Of a stretch of 64,000 nt of DNA, positions 1-64,000 are shown piece by piece. Numbering within the stretch: the first letter of the stretch is position 1; each line of letters starts with the position of its first letter. The stretch covers positions 5,598,757 to 5,662,756 of the forward strand of contig CAJINV010000001.1 of NCBI GenBank assembly GCA_905178155.1, read 5' to 3'. The translations under genes and the position numbers were made by a program. The notes beneath the pieces were generated by a model that saw only the letters and a list, made by a program, of their open reading frames with translations, did not search any database and was not told the origin of the DNA. This stretch comes from Amoebophrya sp. A120 (lineage: Eukaryota; Protista; Dinoflagellata).

Positions 1-2970
1 AAGGTCAGCGCATTCAGAGCCTCGGCGGTGGTGGAGCCGGTGGCCGCCTTCGCGGATGAGCTGCTAGCGCCTGCCGCCGTTCCTGGGACCCCTGCGCTTT
101 TTCCTGCTTGCATCGCTTTGACCATCGCCTTGCCACGTGCGTCGACCTCCTTCCAAGCTTCACACGTCTTTCGCTGCGAGTCCTTGCATGCCTTCTGCAG
201 CTTCTTGCGCAAAGCCTCCAACTTTGGGTCGGACTTGGCCAGGGCGAGCATTGCAGCCTTCTCGGACTCCGGGCCGCCGCCGTTGCTGCCCTCGCGTCGC
301 TGGCCGAGATATACCTCGAGGGAATGCAGGCTCTTCTTCTGGTCCGCGAGCGGGAGGCAGAGGCTCCCGAGAAAGGCCGCAGCATCGAACTCCAGGGGGA
401 ACTCTCGCAGAGTCGGGTGAAGTTCGCAGGCGCACCGGTCCAAAATCAGGCAGCAAGTGAGGCCGCAGAGAATGACGGCGCTCAGCCCGAGCAGGTCCTG
501 TTTCTGTGTGGAGTCGCCAGCGCCGTCGGCTGTGTCGCCACCGCTGGCACCGTGCAGCTCTTGGCCCAACTGCGTAGAGCGCTGCAGCAGCTCGGTCAGT
601 GGCCCCCGCAGCAGCCGCCGCCCGTCCTCGTCCGTGGCTGTTAAATCGTCGAGCGCTTTCGCGGTTACTCGTCCGGAGTCGAGATAACCCCACAGGGCCG
701 CGATGTTTTCCTGCACATCCAGCAGCGTTTCGGCAAAACCTTCGCGCCCTCGCTGCATCCGGGTGCGAATGCCTTGGATCCCGAGAAATCGACAAATGCC
801 CAAGAGGTTGTGGAGGTTCGTCACGACGCGCACGACGTCGTCGTCTTCTTTCGGGGACTTGGATGCTTTCCCGCCTACCTTCGCCGGCGGCGCGGAAAGA
901 TCAGCAGGCAACAATCGCCGCCGCGCAAAGTCGGGCTGCGGTTCCGGAGCAGTGGGCACACCTGAAGACGCGATCTCCGATGGCTTTGCAGTGGCTTCTA
1001 GCTGCATCTTCCACGATTCAATGCTGGAGATCGAAAACGGCCACTTCTCATCCACATCCTCCCGCGTTAGGGACACGGTGCAATCCGGCTGTCGGGGGTC
1101 CAGGGAGCTTTCGACCGTTCTGATCAAGTCGGTGGCCGCGTCGACGGCCTCGTTTGTCGCTACGCGCTCTGGGTCAAACGACGCGCTGGTACCTGGAGTC
1201 GGAAGATGGCAAGATGAGAGAGTAGACAACGTCTGTGTATAATGCGTGTAGGAACCGATGACTCACGGTGCCGCACTGCATACGGGGGCGTCTTACTTCA
1301 TGAGAAACGTCGAGTTCTTTGTAAAAGAGAATTGGAAGTATTTAGCTACACGTGGCTGCTGATCGATGAGGAATAAAAACGCATCTACGAGCCTTCTACC
1401 TTCATGTCTTTTTTGTAATTTCAACAGTCGCCGCGCCAGCTTTCGACTGCCCTCAATAAACGCTGATAGCCTGGTCACCTTCGTCAAGTCCTGCACGGTA
1501 AGTTCCTGGTCATCGGGCGCGGCCATCTGCTGGAGCTGCCAACACAGATACCGATGCCAAAGTCTTTTTGGAAGCAGTGGATCACCCAAAACTTGATCGC
1601 CGTAAAATTTCAAAATGGACCGAATCGCAGCCCACGAAGCACTCCGCCGCCAGCCCGAATGGTTATCGTACGGAACGTCGCGGACCTTGAACGTCGTCTT
1701 CCGGGTGTTGGGCGCCGGCTCAGCACCGGCCGTTTGCAAGAAAAGCTGTGTGATCATTTCCGTGTTCGATCCCGTGCTTGCACGCCGCTGCTGCGTCTTC
1801 CTCTTGGGCTCATTTATCAAGACGGCCGGCTCCGCCTCTTGCGCGCCAAAATCTAAATCGAAATCAAGCTCCTCTGCATAAAACTCCTCTTCAGCAGCTG
1901 CGCCCGGCATGAAGTCATCAGCATTATCAACACCGAAAGCGTCCTCTATGACGATCGGACTTTTTCCGTCTTTTCGTAGCTTCACCGCTGCGGCGCCGCG
2001 CTTTTGCTTCTTTGCTGCAGGCGACTTCGGCCCAAATTCGTCGTCGCTCGCTTCCAGTTTTAGGCGCTGGGGCTCCGGTCGCGCTGGCGTTGACCCTAAT
2101 TTACTGTCTGGGGTATTCGAAAAATCCGCAAGGACGCCAGCGAAGTCCGGGTCGCGTGCCTGCTCGTATTCGACAAAATGCCGCTGCTCCGGGACGCTTT
2201 GCATCGTGAACATTTCCATGGTGTCGGATTGCTGAGAAGGAAGAGAAAGGAAGTGTCACAAGTCATCAAAGGATGTTGCAGTGAATCTTCAATTGGTGAC
2301 AAAAACAAGCCGCGAATCCAAGGTGTCTGACGCTGCCAGAGAGTTCTTAGGCCGTCTGCAATGAATATGGCACACATCTTCAAGCGGCAAATATGTAAAA
2401 TAAGAGCAGGGCCACCCGCGCGCCTGGTGCCCTGCTGGTGTTCGAAATCGAATGCAAAAAAATAAGACGGGAAATTTGAATTATAAGTACCTTTATCAGT
2501 GGAAGTTGCACCTGCCACGAGCTGGCCATCACTACGCTGCCCTGCAATTTCTCAAACACGAGCATCGTGTTTAGGGAGCGGACCCAGGCGGCAGCACAGT
2601 CCCCCGTCTTCAAGGCGGACAGCTGCTGTGCCAGCCGGCCGCCGTTGAGTCCGCCGCCTTCAACGTCGTGTGCAGCCGAAAACTGCTGCAGAAAACTACG
2701 CAGCTTCTTGAGGTTTTTCGATTCGTGTCCAGGGAAGGACTCCGCTGACCAAAATGCCGCAGGGCGCGAGCCCAGAAACTCGAAAAAGTTATCCATGGTT
2801 CGGGTCTGGTTCTCATTTTCCTGCATGGTGGCTGGCAGACCCAAAGGTAGGAACAGACTGTTGAAGGCACTGTATCCCGCCGGCAACGCCTGGAAGTCGA
2901 GCTTGTCCTTGGACCCGACCTTCAGGTCGAAGAGGGGATCCCCTCCGTCGATGCTCTGCCTGTCCTCCAT
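1..2970 (-). CDS. 5' part of a third giant DUF6606/DUF3638/DUF3645-family paralog, running off the left edge. Inferred exons 2970-2491, 2231-1400, 1192-<1
   Basis: N-terminal SAFNSLFLPLGLP...WVRSLNTMLV matches AAFNSLFFPTGVP...WIRAQNTMLV (18.4-18.7 kb). WRRSASWAAIR matches WRRSETW and WRRSSAWAAVR. An unlisted open frame from 1192 to 1 gives LLDVQENIAALWGYL and LTCCLILDRCACELHP, matching both other copies. GT-AG introns 2232-2490 and 1193-1399 restore the frame. Confidence 0.8.
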
Positions 2971-3525
2971 GGTCGACCGCGAGAAATCCTCAACCGCGGT
3001 GACTCAAAGGCAAAGCTGTAGTCGCCGGTGTCGCGGGAGTTGTGCTGGAAACATCGTAAAAACTGATGCCCAACACCTTAATGGTCGTTCGCTTTTCACA
3101 ATTCATTTTTGTCTATATTGTAAACACATAATTGTCATGTAAGAGTTTGTCGAAGAATCAATTTTTGCGGTATCTGGTGCATTACGCCATTTTTACGTGT
3201 GGGTCAAAGTCAATCATGGCTTGTACGAATCCAGAATTTAAAATTAGCCAGCATCGCATCGATAAAAAGTAAAACAATGAATTAATAACTTGAAAGAAAA
3301 ATACGACGTCAACTATAAAGTTGAAACATCAATGTCGCCTAGGGTACAACTCTCTATCTAACTTTCTCCAACATATTTATAGATGCACACTGTCTGAAAT
3401 TATGATTGATTCAGCTTATACGTAGATTCATCGAGAGTGAGTCGTTGGCTAAACTAGGGCCAAGAGTCAAAACAGGTTACACTGCACCATGTGCTAGTCT
3501 ATATCTGATACGACGAGTGCGAGTC

Positions 3526-3565
3526 ACGACATCCTTCCATCTGGCCAACGACATCCTTCCATCTG
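3526..3565. repeat. Two tandem copies of acgacatccttccatctg (22-nt period)
   Basis: Read directly from the sequence. Confidence 0.8.
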
Positions 3566-3686
3566 ACTTCACGTACTGTCTCTTGTACGCACGCATCTGT
3601 CCGAACCTTGTTCGCATACACGCACGCTTCAATCTTTCAGCTTGAGACCGATGCCCTGTTATCGTGAAGGATCGTGTTAATACTCG

Positions 3687-3766
3687 CTGCATTCGGCACC
3701 TAATCAAGAGCACATCAAACCTTCATCTGCATTCGGCGCTTAATCAAGAGCACATCAAACCTTCAC
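3687..3766. repeat. Two tandem copies of a 40-nt unit (ctgcattcggcRcYtaatcaagagcacatcaaaccttca)
   Basis: Read directly from the sequence; 3 mismatches between the copies. Confidence 0.9.
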
Positions 3767-4843
3767 CTTCAGTCCGTTTTTCTCACCCAGCAACAAGATC
3801 TTTACATCGGTAGTTCATCAGAACTTTCACATCCCCCACTGGGCACTATCACAAAGTCGTACTAGGAAACACCGAGCATCGGTTTAACCTGCTAGATCCT
3901 GGTAGGTAGTCGTAGTCGACCGAGCTGGTACATTTCGCAGATCTTTGCATGAATCGCAGACGGCATGGCGCGTATCAAAGCTCCTGTTACGCCTTACCTT
4001 GCATTCCATTTCCTGCAGCTGATCTTCTTACTGCATTACCAAGAACCAGCACACGAACTGCACCTGGTGATCTTCACAACAGCCATGAGCCGATCGCTCA
4101 CTCACAACAGCACTACAACTACAATCGTCCGAGACGGGACCGATAGAGGAGGGTTTCACCCTCAGACGAGTATCATCATTTTCATGCTCGAGACACGAAG
4201 CAGATTGACCGAGAAAGATTTTGAACTTCAACGGACGGAAAAATTGCATTTGACCAAGGGCCAACTTTTTCGCCTGCCTCGCAGCAAACGAGTCCACACC
4301 GACACACTCATGAATTGACACGTCGTACGAAATGACCACAAGAACAGAATGCCCCGCGCAGGTACCTTCGGGCTCCTAGTTCATCACTCTCGAAAAATGC
4401 AGTGAGTACACTAATGAAATGAGAAAAATGGGAATGAGTTCGTCTCTTTCGCGCAAGATGCGTGGTAGGCTTACAAATCAGTTTCGAATACTCTCATGCG
4501 CGACAGTCGTCAACTTCCAAAAAAATTCGATACGTTGTCTTCATGTTCCAGAAGGGGATGGTAATTCGTATTTGTCAACAATCGTATGCAAGTAGCATCG
4601 AAAAGCAAGTGCGATGCCACTGGCCTGCGAAAAAGGAAATCGATTGTGGAATAGAACGCATTTTTACTTTGGCCTTTCTCCACAGAGTAGCGTGTCGGTT
4701 TTGTCTCGCCAAGAATAAAGGCAAGAAAAATACTACTTACTCTAGAGGAATAATACTGCGTGCTCTATTGCCGCTGTGAGGTTGACAGTGCAGATTCAGA
4801 TACTAGTTAAGTACGCTTTTCATTCATATCATCTTGCGGTCGA

Positions 4844-7800
4844 CTAGTTTTTTCCGAATGCTTCGGCTCCAGTCACCATACCACCGCACCCTAGCAGTCG
4901 TCCCATGGGAGAAGTGGGTAGCTCACCGCCAAGATTGCGACACTCAATATAGAAGTGGCGTAGCGCAGCCAACGGGCTCCTCACAAAGGGCGAGTTGATT
5001 CCGAGAATCTCCCGCGCTCGTCCAGGACGTACAAACCCGTCCGCTTCAATCTCATTCGCTGCCACGCTTGCGCCCGGGTCTCGACACAAGCCCAGGTACC
5101 CGTTGAGTTTAACCCGGAGTGCCGGTCCGGGGAACAACGTCCCTGCATAGAGATGCAGCGGAAGAAAGTCGACCACTTCGAAGTTTGGCTGCGCGCAGTT
5201 CGGAGTACCGGAGCTTCGCGCTTGACTCGAAAATGAAGGCACGACGGTCGCGATGCGCGACTCGGCATTTTCGTCATCCGGAAGACAAGAGACCGCGAGA
5301 TCCCGACACCGAAGAGGGTAATCCGCCTGGTCTTGTCTCGCGATCGCCTCAAATTTCCGGAGATTAGGCGTGTCTGCGAATTTTTCTTCCGCCTCGTAGT
5401 TCGAGATGACAACTACAGCCTCATCACTTGAAGACACAGCGAATCGCACCACCCAAGTCGGAGTCTTGAGAAAGTGCTCACCACCAACGTCTCCCTGAAC
5501 AGTTCGCAGAAACTCCTTCGAAACCCAAATCTTCTCGCTAAAAAGCTGCAATGCGGGAGTCAACTCGGGGACGGTGTCTGCAAGCGCAACAAAACAAACC
5601 TGAAAGTAGTATCTATCATTTCATGAACATTCGATTTGTGCTTTTTAGGACCGACCGCGAGCTACATTTGTATGTTGAATCTGAAAAGGTGGCGCTACAC
5701 TTTGCGTTGGCTATGCCACGCCGACGTGCTTGCCTTTCTTGCTATTTCAATCTTTCTTTGCGCGTGCACTCGTCAAACATAATATACTTACTCAATTACC
5801 TTGAGTTTCTCATTCGGAAACGGTTTGTCCTTGTCGATCGCACGTCGAAGAGCTTCGATTCCGGGGGAAAACTCTGGCTCCCTTGGATCTGGAGCTCCTG
5901 CTTTTTCATTTTGCCGTTCCTCCTCCAATTCCTGCTCGAGTTCGCGCTCTTGTTCATCCTCAAGGGCGCATCCGTGTCGCCTGACGTGCGGAACGAGTTT
6001 TTCGACCTGCTTCAGGATTTTCTGTGCCAGGGGGTCACCCTTATCAAGCCAAGGCCGAAGCTCAGCACGCGTGCGATCAGGAATTTTCTCGCAAGTCCGC
6101 GCATGCTCGTACTGGTCCTTCAATGTCATCACTTCGTCATTTACGCACCCAGCCGCAAACCTACGAAATCCTCTGATATTGGCGGGGTCTTGTTCCCCCT
6201 GGTCTTTTGCTTGAGAATCCCTCTCCACTGCCTCTGAAGTTAGAGGAGACGGGAGTGTGCCATCGTTGTTTTCCGCACTGCCGCTGGCGTCGGCCGGTTG
6301 CTCATCTCTTCTTGTGTGACTATCGTTGGTTGGCTGCAACAAGGGAGAACTAGTATCGGCACCCTGGGGCGCAGATTTTTCTGGATCGCATAGGTGCTCC
6401 CTTCGTAGACACGATTTTTTTACGTTTTGCAGGCCCTGACAGACGTAGTGATTTACCAAGCCAGCCAATTCCTCAACCGTGTTCGACGTCGCCCATTCAA
6501 TGACGCGGTCTACGTTCGCTACTTCCGTTTCCGCTTGCGATTTCTCCCTTTTTTCTCGCGGAGCAGAAGAGAGCTCTTGCTCCAGCTTATTGATCTCAAG
6601 CTCGAGGTCCTCGAGTCTCTGCCTCATTCCCGCGTCGAGCTCCTCGCCGTCCTCCTGCCAAACTTGTAACTTTGCCTGCTTCGCACGCTTGGCCTCAAGG
6701 TCCGCCTGGATCTGGTCTCGAGTTAACGCACTTGAGCCTGAAGATAACTGGGCCGCACGCTGCACCAAATGGCGACCAACCTCGGCCGATGCGATAAAGC
6801 CGACAGACTGCCCGGCTCCGAGTCCACGCATGCGCCAACAGGTCTGCAGAAGTTTATCGAAGGCGAGCCCTTTCCCAAGCGTGACAAGTCCGCGCGCCCG
6901 CGGAGGCAGCGGGAAGTCGGTTCCCCGGGTGTGCCAGTCGTCAACGAAAACAAGGCAATCTTCCATGTTGTTCGACACGAAAGAGGATGCGAATGGGACA
7001 TCGTCGCCGGTAGAAGATAGCAAGACCCGCTTGTTGTGGTTGTTATCAAAGAAAACTGCAGCCCGAGCATCGGGCCGACGTTCCAGCCACTGGCGGCAAA
7101 ACTCGCAGCTGTCCAGCTCTAAAACGAGCGCACCGGCGTCGAGTACGACACTGAAAGACCGATCGGACGCAACTGCGTCCAAAACTTGCGAAGACAAAGA
7201 GGCGCCGCGTTTTGTCTGCAGAAGCTGGTTGTTCTCTGGCCGTCGCAACCCAGATAAGAGCGTGCCCTTTGCAGCCTGGTTGCAAGCGAGATTTTTTTGG
7301 GAAATCGTCGCAGGGCAAACTAGCTTGAGATCGTCGGTGCCAGCGAAGCCGAGCGTCTGGCTTTCCCCTTGATCACGAACTGGAGGGCACAAATCCCAAG
7401 GAGTTGCTGTCACTTTCAGTGGGTACCGCCGCGCCTGATCGGGGAGAACAATCTTCATCAGCCAGAAGTTAACCACGTCCATATTCCGGCACAGAGCTGG
7501 GCAGAGCTTGTCGTCAAACGTTTTCGAGTCATCGACATTGACACTTTCCAGGTGCGGACAATCAGCCGCCACACGTCCCTCGACGCTCCCGATCCAACCG
7601 TTGTAAGTTGCAGCGGCCTCGGCCGGGGATAGCTGCCGCAGCTTGCTGAATACATCCCGAAGATGCGGAGTTGTCAATCCCTGTCGATAGTATGTTGAAA
7701 ACGTCAACAGGAGCGCCACATCTGGTTGTGCGAATTCGCTCCGAGCGGAGGGCTTGTCCTTCGCGATGTATGGAACCGCGATATCGCACGACGCTCTCCC

Positions 7801-10800
7801 AATCGGAGCTCCGTACTGCACTCGATAGCGCATAGTAAGGACTTTCTTCAAAACGCCATACAGCAACAGGCCGCGATAGATTCTCGCAAGCTTTCTTATA
7901 TCTTCGTTCGGCAGTGCGGCAAAATAGTTTGCGGGCCGCTCCTGCAGGACTGCGTGTTCCCAGTTTTTCAAATCTTCATCGGACAGATGTTCCTCGCGGT
8001 AACGCTCAAGGAGGCGTATGCGTACCTGCTTCACAATCTTCAGCTGCAGCCGTCCGTAGGCACTACTCTGCTTGGGGTGATCCAGTAGACGCAATGGAGT
8101 AAACTGCCCTGCCTGCGGCCGCCCCGGCGCACCTCCTTCAATTTCGATCACGTCTCTGCCAAACTCCGGGTCTGCTAACAATGCTTCGCCTTCCGCCGAA
8201 GCGCAGCGTAGTACTAAAGCAGCGGCAGCGTAGCGCTCGTCGCCGCCATCCAGCGCGCTTGCATCACCTAGCGTGTATGCGAGCTGATTGCGCGGCGCTA
8301 ACATCTCATCGCACTCATCCAGTATGTTTACGCAGTTATCCTCGAGAAAGCGCGCTACGTCGAGAACACCGGAAAAGCTTGTGGCCTCTGGCCGCTCGAG
8401 TTTCTTCGCCTTGTTGTGATACGCCAGTGCGATGGTTTTGCACTCCAGCGACATGCGGTCCTCCGGCGTCATGATAAGCATGCCCCCCTCAGCTTGATGG
8501 CGTTTTAGATCCAGAAGTAACTTATAGCACTGACCTTGCGAATGGTTCCTCTCCCGCGAGAACCGAAGCGCAAAAACTTTTTTGTTCACAATTCCACCAA
8601 GCTTGTGCTGCCAGTCTCTGGCATTGTCGGGTAGCAGCGATGGCAAGACGGTCGCGCGAGTGAGGCGCTTGCTGAATCCTGGGCATGAGTCGATATCTGA
8701 GGCACGGGACAATGTGACGTCGCACAATAATTCCGGCAGCAGGGGCATGACCACAGCCGTTTTGCCTTGTCCCATGGAGCACTGAGTCAACTGGTTTTCT
8801 GTAGCTCCGGCGAACTCCCGCATGAGAGCGGCTTGGCTATCCCACACGCAAAGGTTGTTGTCCACCTCGAATGCTAACACGCCGGGATACCGCTCTGGTT
8901 CGGTCCACCCAATATTGTCTACTTCCTGCTGCAACTTCGTACTCCAGTCATTTTGCGACACCAATAGAAGAATGCGCTTTGCCCTCTGGTAAAGCCTAAC
9001 CTTCAGAAGATACGTCGTCACGCACGAGAGCAGCCCCAGCAACCTTTGATCAACAGAATTCCCACCTCTGCGAATGCAGTTCACTTCTCGTTGCTTCCGA
9101 CACCACCACCGTGCAAGCGGTACGGGTGTTATTGGCGCCAAAATTCCGCAGGCGAAAGCCGGAGCTGCAGTGCCATCAGAGGCCGAAGACAGTCTTGTGC
9201 TGTGAAATTCTTGTTCGACATCACATCGAGCTTTACGCATGTGGATCTGCATGTCAGCGCACACACGTTTCATATAGCGCTCCATTTCGTCATGTGCAGC
9301 AGCTGTCTGAGGCACACGTTGAAGCAGTTCTTTGCCGATCAAGAATTTCTTCGCTGCACTCCAGCTCCTCTCACGGTCTTCCTGCAGATGATTGGCAATG
9401 TCTTGCAAGCTTGGCACAACTTGTGCCCGCGGCAGCGAGGATGTAGAAAAAAAAGAGTCGTGATCGTCCGCGGTTGCAACTACGTTTCGACTAGAAGCGG
9501 GCGCCGAATGAACGTTTTTGTTGCTCGTAGGACTGGCACCCCGTCGTCGACGTTTGGTCTCTGCCTTTTCGTTGGCCTGTTTCAGGTGGTCCCAGAAGCC
9601 GTTAGGGGAGGGCATGAAGAAAAGGCCGCTTAATGCGGATTCAGCTGCTTGATTTTGATCGCCATGCATCTGCCGGTACTGTGCACCGCCACAGTCGATT
9701 TTTTCAAACGGCGACTGCGTATCTTCAAAACGTTGCGGCTGCGCGGAACCGCTTTTGGTCGAGCCAGCAGAGGTGCTCAGTGGTGTAATTATTGCCCGCT
9801 CTGGTGAGTTCGATGCGATATCAGTAGGATCTCCCAAGGTGGTTGAATTAGTGGAGCGCGGCACGATGACACGATCAGATTTCTTTTCATAAGCGGGTGT
9901 GCTTTGAGTCGTCGTTTGAGTCAAGGTGGAGCCCGCACTCACTTCTCGCTGCTGAAAAAGGAAATCCGCTTCTACTGACTCCGTAAACGAGAAGTGCCTG
10001 CGCCATCGTCCGTTTCCATGTGGCGGCCCGCCGTAGTCTTGTTTTGGAGAAGCTCTGGTATTGCTTGAACTAGCGCTCACTGCGACATTCCTTTGTGTTT
10101 GTTGCACTTGCGAACGCGTTGCGGCTGCTGACCCACTGGAGTTGGTTGCTACACTTCCCCTGTTGAAAATTTCGACAGCGGACGCAGTGGTGCGAATCGC
10201 CGATGTCAGATTTTGGACAAATTGGTGCAGCTGGTTTGCGGCTCTCCAACACCCGAACGCACCGTTAATGTCGTTGACGGTATCGTTTATCATCTGCTTT
10301 GTCCACATGCGGTTTTGGCCACTTGGGAAGGCAGTCAGAAGTTCACTGGAAAAGTTTTGATTCTGGCAAAATGCCTGCTGCGAAAGTTCTTCGATTTGGC
10401 TGATGGCGTCTCGTCCGTCCTCTCGCTTTGCGGCTATGGCGCTGCCTCTCTCTTTTTTATTTTGGCAATGATGCTCAGCAATAGCCCTGATGGTGGCACC
10501 GCAGAAGTTCTTCTCCGAAGGTTTGCTGTACTCTGGATGTTGTGGCACTGCTAGTGCTGCCGAGTTGAGCACAGACATCATTGCGCTCGAGTGCTGGCGT
10601 GCGATTTGCTGCTGCTGCCAGCGAAGTATCAATAGAGCCGCGGACGTATCATCCTCCGGGCGTTCGAGAAACAAACGAGCGAAAAAAAGGCTTAGCCTGA
10701 TAGAGTTGTTCTCATGTGTGGCGGGATCCTTCATCAGCTTTTCGCCCATCGCGTAAAGCTCCAAAAACCAATCTCCAATATCGTCTTCAGTTGCCTCTCC

Positions 10801-13800
10801 GTCGTCTTCCCCAAAACGCTTACGATCCTCCACAAACTCCGCAGCGGCTTTTAGCGCCCAGGGTTGCCGTTCGTCGTGTAGCAGTGTCGTTTTGGGATTG
10901 ATTCCGCCCGCACATACTGGCAAGCCCTGAAGTTTAGAACGCTGCGTGGAAAGCAGAAGGCTTGGTAATTTGGTCACCACACTCTTGGCCACCATGCACA
11001 GACTCTCGCCGTTCTTGAACGAACACAGACCGATCTGTTCCAAGAAATGAAGCTCGTGCGGAAAGAAGACAGGCGTCAGAGAATACGGAGAGAGATAATA
11101 TTCACGTGATGCCGGCTGCTGCATCGGGGCAAAACAATTTGCATGCTGTCCTTTCGACGGACCTGGCTGGGCACCGTGATGCGGACCGTCATCGCGTGAC
11201 ACGCAGCTACTCGGAAGCGTTCCCGGCCAGCAAGCGACTGCCATGCTGGGGCGGCTAGTGCCCGGAAGAAGATCGTCTTCCGCCAATCCGTACCAAGCAC
11301 GAAGCCCCGTCGCTGCTATCGCAGCGGGAAATCCTTGATAAATCTCAAGTGGAGTCAGCTGTTGATCGCTAGGACGGTATTCCGCACTTCGTAAGTAGGT
11401 CCACATGCTTGATGGCGACAGTCGTGAACCTCGAACCTTTTTCCAAAGATCCAGCCAATCGGTATTTCCCGTGCGAAGCACATGGGATTCAAAAGCTTCG
11501 AGCTTACTCAACTTTGTGTTTTCTTGTCCGGTACCGAGTAGTGCTGCGTTCGTTTCGTCGAAAATGATCGAGGCTAAGCACGCGATCGCTTGGGTGGCGC
11601 ATTGCGGCTCGAGAGTTCCGCTCCAAAGACGGCTACACTTAGCATCTTGTTGTCTCCAAGCGACCATTCCTGTGTGCGACGAAACCTGTGGGCAAAGTGA
11701 ATCGAAGCTGAAAGAAAAACGTGCTGTTTTTCTTTCTTTTCCTTGTCGTCAGTCTAGTCTAGAAATACTAGAATGAAATTGCACCTCAAAAAAAGACCTC
11801 CTCAAATAGAAACTATGGGTATCTACGGTTGTACCTATCATCAAAAGAGCTACAAAAGGACTACGATTAGTACTTTAATTCTCGACCCACTTTTTGTTTT
11901 TCAAAAATATATGCAAAACAGGGACAAGAATGGAGAGTATAGGCTGTACAAAGTACGAACCACACGCATCACTTGCAGAACGCGACAGCTGTCAATCATA
12001 AAAAACGAAAGATATTCACGCATTAAACATAAGAATAAAAATATGTCACGTGATATCATTCTCATTCGACATCTGTTGGCTCAGATACAAGCAAAAGAAT
12101 ACTTCGGCGAGCTCCACGAGCACCTTGTGGCACGTCTTCAGCTCTGCAAGGTCAGACAAATCTGGCGCACTGGAAATATTTCCCCGGACACGTCCTGAAC
12201 GCAGAATATCGATAGCCGTGGCTGTTCCTGTCCGGCCGGTAAACGGGTCTACACTTAGTCGTGCTGTCAGGGCCATGAGAAATGCCAGATACAAACTGGC
12301 CGATCTGGTTTTGCTCATCGGGTGGAGATCTTGCAGCTCATTTCTCACTTCGTACAAGAAGAAAGGCGGACTGCGCGGCGTTTGCAAAGATATCGATGTA
12401 CCTCCTGATACAGGGTCCCGTCGAGCGTTCGAGAATGGGAGCAGCAGAACGCTACGCTCGATGTGTGGGTTGCGCTCGCTATCTTCAAGATCTTCCTCGT
12501 TCGCAGATGCTGGCCGTTTCTGGCCTGAACCTCCCGACGCAGCTGTTATGGGCTGCCCCCGGGTTACTTCACTTCGGTTTCTGCTCGATCCGTGGGCTTC
12601 ATCGTCTGCTGTTTGCGTCCCACCTCTTGAAAACCGAAAATTGGACGAAGGGACCGAACACAGAGAGCATGCTGGGGGAAGGGAAGTGAGCAGTAGGCCA
12701 TGTCGAAGTCCCTGCAGCACGCCGAGACCCTGCTGCTCTTGTGCCACATACCGGTTTCCAATATCAGGAACTTGTATCAAGTTGACTTCCTGATCCCGCA
12801 AGCCTTGTTTTTGGAAATGCGGCTGGACATCGGTCAGCAAAGAAGACTTACTCCCAATCCTTTTCCTGTCTTGCTCCAAACGAAGGACATGAAAAACCAA
12901 ATCATCGAAGCGTGGAAGCTTCACTTTCAACAAAGACAGGCAGTGCTGATGTGCTGCTGCAGCCGCCTCCGCAAATTTTTCGTTGCAGTCGTGGCCTGCG
13001 AAAACAAGGACCCACGGTGGAAGCTCCACACGGCAGAAGATGCTACTCCACAAACGTTGCACAACGTCCGAGTTTGGTGACAGCAGTAGCTCGTTAGTTT
13101 TGTTGTTGACCAATTCACACGAAGAGAGGCACAGTGTGTAGTCCGCATCACCCTTAATGAAGAGCGGGCAATCGTATCTTTTCGGCCGAAATTCGATCGC
13201 AGTACAGAGATCTTCTGGAGATTCTGGCAAAGGCCGATGCACTAGCCAATGGCTGTAATTGATGATCAAGTGATACGGTAAGTCGTCTTTGCTACCGCCA
13301 TCCAAGTTCAACTTTGAAGCCGCTACTTCCTGTTCGACCATCCCGGGTGTCTCAGTTGCTGCTGCTGCTCCAGTCGTCAAGCCATCTGCTCCCGACAACG
13401 CAAAAGAGTTGAAGTAGGCGGTGGCCCCCGGGTGCCTGTGCTCCGACTCATCTGATATTAAGGGTGACGACAACGCGCCATGGAGGTTCAACATGGCTCC
13501 AGAGTCGGACATAACCGGCCCACAGTCTTCCATGCCAGTCACGAAAGCGTCGTTGACCGGCGTCATCGAATAATCGAACGAGTCGCCATTTAGAACCAGA
13601 TCGAGGTCTTCCCCAAGATTCGCAGCCTTTTTGGACGTGAGGCCGCGAGATTTGTTGCTCGCGTCTGCCACCTTCGGAGTTTGGAACGCTGTGGCAGAAA
13701 GCAGAACAGCCCGGCGTCCGTTGCGGTCCTCGATAATGACAGGCGGTTTGGACATGTCCGGATGCTGAAAGCTAAAAGTAGCGCCGTCAACTTGTGCTTC

Positions 13801-16800
13801 AAATGTAGACCCATCAAGACAGGGGGAAACATTGAGACGAGCATCACCGAAGAGACGACAATAGTTAGCGTGCTCGACGATTGACCGCGGCAAACTTCGA
13901 ATTGGAGCTCCGTTGAAAAGCAGTTCTCCCGAAATCACATTGATATCGATTGTTGTTGAAGACCCGAGCTGTACAGCATCCACCGAAGCGCGATACCAGC
14001 AGCTGGACTCCTCGACTTTCTTCTTGATATTGCGGGCAGAGGTTTTAGTGTTGGTCGCCGCATACTTTCCGACGCGCTCCCAGGACACACTCATCAAACC
14101 AGATGCTGCAATTCGATTTTTGAACTCCGGCCAATACATGCCAACAAACCGCGTGATTGCCGCATGTTCGTAGTAGGCTGTGCCGGAGTTAGCCAACTCC
14201 GACTCGGGACTTCCAGTGTTGTATGCCGGAGGTTCTAGAATTTGGCGTAGGCGACCTTCTACCTCGTTCGCCTTCCGCTCAGCGAGAAGAAACGGCATCC
14301 GCATCCATCCGGCCGTATCTGTTGAAGTGAAGTCACGCGGCGACGAATATTCTTTGACGATAGCACGGATGAGCAGCCAAGAGGTGACATCGGGCAACTC
14401 CCCCACCGAAGACTGCACTGAAAATGCCCGCCGTAATGAAGAATCTGCAGACGAGGAAGAGGAGGACGAAGATCCTCCAGCAAAACCGATTTGTTCGTGC
14501 CCGGAGAATGCCATGCTGCGAAGGAGGAGGGGATGGTCAGCGAACGTCAACGAGGCAGCGATGGCAACATTGAGAATGCGGCGCCGACAGTGCTGCGCCT
14601 CTTTCTCTGTTCTGCAGCTTTTTGGACCGTCCTTGCGGAGCTGTTCGATCCAACTGATGCCAACGCTTCGACATTCCCGGAGCAAATCAATTGCATCGCG
14701 GCTGTGGCTGTCGTGCTCAAGAACGTACATCCCGATGAAGGTGACGATGAGAAGTGTTGTACATTTGTCCCAATTCAATCTACAGCGATCTAGGTGCAGG
14801 CGTGCGTGCTTGCACAAATCCCTGCCTACACCGCGTTCTGGCACAGCGAGTAGTCGGGAGGCAGCACGGAACCATAACGACCGACTTTCGCAATCAGTTC
14901 TGGCCGGGTCAAATAGTTGGTGCTCCTGCTCAGGCTCCACCACTGTCGCGCCTCCACTGATGTCCAATCCAGGTAGAAATGCATACTGTGATCCTGGAGT
15001 GTCCGCGCCGGCGGTCAAGCTTGAAAATGACGTTTCGAATCCTGTTGCCCAATCGCGCACCTTGTCAAAATCTTCTGGGACAAGCTCGGGACCGGCTTGC
15101 CACAGCACACTTGTAATGAGGCTGGCGACGTCCTCGCTGTTCAGGTCCACGTGGCCCTGCAAGAGCAAGCTGGCAAGCCGATCCAACTGCAGCTTTGGGC
15201 CCGCACGCAGCATGGCGAGGTCCTTCCACGCTCTCCGTCCAATGCTTCCATGAGCAAGAGATTGCGCCGCCATGACTTGATTCTCAGTGTGAGTTAGGCC
15301 CGCAAAGCTCTGCAAGCTTTGGTAGCGGGGGTCGGTCATTTTCAAAGCGAAGAAGCTTCGGAGATCGAACTCAGTCCACTTTGAACGAGGCATCCACTTT
15401 CGAAAGGTTGCTACGGTCGAGGATCCTTCCGTTCCTTGAGGACACAGCGCATATATGCGACAGTCGTTCTCCAACACGATTTTTTCAGGGTCCTCACTGC
15501 CTCTCAGAGTTTCATGCCCAACCGTCATGTGCCTACCCAGCATGCTTTTATCACCTCCTATTCGCGAGAGCCTTTTCGCATTCGATGTGATTTTGCCTCC
15601 TGCTTCGACGATTGCTTGCTTCAGCGCATCGCGATCATCCCACAAGTGCGCCTTGGGGGCTGCGAACTCGTATGTGATGTTCTGAACCTGATCCCTTGCC
15701 AACGTGAGTCCGAAATCGAGCCAACACTCCTGGTGCGCAATTAGGTCCTCTCCTTTTGTGAGCTCAAACAGAACGTAGATTTGCTCTTCCACATCTTCCG
15801 GCAGGAGCTTCATATACCGCGCGGCGCGCAACGTTCTTCGTTCATCCATGGCCTGGTGTTTCTCGCACCTAGTTTTGTACTTCTGCTTCTTCCCTTTTCT
15901 CTGGTCCCTGACGCAGGCACAGTGGCCAACTCCGTTTTCAGCGGCGTAGGCCTCCATGCGCTCTGTACATTCGTCGTATTTCTTTTTCATTTCTTCGAAG
16001 TCGAGTTTTGCGCTCCGCCGGTTCTTTTTGCAGCTCGCCTTTACTACAAGTCGAATTTTCTGCAGGCTCGAATAAGAGTCAGCAAAGAGAGCGTTCGCCA
16101 GTTTTTTTTCCATCCCTTCCCCACCGTAAACGTCGCCAAATACACTCCGGCTACGAACATAAGCCTAAAAGAAGACATAGATTAGAAAATGATTTGTCGT
16201 GCTCATGATGATCATCTATATCAGTATTGGGTTTCCATTATACCAGTGGATAAGATATTATATATCTTACTTAAGACATAGATCAAAGAATCTTGCCGCG
16301 CAAACAGGACAACAATAGTACCTCAACAGAGTGCAAGTGCTTCTTCTCGGCCTTGGTAGTGAGAAACAAGTCCTGCAAAAAATCCGTCTGGTGCGCACCG
16401 ATTGGAAAGTCTAGCAAGGTCGCATGCTTAGCGCAAACGGTGCGGTCAATCAACAGGCAGCAGGTGAAGCTTACGAGAATGCCGCGGCTGAAACCCACAG
16501 GATCCCGTGGGGCGAAACGGCATTCGTGCTTTCCCTCGCGCCGTTGCTGCTTCTCCGATGGACAGTAGAACTCCAGCATGAGTTTCAGGTAGAAACTTAG
16601 CATTCCGCGCAGGGACGTAGACTTATACAAGTCCAGCTCCGGTTTCGACCCTGCTTGTGCGTTGTCGTCCAAAAATTTCCACAACCAAAATACGTTACCT
16701 TCTACGTCAGTAAGAAGGTCAAAAATTTCACTTGTCTGATACTCGTGCGTCAAAGGGGCGAAATCCCACGCGGTCTCGCATTTTTTACACAGCGTCTCGA

Positions 16801-18941
16801 TGTTCCGAAGAACTGCCACCAGAGCTAGATCTGTGGTTCCGAATTCTCCGGCTGTCGGTGCACGCGAACGCGTGAGTGTCAGCTTGGGTTCAGCGAAAGA
16901 TCCGCACTCCGCCACTGAGCCATTCTCGGGGTCCGAAGCTTTTTTCGGAAGAAAACTCGTCAACCGGCGAATCTCTCCACCTGCGTTATTGATTGGATGC
17001 CTCAAACTGTTTCCCACTTCCTCAGCAGTGATACTCACAGAGCACCTCACTGCCCCTGGTGTCTCCTTGCGCTCCACAGATTCAATCAGCCCCTTCGTCT
17101 TCTGAAAGAGCTCTGTTAGCTGGTGTCGCAGAGGATCGATTTGGTCTCGGAGATCTGTTTTGGCAGCAGATTTTTCTTTCATCATGAACTGACAAGAAAT
17201 TCACTCGTTTTCACGTGCACTTTCACAACGATTTCATTCGCTAGCTACGAGGAAAGAAAAAACTTCCAACCCTCTATCTGAGGATTAGTACGACACCCAT
17301 GCAAATGCTGCGACAGGATTTCGTTGCATGTAAAAATGATGAAGTAGCTACAAACCTGGAAACAGCTTCGAAGGAAACCGCTCTTCGTCCTCGAGCTTTG
17401 CATGCCGAAACTGCAGCTTTCTGCAGGCTTCATCGAGATTCCCAAGTCTGGTAAACTTGAAACGCGAGCTATCCCACAGACTTCTGCTCGCCACTTTGTG
17501 GATAGAGTACACGAGGAACTGAAGCCAAAAAGTCTTGTACAGGTCGTCTCGATTCAGTATAACACCACAGAAAAACTTAAGCAGTGTGCGTGCCACGCAC
17601 CATGTTTCGCTGCGACGCCATGGCTTCCTCTTCATGTCGCCACGGCCATGACGCTGGTATTGATCGCGGACCGTAAATGTTTTCGTGCGGCACTTCGCAA
17701 GATTGGCCTCTCGGATACCCATAACGCGGAAAAAGAACTCTGTTATCATGTCGGGTTTTGCTACTTTGTCCAGTCGCGTCTTGCAGAGTAAAGCCGCCGC
17801 CTTTCTTACGCCAGTCTCCTTTGTTTTTTCCTTCTCCGTGAGCACGCTGTCAAATGCTTTCGCTTCGAAAACTTTTGCCAGCTCCTCCAGGGCAGTACTG
17901 AACTCTAATTGGAGCACCGTCTCGTATTCGACCCACCCCTGCTTCCTCGGCACTGTTTGCTGGAAGTAACGCTCCCCTTGCACGTACTGAGAATTCAAGT
18001 TTCATTTTTGCTTGAAGTGGTACTATCTTTTTCCTGATGTGATGATCTATCATTCTCAGATTTCAAAGAACCACATGTGCGAGCAAGCGACACCTCGGTG
18101 CGCACTTTTTTCTTTGGACCAATGGTGAAAAAAGCTGCACATCAAAACCAAAAATACATTCATCCCTATTAACAATAAACAAAATGAAAGACGACCAACG
18201 TTCCTCATATTTGTATTTTGCTTTATCGTGCTATCGTGAGTGTGCTAAAACCGACAAACAAAAATTTGTCTCACTGATCAAAACATGCCTCGCTCTGGGA
18301 CGTACCTGTAGCGGCGTCTGGACGTCCCAAGCGTAAACGCTGAAGTAATCTATCGGGGTCGTGTCCGTGCTTCTCTTGCGCTGCAGCACCAGCATGGTAT
18401 TTTGTGCCCGGATCCAGATTGGCAGGCATTGGGACACGCGCAGGTTTTTTAGCCGTTCCCTCAAAGATTCCCAGCCGAAGTCACCCGTGCTGCTATTGTG
18501 CAACGTGCGAAACTGAAGCACGAACTCCCGAAGCCGGTCCTCATCCTTCTTCAGGTGAATTCGCAGACTATCAGACCACGAGTTCTCCGCCGCTCCTGCA
18601 GGAAGTGCCCGACGGTAGTCTACGTATTCGAAAAAGTGCGCGAGACAACGGGTGTCGTTCTCGTTTTCTTGTGAGAGCGACGGCACACCAGTTGGAAAAA
18701 ATAGTGAATTGAAAGCAGCACATGCAGGCGGGAGATCCTCCGCATTTCCGTCCTCGTCTTCCTCGTCAGACATCCCATCCATCGCACCGTTTTGTACCGG
18801 GTCAGCAGCAAGATCTCCATCGGCATCCATCTCGTCTTCTGGATCTTGTTTAGCTTTGCGAGCTCTCTTCTTTTTCTTTTGCCCCTGCAGATCCAAGGGC
18901 GGTCGTTTCGACGACATCGAACTTGACGACGACATTGCCAA
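4844..18941 (-). CDS. Giant (~4,250 aa) DUF6606/DUF3638/DUF3645 P-loop protein, copy A. Approximate exons 18941-18306, 17986-~17356, ~17154-16322, 16164-12103, 11685-5800, 5599-4844
   Basis: Motifs LAFEVD, QCSMGQGKTAVVMP (Walker A), ILDECDEML (Walker B), RYRVQYG..AVPYIAKDKPSARSEFAQPD (DUF3645-like), GFAGT, VVLDAGALV, HTRGTDF, LLQTCWRMRGLGAGQ, EQERELEQELEEER. GT-AG introns 17987-18305, 16165-16321, 11686-12102 and 5600-5799 join the ORFs in frame. The acceptor near 17.15-17.19 kb is uncertain. Confidence 0.85.
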
Positions 18942-20082
18942 GTCGCGGGCGTCGCAAATCTGTTAGCTTTATATTGGATACTTTTTACTTATACTTTCTC
19001 TATGAGCTGTGCTAGCACGATGAAATACCAAGGACGAGAAGAAAGATTTCGATGGCTCCTAGATAACTAAGCACGTCTTTTACCAAGTACGGTTGGCAGC
19101 TTGTAAATTGCTAGTGTCGGCTGCTGGACCCAGAAAGTGTAAGACTCAAACACGAAGCACCGACATCGATGTCAGTCTACGTATATGCAATCATTGATTC
19201 TGTTGATGCTTCTGCTTCTCTTCTCCATCTAGCCTGTCACATAAGAAGCAACCTCGTTTATAAAGGTCATAGAAAGAGGCTTGTGGCAAAAGTGCACCAG
19301 GAAAACAGTCACGGAAGCCTTTTTACAGTGAGCTTGTTTTACAGATGACTTCATAAGCCTACGCATTCAAAAAGATGATATGCATCGTCTTGGTGATCTC
19401 AGGCACGAATCGAGAACTTGTGGATGGATCTCTGGCTCTAGATCCCAGTGTCACCTTCACACCCCTACAGCGATCTTCCTCTCGCAATCGAGATCCAAGT
19501 CGAACCATGATCATCGCACCTCACCATCTAAGAATGTGGAATCCGCGGATCAAGGCTACCACACATGTGGCGACCATTTTTTTCAAATCGGAAAGAATAC
19601 CAAAAAAAGTAGAAGAGAGCTCCCGTGCCAGGAATGCTGGCGCAGCTGTTACGTTGCATAGGCGAGCCGCTTGCTTTTTTTTTGCAAGCGCGTTTTCTGA
19701 GGAAAGACCTGAATCTATTGACTTGCACTTGCGGTGCTTCTTGCGACACTCCCTGAAATGTAAGTATTGTTCGAAGCAAAAAAAGCTGTGTTGTATCACA
19801 TGAAATGTCGTGAAAGCGAAAGACTCAATTAGAGTGCCTATCGTGATTAGAAAACATAAACAATAGGTACGGACACTTGAATGGAAAAACTCTAGGTATA
19901 CAGCGGATATCCTTTTTTCCTATTTTTTTTGGAATATTGATCCGTGAATGAGAAAAGATATTCGAGGCGATATAGTCCTACGTGTACATCCCGAATCGAC
20001 GACCGCTACGCAAATGAATGCCGCTAATTATGTGAGAATATTTTTATAATAAAGTCAGCTCATCCCAACTGCTTTCTCTGAG

Positions 20083-23000
20083 TCACTTTCCAAGCACGTC
20101 TCCCATCGTCGAGCTCGCCAGCTCGGTGCCCAAATTTCTGAAGTCCTCGAACAATCCCACAAGCGCTGGCACCGGAGAAACCTGGTACCGGGAAATCTCG
20201 CACCCGGCTCGTTTTCGGCCTTCACCCTCGACTTTCGTGAAGCCGTCTGCCTCCACCAGGTGCTTTTCGGCGAGGTCCTCAAACAGCGTTTTCTTCACTT
20301 TACGTGGACACAAGGCGAAGTACCGCATGATGCACTGCTGCAAGCCGGTATTTGGAAACAGACTGCACCCGAGGACATGCAGATGCGGGCAGTCGCGAAG
20401 CTCCAACTCCTGGAAAGTATAGTCTTTCGGCTTTCGAAGGAGCTGATTGCTCAGCTCGTGGTCCAACAGCAATTTGCCGACGGCCTTGCGACTCACCACT
20501 GCGTCGGCAGTTTGGTTTCGCGTGGTCTGCGGTGTGAAAACCCGGAGAAAAGGCGATATTTTCCCGTCGGTGCTTGTGAAAACTTGCTCTGCTTCCTGGT
20601 TAGACACGATCAACAAAGCTTCTGCATCCTCAGCCGTTTTGAAGCGAACGACGAAGTCCACCGACTTCAAGACTCCATAAGATTTCGCACCCGTGCTCTT
20701 CAAAGTGTTAGCGAAGCCTTCGGTGACGAAGGTACTCGTCGTGTGGAGCTGCAGGGGTTTTGCGAGCTCCAGGTTGTCCACAAAGGTTTGCAGGGGTAGT
20801 AAGAAGTCGGTCTGGTCCTGTTGTGAAGATGTGAATGAATGAGGCTGAGTGGGTGACTGATTTATATATACCGTAGCTAACCTGTCTGTTGCAGCAACAG
20901 CGAGTACAGTCCGATTACCATTCAAATAAAATAAAAACTGATCCGAAATTTCAAGTGTAAAAATCAATGAAACAAAAAACCAAGAGCGCAAGTACCTGCG
21001 GAATGGGCTCACCGAGGTTTACTTTTTGCGCGAACGCACGCAACTCCTCCGGAATGGCAGCTGACGCGGGCACGAGTTCCGTGATCCGGGCGCAGTCGCG
21101 CTCTTCCTCGAGCTCCTGTTCCAATTCACGTTCTTGGGTGCAATCTAGCGTGGACGCAAAGCGTGTGAGGTCGGGGGCCAGTTGCTCTACCCGTCTGATC
21201 ATGGCGTTTGCGAACTCGTCGCTGTTCCACTGCCGCAAGGCGTCCTTCGTCGTGTCGAGCAGGGCGCGGCATTCCCGCTTGTACCCGTACTGGGCTAGCA
21301 GCTCTACCGGCTCTTGCTCAACACAGGCCTCGCCGTACTTTGCCAGTGCAGCTTCATCTGGAGGAATCGCTACTACAGCGGAGTCTTCGATTTGCGCTTT
21401 AGACTCTTGCTCGTCAAGAAGACTTCCTCCGGGAGGACTTTGTAGGTACTGTAGACGCGCCTGATTCTTCTTCACGCTGCGCCGACATTGATTGACAGCG
21501 AGGGGAGTGCTATCGATAAGAAAAAAGCGGAGGGAGCCGACATCAGCGTTCTTCGAGCCATTTTTGCACGTACTTGTGCGGGTGCGTATGCGCTTTTTTC
21601 AGAATGCAAAGTCAACTGCTTTGCTTTTCGCTCACCTAATAACAACCTCATGATTGCTACGAGGGGCCAATAGAGAAGCAACATATGCAAAACAAATTTC
21701 GAGCGCTTGCCCTTGTCTCCCTCCGAATTGTGTCCAGTAGAGCTGGGCGGCGATGTCTTCCACCGTGTTCCGAAGAGCCCATAGAATGACGACGGTTACC
21801 TGTGCAACATCCTTTTCTTCCTGCGTTAGTTCCCGCACGTTCCGCGAAGCGGTGGCGGTTTGTAGCTCCTCCAGTTCTCTCTCCATTTCCTTCTTTTGTT
21901 GCCGCTGCTCGGCGCTCAAAGGCGCAATCAATTCAACTTGTTCGAATATGGAGATCTTCTGTCTCGACTGTTTCTCTTTGTCCACTATTTGCTCCGCGCT
22001 GAGCCCCGCAATGGCCCGTCCCTCTGTCCCTGCCTTGCCCGTTGCGCTGCCAAAGATTTCCAGCTCGAGGGCGTCGAGCTGCTGACCCACTTCGTATGCG
22101 GCCACGTTGAGGACCGACTGGCCGCGCCCAAGGCCCCGCAAGCGCCCACTGGATTGCAGGAGTTTGTCTTTCAGCATGCCTCGTCCCAGGGTGAGCACGG
22201 CTCGGGCATCGACGGGCAAAGGCAGGTCGGTTCCTCTAGTCATCACGTCGTCGAAGTAGACGAGGCAGGCGCGCAGGTCCGTCGCAAAAGATGAGAGGCG
22301 CAGCGGTAGCACTTCCTCCGTGGCACGTATCCAAACCATGGCTTCATTGTCCGCTCCGAAGAAGACGGCAGCGCGCGCTGCCTTTTGCCGGGCCGCCCAG
22401 GCTTTCACGAAGTCCAAATTTGAAAGCTCCAGTACCAACGCGCCCGGGTCTAGCACCACGGTTATGTCGGACCGTTCCCCCAAGATGTCCAGAATTTCGT
22501 GCGCGCCACCTCCCTGCCGCACCGTTATCCGCTCGTCGTTCTCTGGCCTGCGAAAACTCATCACCTGCAAACCCTTCGTGTCGCAGAGACTGGCAATGTT
22601 GCGCTGCTCAATGCAGCACGGCGTGATGGCGTCGTCTGTTCCGGAAAATCCCTGTGTAATGCCAGCAACTCCCATCGCGGTGGTCTTGCACAGGTCTGGC
22701 GCGCTCGCGGTCAGCTTGGTCTTGTACTGCACGGCCTGTGTGGGAAACACAAGGAATTTCAGGAAAAAGTCGATCGCGTCCATGCTCCGGCGAAATGCTG
22801 GGTAAAGACATGTGTGAAAGTCCGTGGCGTCTTCGAGGTTGACCGCCTTCAGCTGCGGATACTTCAAGAAGTTCCGCGTGTCTGCGTCGCGGAGACGCTC
22901 CACCCACTTTGAGTACGTTTGAGCCCCCTCAGATTCACCAAGTCCCTGCAGCTTCTCAAACACCTGCCGCAACTCGCCTACCGCGAGGCCCTCCTGGTAA

Positions 23001-26000
23001 TAGTGCGCAACGGTCAGGAGGAGGAGCGCGTCAGGGTGGGCAAACTCTGTCCGGTCGGCCGCGGTGTCTTTCGCGACGTACGGGACGGCCATCAGGTAGC
23101 CCGGGCGGTGCGGGTTCGCGCCGTACTGAACACGATGCCGCTTCGTGAGTGCGATAAGCAGCACGCCATGCGTCAAGAGTCCGTGAAAAATGCAGGCGCG
23201 ATTCCTCAGACTTTGCGTCGGTAAAGTTGCGAGGTGCGGCACAGGATCTTCCGAAATGACTGCGCTCAGAAAGGCACTCCGCTCCGCCGGTGTGAAGTGA
23301 GCAGCGGACGTCTCTGCCACGATCTCCTCCGCTACCTTATTGGCGATCATCTGCTTGAGACTTTCGTACGCGCGCGACTGGTTCGGGTGATCTAAAAGTC
23401 TCACTGCCCGATACGAAAAGCCCGAAACGGCTGTCTTCTCGTCCGCGAGTTCGACGACTTGGCTGGTCCATTCGTTCTGCAACTGCTGGCCCGCATCGCT
23501 GAGAAGGCGTAGACACGTCATTGCCGCTTCGTACCTGTCTACGCCACCTGCTAGGGCAGTGTAAGAACCGATCGGATAGACTAACTGCGTTCGTGTTCCC
23601 AAAACTTGATCACTTTCGTCGATAAGGGTATGCAGGAAAATCACCAAGCTTCTTACTTTCACTGAAATTCCGTATGCAAATATATTTTTCTAGAAAACCG
23701 ACTTTGCCACACCGGTGCTAGGACCAGGAGCTGCTTACTGCTGGCGCCAGGAACAACTTAGATAACGCTGCACAAGTTTTAATGCGATTTCTCAGCTGTT
23801 GAGTAAATGAGAAGCCCAAGGTTGAATTTCATAGAAATCCCGCTGTACATTGTCGTCTAGAAATTGCGCGAGCTGCAGTAGTCTGATGTCGTCCTTGTTC
23901 TCCGCAGCATCGGCGCTGACTACTGGACTTTCTGGCTCCGCCTCTCCGTCGCCAGTCATATGAAGCGCAGCTGCAAGCTCGCTGCGCTTGTTCTCCAGGG
24001 CAAGTCGGTCGCTCGGACACATCACCAGGACAGTGTTGCCGCTGTCGCACGAACTCTGCAACATCTGTAACACGCCAGCAACCCCATCCGCCGAAAAGTG
24101 CCGGCTCCGGTCGAAGTGCAGGGGCTGCAGTCGAAAGTCTAAAACACCGCCGAGCTTGCTTTGCCACTGTCGCAGATTCGTCCCCAGCAAGTGTTGCAAG
24201 ACGGTGACTCGGTTGAGCTGCCCTTTTCTCGTTGCGGCGGCAAGCAAAACAGGCATCACCACCGACGTCTTCCCTTCTCCCATACTGAACTCGATCAGCC
24301 TGTCGGTCTTACCGTCGAGCAGTTCCTGCGCAACGTCAATCTGCGTCGGGCGCATTCGGATGTCCACATCCAGTTCGAATGCCAGTGGTACACGCGAAAG
24401 CTTGTGGTCCTTCCATCCATCTGAACACACTTCGGCTAGCAGGATTATCAACACGAAAACCCCAGCCGCTACTGCTCTCGCATGGTGCTTGCGATTGATT
24501 TGTGTTTTTCTTCTCTGCCTGCCCTTTCACTTCCACACAGGAATTTCTGAAGTAAGACACGGCATGCCTGTAGCGCGTGCGCACTTAAATTTGCAAATCA
24601 TGTTCATAAGTCGCTTCCTCTGCGACGCCTTTCTAGCACAAAACCTACGACCTAGCCAGGTGCAGTTTCTTGCAACTTTGAGTTCCTTTGCATGCATCTG
24701 ATAGAAAGGCGCAGTGGCATCGCTACACATCACAGAGCCCACGCAGATGCAAGTGAGACAGCCCCTGGGCTCATCTGGGTAGGCTTCGCGCCCCACTCTT
24801 CTCGCTCCACGAGACGGCAAATCGCTCTGGCGCGCTGAAACTTTCGCATGTTCAGAAGATACTGTGTGACCTTGCCGTCGGCGTTCGATCGCGACGAAGC
24901 TCCGCTCTCCGTGGGTAGCGCGCCCTCGCGTTCCTGATCTTGCCCCCGAAGCCATCTGCTCAGCTCTCCCATACGAGTAGGAACGCTTATCAGCCCGGAA
25001 ATGTACTCGGCTTGCGGAGTGTCTTCTTGGCTCCCGGCTTCGTAGAGCGCCCCGCGCGGGAGATTTTGTGGGCTCTTCGACGTCTGCTCTGCCGGTCCGG
25101 CCCCCCCGCCACCGGCTAGGGTCCCCTCGGTGGCAACGCTCACCCCGTGCGCTCGGATTACTGCACTCCAAGATGCGTCCATTTCCTTTTTCTCGAAATT
25201 CCGGAGCTTCGTCGCCGCTGCTCGGAATTTCTCCCGTTGCCGCCCCAGTTTGCCTTCAGCGATTTGCTTTCCGCCAGTCGCACTGCCGAGAAGACTCGTT
25301 TTCGCCCGCTTTGAGCTTATTTTTGCCATTTCGAGACTTTTCTCCAAGTCGTGACCGAGCGACTCTGCGATCTTTTTGAATCTTTGTTGCACCGGAAGCC
25401 GTGGCAATTCGAGAGCGGCTGCAGGACTTAACTTGAGACGCTTCGCAGAAGGCTCCAGAGCTGAACCACAGGTCATATCTTCCTCACACAGCAATATCAT
25501 CAACTCCAGACAGCCCTCGTCGGAAATAGTGTCGCGGTATTTCCGTCGCATTGCCAGTGAACTCTGCAGCAGCGGAAAAACCGATGGCGACGCATCAGTG
25601 GCAGTTCCCGCTGCCCCTGCGCTTGCATCAGCTGCCGCTCCTAGGCTGGACTGCTTGTCGAAAAAATCGTCGTAGTCGAAGTAGCCATGCTCCTTGAACC
25701 GCTCCGCCGATGCAAGAGCCGGTCCCTTTGTGCATGTGCTTGGCTTCTCGGCTGCGGCTCGCGCAGCCTCTTTTCCCTTGGTGCCTGGGTCTAGTTGCGA
25801 ACTGTCGGCGGACGAACTTGCCCCACCGCTCTGCACTGCTTTCTCGATTATGATGTCCTTCCAACTGGCGATCGCGCTCTGCAGCTTTCCGAGAAACTCC
25901 CTCAGACATCTCGCGTGCCTCAGTCTTTCAAACTCATCCTTTATCCGCTCCAGCACGTCTTCGGCGGACGGTTTCAGATACTTCTGGATGGCTTCGACCG

Positions 26001-29000
26001 CCGCCAGCGGGACGCCGGCGCTTCCGTTCAACGAGGCTTGCTTCGCCACCCCAAACAATTTCAGTTCGACTTCCCCTTTTGAAGGGGCGCCGTCGACTCC
26101 GTTCAGATCGGAAATACAGTCCTTCTCGGTCAGAAACTGCTGAAAAGCCTCCGGAGTGAAAAAAGCGACCTCTCCGGGATTCCGGTACGCTTCTACCTCT
26201 TTTAGCGCCTCGGGAGGGAGGTCGCGGTCCCCGCTGTCTTCCCGGTTCCGCTCTCGACTTCTGTTCTGCTGATGGTGCATCCACATGATCAGGAACCCAA
26301 ACGCGCGATGAAGGTCCGGAGGCTGTTTTTCGCTCTCTACGCCCTTCTGCAACAGGATCCGCCCGTAAAATAAACTAGCCCGCAGCCAATTACTCGGGCC
26401 ATCTCCGCAAACGTCGCTCACCTTCATCTCCTCGCGCGCTATCTTGTAGGCCTCGAGAAAAAAGTCCAGCAGGTCTCCAGCATCGTGGGTCGTGCCGCCA
26501 GCAGCAGCCGGACGGTTGCGCTTAGAGCCGGCTTTTGTTGCCACCGCCTCGCTTTGGCTGTCCATATGATTGCTCAGCAGCTGCCGCGCCGCGGTCAGTG
26601 TTTCCATCGAGTCGTTTTGCTGCATCGCTATGCGGGGCACCTTCGGAACCCCGGTAATCATAGGCCGGTCTACCAGCGCCGCGAAAAACTTGTCGATCCC
26701 AGCGAGCTCAACAACCAGACTCGTGCTGTCGATCCTGGTGCGCCCCATCGCGTTGATAGTTTCGAGGTACTGCTCGTTCGCGATTGGTTTCAACTTGTAC
26801 TGAATACGCAACTTCTTCGGGTCGGCGAACGCCTCAACGATACTCAGCGGCGCCTGTGTCTCCGTAAACCCCTGGGAAATTTCCTCGCTAGTGAGTCTCT
26901 GAGAACGAGGGTAAAGCTTCTGCGACTGCAGATACAAATGCAGGCTGTTTACACCGAGACGCACTTTGGCCGACTCATCCCAGTCTCGCAGCCAGTCCTG
27001 CTGTCCGGTTTTCAGCATTTTGCTAAATGTGTCCCAGCTGCTGCCCTTGCCGCGGATACATCCAGAATTCGAGAGCGCAGCCTTGACTTTTTTGAGCACC
27101 CCGTTCGCCAAGCATGCCAGCGCTTTCGGCGCAGCCAAAGCTTCCAGCTGTTTGTACGCTCGAGATGCCCCGGAGCGGTCATCTACCGACGGCGCTGCGG
27201 GCTCCGAAAGCTGGGGAGTTTCAAGTTGTGTCGTTATTGTAGCTTGCCGCGCGATTACGTAATCATCACCATGTTTGAATCGCAGAACTTAGCTCCACAA
27301 ATAGAAAGCATGACTATGAAAATGCCAATCCAACGCAGTGCGCAGCTGCTCATGCTATGTTGTATGTGTACTATACCTCCATGATGTTCAGCAGTATTTT
27401 GAACGTAGCCCGAAGCTCCTGCAGTTCTCCCTGGTCCGGGACGTTGCTTACGCCTCCACAGACGCGGCCAGATCGCAAGATTCCCATCAAGGCCTCCGTC
27501 CCAGTAACCCCGGTGAAGTGGTCGGGAAGCAGTCGCGACGTCAAACCGTGCAAAAAGCCGAGGTGCAGAGTTGCCAGACGGCTCTCGCTTTCCGGACGCA
27601 ATTCCCGGAATTCGTCCCGGAAGGAATAGGCGAAGTAGGCCGGCTGCCGAAGCTGATCCAGTGCCATTACGGTCGCCCCCTTGGCATCTCGAGTTGCCGC
27701 TGCGTGGGGCAACAGCAACACACGTCTCGATCGCAGACCCGCTGCGTCACGCGGAGTCGCGCACAGCAAGAGGCCCTGCTGAAGTCCCAGGAGTGTTCCA
27801 AACTCTTGCTGCGGAGAAACATACAGCGCTTTATCGGGCGAGTAAACCAGATTGACGCGATCCAAGTGCTCCTCGAGTAGGTGTTTCCGCAGGCGATCCC
27901 GAAGCGGTGCCTGCCTTGCATCCCCGAACGTGCCTGCGTCGTGGCGCAGAGGGAGAACTTGGAAGGTGAGGTCCTGCAAACGTGGCAGTTTCACGACTAC
28001 CAAAGCATCTGCGTCGCTGTCTTTTCTCTCGTCGCTGCGCTGGTGGACCGACGGCCCGGCAAACACTTGCATCATGTTGATAAGCTCGAGCCGACGAAAA
28101 ATTTTTTCTCCAAGAATTCGCACGGTTTCGGAGTTGATATCAAGAAAACGTCTGCCGGACGCACAATGCGCGATCTCTTTAGTGTCTCCACGATAAACGA
28201 ACTCGGCGTCGGAGCAAAATCCAGAGGAAGACGCAGACGAAGCTCGTGACTTTTCCAGCGGAATAAACTCAATTACGATACTGCCGCTTTTCTCGTCGAC
28301 AGATAGCCAGTGGCTGAAGTCGTCAATCAAGGTCGCTGGTAGATCGGCCTCCACCGTTCCCTTCGTAATCCCGTGCGCAGCGGTTCCTTCCTCGCAAAAA
28401 TTTGTCACCGTTTCGGCCCCGGAACCACCTCCGCCGCCGAAAAAGCTCGCGTCAGCTGGCGAAAGTATAGACGAGATCGCCGTTGCGTACATCTCTTGCT
28501 GGTCGCCGCACGAGGTGCTGCTCATACCAGACGGGGCTGCCCCTGGCGTCGCAAAGGAACACCAGCTTGGGTCCACCGGCGTAATCGACATGTCCTGGAA
28601 GCTCTCGTCCGTCATTGGCAGCACGTATGCCGGCGTCTTGCTAGGACCATTGTCGCTGAGAGGGGCGACCGCCTGAGCGCCGAGTGGAGCTTGATGGTGA
28701 GCTGCAGGGTCTTGCGCAGGAGTGGCGCCACTCGCAAATCCCGCATCAGTCTGCGTTACGCCGAAGTCGTTGACAGATGCTCCGGCATGCAACAGTCTTT
28801 GCAGGTCGCTCGTGCGATCCAAAAGCTTGGGCTTCTTCGGCACCGGGCCCAAAAGACTGCTGCTGCCGACGTCGTTGCCTCCTCCTTCGAAGTCAAGATT
28901 TGGCGCAACGCCCGGCTCTCGTTTCTGCAGGAATATACTCTCGCTGAGCAGGATTCGGTCGGGTTTGGCAGGCCGTCGGAGCTCGAGTATTTCCGCGCGC

Positions 29001-32000
29001 TCCCCGTTCGAAGGCGAGGGCGGCTGGAAGCAATACTTCCTCCCTCCGATCTCTCCCACCTGTTGCGCGGCGCAGTTGTTCTTCCCTCCGACTACTTGGA
29101 CCGAGGAGGGACGGCAATCGCCGAAAAGCCGCCGGTAACCTGCATCCTCGACAATTGAGTAGTATCCTGTGTAAAAACGTCCCCATCCCATAGTCAAGTT
29201 GCGAACAACTCTGCAACACAAATCCAGAAGTTTTGGAAGCCATGCATGAAAAGTTCGTCCTTGTAGTGGAGTGCAGGTTAGCAAGAGCAGTCGCATCACA
29301 AACCCAATTCCTTATCCTGTTTACAGCATTACAAATGCCAAAACACGATTGGCAATTCCCTTCATGTCGATGCGCATTACAAATGTTCCTGTCATTGCAA
29401 ACCTGCATGGCAACAATTATGGGGTGGGGACGTTTTTACATAGGATAAGTAGTGCAACCGATTTACCGGGGTGCGATCGATCAGAAGCTCGCCAGAGAGC
29501 ACATCGACGTCCGCGGTCCGCCGCGTCGATAAACCCCCCGGCCCCGCTTCGACTGTAAGCCTGGCCCGGTACCAGTTGCAGCCACCGTCGCTGTTAGTTT
29601 TTTGTTTTTGCCCCTTCTCTTTCCCGCTTTGCTTCAATGCAAGCGCCAGACCTTGATGCTTCCACGCCAAGTCTTCGTCCCAACAGTCCTGCTGTGTATA
29701 CGCGCGCAGAAATTCGGTGAGCGCGGAATCTTTCAGCGCTGGGGCTTCCAGAAACTCTTTAGTCAAGTCGTAGGCAGGCTGACTGCCGAGGGCTTCGTGC
29801 ACGGCTTTTGTCATTCCCTGCGCTCGCACTTCCGCGAAAAACAACATCGTAGATGACCATGAGCCTTGCTCATCATGCTTCGCCTGGTTGTCTGCAAGCG
29901 TTGCACGGATGTAAAACCATGCCGCCGCATCGGAAAGCTTGGGCAGCTCTATGTCTTCGATCGGAATCACGCCGCTGTTCGGTCCGGGTCGTAGGAGCCG
30001 GTCGTCGTCTGCAAAAGTCAGGGACGCCGCTACGCAGATCCCCGAGAGCCGGGCCGAGGCAGAGTCGCCCTTGCTACCACGCGTGCGCTTCAGCTGGTCG
30101 ATCCAGCGAAGTGCCTGTGTGCGGGCCATGCGCAGAAGGCCCACCGCTGCTTCGCATTTCGGGCAGTGTTCAAACACAAAAACCCCGATCAGGACCGCTA
30201 TGGTGAGTTCCGTCACTCTGTCCCAGGCATCCCAGTTTTGCGTCAGAATGTCCCGGGCGTGCTTGCACAAATCTTCCGAAAGAGAAGAACCGAGGTCGGC
30301 CAGCGCAGCCGCCGAACTTCGCATCCAGCGTCGCATGCCCATATCAGAAATATCCAGAAGATTCTCGTCGTCGTCGGCAGCACCAGCAGCAGCGCCGAAT
30401 AGGTCATCTTCTTCATGATCCTCACTGCGCGTCAGTGGAGGCCCGGTTTGCCAAAGGACTCCCAAAACCAGCCGGCCCACGTCTTCATGGTTCAAACTGT
30501 TTAGACCCCCGGTTAAGAGCTTAGCGAGTCGGAACAGCTGCAGGGTCGGCCCAGCAGCTCGCAGTAGTCCTAGTTGTTCTGCTGCTCTGGCGACCAGCGA
30601 ATGGCCCCCGCTTTTGATCTTCGCGTAGACAGCATTCTCGCAATGCCCGAAGCCTGTGAAGTCTTGCAGTACCTGATGCCGCGGATCCACCAGGCTTAGG
30701 CGAAGCCACTCGATCACCTTGATAACCCAGCTTGACCGCTGCCCCCTCAGCAGCCGGCCGCCTTTACAGCCGCCGTCCTTTTTGCCCTTATCGCGGGCCG
30801 TTTCATACGGGTTAGTATGCTCTTCAGAATCAAGCACCTCAGCCAGGAGGTTGTGCTGGTTGTTTCTGATTATACACGAATTCTCATCAAGCGAAGCAAC
30901 TTGCTCGTACTTCGTTTTCCCAGATTTCGCGACGAGTTCCGGTCGCAACATTCGAGAGCAAAGCCGAACCCTGCGCCCCGAAGTCAGGATCTTATCGGTG
31001 TCCCTGTCGCTCGCTTCCCCAAGGGCCTTCATCAGGGGCTCGAACTCGTGCCACTTGAACATGTGGTCGTCTTCGTATGGCTGCGAAACGGCACTCTCGT
31101 CGTCGGCCCCGAGAAACTCGCCGAAGTCGATCCATGCTTCCTCCTGTGCAATGAGACGCTCTGACATGAGGAGGTGGAACAAGAGGTAGGTTTGGTCATT
31201 ATCCGACTCTGGCAACAGTTTTCGGTATCTCGAGATTTTGATCATGGCGATCTTCCTCCTGGCCTGGCACGCCTCGCACCTTTCGCCGATATACCTTCTG
31301 CCGCTCTTCTTGCAGGCACAGTCACTCCCGCGGTTGTTAAGCGTAAACTCCTCGATTTGCTCCTCCAGCGACTCGCATTCCTCGTGCTTTTCTCGCCAGT
31401 CTTCGCGCTTCTTCTCTTGGTTCTCGCGACATTTCGCATTGATTTGCGCCTTCTGCGTGTCGATTAATTCCTTCATCTTCTTGTCCTTCGCAAGTGCCAG
31501 CGCCAAGAACTTCGAATGCGGCCAATTCACGGTCTCCAGTTTCGATTTCGAATGCTTCGCTCTCGTTTTCCTGCTCTTCATGTACCCCTGGTTTTTTTTT
31601 CGGCCCATCGATGTACTTTTCTACTTCTGCATCAAAGTCGAAGCCTCTGAAAAAGAAGGGACTAGAAAAAGCTAACCAAAGCGAAACCAAGCAGAGCCGA
31701 AATTTCAAAAAATGGTCACTGCTGTCCTTACCTCGAGGGAACTGAGCTGCTGCTTGTGCTTCGCTTCAGGCAAAAACAAAAGTGACAACAAGTGCGTGAA
31801 GTCGTATCCCAGAAAGTTTCCCAAAGCCGGGTGCTTCTGGCATGCCTCCCGATCCAAAAGCAGGCAACCTGTCAGGCCGGTCAAAATGACAACCGAAATT
31901 CCACGGAGGTCCCCGCGCAGTCCGGTCCCTGTGTTTCGCGTCGTGACCCGCGCGGCTGATGTCCCGTCGGAGAGGCCGAAAAACAGCTGCCTGGCGAGAC

Positions 32001-34116
32001 GCAGATAACTCCGCAAGAGCTTTCGGAGCCCAAATTTTTTCTGGTAAATCTGTAACTTCTGCACCGCCTCCGAGTCGCGTTCTTGTTCGGCGAACTCCCA
32101 AAGCCGGCGGACGTTTTCCTCCACGTCCAAAAGGATGTCGACCATCCGCACCCCGGACCGCTCCGTGCTGTGGTCCTCGTAGTACGCCAGAATCTTGCTA
32201 AGCCTCTTAATATTTTCCTGGACGTGCTGGAGTTCCTTATCCACGTCCCCCCCCGCCCCGTGAAGCTGCAGGCGCCGCCGTGCTAAATTTGCGTGATCCC
32301 GCCATGGCTCGAATTCCTCCTCCGCGAACGCTTCGCTCGCTCCACTTTCGTCGCGGAGTGCCAGCCGTTGCCGTGCTTCCTCGATGTGCTCCGACGAGTT
32401 TGCCATCCCATGCTGGCAGTCGCGAACCACCTGCGCGTGCGTAATGGCGACCTCGCACACAGCGCTCACCGGGGTCCTGCTCTTCTCCACCGCAGCCACC
32501 AATTTGTTTGTGTCGCAGACCACTTTGTCAATCAGGTCCTTAAGTGCCTTGGCCCATGTTTCTTGCGGCCCGTCATCCGGGTCTGGGTGCACGTTGAACT
32601 CGGGAAAGCGATCTTGCAGTTTTCCAAGACGGCGGACGAGCTTCCTCGAAGCCTCCGCAATGGCCGAAAGCTCCCGCGAGCCAACCGCTGCCGAGGGCTT
32701 CTGACAGGCGACTACTGTTGCGTGCTGTGTATAGGCCAGAAAACGCAGCCAGACGATTTTGTACAGCATCGGGCTTCTCAAGAAGTTGAGTGCTAGGAAC
32801 TTCGCGACCGTCCGCACTGCAGCCCACGCGGAACTTCTTCGCCAGATCGCGCCCGAGTCGGCATTGCGGAAGCAGTCGTGTACCTTGAATGCAACTTGCG
32901 CTCCCGGGTCCGATTGCATTTCAGCACCGCAGGCACGCGGAAAAAATTCCGTGAGCAAATCTGGAGCGGGGACGCGGCAGGACGACGGTGTCCCTCGCAC
33001 GCCACTGAAGCCTGCCAAAGGCACGTCGGGAGGGTCGAGCTCGATACTATGCATGGCAAACTAATGATCTGCGCGCTGAGTGGTCTAGAGCGCAGGCGCG
33101 CAGTGCGGGATAGCATCTGAGCACCTGCACCCCCAGCCTGCTTCGCATGCATCGATCGAAGCGCAGGCTTTGTTTTCGCGATTATATCAGCCGACACATA
33201 CCAGCGGATCGCATGGCGCATCATGTTGCACATGCCGTGTATCAAACCGGAGGAAGCCGCATCAGAAAGCAATAAATAAACTAAAACCACTCAGGAGCTG
33301 CTTGTAGGTTTCATTTTCGTAAAAAGTCTTTTCCGACTTCACGCCGCAGAGTGGCTCGGCGGTGGCCGTCAGCTCCACGAGCGTCTTTGCAAACTGCAGC
33401 TGCATCGCCTTCTGGAACTCGATCATCGCGACCTTTGTCGGAACATTTTGCACGACGGTGCGGTCGCGAGGGGTGCCAGTGTGGACAGCGGTTGGGGTTT
33501 GGGCGTCCCACATGTGCATCTTGATCCAGGTTGTCCCTCCACAAGGAGTGTCGTCGTCAACCCGCTCCAGGACGAGAACCGCGTTTTGGGCCCGCACGTA
33601 CAACACGACCACGGCATCCGGAAGCCCGCGGCCGAGGCGCCCGCGGCCGAGGCCTCTGATTTGTCGGTGTAAAGCCAGCGGATCCGGCTGTAGCTTCCCC
33701 GTCTTCTTATCGACCGCGTGCAGCTCCACGAAGCGCGTCAGCATTTGCAAATACTTGTCGAACTTCGATGTCTGGATAGTGTCATTATGCTCGGGGGCGT
33801 AAAAGTCGTCGCTTGCAAGCTGCGGCGGATTGCTGCATAGCCAGTTGTGCCCCTCCTGTCCGCGGACAAACTCCGCGAAGTGCCGCAGAAATTTTCCTGG
33901 ATTCTCCTCATCTTCCGTCATTAGCGGCGGACGCAGCGCCGGAAAAAGACTGCTGTGCTGTTGCCTGGCCAGGTCGTCGCTGTTCCACTTTTCGAGGTTC
34001 TCAATCGCCTCGAGATCGCTGTCGTTCCCGGTCGCGTCCTCATCGTGGGCACAGTTTTCCCTTTTAAAAGCAGGGTCCCGCTTTACGCGCTCGTCCTGCT
34101 CGACCTTCACCTCCAT
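20083..34116 (-). CDS. Giant (~4,050 aa) DUF6606/DUF3638/DUF3645 P-loop protein, copy B, about 9 exons
   Basis: Colinear with copy A: LAFELD, FSMGEGKTSVVMP, LIDESDQVL, RHRVQYG..MAVPYVAKD, GFSGT, TRGTDL, LLQSSGRLRGLGRGQ, QERELEQELEEER. Introns: GT-AG 31588-31731, 27211-27376, 20818-20995; GC-AG 21477-21710; non-canonical or ambiguous ~33040-33293, 29163-29452, ~24443-24783, ~23631-23843. Confidence 0.85.
29163..29452. mobile_element. Introner-like element forming a non-canonical intron: 30-bp terminal inverted repeats (TIRs) plus a 5-6 bp direct repeat
   Basis: 29163-29192 tatcctgtgtaaaaacgtccccatcccata is the reverse complement of 29418-29447 (2 mismatches). AGTAG occurs at 29158-29162 and 29448-29452. 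Removing the element plus one repeat gives TPVNRLHYSIVED, gap-free against copy A APIRSLPRSIVEH. Confidence 0.9.
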
Positions 34117-34864
34117 CTTTGCGCTGGCTCGTGCACTAGATTATAAGCACCATAATTATGCCTTATGATGAGCGGGAATAATGCTCTTACATTTTTTTAC
34201 CACACAGTCACATTCAAAGAGGTGGAAAAAAGCATTGATAAAAAGCCACTAGAGTGGTAAAGCGATTGAGCGCGCATGGCACTCACAGCGTGCCAGCGTC
34301 TGTCGATGTGTACATTACTTATAAAAAACGTACTCGTGCAGCTGCGGATTTATTCCCGCTTGTTCGCAAAACTACGATGTCCTTCGAGAAAGCCACCCTG
34401 AGTGATGTGCTCCATTTCGAAACAAGAAGAAAAAGTATCTAATGTATAGAGGACAATTGCAGCTAACCTCCTGCACGATAAGTTGGACCAGTTTGCGCAT
34501 CATTCCACTTGCGATATTCCCGAAGGATACAGCTAGACTTGCAGCTCTGCTTCGCAATCAGACAAGTTCGACCAGACTTCAACAACTTTACGACGATGGC
34601 AGCACGATTCTTGTCACGACGTGGATCTCTTTGATCTTTTGTCACACAGCGCAATCTTGTGTCATCAATTACACAAAAGAACGAGTCACACCTAGGTACT
34701 TGATCTTCGTCCGCCAGTAGTCAGAAGAAATCTTTGCAACCCAAAAAAATTCGCGATGGAGCTCGTGCTCGAGGCATTGATAGTGGAGGAACGTGCTGCG
34801 TTCTCGTCTCCAGCTATTGCATGTGAGTTCTTTTTTTGCGCGTTCAGATTTCTTTGCCTGATTT

Positions 34865-37800
34865 TCAGTTTTCTGGAAAAAGGTGTTTCTGACAGAGATC
34901 TACTTCTTCCTTGCCCCCGTAGACTACGCCTATTCTCTGGTCAAGCTCCTGAGCCGCAATTTCCAATACACTCTGCGGCACTGCGGAAAAGGCGGGATCC
35001 ACCAAACTCGCGCCGCCGGCTCGTTCTACCAAAAACGCGATGGGAGCGCACTCATACAGCAACCTGGTGCAAGTATGATTTTCAAATACTTTGAGTGTTT
35101 GCTTCTTTGTACAATCACCTCATACAAGCATTTTTGGGTTTTTTCGGACATGTAAAGCTGTGAGGTGTGCGTGCGCGCGCGCGCGCGTTTTGCGTGTTTT
35201 TGCGCGCGCGCGCGCGCTTTTTGGCGCGTTTGCGCGTGCGCGCGCGCGCGCGGAGCTGCGTTTTTGCGCGCACGCGCGCGCGCACGCTTTTAAGCCAGGT
35301 GTGTCAGATGTGTGTGTGCGCGCTTCCGCGCGCGCTGGTGTGCGCGGCGCGCGCGCGCGCGCACACGGGGACCAGGAGGAGGTGCGCGCGCGCGCGCGCT
35401 CCCGCTCGCGCTCCTGTGCTCTGCGCGCGCGCGCGCGCACACGGGGATGCGGAGGAGGTGCGCGCGCGCGCGCGCACAGGGGGACCAGGAGGAGGTGCGC
35501 GCGCGCTCCTGTGCTCTGCGCGCGCGCGCGCGCACACGGGGATGCGGAGGAGGTGCGCGCGCCCCTGTGCGCGGCGCGCGCGCGCACAGGGGGACCAGGA
35601 GGAGGTGCGCGCGCGCGCGCGCTCCCGCGCGCGCTCCTGTGCTCTGCGCGCGCGCGCGCGCGCACACGGGGATGCGGAGGAGGTGCGCGCTCCTGTGCGC
35701 GGCGCGCGCGCGCACAGGGGGACCAGGAGGAGGTGCGCGCGCGCGCGCGCTCCCGCGCGCGCTCCTGTGCGCTGCGCGCGCGCGCGCGCACACGGGGATG
35801 CGGAGGGGACGCGCGCGCGCGCGCTCCTGTGCGCGGCGCGCGCGCGCACACGGGGATGTGGAGGGGACGCGCGCGCGCGCGCTCCCGCGCGCAGACGGGG
35901 ATGCGGAGGAGGCGCGCGCGCGCTCCCGCGCGCACACGGGGATGAGGAGGAGACGCGCGCGCGCACGCACGTGGATGGGGAGGAGACGGAGCAGTCCACC
36001 GCTCTTGGTGGTTGAAAAAGGTATCTGTGCGTGAAGGCTCCAAAGGCCGAGCGTTGCCAAGCTACTCCCGACGGCAGGCTTGCGCCTGAAGGACGCTCTT
36101 TCTATTCCTGTTGTCCTCCAGACGCAATGTCCTACCCGCGCTCTTGCCTGGGAGCGCGTTTCGCTTGCGCGGTTGCTTGGGTGCGTGCTTGCTTCTGTGG
36201 CCAGGTTGTTCTACTGTGGCAGGTTGATCTTGGCCCATTTCATCAACCACCGGGGGCATCAACCCCACCACCACCCCACCCACCCTCGGACCGTCCGATG
36301 CAAGCAGGAGTGATGCAAGCAGGAGTTTGCGTCGGCTGAAGGCTCAGCGGTGGGCCGTCACGAGCCAGCGGCGGAACGAGTCAGCGGCGGCTCGGCCCAG
36401 TGGCGGCACGAGTCGAGTCTGCGGCGGCTGTCACGAGGCAGCGGCGTCAGCGGCGGCACGAGTCAGAAGCGGCTGCCTGCCTGCATCTGCTCGAGCTGCC
36501 AGGCGCCGGGGGTAGGCAGGCAGCCGCCGGTGCCTCGTGGCGGAGCGGGTGTGGGTTGGGTAGTAGGGGCTGGCTCCCGGGCGTGGAGCGTGCCTGGCGC
36601 TGGTTGGTGATTGGACGTGCCTGGCGCTGGTTGAGCCAGCGGCGGCCTCCGGAGTCGCCGGCGGCCCCAGGAGTCAGCGGCGGGCCTCTAGTCAGCGGCG
36701 GCCCCACTGATCAACGGCGGCCCCATTGGTCAGCGGCGGCCCCTCCGTCAGTGGCGGCCCCTTAGTCAGCGGCGGCCCTCTGGCCAGCGGCGGCTCCTTA
36801 GTCAGCGGCGGCCCCATTGGTAAGCGGCGGCATCTTAGTCATCGGCGGCCCCTTAGGCAGCGGCGGCCCCTTAGTCAGAGGCGGCCCCATAGTCCGCGGC
36901 GGCGCCACTGGTCAGGGGCGGCCCTCTGGTCAGCGGCGGCGCTCTGGCCAGCGGTGGCCCCATTGGTAAGCGGCGGCATCTTAGTCACCGGCGGCCCCTC
37001 AGTCAGCGGCGGCCCCTTAGTCAGCGGCGGCGCCACTGGTCAGCGGCGGCCCCCCCCGGGAGTCAGCGGCGGCGCTCTGGCCAGCCGTCGGCCCCTTAGT
37101 CAGCGGCGGCCCCATTGGTAGGCGGTGGCATCTTACTCAATGGTGGCCCCTTAGTCAGCGCCGGCCCCGTGGTCAGCGGCGGCCCCTTAGTCAGCGGCGG
37201 CGCCACTGGTCACTCAGGGGCGGCCCTCTGGTCAGTGGCGGCTCCTTTGTTATGGGCAGTCCCCGAACCAGGGGCAGCGGCGCGGCCCCATTGTCAGCCC
37301 CTTAGTCAGCGGCGGCCCCTTGCTGGGCGGTGGCCCCTTCGCCAGCGGAGGCCTCATTGGTCAGCGGCGGCCCCACGAGTCAGCTGTGAGTCTGTCAGCG
37401 GCGGCCCTCCGGTCAGCGACGCTCCCCGGCGATCTCACGAGTCAGCGGCGGCCCATCGGTCCGAGGGTGTCCAAATGGGTCCATCCATGGGTCGCGGGCT
37501 GGCTGGCTGTCTGATTAAGGTGGACATGCCCTTGTCTGCCCGCCCCTTTGCCTGCGTGCCCTGCGCCTGGCCGGCTGATGTGGCTGATGAAATTGCCCGG
37601 CCCGCGAGCCAGCGGCGGCTCGGGACAGCGGCGGCTGCCTGCCTGCCCCTCCCCTCGCCTGCTCTGTGCCTGGCTAATGGTAGCCGCTGTTGTGCCTCGT
37701 AGGTGGGTGGTGGGGTTGATGCCCCCGGTGGTTGATGAAATGGGCCAAGACGTAAACCGTGAACCGCGAACAAGGACGCGCTGCTCCCGGTAGAGGTTGA

Positions 37801-39482
37801 AGGCCAAGCTGGGGCCCACCTGTGCCGCATCGGGCTGTGCGCGTCCAACTATCTCATGGTGGGCCCGCTCTTGGTGCGCCGCATATGGACCCGCCCTTGC
37901 TGCACAGACAAGGCTTACACCGTGCCGCATCCGACCGCAGATTCGCGCCGCGATCCAATTTATATCATGGACCTTTGTAGCCTTCACGCACAGATACCTT
38001 TTCCAAGCGACAAGAACGACTGCGAACGCTCTGTCGCCTGCGTTCGTGCGTGCGTGCGCCCGCTCACGCGCGTCTCATCCCCATCCCCGTGCGCGCGCGC
38101 GCGCGCGCGCATGAAGGTGTGCGCGCGCGCGCGTGCGCGCATGAATGTGTGCGCGCGCAGGAAGGTGTGTGTGTGTGCGTGCGCGCGTGCGCGCGCATGC
38201 GTTCGTGCGCGCCTCACCCAAGGTGTGTGCGCGCGCGCGCGCGCGCGCTCGTGCGCGCAGGAAGGTGAGCAGGAAGGTGTGCGTGCGCGCGCGCGCGCGC
38301 TCGTGCGCGCAGGAAGGTGAGAAGGAAGGCGTGCGTGCGTGCGTGCGCTCGCACGCACACCTCACACCCCTACATGTTGGTTTTTTCAGCACTTTCCCCT
38401 ACATCAATCGCAAACAGCACGGCACTACGCACCAAATGACGTATAAAATGATGCTGAAAATACGACTTTGCGTGCACCCGTACAAGTTGCAAGATTTTGA
38501 GTTCATCATACCGTCGTGTTTCGCTGAAACACGACGGTATCATGAATTCACTTGCTTACAAGCAAATTTCGAGTAGACAAAAGTTTCAAAGTATATTTAT
38601 AAACCTGAGTTTCGCCTTTGCGCCGGGGCTGCTGCAGTTGGTGAAGATTCCTTTTCCCTTGAAGAGGATGTGGTACACGTCGGGGACCATGCCACCGGTG
38701 TAGCGCAGCGTGTACTTTTCCTTGATCCAGTGTTGCACCAAATTCGAGTACAGCGCGTTATCCGCCGTGGCGCGGAGATTCCCCGGCGCGAACACCTTGC
38801 CGAGCTTCGGCTGGACGGCAAAACTTTTCGTTTTCCGCCAGCTGTTCTGGGCCCACGTGAACTCCACCGTGCCGTGGTTCACCGTTGCCACGGCCATGGT
38901 AATGCGGGGTCCATACATGGCCATGGCGGCCGCATGCTGCTGTTTCCCCGTCACGTTCAGCAACGTACTGCCTGGCCACACACCAAAGATGCTCCCGACC
39001 GTGAAATTAGCGTCCACAATACTGCTTCCATCCAAGGGGTCAAAGGCGACGGAGTAGTGGGGCGGACCTGAGTTTTTTGTACACAGATTTGATTAGCAAA
39101 AAATGTTGAACTTCTTTGTACAGATGCGGAACGTGGTAAGTACATGGTCATGCGCATACAAAGGTGAGTAAGTACCTTCCATCGACACCTCCTCGGTGGT
39201 TTCTTCGCTGGAGGCTACCGCCGCTAGACCCTTGAGCCGTTGAAAGACAACTTTATCCGACGAGACGTCCACCGACAGCTGGACATCCCCGAAGGAGTTT
39301 TGCGTCCCCACCGCCTCCGCTGCGAACTCCGCACCGCCCTCGCGGAGTCGGACCCCGATGTCCACCACCGACTTCGCGATGGCACCGAGCACGGCCGTCA
39401 GCTCCGGCGAATTCGCGTCGTCGCCAAACGGCAGCACGCCGGCGCCCGGCACGTCACCTGGCGCAGACGGCGAGGAGGTCAT
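34865..39482 (-). CDS. SBP: Sedoheptulose-1,7-bisphosphatase (FBPase class 1 superfamily), 322 aa. Exons 39482-39176, 39067-38605, 35063-34865
   Basis: [53 protein letters not shown] (SBPase-type) and [20 protein letters not shown] after splicing GT-AG introns 39068-39175 and 35064-38604. Exon lengths sum to 969 nt. Confidence 0.9.
35165..35970. repeat. (CG)n-rich compound minisatellite, with units gcacacggggatgcggaggaggt and gcacagggggaccaggaggaggt separated by CG runs
   Basis: Read directly from the sequence; explains the Arg-Ala ORFs in all six frames. Confidence 0.95.
36635..37455. repeat. Degenerate ~18-nt minisatellite, gtcagcggcggcccc(tta/attg/tctg)
   Basis: Dozens of copies are visible. 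Confidence 0.95.
38040..38360. repeat. (CG)n/(TG)n-rich right arm with aggaaggtg units
   Basis: Read directly from the sequence. Confidence 0.9.
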
Positions 39483-40027
39483 CTTCTTCGTGGTGTGGTC
39501 TTCTGCTGTTTTTGAGACAGCTATCTCTACTCGCTTCTTGTTCTCATTATGCCCGCATCAACAAAAAAGATTCATTCGCAGAGTGGGATTGTATGAACAG
39601 TACGGACACACATCAGTGCCGTGCTTTACTTCCGGATCAGAGACACCATTCGATAATCAGAAGTGCAAAACTGCCCACGGATATGTCAACAGCCGGTCAC
39701 TGACGATTTCTGTTGGCCCAGATTTGAAATTCGCGTTTTCGGTAAGGCGCACTTTCCAAATTTTTCGTAGTGGCACTAGTACTGTCAAACCATGTAATAG
39801 CTGATACGTATTCAGGATCGCGACTTGGAATAGGAATGAGGGAGCGATCTTTCCAGTACCTGCAGCACTAAAGATGCAGCTCCGAACTTTGACTTCTGAA
39901 AAAATGTCGCACTGTATCGGTTGAGGAATGAGTCCCGAGTAAGTAGATAAATATCTTGTCCCTGATCGACGTCCTTGTTTCCGCACATCAAAATCCGCCA
40001 GCAAACTCCTGTTATCGCAATGTTCAA

Positions 40028-42967
40028 TTAGAACCCTGCATCTGCGGCTGCTTTGTCGTTCTCACCGGATGACACCGCTTTTGTCTGCACGCCATCTTCA
40101 GCTAATCCGAGTTTTCGTGATCGCAGGTACCGCACGGTACGCATGAAGCGACTGGGATCCTGCTGCACCACAGCTCGAACGAGGTCGACGACTTCCGGCA
40201 GGCCGGGGCGTTTATTCTTAGGACGCAACTTGAGAAAGAAAACGCAGGCATTGTCGAAATTGAGCTCCGCACACTCCACGAGCTCTGCGCATTGTCGCGC
40301 ATTGGACCCGTCGGCGGAAAGGAAATTGCTCTCCACAAAGTCACGCAATTTTGGAAGCAGCTCAAACCAGAGGTCCAGAATCGCACGAACCTGCGGAATC
40401 CAGCTTGGTGATAGCGCTTGCTCGGTTAAAATTTTTGCATATGCATCGACGGTATGGCTTTCCTCGTCTGCGGTTGCTTGCAGGAGTACTGCTTTGTTGA
40501 GGAACGTGTGCGCAATAGAGGCAACGTCTTAGAGAAAAAAATTCATTTCCTTGCCGGTTTGCAGTCGGTTTCGCTGTTTTCTTACGACGTCACTTGTTTC
40601 AGAGCCAAGCTCCGCAAAAATGGTCTGCTTCAAACTGGTCGCACGGCTTATCTCATGCGCAGGACTCTGAATCGAACCAAACAAATGCTCCGAGGTATCA
40701 CCCGCAACTTTATCGTTTGAGGCGAACTTCTGCAGCATTGACCCTTCAGCACTGCTCGAACGACCAGGTTCATCGGCTGCGAAGCGGCCTGGCTCTCTTC
40801 GCAAGCAATCCCAGTTCCTGTTCACATTGGTTCGATAGAAGTTGACTGAGTGAAAGGTGTCGACAATGGCATTGCGCAACTCGAGCAAGGCAGGTCGTAG
40901 GAGCAGCCTGGGGCTGGTTTTCTCGACCCCACCATCAAGGGAGTCAGTTGCGTCCAGGTAGAAGAAGGGAAATTCGAACACCTGCAGCGCAATTGGGTCG
41001 CAGAGGTGGCTTCGTAACGCGGTAGCCACCCCAGAAACTAAACTCACAGCGAGATTCATACTGGGAGCGTCGCAGTCTTTAAAGACGACCGTCCGGTAGC
41101 CGTGTAGCCTCACGAACGCGAAGAAGTTCTTTGCGGAGAGCTCTAGCGGATCGTTAAGGCTGCCGCCACCAGCAGTGGCAGCTGCTTCCGCTGTCTCAGT
41201 GTTGCCGGAAGTTCGCGCGCTTTCGCCAGAATCGTCGCGCGGAAACGGCTGCAGCGTAATATTGGAAATCAGCAAGTCGGTGTGGTGCGGTTTTGCAAAG
41301 TCGGCGAAAGCGGTACGAATCTCGCTTTGCAGTTCCGCAAGTGTGAGATCCCGCCTGGAGAGGGCGGCCGCCAGACGATGCTGCTCATCTCTTTCTTTCG
41401 TATCGAGCACTGCAAAAGGCTGCGCGCTTCTTTCTACCCGTGCACTGGTAGAGGTGCATGCACTTTTGTTCGGATCATCCACCCAGGCAGGCGCTGCTGC
41501 ACCGTTAGTCTCCAATGGCTTCCAGGTACGCGGGCAGTGGGGCTGCAAGACATTGTAACAATTCAGGTACTTCTGTCGCTCCGCTGCACCGCCCCGTCCG
41601 ATCTTTTTCACCCTTTCCTCCACCATTTGCAGCAGGGTGGAGTCTTTTTTGTCCACGACGCGCTCCAGCAACGAGGAGTAGTTTTTGTCAACCCTGCGGG
41701 CGCAGCGCACTGTAAAAGCAATTTCGTCCACTTCCTGCTTCCGCTCCGGCGTGTTGAACCTCAACCACCAGGAGTCCAGGAGAACAGTCAGCATCTTCGC
41801 ATCCGCTCGGTAGCAGGCAATGCTGAATGCCGTGTTTCCCCAGGACTTTTCCTGGAACATCGGGTCGGCCCATTGCAACCACGGCTCCTCGTGGTTCGTC
41901 GTGCGCGCAGCGTGTTTTTCGACCAGAAAGCGCACGCACTCCAGGAACCCTTGTTCGCAACAGAAATGCAACAACGTCTGGCCGCCGAAGCATCGTAGCT
42001 GCATTTGCGCAAGTGTATGGAAAAACCGCGGGTTCTGCTGGTCTCCGGTCTGAAAGTACATTTTCAGCATTTCCACGAAGAAAGGATCCTGCAGCGCAGC
42101 CTGCAGCACGCCAGGGTCGTCGCCGTCTTCGAGAAGATCGAACTTCTCCCCGATCACGGTCTGGACGACATCCATATTCGTAGCAAAGTGGGAGGTGACC
42201 ACGCGTCGATCTGAAATGTCATGGATCACCCGGTGCCAGACGCCGTCCTTCAATTCGGACGCTTTGTCCACCAAGCCGTCTGACCTGGTGTCATGCTCCT
42301 CGCCGCGTGTGTCGTGATGAAGCTCCGACATTTTTACAGAGCCGCGATTGTTCATCTGCACTTCGGCAAACTGATTCTTGTGCTTCCCTCCACCTCGGCC
42401 CTTCCCTTTCTTTCCAAAACCCTTGGCGTTTCGCCGTTCGCAGCGGGTGTACGCAGCAAGGAGCTCGGTGGGCGGAATCCAGCGATAGCAAATCCAGCGG
42501 TAGGGCTTGCCTTTAGATTGCGACCCATGCGAGTCATGCGTGAGGAACTTTTGGCCGCGCTCCATCGTTTCCCTGCACAGTTGAAGATCATTGGCGATGT
42601 CCCGCGAGGCGGCGTGCCCAAACAGGGCTTCGACACAGTTCGTCAAGTACGAACTGCCCAAGGAACATATGCTCGCGGCGTCCATCTTTTTCTTTTCAAA
42701 CTCCTGGTGCACGACAAATGCAAATTTTTCTATGCATAGCTTGCGAATAGAAAGAGCAGATTTACTTGTGCTGTCTTCGTCCAGAAACCTGTGGCTACAA
42801 CTTGGCGGGAAGAGCGACACTTCGTTTCCACACAAAGGAGCATATTCGTAGCGGAAGCGTAAACCCTGATCACAAGGAATGAAATCTAATTTCTTACATC
42901 CGTAAAGACAAGATCCTCCTACTTGCCATGAACCGCTGTGATCGCTACAACGAAAGATCTTGCTCAA
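40028..42967 (-). CDS. Ankyrin-repeat protein, with at least one intron ending at about 40528
   Basis: GGQTLLHFCCEQGFLECVRFLVE and WGNTAFSIACYRADAKMLTVLL are ankyrin repeats. The frame stays open from 40527 to 40028 after the polypyrimidine acceptor TTTTTTTCTCTAAG. Donor and start codon are uncertain. Confidence 0.7.
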
Positions 42968-43242
42968 TGAATCATAGATCAGTCACGAATTCCCGCGCCT
43001 TCCTACTTACCAAGGACATACGTATAGGCGAGAACAAAACCCAACTACCAGAACTGCAACTTTTTCTGCGACCGAGAACGAACAACAAAGAGCCGCCTGG
43101 TCAGAAAGAGAACAGTCTTTCTCTTGGTTGTGATGGTGACGCGTCTGGTTCCAATTTTTCACTCTCGATTCAGCGTCAAGCCTGACAGTCAATGAGCGTC
43201 CGAGTTTCTAACACCGGGAAGACATCGCAGCTCTTGCCGTCA

Positions 43243-46200
43243 TCACAAACCCCCCTCGTCGTCACTGCTGCTCAGCTCCACCACATCCCCACCCGTCGAC
43301 GCAAGATCTTCCCAGTGCGGCGCGTGCGCGGGCGGGACGGGAAACCCGAGATCCTCGAGAGCAATCAAAAACGCCGCCAGCGCGTTTGCGCCCTGGTTCT
43401 TCCGCGTCCTCAGGCCCGGCAGCGCGGAATGCGTGAAGAAAATCAAGCAAAAGCGCTCGCCTTCAAACGGCATAGTCCCGTGGATGTGCTCCCGCGCGTC
43501 GAAGCGGCGGGGGGTGTTTTCGACACAGAACTCGCGACCGATTATGTACTTGCCGCCGCAGGGGGCGCTTCCAAAGAATTTTGGCCATCGTTCCTCCTTG
43601 CCGTACATGCGCGTTTTCTCGGCGGGGCTCTCGACGATGCTCTTCGGAACAAACAAACGAACGACCCGCCCGTCCTCGGGCTCGTGGACTAGCGCCAAAT
43701 CAGCCCGGTGCTTCACGTCGCTGAGCGTCAGTGCAGGATCGTGCACGAAAAGGCCGCCACCAACAAAGTCGCCCATCGCGATCACGCAGCTATCGCCGAT
43801 GTTTCCACTATCCCGGTGCGGGTAGGTGAACGCGTTTTTGTAGACGTTGACGGAACTGTAGGAAAACTTCTGGTTGGAATTTGGCTGGACAGCAGCTTCT
43901 TGCCCTTTGAGGCGAACAGTTTGGATCTGGTTAAGCAGGCGGCAGAAGAACTCGTTCACCAGCACACAGACCGGCCGCCCGCTGGCTGCTTTCATCTTCG
44001 CCGTGTCCTTTGTCAGTGTACATCCATGGCAGTAGTCACGCGTCGCGCCAAACGTGATGCTTTGCGTCATGACTTTGCTTTCGCCGGCACGGGTTTGCCG
44101 CAGGTCCTTTCCCTTCACCGAGTTCTCGCCTTTTTTGTTCTTCGCAGTGAACGTGTCGCGAAGGAACATGATGGTTTGTTCGAGTGAAAGGCTCTTTCTA
44201 TCGCTTTCCGCTGGCGCCGGAGCTGGTGGTGAGCTTTCCGCAACTGTGACAGGTTTTGAATGCACAGTGTCTGGCACTGGTATTCGATTAGGACTAGCAC
44301 GCACTGATTTCCCGGACAACATGTCAGAAAGCATGCTGACTGCTACGAACATCACCTCCTTCCTCCCATTCAACGGCTTCCTCCCAGCTACCCCTGTCTG
44401 CAACGCTTGGAGACGATTAGCAACCTGCCTTTTAGTCTCATCTATCAGTTCGTAGCAACGCGCTTCGTCCGAAAGCGACACACGAGACTTCTGCAGCAAT
44501 TTTGTAACACCAGTCGTCAGAAGACCACGGTCCAGCAGCTTAACGCAGTGCAACAGGCCTGCAGATACATCATACGCGTCCTCTAGTCGGCCCCAGTAAA
44601 TATACTCGGTTGTCGAAACTAGACCTAGAGCGACTAGCCAACCGCGTAGAGCGAAATACGTATGCTGCTGTTCCTTCGTCCGACCCGTATCGGACCTTCT
44701 CCACAACTGAAACCGCGACCAGACTTCCATGCCGGAATCACAATGGGCCTTGAATTTTTTCTCCAATTTGGTTAATCTGCAACCGACGGCACCACCGTGC
44801 TTCTCGCCGTGCTTGTGCAACACATCCGAGAGTACCATATGGGGAAGATCCTCAAGAGTGCGAATAGCGCTCTGCCATTCCGAAAGTTCCAGGTACGAGG
44901 AATCGCCACTTCCACTCCATGAATATTCCAGCGCCACGCCTTTTGTAACGCGCCACAGTTCCTGGGGCGTGCGCTTTTCGAAAGAAACTTTCAGGCTGGC
45001 CGTTGTTAAAGCTTGAGCAAATTCCGCCACAGCGCGACTTCGACAGCCTTCAGCATCGACGGGCGCGGACAAGAGCATCAGAAGCTTGCAAGCTTCACTA
45101 GTGGCGTCAGGGACTATTTCCGTCTTTGCCAAGAGCCAGGTAGTTGTTGTTTTTTGCAGAACGCCGAAGTCCAGTAACAATCTTCGAATCCCACTCAAGT
45201 GCAGACTACTTTCGTCATCACCTTTTTGTCCCGCCGAGTCACTTTCGGTGCCTTTGGAGCCCCCAGCAGTGTTCTTCGAGCTACTGCTATCGGCGCTAGG
45301 GTCTCCGGACTCAAACTGCTGCAACACCTGCTCCCGAAGCGTCGTAGTCCGTCCACAAATTCTGATGCTCTGCGCTGCCAGCTTCGCAAGCTCAGGCGGC
45401 AGTGTCGCGCTGGACATCAGTCCTGCAACAGTGACACAGAGATCTTCCAGCTTTGCACCCCGAAAAGGAAAGCGGTCGCGGTTTCCGAACTCATCCTGCT
45501 GCCACATCTCTCGGAGCGTTGTACTTCGTCCACGAATTTGGATGCTCTGCGTTGCCAGCTTCTCAAGCTGAGTCGGCAGTCTACCGCCGGAAACTAGTCC
45601 TGCAACAGTAGCACAAAGCTCCTCCAACTTTGCACCTGGAATAGCAGAGCACGCGTTGGGGCCGTCGGACCTGTTCGGCTCGCTGGTGGTGCGCAGTGGA
45701 GATGCAGGTGCAACTAGTACGCCCGTCGCGTGCGCTTCTTTCTTCGCACGCTTAGCGGACGGCTCTCCGATGGAGCGCTGCAGTAGGTTCGATTCCGCGC
45801 CGGAGCCCTCCTGTGCCGGTCGGAGCGCGCTGCTTCGTATCGGCTGAATGCCGTCGAAAAACTTCGTGAACTCCTCCAACGAGACATTGAATTGGCCCTG
45901 GGACAAACCACCCAGGACTTCCTCTGTAACGTTCTTTGGGCCTTCCAGCTTCAGAAACGCCTCCAGCCGGCTTTGCCAGTACATGCGATTTTCCCGGGGA
46001 ATTGACATGTAGTGCTCAATCGTTCCAGCTTCCCGAGGCTTCCGCGCTATCTCGAAAATAGCCAAAAACTTTCTAACGCGGTCGCTGCAAATGCAAAGCC
46101 TTCCGTCTACTCTGCTTTTTTCGTCGGAGAAAATAGAGGTGCCTTTCTTGAAGAACATCCCTCTCGTGCGCTGTGTTGCGTGCTTCTCTTTGCTTATTCG

Positions 46201-46908
46201 GTAGTACGTATCCATTATCGTGAAGAGCGTCTCGCCGCCAACGGTGCCCCGGACTCGTGTGCAAATCGCGTAGACATCGTCGCGCTTGACCTTTTGCCCC
46301 GCGTCCTGGAAGCAGGTCTGTCCGATGTCAAGTTGGTCTGCGTGGGAGTCCAGCTCTTTCAGCGTCGACCTAATTTCATCCGCCGTTGGAATCTCCTGAC
46401 CTTCAGCGAAGTACGAAGCTGGTACTTCGTCACGTTTCAGCAGCTGTGCCATGAACTCAACGATCTTCTCACCGCGCATGTCCTTATTCTGAGCAGCCTC
46501 GAGCGTATCACTGAGAAGTACTTTCCCAGTGGCCATGCTCATGAGCAAGGCGAGGCGACGCTCCGCGCGTTTTGTCAGAACGACTCGAAGCTGCGTCGGG
46601 ACACCCATATCCTCTGCGCGGTCAAGCAGCTCGTGGCGCATCCGCGTAATTGAGTCGACTTCGGGAAAACCCTCCGCGCGTCCATGATTGCGCAGTCGCT
46701 GCAGCTCGTCTTTGAGCGAAACCGTTACGCACGCCCGCTGTTCTTTCCCGAACGTCAGTCCCGATTCGCTGAGCTCCCGCTCGATCAAGACAACTTTCTT
46801 GCTTTTGCTCACGTCATCTCCCTTCTTGCCTGTCACCCAGGATGCATACACCGTGCACCACCAGAGAAACAGGCGCATAAATTCCTTCTCATCCTCCGGA
46901 ACATACAT
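43243..46908 (-). CDS. 1221-aa protein with a C-terminal 2OG-Fe(II) dioxygenase domain (TET/JBP-like), copy 1
   Basis: YSSVNVYKN..PHRDSGNIGDS..AMGDFVGGGL...HIHGTMPFEGERFCLIFF supplies the HxD...H...R residues. NLS-like PSAKRAKK. Single long ORF. Confidence 0.75.
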   Translation of the reverse strand: MYVPEDEKEFMRLFLWWCTVYASWVTGKKGDDVSKSKKVVLIERELSESGLTFGKEQRACVTVSLKDELQRLRNHGRAEGFPEVDSITRMRHELLDRAEDMGVPTQLRVVLTKRAERRLALLMSMATGKVLLSDTLEAAQNKDMRGEKIVEFMAQLLKRDEVPASYFAEGQEIPTADEIRSTLKELDSHADQLDIGQTCFQDAGQKVKRDDVYAICTRVRGTVGGETLFTIMDTYYRISKEKHATQRTRGMFFKKGTSIFSDEKSRVDGRLCICSDRVRKFLAIFEIARKPREAGTIEHYMSIPRENRMYWQSRLEAFLKLEGPKNVTEEVLGGLSQGQFNVSLEEFTKFFDGIQPIRSSALRPAQEGSGAESNLLQRSIGEPSAKRAKKEAHATGVLVAPASPLRTTSEPNRSDGPNACSAIPGAKLEELCATVAGLVSGGRLPTQLEKLATQSIQIRGRSTTLREMWQQDEFGNRDRFPFRGAKLEDLCVTVAGLMSSATLPPELAKLAAQSIRICGRTTTLREQVLQQFESGDPSADSSSSKNTAGGSKGTESDSAGQKGDDESSLHLSGIRRLLLDFGVLQKTTTTWLLAKTEIVPDATSEACKLLMLLSAPVDAEGCRSRAVAEFAQALTTASLKVSFEKRTPQELWRVTKGVALEYSWSGSGDSSYLELSEWQSAIRTLEDLPHMVLSDVLHKHGEKHGGAVGCRLTKLEKKFKAHCDSGMEVWSRFQLWRRSDTGRTKEQQHTYFALRGWLVALGLVSTTEYIYWGRLEDAYDVSAGLLHCVKLLDRGLLTTGVTKLLQKSRVSLSDEARCYELIDETKRQVANRLQALQTGVAGRKPLNGRKEVMFVAVSMLSDMLSGKSVRASPNRIPVPDTVHSKPVTVAESSPPAPAPAESDRKSLSLEQTIMFLRDTFTAKNKKGENSVKGKDLRQTRAGESKVMTQSITFGATRDYCHGCTLTKDTAKMKAASGRPVCVLVNEFFCRLLNQIQTVRLKGQEAAVQPNSNQKFSYSSVNVYKNAFTYPHRDSGNIGDSCVIAMGDFVGGGLFVHDPALTLSDVKHRADLALVHEPEDGRVVRLFVPKSIVESPAEKTRMYGKEERWPKFFGSAPCGGKYIIGREFCVENTPRRFDAREHIHGTMPFEGERFCLIFFTHSALPGLRTRKNQGANALAAFLIALEDLGFPVPPAHAPHWEDLASTGGDVVELSSSDDEGGL

Positions 46909-47093
46909 TTTGATTTTTGCGAATTGGTTGGTACATTGACTAGACGATGAGAATGAGATTCGGGAAAAGAGATATAGCTAAATCAAAATGTTCGAAGCGA
47001 TTGATCCGACAGGGACGATCAGAGAGATCAATCTCTTTCCAGCAAAGATCTGTTCATAAGTTGCGCACTGTTACTTTTCTTACAACCTCAGAG

Positions 47094-47445
47094 AGAGTGG
47101 CGGTTTTTCTAAATGCTTATGCTTCCTCCTAGGCAGCGGGTAGTGCCTAGGTGCCACGAAAAGGATCTTGAAATCTTTCTGACGAAAAAATACGCGGATC
47201 GGTGGTCGCCAGATAATATGATCGAGTAAAGCATGGTTGTGACACGACATAGACATCATCGCCGCTGTACCTGCGTGACCATGACTCAATAGATTCAAAG
47301 GCCAACACGACTGATGGAAAGTCAAAGTCGAGATACTAGTCAGAATGACAAAAACCTGACTCGTGCGGCTCAATCGTGGCCGTGGCACAGCATTTCTTCT
47401 CAAAAATTCTGCCACGACGACACTTCACAAAACACACAGATCTGC
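47094..47445. repeat. Diverged duplicate of 51950-52318 (ATG7 last codons and 3' flank)
   Basis: Shared colinear blocks: ggatcttgaaatcttt, atacgcggatc, cacgacatagacat, agattcaaaggc, gcggctcaatcgtg, cttcacaaaacacacagatct. Confidence 0.85.
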
Positions 47446-47671
47446 GCCCCTTGGACTTCTCCATATTGCCATGCGGTTGCGGACTGAAGAGATTACTATG
47501 CCATGTTGACTGAATGAGAATGGAAACGTCACAGATGAGAGGCGGAGTCAGTTAGGATCGCAGGCTCTCTCCCCCCCGGAGGGTGAGTAGCTATTTCTCC
47601 TCAAAATTTGTTGCCTCAGTGTCGAGCCTCACAGTCAATGAGAGTCCGAGTTTCTAGCACCAGGACACTCA

Positions 47672-50600
47672 TCACAGACCCCCTTCCTCGTCACTGCTGC
47701 TCAGCTCCACCACATCCCAACCCTCCCAATACGGGGCGTGCGCGGGCGGTACGGGAAACCCAAGGTCTTCCAAGGCAATCAAAAACGCCGCCAGCGCGTT
47801 TGCGCCCTGGTTCTTCCGCGTCCTCAGGCCGGGCAACGCAGAATGCGTAAAGAAAATCAAGCAAAAGCGCTCGCCTTCAAACGGCATGGTCCCGTGGATG
47901 TGCTCCCGCGCGTCGAAGCGGCGCGGGGTGTTTTCGACACAGAACTCGCGACCGATTATGTACTTGCCGCCGCAGGGGGCGCTTCCGTAGAATTTTGGCC
48001 ACCGCTCTTCCTTGCCGTACATGCGCGTTTTCTCGGCGGGGCTCTCGACGATGCTCTTCGGAACCAGCAACCGCACGACCCGCCCGTCCTCGGGCTCGTG
48101 GACTGGCGCCAAATCGGCCCGATGTTTCACGTCGCTGAGTTTCAGTGCAGGATCGTGCACGAAAAGGCCGCCACCAACAAAGTCGCCCATCGCGATCACG
48201 CAGCTATCGCCGATGTTCCCACTATCCCGGTGCGGGTATGTGAATGCGTTTTTGTAGACGTTGACGGAACTGTAGGAAAACTTCTGGTTGGAATTTGGCT
48301 GCGCGGAAGCCTCTTGTTGTCCTTTGAGACGAACAGTTTGGATCTCGTCGAGCAGGCGGCAGAAGAACTCGTTCACCAGCACACAGACCGGCCGGCCGCT
48401 GGCTGCTTTCATCTTCGCCGTGTCCTTTGTCAGTGTACATCCATGGCAGTAGTCACGCGTCGCGCCAAACGTGATGCTTTGCGTCATGACTTTGCTTTCG
48501 CCGGCACGGGTTTGCCGCAGATCCTTTCCCTTCACTGAGTTCTCGCCTTTTTTGTTTTTCGCAGTGAACGTGTCGCGAAGGAATCCGATGGCTTTCTGGA
48601 GAGTTTTCTTTCTATCCCCGTCCGCTGCCGATAGAGCAGGCGGAGGTGAGCCTTCCGCAACTTTGAGAACTTTTGACGACCCAGCGTCGCCTGGCGCTGT
48701 TTCGAGAATTGGAGGATCACCGGCTGTGAAACCGACCAGCATCTCGCCAAGCATGTTGACCGCGCACAGGATCCTTTCGATTCTTTCATCTACCCCGCGT
48801 TGACGCCTGTTCGACTCCATGATTTGCCTTCTAGTTTCTTCTAGTACCTCACGGCACCGCAGTGCGTCCGATAGAGGCGGCACCGACTGCAACAGTTTTG
48901 GAATGCCCGTCGTGACAAGACCACGGTCCAGCAAGCGAACGCAGTGTAAGTGGCCTGCAGCTATCCCTAACTTGTTTGCCTTACTTATTCGCACAAGCTT
49001 CCTCGTGGTCTTCGACACTACACCTAGCGCGAGTAGCCAACCCCATAGGGCCGAATGCGTGTACTGCTGCTCCGCTGTGCGACCCGTATCAATCCTCCTC
49101 CACAACTGAAAGCGCGACCAGACATTCTTTCCGGAATCAAATATCTGCTTGCATTTTTCTTCAAATCTTTTCAGGTTGATGCGAACGCGCCCACCCTCCT
49201 TTTCGCTGTCCCTGAGTAGGAAATCTGACACCGCAAGGCAGGGAAACTCCTCCAGCGTGCGAATGACGCTTTCCCATTCCGACAATTTCAGGCTCGAGGA
49301 ATCGCCATCGCTAGCCGATTTGCCACCAAGCGCAACGCGTTTTGCAACGCTCCAGAGTTCCTTTGGAGTGCGCTTTTCGATAGAAACTTGTCGGCCGGCG
49401 GCTACTAAAAGGCGGGCGAATTCCGATGCAGTACGACTTCGGCAGCCCTCCGCATCGACGGGCGCAGACAGGAGCAGCACAAGCTTGCAAAAATCACTAG
49501 TGGGACCCGGAACAACCTCGTTTTCAACCTTGCGCCAGGCATTATTAGCCGTTGTCTTTTGCAGGACGCCGAAGTCCAGAAGCAAACGCCGAATCTCCGT
49601 CAGGTGCGGGTTTTCTTCATCTTTTTTCTGCGGCGCCGCATCACTGCCCTGCCCTGCTTCGGGGCCCGCAGCATTGTTCTTCGAGCTACTACTAGACGAG
49701 GAGCCCGATTTTTTTCCAAACTCGCCCTGCTCCCACATCTCGCGGAGCGTCGTAGGTCTTCCACGAATTAGAATGCTCTGTGTTGCGAGCTTCTCAAGCT
49801 CAGTCGGCAGCTTAGCGCCGGCATTCAGCCCTGCGACAGTGACGCAAAGATCTTCCAGCTTTGCGCCTGGAAATGGGAAGCGCTCCCTGGGACCGAGGGA
49901 CATCTTCGGCTCGCTAGTGTGTTTACGAAGGAATCCACCACCGGCATGCAGACTCAGGTTTTGCGAAGCTCTGCCTGGTGCCGATGCAGGGGTCGCTTCT
50001 TGTGTCACTGTCTGTTTCTGCCCCAATTTAAGGCGTTTTGCCTGGGGTGAGCATGCTCTTGCGGCCTCCCAAGCAAGCCCACGCACGGCATCAGCTCCTC
50101 CTTCTGCCTCCTCGCCACATAGGTGTGGCGATCGGGTCCTCCTTTGCTGCTTTTGCACTTCCATTTGCCGGTGAACACTCTGGCTACCTCTTTCCTGCAC
50201 CGTCCCGCTGCCTCTGCTGCCGTTGCCACGACTTTCGTTTTTGCTTCCACAAGCAGTGCCGCTACTCTTTGTGTCTACTGCGCGGAAGTGGCCTTCAACT
50301 TTTGCATAATTCACAAACGAGAGACTCTCGAGCTGGATTTTTTGACTCAAGGCGGGCTCCAGTCCCGAAGAAGGTGCGGTCGAAGACAACATGGCAGCGT
50401 ACCTGTCGTCCAGGAATCGCGAGAACTCTTCGAGGCAAACACTGAACTGTCCTTGTCCTGTGAGCTTTCTGCTGCTGTCCATCTCCCTGTAGTTCAGCAT
50501 CTCGCTGAACTTGTCCCCGAGAAAATCCTTCACCGGCTTCAGATCTCTTTTGGGATTCTCTCCGTAGATGCCAGACTTGCAGAATTTGTCAAATTTCGTG

Positions 50601-51631
50601 TGCCAGTACTTGCGATATCCGGGACCGAAATAGCTCGGAACTGGATCGATGCCTCCTGCATTCACCACATCGAAGAAGGCAAGCAGCTTCTTGATCCGAG
50701 TACTGCAAATGGTGACGCGATTCTGCTGAAGATCCGTACTGCAGGTAGCGCCTCGGTTATGCTGCGGGCCGCCTGCGAAAGCAACGGACTCCAGCTTTGC
50801 TCCATCGTCTTTGATGTTGCTGCTGGTAGCCTGTCCCGCTCCAGCTTGCACCCGCTTTTTTTGCACTTGGCGCTGCCTACCGCGAAAGGCAGCCGCTGCA
50901 CTCCGACAAAACGGATATGTGGCGCCTTCGTGTCCTGCAAGAATATACTCCGTTTCCATGATCCTGAATAATGTTTGCGCCCGAGCCTCGCCGCAAAGAC
51001 GAATACACGCACAGTAAACATCGTCACGGGTCGGCGCTGTCTTTCCGCTCATGTCCCAATCTAGATCGTCTGCGTGATTGCTCAGATTGCCGATCGCCGC
51101 ACTTATTTCATCCAGCGTTGGCTTTTCTTGATCGCAATGAAAGTAGTCGCCCGGCAGCGGGCGTTTGCTCAGAAGCTTGACCAAAATCTTGACGACGCCG
51201 TCACCCGACGCTTTCTTTGCAGCCACCTCTCCAGTCGCGTCCTGGAGAAACAAGCGACCTTCGGCCAAACTGAGCAGCAGTGCTGTTTGGCGTTGTACTT
51301 TTTTACCCTTCTCCGCATCAATTTCCCACCCGGCCTTGGTCAGTAAAGTTTTTCGCATCTGATACGCTGGATCCACCGTGAAGCCCTCTGCCCTACCGAC
51401 ATCTAGCAGCCGAGCAAGCTCCTGTGCAAAAGAAACCTGAATGCTCTTGGTGGCGGCACCAGCGAAACTCAAACCGGCCTCGCTCAGCGTGTTCTCCAAG
51501 AACTTAAACGTCCTAGTCGGCTTGAAACCCGCGCGCGATACTCTTGATCGCCCATCTGTCCACGCAATGTAGACTTCGAGCCACCAAAAAAAGAGCTCCC
51601 AGAACGCCTCGACGCTCTCCGGATAAAACAT
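47672..51631 (-). CDS. 1319-aa protein with a C-terminal 2OG-Fe(II) dioxygenase domain (TET/JBP-like), copy 2
   Basis: Colinear paralog of 43243-46908 with a near-identical C-terminal domain. NLS-like PQAKRLKL. Confidence 0.75.
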   Translation of the reverse strand: MFYPESVEAFWELFFWWLEVYIAWTDGRSRVSRAGFKPTRTFKFLENTLSEAGLSFAGAATKSIQVSFAQELARLLDVGRAEGFTVDPAYQMRKTLLTKAGWEIDAEKGKKVQRQTALLLSLAEGRLFLQDATGEVAAKKASGDGVVKILVKLLSKRPLPGDYFHCDQEKPTLDEISAAIGNLSNHADDLDWDMSGKTAPTRDDVYCACIRLCGEARAQTLFRIMETEYILAGHEGATYPFCRSAAAAFRGRQRQVQKKRVQAGAGQATSSNIKDDGAKLESVAFAGGPQHNRGATCSTDLQQNRVTICSTRIKKLLAFFDVVNAGGIDPVPSYFGPGYRKYWHTKFDKFCKSGIYGENPKRDLKPVKDFLGDKFSEMLNYREMDSSRKLTGQGQFSVCLEEFSRFLDDRYAAMLSSTAPSSGLEPALSQKIQLESLSFVNYAKVEGHFRAVDTKSSGTACGSKNESRGNGSRGSGTVQERGSQSVHRQMEVQKQQRRTRSPHLCGEEAEGGADAVRGLAWEAARACSPQAKRLKLGQKQTVTQEATPASAPGRASQNLSLHAGGGFLRKHTSEPKMSLGPRERFPFPGAKLEDLCVTVAGLNAGAKLPTELEKLATQSILIRGRPTTLREMWEQGEFGKKSGSSSSSSSKNNAAGPEAGQGSDAAPQKKDEENPHLTEIRRLLLDFGVLQKTTANNAWRKVENEVVPGPTSDFCKLVLLLSAPVDAEGCRSRTASEFARLLVAAGRQVSIEKRTPKELWSVAKRVALGGKSASDGDSSSLKLSEWESVIRTLEEFPCLAVSDFLLRDSEKEGGRVRINLKRFEEKCKQIFDSGKNVWSRFQLWRRIDTGRTAEQQYTHSALWGWLLALGVVSKTTRKLVRISKANKLGIAAGHLHCVRLLDRGLVTTGIPKLLQSVPPLSDALRCREVLEETRRQIMESNRRQRGVDERIERILCAVNMLGEMLVGFTAGDPPILETAPGDAGSSKVLKVAEGSPPPALSAADGDRKKTLQKAIGFLRDTFTAKNKKGENSVKGKDLRQTRAGESKVMTQSITFGATRDYCHGCTLTKDTAKMKAASGRPVCVLVNEFFCRLLDEIQTVRLKGQQEASAQPNSNQKFSYSSVNVYKNAFTYPHRDSGNIGDSCVIAMGDFVGGGLFVHDPALKLSDVKHRADLAPVHEPEDGRVVRLLVPKSIVESPAEKTRMYGKEERWPKFYGSAPCGGKYIIGREFCVENTPRRFDAREHIHGTMPFEGERFCLIFFTHSALPGLRTRKNQGANALAAFLIALEDLGFPVPPAHAPYWEGWDVVELSSSDEEGGL

Positions 51632-52298
51632 CGTTTTTCTTTCTCACTTTTTGCGTTTTGAATATATGATATTTTGCTCTACTGTGACGCACACCGCTGT
51701 AAAAGGAATCAAATTTACGGGATGGGACAGCAACGACTGGACTCACGAGCGCGTGTGCCTGTAGGCAATTTCTTGCAGAGAAGATCAAGCAAGCTTTGGT
51801 CAACTGTCCTGTACAAGAGTGATCAGAACAAAACAAAAGCGTTGATGTGCTGTCTAACTCTATTCATTACAACAACCTCAATTTATTTATTTATTTAGAA
51901 TCGCTTCAAAGAAGCGCGCTAGCCAACCGGCAAAGCCGATTATGGCAGCGAGTGGTGGTCTTTCTCAAAGGTTATAATGCCTCCTCCTACGAAGACGATA
52001 CCTGGATCAAGCAGAGAGGATCTTGAAATCTTTTTCCAAAGGACAGATACGCGGATCAGTCGTCGCAAGATCATATCGAGTGCAGCATGGTCGTCACACG
52101 ACATAGACATATCGCGATCGCCAGTGTACCTGCATTACCAACACCATGACTAAACAGATTCAAAGGCAAACACGACTTATGGAACAATTGGAAAGTCGAG
52201 ATAGCCAAAATGACACAAACCTATCTCGCGCGGCTCAATCGTGTGCCTGGCAACACGGCATTTCTTCTCAAAAATTCGTTTTCGTTCATGAAAGCCCT

Positions 52299-54745
52299 TC
52301 ACAAAACACACAGATCTTCGTCCTCCTCATCGAGCTCTAAATCGAGCGCATCTGCTTGCATTCCGTCGACCACGGACTTCATGTTGTTTAGTCCGGACAC
52401 TTCTTCCAAAATTCGGTTGTCCTCAACGCACTTGCGGATGAAGCCCATCCCCTCCGTCTCATACGCGTTCCGAATCTGCGGCGAGCAGCACACGCACTGT
52501 GCGAACGGCTCTGTTTCTAAGGGAACCAGCCTGTAGTCGGACAAATAGCCGCGGATTTGATCTGGTACCTTTCCAAGCAGGCTGTCCTCCTTCTGCGCCT
52601 CGAAGCCTTGTGGGTGCTGTGACAGCGCTGCGACCAGTTCCGACGCGAGGGCGCTCGCGAGTCCGCTCACGCCCGGACGCACGACGGTGCACTGTCGGTC
52701 CAGGGTGCGTTCCTTCAGACTATCGGTGGGGGCGGAGACGTCGTTACAGAAGTAGCAGGCGCGTTTGGCAGCACCTTGGATTTGGAACAATTATTGTCGT
52801 GTTTTTCACTGCAATCCAATACAGAAACTTTGGTTTTCGTGTCGCAAGGGAATGTCGTTCGTTTTCTACTTCCATTCAGAATCAAGCACGAGCATGTCGA
52901 TCTTGTACCGCAGCTCTGCGTCATGACGAGGAAGCTGTCGAAGCCGAGCGCGACGGTGAGTCCCAGCACGGGTCGCTTCGAGGCCGCGACCAGGAGCGAG
53001 GGCAGCCACCGACTCTCCCGCGAGTCGGTCAACATGCAGATCACGTCGTGGCTGTCGATCAATTTTTGCAACTTCTCGATGTTTTCCTCGCTGTAGCTGT
53101 GCGAGTGCCCAGGCATCGGGATCTCCAGCTGAACGGCGCCGCCCTCCAGCTCCGGCATCACGTCCTTGGCGCGGGCGAACGCGGCTTCCGCCTTGGGCCG
53201 CTGGTCCACCGCGTCCTGGTGCGTGAACAGGCTTTGCCGCACAGGGTTACTGAAATTCACGATGCCTGGCGATGGGACAAGGTTTCGCAAATCCTGCACA
53301 AGAAGGCAGCTCTTGTCTCGGTGGTCTAGGAGGTAACCATAGATACAAAACCAAAAGCAAAACAAGAAAAAGACTAAGTTGTCCAAAGCTTTTTTACCTG
53401 AATCCAAAAACGTGATGTGTCGCACGCCCCAGCCAAGCAGGTTTCGCGCCAGCGCACAGCCGAGAGTACCGGATCCCAGCATGAGGAAGCGCAAATCCTG
53501 CATCTTCTCGGGCTCGAGGTCCGGTACCAAGCGCCATTTCATCAGCTTGATATTCAAGTCGACGGCGCTCTTCGCTATTGCAGCCGGGTTCAACCACTGC
53601 GCGAGGTCGACTTGCCGCACGACTGAAGTGCCCTGCTCGTTTTTCAGCCAGCTGTAGTTTTGAATGTTATAATGTATGATGTTGAAGATCGCATTCTCGT
53701 TGCTCGTGCAGAGTTATAACGATACAACAGGATCATGAAGGGCCAATGACAGCAATGAAACTAACAAGTAGGAAGCAACTCTTCTATCTATCTATACCCC
53801 GGAGAAAAGTTCTTCTCCGGGCACTTTTCCCTGTCTTTGTCGGTCGGCTGTGCGGCAAATCGAACCGTCAAGCGCTTTGCCCCCGCACCCTTCTGCACGA
53901 CGACGCACTGCGTGGAAAACTTCGTTCCCCCTTCCCCCTCCGCTTTTGTCCGAAATGTTTTGCCGCCGTCCAGCCACAACAACGTCAGGACGTTCCGGAA
54001 CCCGGAGTCATACGTATCATTCTCACCGCTGTCGAAATAGACGAGAAACTTTTCCTCTGCACTGCTCCCGTTCGCGACAAAGGCGCGCACCCCAACTTGG
54101 CCCGGAGCTTTGCTCGACGAGCTTGAAGAAGAGGAGGATGGTGCGAATCCCTTGATGCTTTTCAGCACACCCTCGTCCTTTTCTTCCTCTCTGCCGACCA
54201 GTTCCGGATTGGCTGGACACTTCACGAAAGGGAACCCGAGCGTGTAGAAGAAGTGGTACTTCTTCAAGTCCGCGAAAGTCACAAACACCGACGGCTGAAA
54301 CAGTTCCCCTTTCACGAGACCTCCCCACAGGCTTTTCTGCGCGTTCTCTAGCATGTCCTGCCGATCGTACCGCCGAAATTCCTCGATGGTGCTCATGTTG
54401 CGCAAAACGCCGGCCTGCCATGGCGGGACAGGCTGGGCGAAGGAGTTGTAGCTGATTTGAGTTTCCTTTTTTTCGACAGGATTTTTAGAAAGCACAGACG
54501 TGAACATCAGCAAGAAAAGCAGCCGCGTTATCTAGTACATGCTCCTCACCAGCAACTTCCGATAGATACCTGAACGACGCCTTCGAGGGTGCAAATAGGA
54601 TTTCCGAGCGGAGTTCCGTGGGTTTGTCACCGTCCAACCGCCATTCGTCCAGCTTCAGCCTGGCCAGCTCCTGCCAGAAGGTCGGGTCCACCGCCGGAGC
54701 ATAGCTCCCGATGCTCCACTTCAGCGTAGACGGTCCGGAAGTCAT
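52299..54745 (-). CDS. ATG7: Autophagy E1-like enzyme ATG7. Exons 54745-54570, 54451-53798, 53651-53398, 53265-52909, 52774-52299
   Basis: DPTFWQELARLKLD, TFADLKKYHFFY, SAVDLNIKLMKWRLVP, LGSGTLGC, NFSNPVRQSLF, TDSRESRWLP, ACYFCND, RTLDRQCTVVRPG (catalytic Cys). Four GT-AG introns join in frame. Confidence 0.95.
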
Positions 54746-55470
54746 CTTCGCTTTGTCGTTCTCCTGTTCGGCGGGCAAATTTAGTCCAATACTCCCCGGT
54801 GTCGGCATGCGTTCTTACAGCGAAACTTTTTCACTACGCAGCTGTTGTGGCGAGGCTCCTGGCGATTATCTTTATGTTTATTGTCAACAACCACAGGTCC
54901 TACAGCAGGTTTCCATATCTTTATCTTCAGTGCTTCTTTATCTTTTTTCACTTGCTGGCAGGCGTTATTTCGCTCAGACAAAAGCGCCGTGTTCATATTA
55001 TCGGCTTCTGTTTATTTCGCGACACTTTGTAGTGACTACTCGACAAGGAGAAGGCGCACGCACGCTCAAACGACGTTCAGGTAGTGCCAGAAGGCAAGGC
55101 CAAAGAAGCAGTCCCATCTTCGTATCAGATTGCTGATGAAGTGCCTTGTTGGCATTGCAGAATATCATCTACATGCGCCTTTTGGGCTTTCTATTTGTAT
55201 CACGTCGTGTCAGAATCTCGGATTTTCAAAGACGCCTCCATCAGTTTTTGTCCTGGATTCTCTCGGTGTAATCGGCGATTATTTCTATTCTTGCATATTG
55301 TTACTAGTTTGCTACGTTAATTTTCATCATCATCTAGAATTTTCAGAGACATGCAAATCCTTACAGCATGCGTTGTAACGCGGTTTTGCTTCTATTCTTT
55401 GTAAACTGTAAACTGGTTTAGTCTCGACGTCTACTTTGTATCTCCAAACACATAAATTGACATTTCAAAT

Positions 55471-58310
55471 CTACGAACTTGTTGGTGCTGGCCTGCCCAC
55501 AATTCCGATACCGCCGGCCGCGTAGTCGCCGGTGGGCTTCGTGTCTTCTGTGGCGTGAAACTGGTACTTCGGGGCTTTTGGGGGACGCGGCTCCTTTGAG
55601 GGCTGTTGCTGACCAAGTGCGGAGGTCTTGCTGTGCAACGCGGAATCTTTGCTATCGATGTTCGCCACGACACTGTCTGCCCGCACTTGCACTACTCCCT
55701 CCTTGCTGCTAGACGAATTGTAGGAAGCAAATTCTTTGCTGTCCGGTGCGGAGTTGTTGCTTCGCACTGTGTCCTTGCTGTTTACCGGGGAAATTCCTTC
55801 GATTGGCTGCAGAGCATTGTTAACATTTTGAAAATCGGTCGGAAGCGACGTTGACCGCTCGGGCGACATCCCCTGCTGCTGCACCCAGCGTGGCTCCCGT
55901 GAAAAGCACCGAAGTAAACTCCCGAAAATTTGTCCGCCCACATCCAGCTCTGGTTCGTGCTTCAACTTGTAGTTAGCACCGTTCTGCACACTCCACTGCA
56001 TCTTGTCCTTGTCATTCGCAGAGGAATTGTTCGTGGTGCTGACCGCTGGCAGAGTCACAGCACCGTTTGCCGGGGGCGCCGCTGAAGATCCGGAGCTTGG
56101 CGTCTCCGGTGGTCTCTTTGCCGTCGAACTTGCACTTGTAGAGGCAGGATCCGCTTTTTTTGGGTCCGTCACTGCGGAAAAAGCGTTCGCTTTGAACTCT
56201 CGAACCTCAGCGGCAGCTGCTGCAAATTTGCCGTCGTTTGCTTGTTGCGGGTCACCACTGGAATCTTCAGGCTGGACAGGTTGTACCTGCGGTGTTCATA
56301 ATTTTTGGTAGGGTGTCCAATTCCCTACTCGTTTTCCTTGATTTTAATGGCGAGGAAACATGCAAATACGCACATCACCAAATAAGCATCGGCAAAAGAC
56401 TACTATATCACACCTGTCCATCTTCGTCTTCCTCACTGGCTGTGGTCGTACTAGATGCGGGCCCCGGAGGACCTGGCCCGGGCTCCTTGGCGCTCAGCAG
56501 CCGATCCCGTGTCGTTCTCGTTTGTGCGGTTGGGTAGGAAGCGCTTCTACTTGACGGCGACCCCGGCAGCTGATACTCGAAGCTCGCAGCCGGCCGTTGG
56601 TGCGGGTTCTCAGGGGCGGCAGTCGTGCCTGCAGTGGGAGCGGGGGTCGACCCTAGATCCAGACCGCCCGGCCCGTCCGGCGGATGCTGTTTAAGTTCCT
56701 TGGCCGGCGGTGCCGACGTGGAAGAGGTGGAAGGAGTTGCCCCTGTGGCCGAAGATGTGGAGGAATCTGCAGTTGCAGATGGCTTCGCTGCAGGTGCTGC
56801 CTTCGCAGGTGGGGGCGTTGGTAAGAAGGGGCCCGGAGTTTGCGATGCTGGTTTTGGCATACTCGGAGGCTGTGGCACGTGCACAGGCGCTGGGGCTTGT
56901 GGGTGTTGTTCCTGCGATTTTGTTTTTCGACTCGTGACGGCCACTGAAGCGCACTCTTCACTATAGCTGACTAGCTCCAACGACAACGAAAACGAGGAGA
57001 AGGAGAACGAAATCGAGGAAAACTATACTGCTGGCTTCTCTGGCGCAGCTGGCTCTTGCTTTGCATCAGATTCCTCGCTGCTCGAGGTTCTTTGCTCTTG
57101 CTCCGACTGTCGCAAAAACGTTTGCCCAATCATTGACCCGTTCGGCGTTGACCCGTTCGGCGTCCGGTCCTGTTTGCAAGATCGCGTAGTGGCTGTTTGG
57201 ATAGAAATCGAAAACAGCGCATCTCAAAAAACCAACATCATCTCGTCCACATGTCAGCGTCAAACAGGCTAGTTAGTATGAAAGCCACAACAACGACCAT
57301 CATACCTCCGCAATGACGATGTGATTCGGATTTATCCTTCGCACTGGCGACATCCCACCCTCCGACTCCGACTCGTTTATGGATCCGTTGCTGAGCGCTC
57401 GCTTTCGTGCCAGTTTCTGTGGATCGGGAATGCGATGCAACAATCCGGTGCCAAACTCGCACCCGAGAATCCCGCGGCCGCCCCAGGCGTCGCTGGGCAC
57501 GATGGGGACAACGCGGGTATCGTCAGATAACACGTTGTACACATACATGGAAACGCACTTTCCCTTAAACCTCTGGACCAATTCCACCAGGTCATCCAAG
57601 TCGCGGAACAACGTGCCTTCGGCGCCGAGAAGAAAATCCTCGTTGCTGTGAATGTTGGTCGTTCATCGGTCCAAGACTATCCATGGTTTGGAAAAAATCG
57701 CGAACTTCTAGCACAAAAAAAAGCTCTGAACACGGCACCAGCAAAACTATAGATACAGTTGTATAATACGGTGTCACGCCGGCCATTTCCGCGGGCGAGT
57801 TTTCGAACACGTTCGTGACCCTGATATCGCGGTACTCGTGACTGTCGTAGGCATCGAACCTTATCGTTGCTCCGAGAAGCCCCTTTCCGCCCCATTCTTT
57901 CGGTGTCAGCTTGACATGGCGTAGTTTCGTGGTTTTCGTGCTGAACACCGTCAGATTTGTTTCTGTGTTCTTCCGCTGCCGAATCGAGCCGAAGAACCCT
58001 GTGAAGTGATCATGTGTCTTATGCAACACAGCGTCGATGCAAAATTGATATTTTCAGATTTTCACTTTCATCGAAAACCTAAATTTTTCTTTTGAACATA
58101 GACGAGTAGCTGTGTCACAAGCCGTATCTGCCAGATACTTTGCTGATCGCCGTCAACCGGCCTTCCCTCTACCCCGACGATATAGTCAAAGTAGATCTGC
58201 AAGCCGGCTTCGTGTGCCGGCGACCCCTTGCACAGGTTAAACACCCGGTATCCAAGTCCCTTCTGCTGGTCGGGGTCGTTGCTGTCTTCAGAGGACTCAA
58301 CGCCTCCCAT
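55471..58310 (-). CDS. GRASP: Golgi reassembly-stacking protein (GRASP55/65 family): tandem PDZ-like domains plus a long Ser/Pro-rich tail, multi-exon
   Basis: MGG N-terminus (myristoylation-type), GYRVFNL..SPAHEAGL..YFDYIV, WGGKGLLGATIRF, WGGRGILGCEFGTGLLHRIP. GT-AG introns 57999-58138 and 57646-57769. Tail exons (~57170-57030, ~56980-56414, ~56286-55471) are less certain. Confidence 0.88.
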
Positions 58311-58995
58311 GGTGACGGAATAAACTGAAGAACTTTGTTGCGTTGCTTAACCAAGGACCAACTTGCCGCTCACCTGCTCCTGCAGCGAGGGGACAATAAC
58401 GAAGCCATGCTGGTGTTTGTAGTTGGGCTCTTTGTGTCGTAAACCGTCCAACGCCTCTTGAATACCCCCGTAGCACTAGAGTCAAGTGAAGAAGAAAGGT
58501 AGAAGCGGAAACGTTTGTTTGTCCGTAGTATCGACGCAATCGGGAAACTTGAAGTTGAATCTTTTTGTACTTACATTTCCAACAGAAGTCACTCAACAGT
58601 TCAAGAACTTGTTTCACAGGATAAGATCCTCCGTGTGACCACGACGGGCGAACATGATAGCGATACAGACCGAGCACTGCAGTAGTTGCTTAGCAGCGGT
58701 TGCAGCGAACACAGGCAGAAACCGGTATACTAAACTTCTGCAGCAGAGCTGCCGACGTCTTCACACGAAATGCTGATCTTCCTTCGTCTAGTTTGTACGA
58801 AGATGATGTGATACACTTTTTACACACGACAACTGTGACAGCGCGTGTAAATAAACCACTGACTTTCATTTAATCATGAATCGTGAAATCTTGTTCACTG
58901 TCGCTTTATCTGATCGTAGTACCTGATCTGCCTTATTCAACAAGTGAAACAGCATAAATTTTGAAAAAGTATCCGCCCTCTGCTCTTCAAAAACC

Positions 58996-61569
58996 TTACG
59001 ACAGCGTCATACTTCCTTCTTCGGGCGGGTGCACGGTTTCGCACACCCGCATCAATCGCTTGAAGACCTGCAAGTACCTTCTCGACTCCTCGTTGTTCAG
59101 CATGCCGCGGAACTTCAGGTCCACCTTGTGTGCGTCGAAGGTCTCGACGCGCTGGTAGGTCGCCCCGCGCGGTCGTTTGTAAATACGCGTTCTCCCGACC
59201 GTGGCGTTCGCGGCGTTCCCGATCACCAACTCGACGTACCGCGCCGTGGCTTCGCGGTACAGCTTCTGGTCGCAAAGCGTGACCATCTTGTCCAACAAAT
59301 CCACCGACTCGTTTTCCTCCACGCCCAGCTCCGTTTCTTTCTTCCGCTTGTCCCGGTACGCGGTCGAGGTGAACAGCTCCTGCTTCGCCCACTCCTTCAA
59401 CTTTTTCAGCAGCGGTTGGATGTCCTTCCGACTCTGCTCGAAGATCGCGGTCTGCAACTTCCCCTCCTGCGACTCCTTCTCGTCCTGGGGGCGGGCGAGC
59501 AAATTTTCCGCCCAAATCTGCCACATCTTCTTGATCCACTTGCGCACCCGGTACTCCTTCGAGTTCTTCCAGGTTTGCTTCACGTCCGACGGGTCCACGT
59601 ACTCCCCGGTTGCTGCGTCCTTTTTTTCGTCCTCCACCGACTGGACCGGGAGGTACGGCCGCGCGTTCCACTTGTTTGGGTCGTTGGAGTCCGCGGACCG
59701 GATGGTTTTCATGGCCTCCTCGTGCAACGCGCGGATCGCCGGGTTCGCCGCGTCCTCCTCGTCCTGCTTCAAACCCGCGTCCACGTCCTGCTTTCCCTTG
59801 ATCGCGCGCTTCAAATCCAGGATCTTTTTGTCGCGTTCCCGCAATTTTCCCTCTTCCTGTTCGCGGTGGATCACGTTCCCGATGTGCGCGCCGCCGGACA
59901 GGATGCGGCCGCCGCTGTACCACTCCCCGATCTCCCGTTTTTTGCCGTCCACCTTCCCGCGCTCCTGCTCAATCTCCTCCGGCTTCACATCCCCGTCCAA
60001 GACCGCCTTCAGCCCCTTCAGCGGGTTCTTCTGCAGTTCGAGAGATGTGACGTACGCGTCCTTCTCATCCACCTTCTGGTCCGCCTCATCGGACGAACTC
60101 GTGTCGTCTGACAGCTCGGTTTTCGGGTTCAGCGCCGCGTCGTCTTCGGCGTCGAGTAGATCGTGCACAGACGCGGTGCCACCACCGCCCGCTGTCGCCT
60201 TTCCGGACAAAGACTTCCGCTTCTTGTCCAAGGTCGCAAACTTCGCGGCCGCGTCCTCGTCGTCCTTCAGAGTCAAATCGTTGTCGTCGTCCATCACGGA
60301 CCGCAACACCCGCTGGAAGAAGTTCGCCTGGCCCGAGGACCGCTCTTCGCCTTGCGCCGCGATGTCGCGCTGCAGGAGCTGCAACCGACGCAGCCGATCC
60401 TTGTCCGACTCGCCGAAAAGGGTGACCGGCTGGTGCAGTTTCCGCAACTTCGCCTTAATTTCCGCGGGGGAGAGCAAGTCGTTCTTCGCCGCGCCCCCGA
60501 CAGACAAGAGTTTCAGACTGACCGCGCCGACCTGCATGGTGGGCTCCGCGCCGTCCTCCACCTGCAGGTAACTGTGCAGCAGCTTGTTGCTGTTCGTGAT
60601 GTTCTTCGCTATGCGGGAGGACGCACTGGCGGCGGTGGACTTGGACTCCGCGACTTTTGTCTGAATCGGATCCGCCGCGACATTGATGTTCGGTAAAGCC
60701 GCGCCCCCGCCCCCGACGTTCCCGGCTTTGCCGAGAAGAAATTTTGCCGTGAAGGAGTTCACGTCGAAGGCGCTGTCGGAAGTAGAAGTCGAGGTTGATG
60801 AATCAGCGACTGCGACAACCGCGCCAGCATGCTTGTTGGACGCGTTGTTCTCACTGTCGTCGTCAGGAAGAAGCTTTTCCTTCGTCGCTGTGGACGAACT
60901 GCCGTCGGCGGGGATGAGCTTTGTGTCAGAAAGCTGGACCGGTTTGTCTTTTTTACTGGCGCCTGATGCTGCCGCTATTGATGTGGACGGGGTATTCATC
61001 TTTGCGTCGTTTTTAATTGCGAGCCCTGCTGCTCCGGCAGAAGCTTTATTATCCTCCAGTGCAGGAACAACTGCAGCGGTAGTTTTAATATTCTTCGACT
61101 TCTTCCCGTCCAGATCGTCCTCGAAGGATCGAAACCCCTCGGTTTGCTCGCCGCCTTGTGCCGCCAACATGCGCTGGCGCTCCTCCTCCTGGCGCCGCAG
61201 TTGCGCAATCCGCTCGGCGTCTTCCAACATTTCCTTGGTCACGGGGCCGGTTTTGGTCGGGAAGTACTCGGTGTACAGTTTTGTTAGCGCCTCTGCCTCC
61301 TTGCCCTCCTTCTCGTTCTCCTTTTCGATCCGCTTCTCAATCTTCTCCTGCTCCTCCGCCGCGGCCACCTCGCCGACGTTTTCCTGTTTGGTGAACACCG
61401 GCGGTGCGGCGGCCAGCTTCCCCTTCAACGTGCTCTTGTCCGGCCGGCCCTCGTTCATTTTCGCTTTCTTCTCCTTCATCACGGCTTTTAGGTCGAACAT
61501 GCCGGGTAATTTCTTCTTGTCGCCACCCCGACCGGGGTTCTTGTCGCCGCCCCCGCCGAAAGATCTCAT
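58996..61569 (-). CDS. PRP18: Pre-mRNA splicing factor Prp18 homolog, 857 aa, long low-complexity N-terminus, divergent conserved loop
   Basis: PRP4-like motif EIKAKLRKLHQPVTLFGESDKDRLRRL. Prp18 domain: QSRKDIQPLLKKLK, YREATARYVELVIGNA, LNNEESRRYLQVFKRLMRVCETVHP. Confidence 0.85.
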   Translation of the reverse strand: MRSFGGGGDKNPGRGGDKKKLPGMFDLKAVMKEKKAKMNEGRPDKSTLKGKLAAAPPVFTKQENVGEVAAAEEQEKIEKRIEKENEKEGKEAEALTKLYTEYFPTKTGPVTKEMLEDAERIAQLRRQEEERQRMLAAQGGEQTEGFRSFEDDLDGKKSKNIKTTAAVVPALEDNKASAGAAGLAIKNDAKMNTPSTSIAAASGASKKDKPVQLSDTKLIPADGSSSTATKEKLLPDDDSENNASNKHAGAVVAVADSSTSTSTSDSAFDVNSFTAKFLLGKAGNVGGGGAALPNINVAADPIQTKVAESKSTAASASSRIAKNITNSNKLLHSYLQVEDGAEPTMQVGAVSLKLLSVGGAAKNDLLSPAEIKAKLRKLHQPVTLFGESDKDRLRRLQLLQRDIAAQGEERSSGQANFFQRVLRSVMDDDNDLTLKDDEDAAAKFATLDKKRKSLSGKATAGGGGTASVHDLLDAEDDAALNPKTELSDDTSSSDEADQKVDEKDAYVTSLELQKNPLKGLKAVLDGDVKPEEIEQERGKVDGKKREIGEWYSGGRILSGGAHIGNVIHREQEEGKLRERDKKILDLKRAIKGKQDVDAGLKQDEEDAANPAIRALHEEAMKTIRSADSNDPNKWNARPYLPVQSVEDEKKDAATGEYVDPSDVKQTWKNSKEYRVRKWIKKMWQIWAENLLARPQDEKESQEGKLQTAIFEQSRKDIQPLLKKLKEWAKQELFTSTAYRDKRKKETELGVEENESVDLLDKMVTLCDQKLYREATARYVELVIGNAANATVGRTRIYKRPRGATYQRVETFDAHKVDLKFRGMLNNEESRRYLQVFKRLMRVCETVHPPEEGSMTLS

Positions 61570-62245
61570 GCTGGGTGGATTCGTGGATTTCTATGCTTAC
61601 TTCTCGTAGGGCTGATAGGTGAAACTTTTTGCTTGGTGGAAGTGGAGCTACAGTTACTGCAATGTTGCTACATTTTCATCGACAGAGCCGGCAATTGGAA
61701 TCAAGTCGTTATTCTACTCGCTAGATATCAAACAGCATGCTCCACTGATTTCCTCTTTGATACTACATAAAGTTGCTGAGTGACACTGACACTGTCATTC
61801 CTTGCGGTCGGATGAATCAAGGTACATTGTGAAGAAAAATCAAAATCAACCATGACAAAACATGATCCGCGTGGGAAAGCCATCGTTGATCTGCCGGATC
61901 TCAACAATTTTTTGACTCATGCTTTTGAACGAGCAGAGCGAAGCCGGATTAGCACCATTTCGAGATCTTTAGAAGCAACATCTAGCACAAAACAGAAAAA
62001 GTTAAACTAGAGGATCTGAAAAACGGGAAAGGTCAGTAGAAGTTCACAGCTTTTTGAGATCGCCGGGAACACGTGCCTGCTGAGCAAGTGCTTATAATTC
62101 ATTGCAACTTTCTTGTGGACAAGCAGTGGCGCTGCAGTTTTTCATACGAAAAAAAATTCGGGCACGGGAGATCCATATTTTTGCGCGCATACTTTACAAA
62201 ACGCCCATCGGGTTCAATCATCGGGGGATCTTCTCCATGACCCGT

Positions 62246-63618
62246 CTACAGATCATCCTGTTCCTCATCGGAGACTTCTTCGCTATCAGAAACTTCCTCG
62301 CTATCGGAAGCCTCCTCGCTATGATCGGAAGCTTCCTCGTTGTGGGAAACATCCTTCCCGTCCTGCGAGTCCTGTAAGCCGTATCCGTCTAGCGCTTCGC
62401 CCACTAGGTCGTTCTCTTCCTCAGAGTCGCTCGGTCCTTAACCTTCTTGCTCCTTGAAAACTAGCCGAAACTCAATGGCGTGCTCCTTGGTGAAAGGAAG
62501 AGGCAAGCCATTCTCTTCGCGCTTCTTCGTTATTAGTTTGAGGAAGTCCATAAATTTAAACCCATTCAAGTCCCCGAGCTCCGGAGCTTCCTCGCAGAAC
62601 CACTGGGCGTCACAGGCAGTGTCCAGCTGTCGGCAGAGCTTCCATTGCTTGCGCTTCACGAACACTTTCCGGAGCGTGTCGCTTATTCGACACTGACATG
62701 TATTCAGACTGTCACCCCAGTAGCCGTCCGCCCGCGCAAAGAGCAGAATCCAAGATGGAATCTCCTCTTGTGATAGCTCCTGCCATGTGTCTTCGAGGCG
62801 AATTCACGCAGCCATTTGCAATCCCACAACGAATGTACCAAATCGGGAACATCATCCAGTGGTGTTGGCGGTTCGTTATCCTCGTCATAATCTGCCCGAA
62901 GTAAGACTCTCGGGAGTGCAGTAGAATCCTGACCCTCCGCGATCACTTCGTCTGAGAAACCATGGATAATTTTGACCGCGATCGGAGCAACATCAAAAAG
63001 CTTCATCACTCTGTCCTGTGTATTGAGATTCTCAATAAAAGCGCCACATGATCTTGGCCGGTAGCTACCAAACATGCCACCTAGTCCCTCGCCGAGGACG
63101 AAGTGCTTGCTTACAGGTTTGTATGCCTTCGTACATTGCTCTTGCAATGCGTCTCTCCATCTGCTTGCCTCACTTCGCAGACGCAACACGACTTCCGCTG
63201 AAAATCGCTGTAGCGCGTCGCAGTACTTTTCGGACGATGACGGATTTTTCAACTCCGGCCCGAGTTCCGTTGCCTTCAAGACCAGTGCCTCGTCGAGACG
63301 CTTCCTCGCACGCTTCAAAAATTGGACGGGCCCTCTGTCATCATCCGGCAAAACGCAAACCCTGTCGGTTTTCAGAAACAGCCGCTTGCTTTCTTTTTCA
63401 CAGCCGCCCGATTCCCTTGTCGTCCAAACCTCGTCGAAACCTCTTCCAGCGGCAACCGCAGCGTCGAATTCCGAACGTGTGAACAGCATGGCATCCTCCT
63501 TCAACTTGAAAGCGCGTGGGAGTTGCCAAGTCTTCAGGACTGGCTTGTCGTCCAGAAATTGCGAAGATGCTGATTCTGCGGCTTCCATTTTTTTGTGAGC
63601 TGTGGGATTCTGCAGCAA
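62246..63618 (-). pseudogene. Unknown protein, probably disrupted (frameshift near 62800, in-frame TAA at 62438-62440, then an acidic tail)
   Basis: The 304-aa ORF overlaps a second open frame (IRLEDTWQELSQEEIPSWILLF...KEQEG). After the TAA that frame continues as SDSEEEND...SEEVSDEEQDDL*. Confidence 0.45.
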
Positions 63619-64000
63619 AAAACGAGCGGCGAGGAGCGCAAGAGTGAGTATGAATCAAACAGATACAACAGACAGGTCTCCAAAAGATACAGCCGCTGAC
63701 GACGCACAAACCTCAGTATGTCTTAGAGCACTCACATACTTCATTTCGATTCCTTTTCCTGGCCAGAAACGCAGAGCCCGAAATAAATTTTCTACGACAA
63801 AGGATCCAGTAAAGCAGTTGAGTTTGCTGGCGAAGATCACGATCAGTAGTTTTCAGCTTCTTCTTTCTACGGAACACTCCTGGAGGGACGCTTCATTACC
63901 TTCACCTTTCTGAAAGAAAAAGACTCGGAGCTTCAGTTTTGCATACTCCAAAAAGAGTAGAAGGAATTAGTATTTGACTCAGATCCATATGCATGGTTTT

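Follow-up and report, generated by a model that had tools for sequence, protein, structure and literature searches.

A divergent, expressed Prp18 paralog with a rebuilt conserved-region loop in Amoebophrya sp. A120 as a candidate second-step splicing factor

Tens of thousands of Amoebophrya introns lack GT-AG ends, which raises the question of how they are spliced out. In the genomes of A120 and likewise A25, >60% of the introns were reported to be non-canonical; these introns are odd at both ends and carry hairpins and direct repeats, and no U1 snRNA was detected (PMC7789003). The window, that is, the whole stretch of 64,000 nucleotides of A120 DNA analyzed here, contains an introner-type element with a 30-nt terminal inverted repeat (29163-29447), which together with the reported introns agreed with an earlier sequence-only reading that had placed the locus in a genome with introners. 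That reading had also proposed that a gene of the same window, here termed div1, may be a remodelled or second-copy second-step factor, Prp18, that lets the spliceosome handle non-AG introner introns. The question is thus what div1 is, and whether it could bear on such splicing. A literature search on Prp18 with non-canonical introns or on dinoflagellate Prp18 paralogs returned nothing relevant.

The gene and its transcript were delimited as follows.

58996..61569, minus strand: divergent Prp18 paralog div1, an intronless ORF of 857 aa taken from the ORF list (coordinates include the stop codon)
58781..61790, minus strand: transcript with UTRs, inferred from one 3,010-nt RNA-assembly contig colinear with the genome

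An identical 857-aa protein was present in public collections. Expression was assessed from the assembled contigs of run X1, whose RNA label is a guess; a neighboring gene showed spliced joints in this run, which therefore contains RNA. The div1 contig (record 3 of run X1) had a depth of 28.3, with 0 joints and 0 differences from the genome, and the flanking bins 58576-58772 and 61925-62121 had zero depth. Its depth of 28 compared with 10.9 and 10.5 for the neighbors in the same run. Div1 is expressed as an unspliced transcript, and since the contig is colinear with the genome, restoration of a canonical loop by splicing, a possibility that the sequence-only reading had itself raised against its proposal, was ruled out. 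Separately, the raw-read RNA runs X9-X11, which bear the same species label, had zero reads on 5.9 kb; they are no test of expression.

Domain searches and alignments located the following features within the protein.

60379..60459, minus strand: PRP4-like SFM motif, aa 371-397 (Pfam PF08799, 43.3 bits)
59026..59541, minus strand: Prp18 domain, helical bundle (PF02840 in two stretches, 59392-59541 and 59026-59307)
~59320..59385, minus strand: extra segment of ~22 aa after the LLKKLK helix (MAFFT and hhalign alignments)

The SFM motif, which also occurs in non-yeast PRPF18, was found in the AT5 ortholog as well, and a scan of A120's own genome recovered it at C1:5659135-5659215 with 48.6 bits. 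The Prp18 domain scored 57 bits against the Pfam cut-off of 32.5, placing div1 in the PF02840 family; a lineage-specific insertion, together with the rebuilt loop described below, divides it into its two stretches. Canonical Prp18 lacks the ~22-aa segment, which is considerably longer in the gene model of A25. Single-sequence PDB searches with the whole protein and with the in-frame domain found no Prp18 chain, so that a fold search and a profile comparison were needed. In the profile-profile comparison (hhalign), div1 matched 23 canonical Prp18 proteins with a probability of 99.6%. An AF2 model gave the helices a pLDDT >90; Foldseek alone returned no significant match for this model. VIA-align, run on the same candidates, set Prp18 clearly apart: its best six matches were all yeast Prp18, at Z 10.7-11.7, and the one after them scored 6.4. 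The model thus predicts that div1 adopts the five-helix Prp18 fold. The Pfam score and these fold matches bore out the early impression that the helices of the domain were recognizable. The ESM Atlas returned only generic Prp18 clusters.

The conspicuous departure lies between helices 4 and 5, where two nested features were defined.

59101..59208, minus strand: rebuilt conserved-region loop, aa 788-823, after IGNAA and before helix 5 (LNNEE...) (alignments)
59143..59196, minus strand: loop core GRTRIYKRPRGATYQRVE, aa 792-809, with 17 of its 18 positions invariant in A120, AT5, and A25 (three-way alignments)

After I783-G-N-A-A787, div1 reads NATVGRTRIYKRPRGATYQRVETFDAHKVDLKFRGM (aa 788-823) and then LNNEESRRYLQVFKRLM, as the sequence-only reading had noted for the letters after IGNA, and the loop falls within the interval of 59080-59240 given there. 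That reading had further described the loop as normally near-invariant, and indeed all ten specified residues of WPxGVTxVGIHxR (W, P, G, V, T, V, G, I, H, R) were invariant in the 23 canonical proteins, among them both canonical copies of A120, apicomplexans identified by name, and transcriptome- or metagenome-derived proteins without a name. This motif is absent from div1: the W and P (yeast W193 and P194) are changed, and the profile-profile alignment placed a deletion over the ten central loop residues (GVTSVGIHER, yeast G196-R205). The flanking remnant GRxxI[Y/F] is kept, with insertions of 11 and 8 residues. The alignments show that the loop was not swapped wholesale but altered by deletion of the tip and by insertions around a retained remnant. 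The resulting loop is 36 aa long with 9 K/R, compared with 27 aa and 3 K/R in the canonical paralog, and was modelled at low confidence (AF2 pLDDT <50). Across strains A120, A25, and AT5 its core follows the pattern GRTRIYKRPRGAT[Y/W]QRVE. Nucleotide similarity between div1 and the canonical paralogs ends after IGNAA, and a frameshift origin of the new loop found no support, since the canonical paralogs' loop DNA, read in its other frames, is unlike it. In JGI metagenome contigs, no relatives were detected either with the alignment of the three strains or with a degenerate DNA pattern built for GRTRIYKRPRGAT, a negative that says little because both the collection and the patterns were narrow.

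Outside the loop, several residues known from yeast were retained (numbering from PMC10711555). In helix 5, the residues corresponding to E224, K234, and R235 were matched in div1 of A120, A25, and AT5, and the D223 position is occupied by D in AT5 and A25 and by N in A120, so that all three strains carry N/D-E and K-R. In helix 2, which binds Slu7 in yeast, the positions of R151/R152 were aligned with K-E in A120 and A25 and with K-Q in AT5, K standing at the basic R151 position in all three, while canonical Prp18 has R/K followed by H, Q, or K. On these alignments, E or Q at the R152 position might weaken Slu7 binding, although canonical proteins vary there too. Div1 also keeps a Prp18-like N-terminal start, and its C-terminal tail (QVFKRLM..C.T..PP) is nearly identical to that of the canonical Amoebophrya copy.

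The genome of A120 was found to hold four Prp18-domain genes, two with the canonical loop and two, including div1, divergent. The genome paper listed one PRPF18 per strain, that of A120 being one of the two canonical-loop copies (PMC7789003); div1 was accordingly not considered there as a candidate. Of the four, GSA120T00006464001 (contig C8) is a canonical-loop Prp18/PRPF18, and GSA120T00010818001 is the other gene with that loop. The second divergent gene, GSA120T00017412001 (contig C3, locus L003), resembles div1 in that its Prp18 domain, at 48 bits, exceeds the Pfam cut-off and its loop, IGHTKWHHDMAHGEARHNKG, is non-canonical; unlike div1, it lacks the SFM motif and its loop is His-rich and of about canonical length. 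It sits on an extremely long branch (10 changes per column) and showed no specific kinship to div1 in the tree. Slu7 and Prp8 domain IV gave one match each, so any Prp18 paralog must share these partners; four Prp18 genes set against single Slu7 and Prp8 matches are unusual in themselves.

Phylogenetic analysis recovered the div1 sequences as a clade with 100/100 support, which joins P0004 and the canonical copy of A120 as their sister (99/99), and its position within this 99/99 grouping marks div1 as a lineage-specific duplicate of the canonical copy. By this sequence-based placement, div1 is a paralog and not an ortholog of canonical Prp18. The clade has a stem branch of 2.19 and tips of 0.2-0.4. 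Orthologs with the new loop were found in A25 (P0002) and AT5.2 (P0040). Within the clade, AT5 grouped with A120 and not outside, with weak support (86/75). The A120 and AT5 proteins are 43% identical over their whole length, and across the three strains the domain and the new loop were the most conserved parts (68-80%).

The kept scaffold, the rebuilt loop, and the placement in the tree supported the view that div1 is a second, remodelled copy of a second-step factor. We regard it as probable that div1 represents a paralog of the exon-ligation factor Prp18 that is lineage-specific, functional, and expressed. In this view, the canonical Amoebophrya Prp18 would have been duplicated before the split of A120, A25, and AT5, and div1, the resulting copy, would have kept its N-terminal start along with the SFM motif, helical scaffold, and helix-5 residues. 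The loop tip, which in yeast extends into the active site next to the 3' splice site, would then have been deleted and replaced with a longer, strongly basic loop that now appears to be under purifying selection. We infer that div1 could dock on the spliceosome via its scaffold, competing with or replacing the canonical paralogs, and could offer the 3' splice-site region a different probe. It would then be an alternative or regulatory second-step factor, the splicing of introners being only one possible role.

The specific mechanism put forward in the sequence-only reading, in which recognition of the 3' splice site is relaxed or redirected by the rebuilt loop, so that spliceosomes with div1 can join exons at introner introns, or at other non-canonical introns, that end in non-AG, appears unlikely, even though it draws on sound background: in yeast, deletion of the conserved loop favors non-YAG 3' splice sites, and loop and helix-5 mutants have effects stronger than the null, hinting at dominance (PMC10711555). 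The expression of div1, its presence in both A120 and A25 with their >60% non-canonical introns, and its omission from a genome paper with only one PRPF18 per strain (PMC7789003) are in line with such a role. The same divergence in a relative with only GT-AG introns had been named as evidence against it, however, and the rebuilt loop is present in AT5.2, for which 99.98% GT-AG introns were reported on the basis of Augustus predictions rather than an unbiased RNA-seq survey (PMC7789003, PMC6482013). The link to introners is weakened by this occurrence, AT5 moreover grouping with A120 in the tree, albeit weakly. Nor would an alteration confined to the 3' site account for introns unusual at both ends (PMC7789003). 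The search for a canonical paralog, likewise foreseen in the sequence-only reading, revealed two copies with fully canonical loops that persist in A120, which weakens the mechanism further.

A broader scheme seems more doubtful. Here, Amoebophrya would have diversified Prp18, alongside one Slu7 and one Prp8, into a set of four paralogs that differ in their active-site loops, and the rebuilt loops, that of div1 foremost, would serve as alternative reading heads for the 3' splice site that made the massive spread of non-GT-AG introners tolerable; AT5 would then contain undetected non-canonical introns or represent an earlier permissive state.

We consider it improbable that div1 acts purely as a regulatory competitor, one that binds the single Slu7 and Prp8 without a fidelity loop and tunes how efficiently the second step runs, which alternative 3' site is chosen, or whether introns are retained, for instance across the infection cycle, with no single intron class as its target. 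The retained scaffold and SFM motif, the lost loop tip, the single matches for both partners, the yeast mutants stronger than the null (PMC10711555), and the presence of div1 in a strain reported as GT-AG would all fit, but mere loss of function needs no new 18-residue core held invariant at 17 positions in three strains. That div1 is a decaying or non-splicing duplicate whose loop degenerated once splicing constraint had gone, as its 57 bits against the 151 and 140 bits of the canonical A120 copies, the absence of a PDB match in the single-sequence search, and the long low-complexity inserts might suggest, is barely tenable given the intact, transcribed 857-codon ORF and the short branches inside the clade, and is largely refuted by conservation that peaks in the domain and the new loop (68-80% vs 43% overall).

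As a probable Prp18 paralog, div1 is best compared with the canonical protein (yeast Prp18p, PDB 1DVK, 6EXN, 9DTR; A120 GSA120T00006464001), with which it shares the SFM motif, the C-terminal helical domain, the IGN loop start, the GRxxI[Y/F] remnant, and the (D/N)E...KR of helix 5. It differs in the deleted tip, the 36-aa loop, and the extra segment after helix 2, and, at 857 aa, it is much longer and contains long low-complexity inserts. As a variant on a known factor, div1 is a sensible candidate, a lead and not a demonstrated mechanism; it is a concrete candidate for altered second-step chemistry, the lost loop being tied to 3' fidelity by yeast genetics. Even if unrelated to introners, it offers a natural experiment on what the conserved loop does. 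A close parallel is provided by the engineered yeast alleles prp18-deltaCR and deltaCRt, which also have a Prp18 scaffold without the conserved loop tip; they keep Slu7 binding, and their 3' splice-site choice shifts to non-YAG (PMC10711555). Unlike these alleles, div1 is a natural paralog beside canonical copies, and its tip is replaced with a conserved basic sequence. Within this new loop, KRPR would, in our own reading, also fit a simple nuclear-localization motif.

The window gene div1 encodes a Prp18-domain protein in which the loop after IGNAA is rebuilt. Its principal features are as follows.

58996-61569, minus strand: uninterrupted div1 ORF of 857 aa (ORF call)
aa 371-397 of that ORF, minus strand: PRP4-like SFM motif (Pfam, 43 bits)
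59101-59208, minus strand: rebuilt loop NATVGRTRIYKRPRGATYQRVETFDAHKVDLKFRGM, aa 788-823, after I783-GNAA (ORF translation)

The loop is directly followed by LNNEESRRYLQVFKRLM, and the Prp18 domain was matched by Pfam in two stretches at 57 bits (cut-off, 32.5). The exact protein is also present in NCBI and EukProt. In an AlphaFold2 model of aa 640-857, the helices were predicted at pLDDT >90 and the loop at pLDDT <50; after VIA-align rescoring, the best six PDB matches to this model were all yeast Prp18 chains (Z 10.7-11.7), the next match scoring 6.4. Judged from its sequence, div1 is a member of the Prp18 domain family, but not a canonical Prp18 ortholog: a test for the defining loop showed that it is absent.

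The canonical loop was assessed in 23 aligned proteins, among them both canonical copies of A120, proteins of named apicomplexans, and unnamed proteins from transcriptomes or metagenomes. None of the 23 varied at the W, P, G, V, T, V, G, I, H, or R of WPxGVTxVGIHxR, which bears out the sequence-only reading that this loop is normally near-invariant; the divergent string which that reading had noticed after IGNA was likewise recovered, unchanged and at the same place (aa 788-823), by ORF translation. Profile-profile alignment of div1 and its orthologs from strains A25 and AT5.2 (AT5) with the canonical set (probability 99.6%) revealed that the central GVTSVGIHER is deleted, that the downstream GRxxI[F/Y] is kept (VGRTRIY versus canonical AGRSKIF), and that 11 residues (RPRGATYQRVE) plus a further 8 before helix 5 are inserted. 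In yeast numbering, taken from the alignment and cross-checked with published mutants (PMC10711555), the deletion corresponds to G196-R205, the middle part of the 25-residue conserved region S187-I211. The W193/P194 positions are N-A in A120, N-G in AT5, and W-G in A25. In helix 5, all three strains retain E224, K234, and R235, and D223 is unchanged in AT5 and A25 but replaced by N in A120. At the helix-2 pair R151/R152 the strains have K-E or K-Q, where the canonical proteins have R/K first and H/Q/K second. The div1 loop comprises 36 aa with nine K/R and three D/E, versus 27 aa with three K/R and one D/E in a canonical paralog. Nothing indicated that a frameshift of the old loop gave rise to the new one.

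Transcription was assessed in run X1, a set of assembled contigs whose RNA label is a guess. The neighbor gene at 57051-58213 displayed three joints skipping 136, 124, and 140 nt, with ends CT..AC on the plus strand, namely GT..AG for a minus-strand gene, and these intron-skipping joints indicated that the run contains spliced RNA. div1 was represented by one 3,010-nt contig (58781-61790) with neither a joint nor a difference from the genome, and was thus demonstrated to be transcribed as an intronless message; splicing-in of a canonical loop was ruled out by the same colinearity. Contig depth, an unreliable measure of expression level in such assemblies, was 28.3 for div1, with the genes on either side at 10.9 and 10.5, and fell to zero in the flanking bins 58576-58772 and 61925-62121. 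The downstream neighbor (57051-58310, minus strand, three introns) is a homolog of the GRASP55/65 PDZ-like Golgi stacking protein. Three raw-read RNA-seq runs from 2026 with the same species label gave no reads on 5.9 kb including three expressed genes, and probably derive from another strain or are host-dominated.

A six-frame PF02840 scan of the whole A120 genome detected four loci, namely div1 and the following three genes.

C8:1123057: canon1, canonical loop VGNAAWPVGVTSVGIHER, 155 bits, gene model GSA120T00006464001
C1:462531-462893 (locus L007:1474-3468), minus strand: canon2, canonical loop IGNAAWPLGVTSVGIHER, 145 bits, GSA120T00010818001
C3:6215229-6215504 (locus L003:1492-2616), minus strand: div2, second divergent gene, loop IGHTKWHHDMAHGEARHNKG, 40 bits, GSA120T00017412001

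Gene models were identified by exact ORF translations for canon2 and div2, and by database protein P0003 for canon1. The canon2 protein (665 aa) has the SFM motif and a long branch (3.06); the div2 protein (375 aa), with a His-rich non-canonical loop and an extremely long branch, does not have the motif. Of the three second-step proteins checked, Prp18 alone had multiple matches; Slu7 (PF11708) and Prp8 domain IV (PF12134) had one each. The spliceosome table of the genome paper lists one PRPF18 per strain, canon1 for A120 (PMC7789003); the expansion and the divergent copies are not described there.

A maximum-likelihood tree of the domain, built with the loop columns kept, placed div1 and its two orthologs in one clade (support 100/100), whose sister was canon1 with the environmental relative P0004 (99/99). 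The C-terminal tails (QVFKRLMRVCETVHPPE against QVFKRLMKQCQTTNPPD) agreed with the tree on this origin, and on these sequence comparisons div1 therefore arose by lineage-specific duplication of the usual Amoebophrya Prp18. The stem of its clade measured 2.19 changes per column and the tips 0.2-0.4; div1 evolved fast after the duplication and later slowed. Its restriction to Amoebophrya is provisional, the ortholog search outside the genus being shallow. The two orthologs are as follows.

A25: P0002, GSA25T00004339001, 634-aa gene model
AT5.2: P0040, g14032.t1, 888 aa, SFM and Prp18 domains

Whole-protein identity between A120 and AT5 was 43%, and 40-residue windows reached 80% at aa 681-720 and 761-800 and 68% at aa 801-840. 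The loop core GRTRIYKRPRGAT[Y/W]QRVE was identical at 17 of 18 positions across A120, A25, and AT5. Set against the low protein similarity between strains of the genus (PMC7789003), this conservation pattern of the new loop argues for purifying selection rather than decay, and decay or a non-splicing role of div1 is scarcely credible. The A25 model has neither the N-terminal region nor the SFM motif and its Prp18 domain is lengthened by over 100 low-complexity residues; these differences may be real, or may come from an incorrectly modelled start and from non-canonical introns left in the model.

With homology, origin, conservation, and transcription demonstrated herein, div1 is probably a neofunctionalised, expressed Prp18 paralog. 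It would most likely use the conserved scaffold to dock on the spliceosome and present the new basic loop in place of the fidelity loop, and it may affect 3' site choice. In the yeast P complex, the conserved loop enters the active site close to 3' splice-site positions −3 and −4. When Prp18 is lost, non-YAG sites become active across the genome, and with a loop-deletion allele this activation is no weaker than in the null (PMC10711555). The sequence-only reading was thus sound, for yeast, in placing the loop near the active site and in linking loss of Prp18 function to relaxed 3' splice-site choice. Its picture of a genome with non-canonical introns and an introner-like element also held: more than 60% of A120 introns are non-canonical, no U1 snRNA having been found (PMC7789003), and the terminal inverted repeats of the element at 29163-29447 are 30 nt long, 93% complementary, and begin with TAT, in line with published A120 introner families. 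A specific role of div1 in introner splicing is nevertheless unlikely. Two canonical-loop Prp18 genes coexist with it in A120, which weakens the link, as does the same rebuilt loop in AT5, reported as 99.98% GT-AG (PMC7789003, PMC6482013). Such divergence in a relative with only GT-AG introns is what the sequence-only reading had named as refuting it, but the figure does not make a clean test, since AT5 introns are Augustus predictions with limited transcript support. A later paper takes introners to occur in just a subset of the genus (PMC12005148), and AT5 grouped with A120, not outside, in the div1 tree (weak support, 86/75). Moreover, Amoebophrya non-canonical introns are odd at both ends, with hairpins and direct repeats, so that a 3'-site change alone would be insufficient. 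The searchable literature yielded nothing linking Prp18 to non-canonical introns or describing dinoflagellate Prp18 paralogs. That div1 instead acts as a regulatory competitor is rather improbable.

Besides the SFM motif and the Prp18 domain, div1 has two motifs outside known domains that are common to A120 and AT5, at aa ~550-565 (window ~59870-59920) and aa ~24-50 (window ~61420-61500). WYSGxxxxSGGxxIG is recognisable in A25 too, as WYTG....SGGSNIG, and the N-terminal KAKMNEGRPDKSxLKGKLAA is absent from the shorter A25 model.
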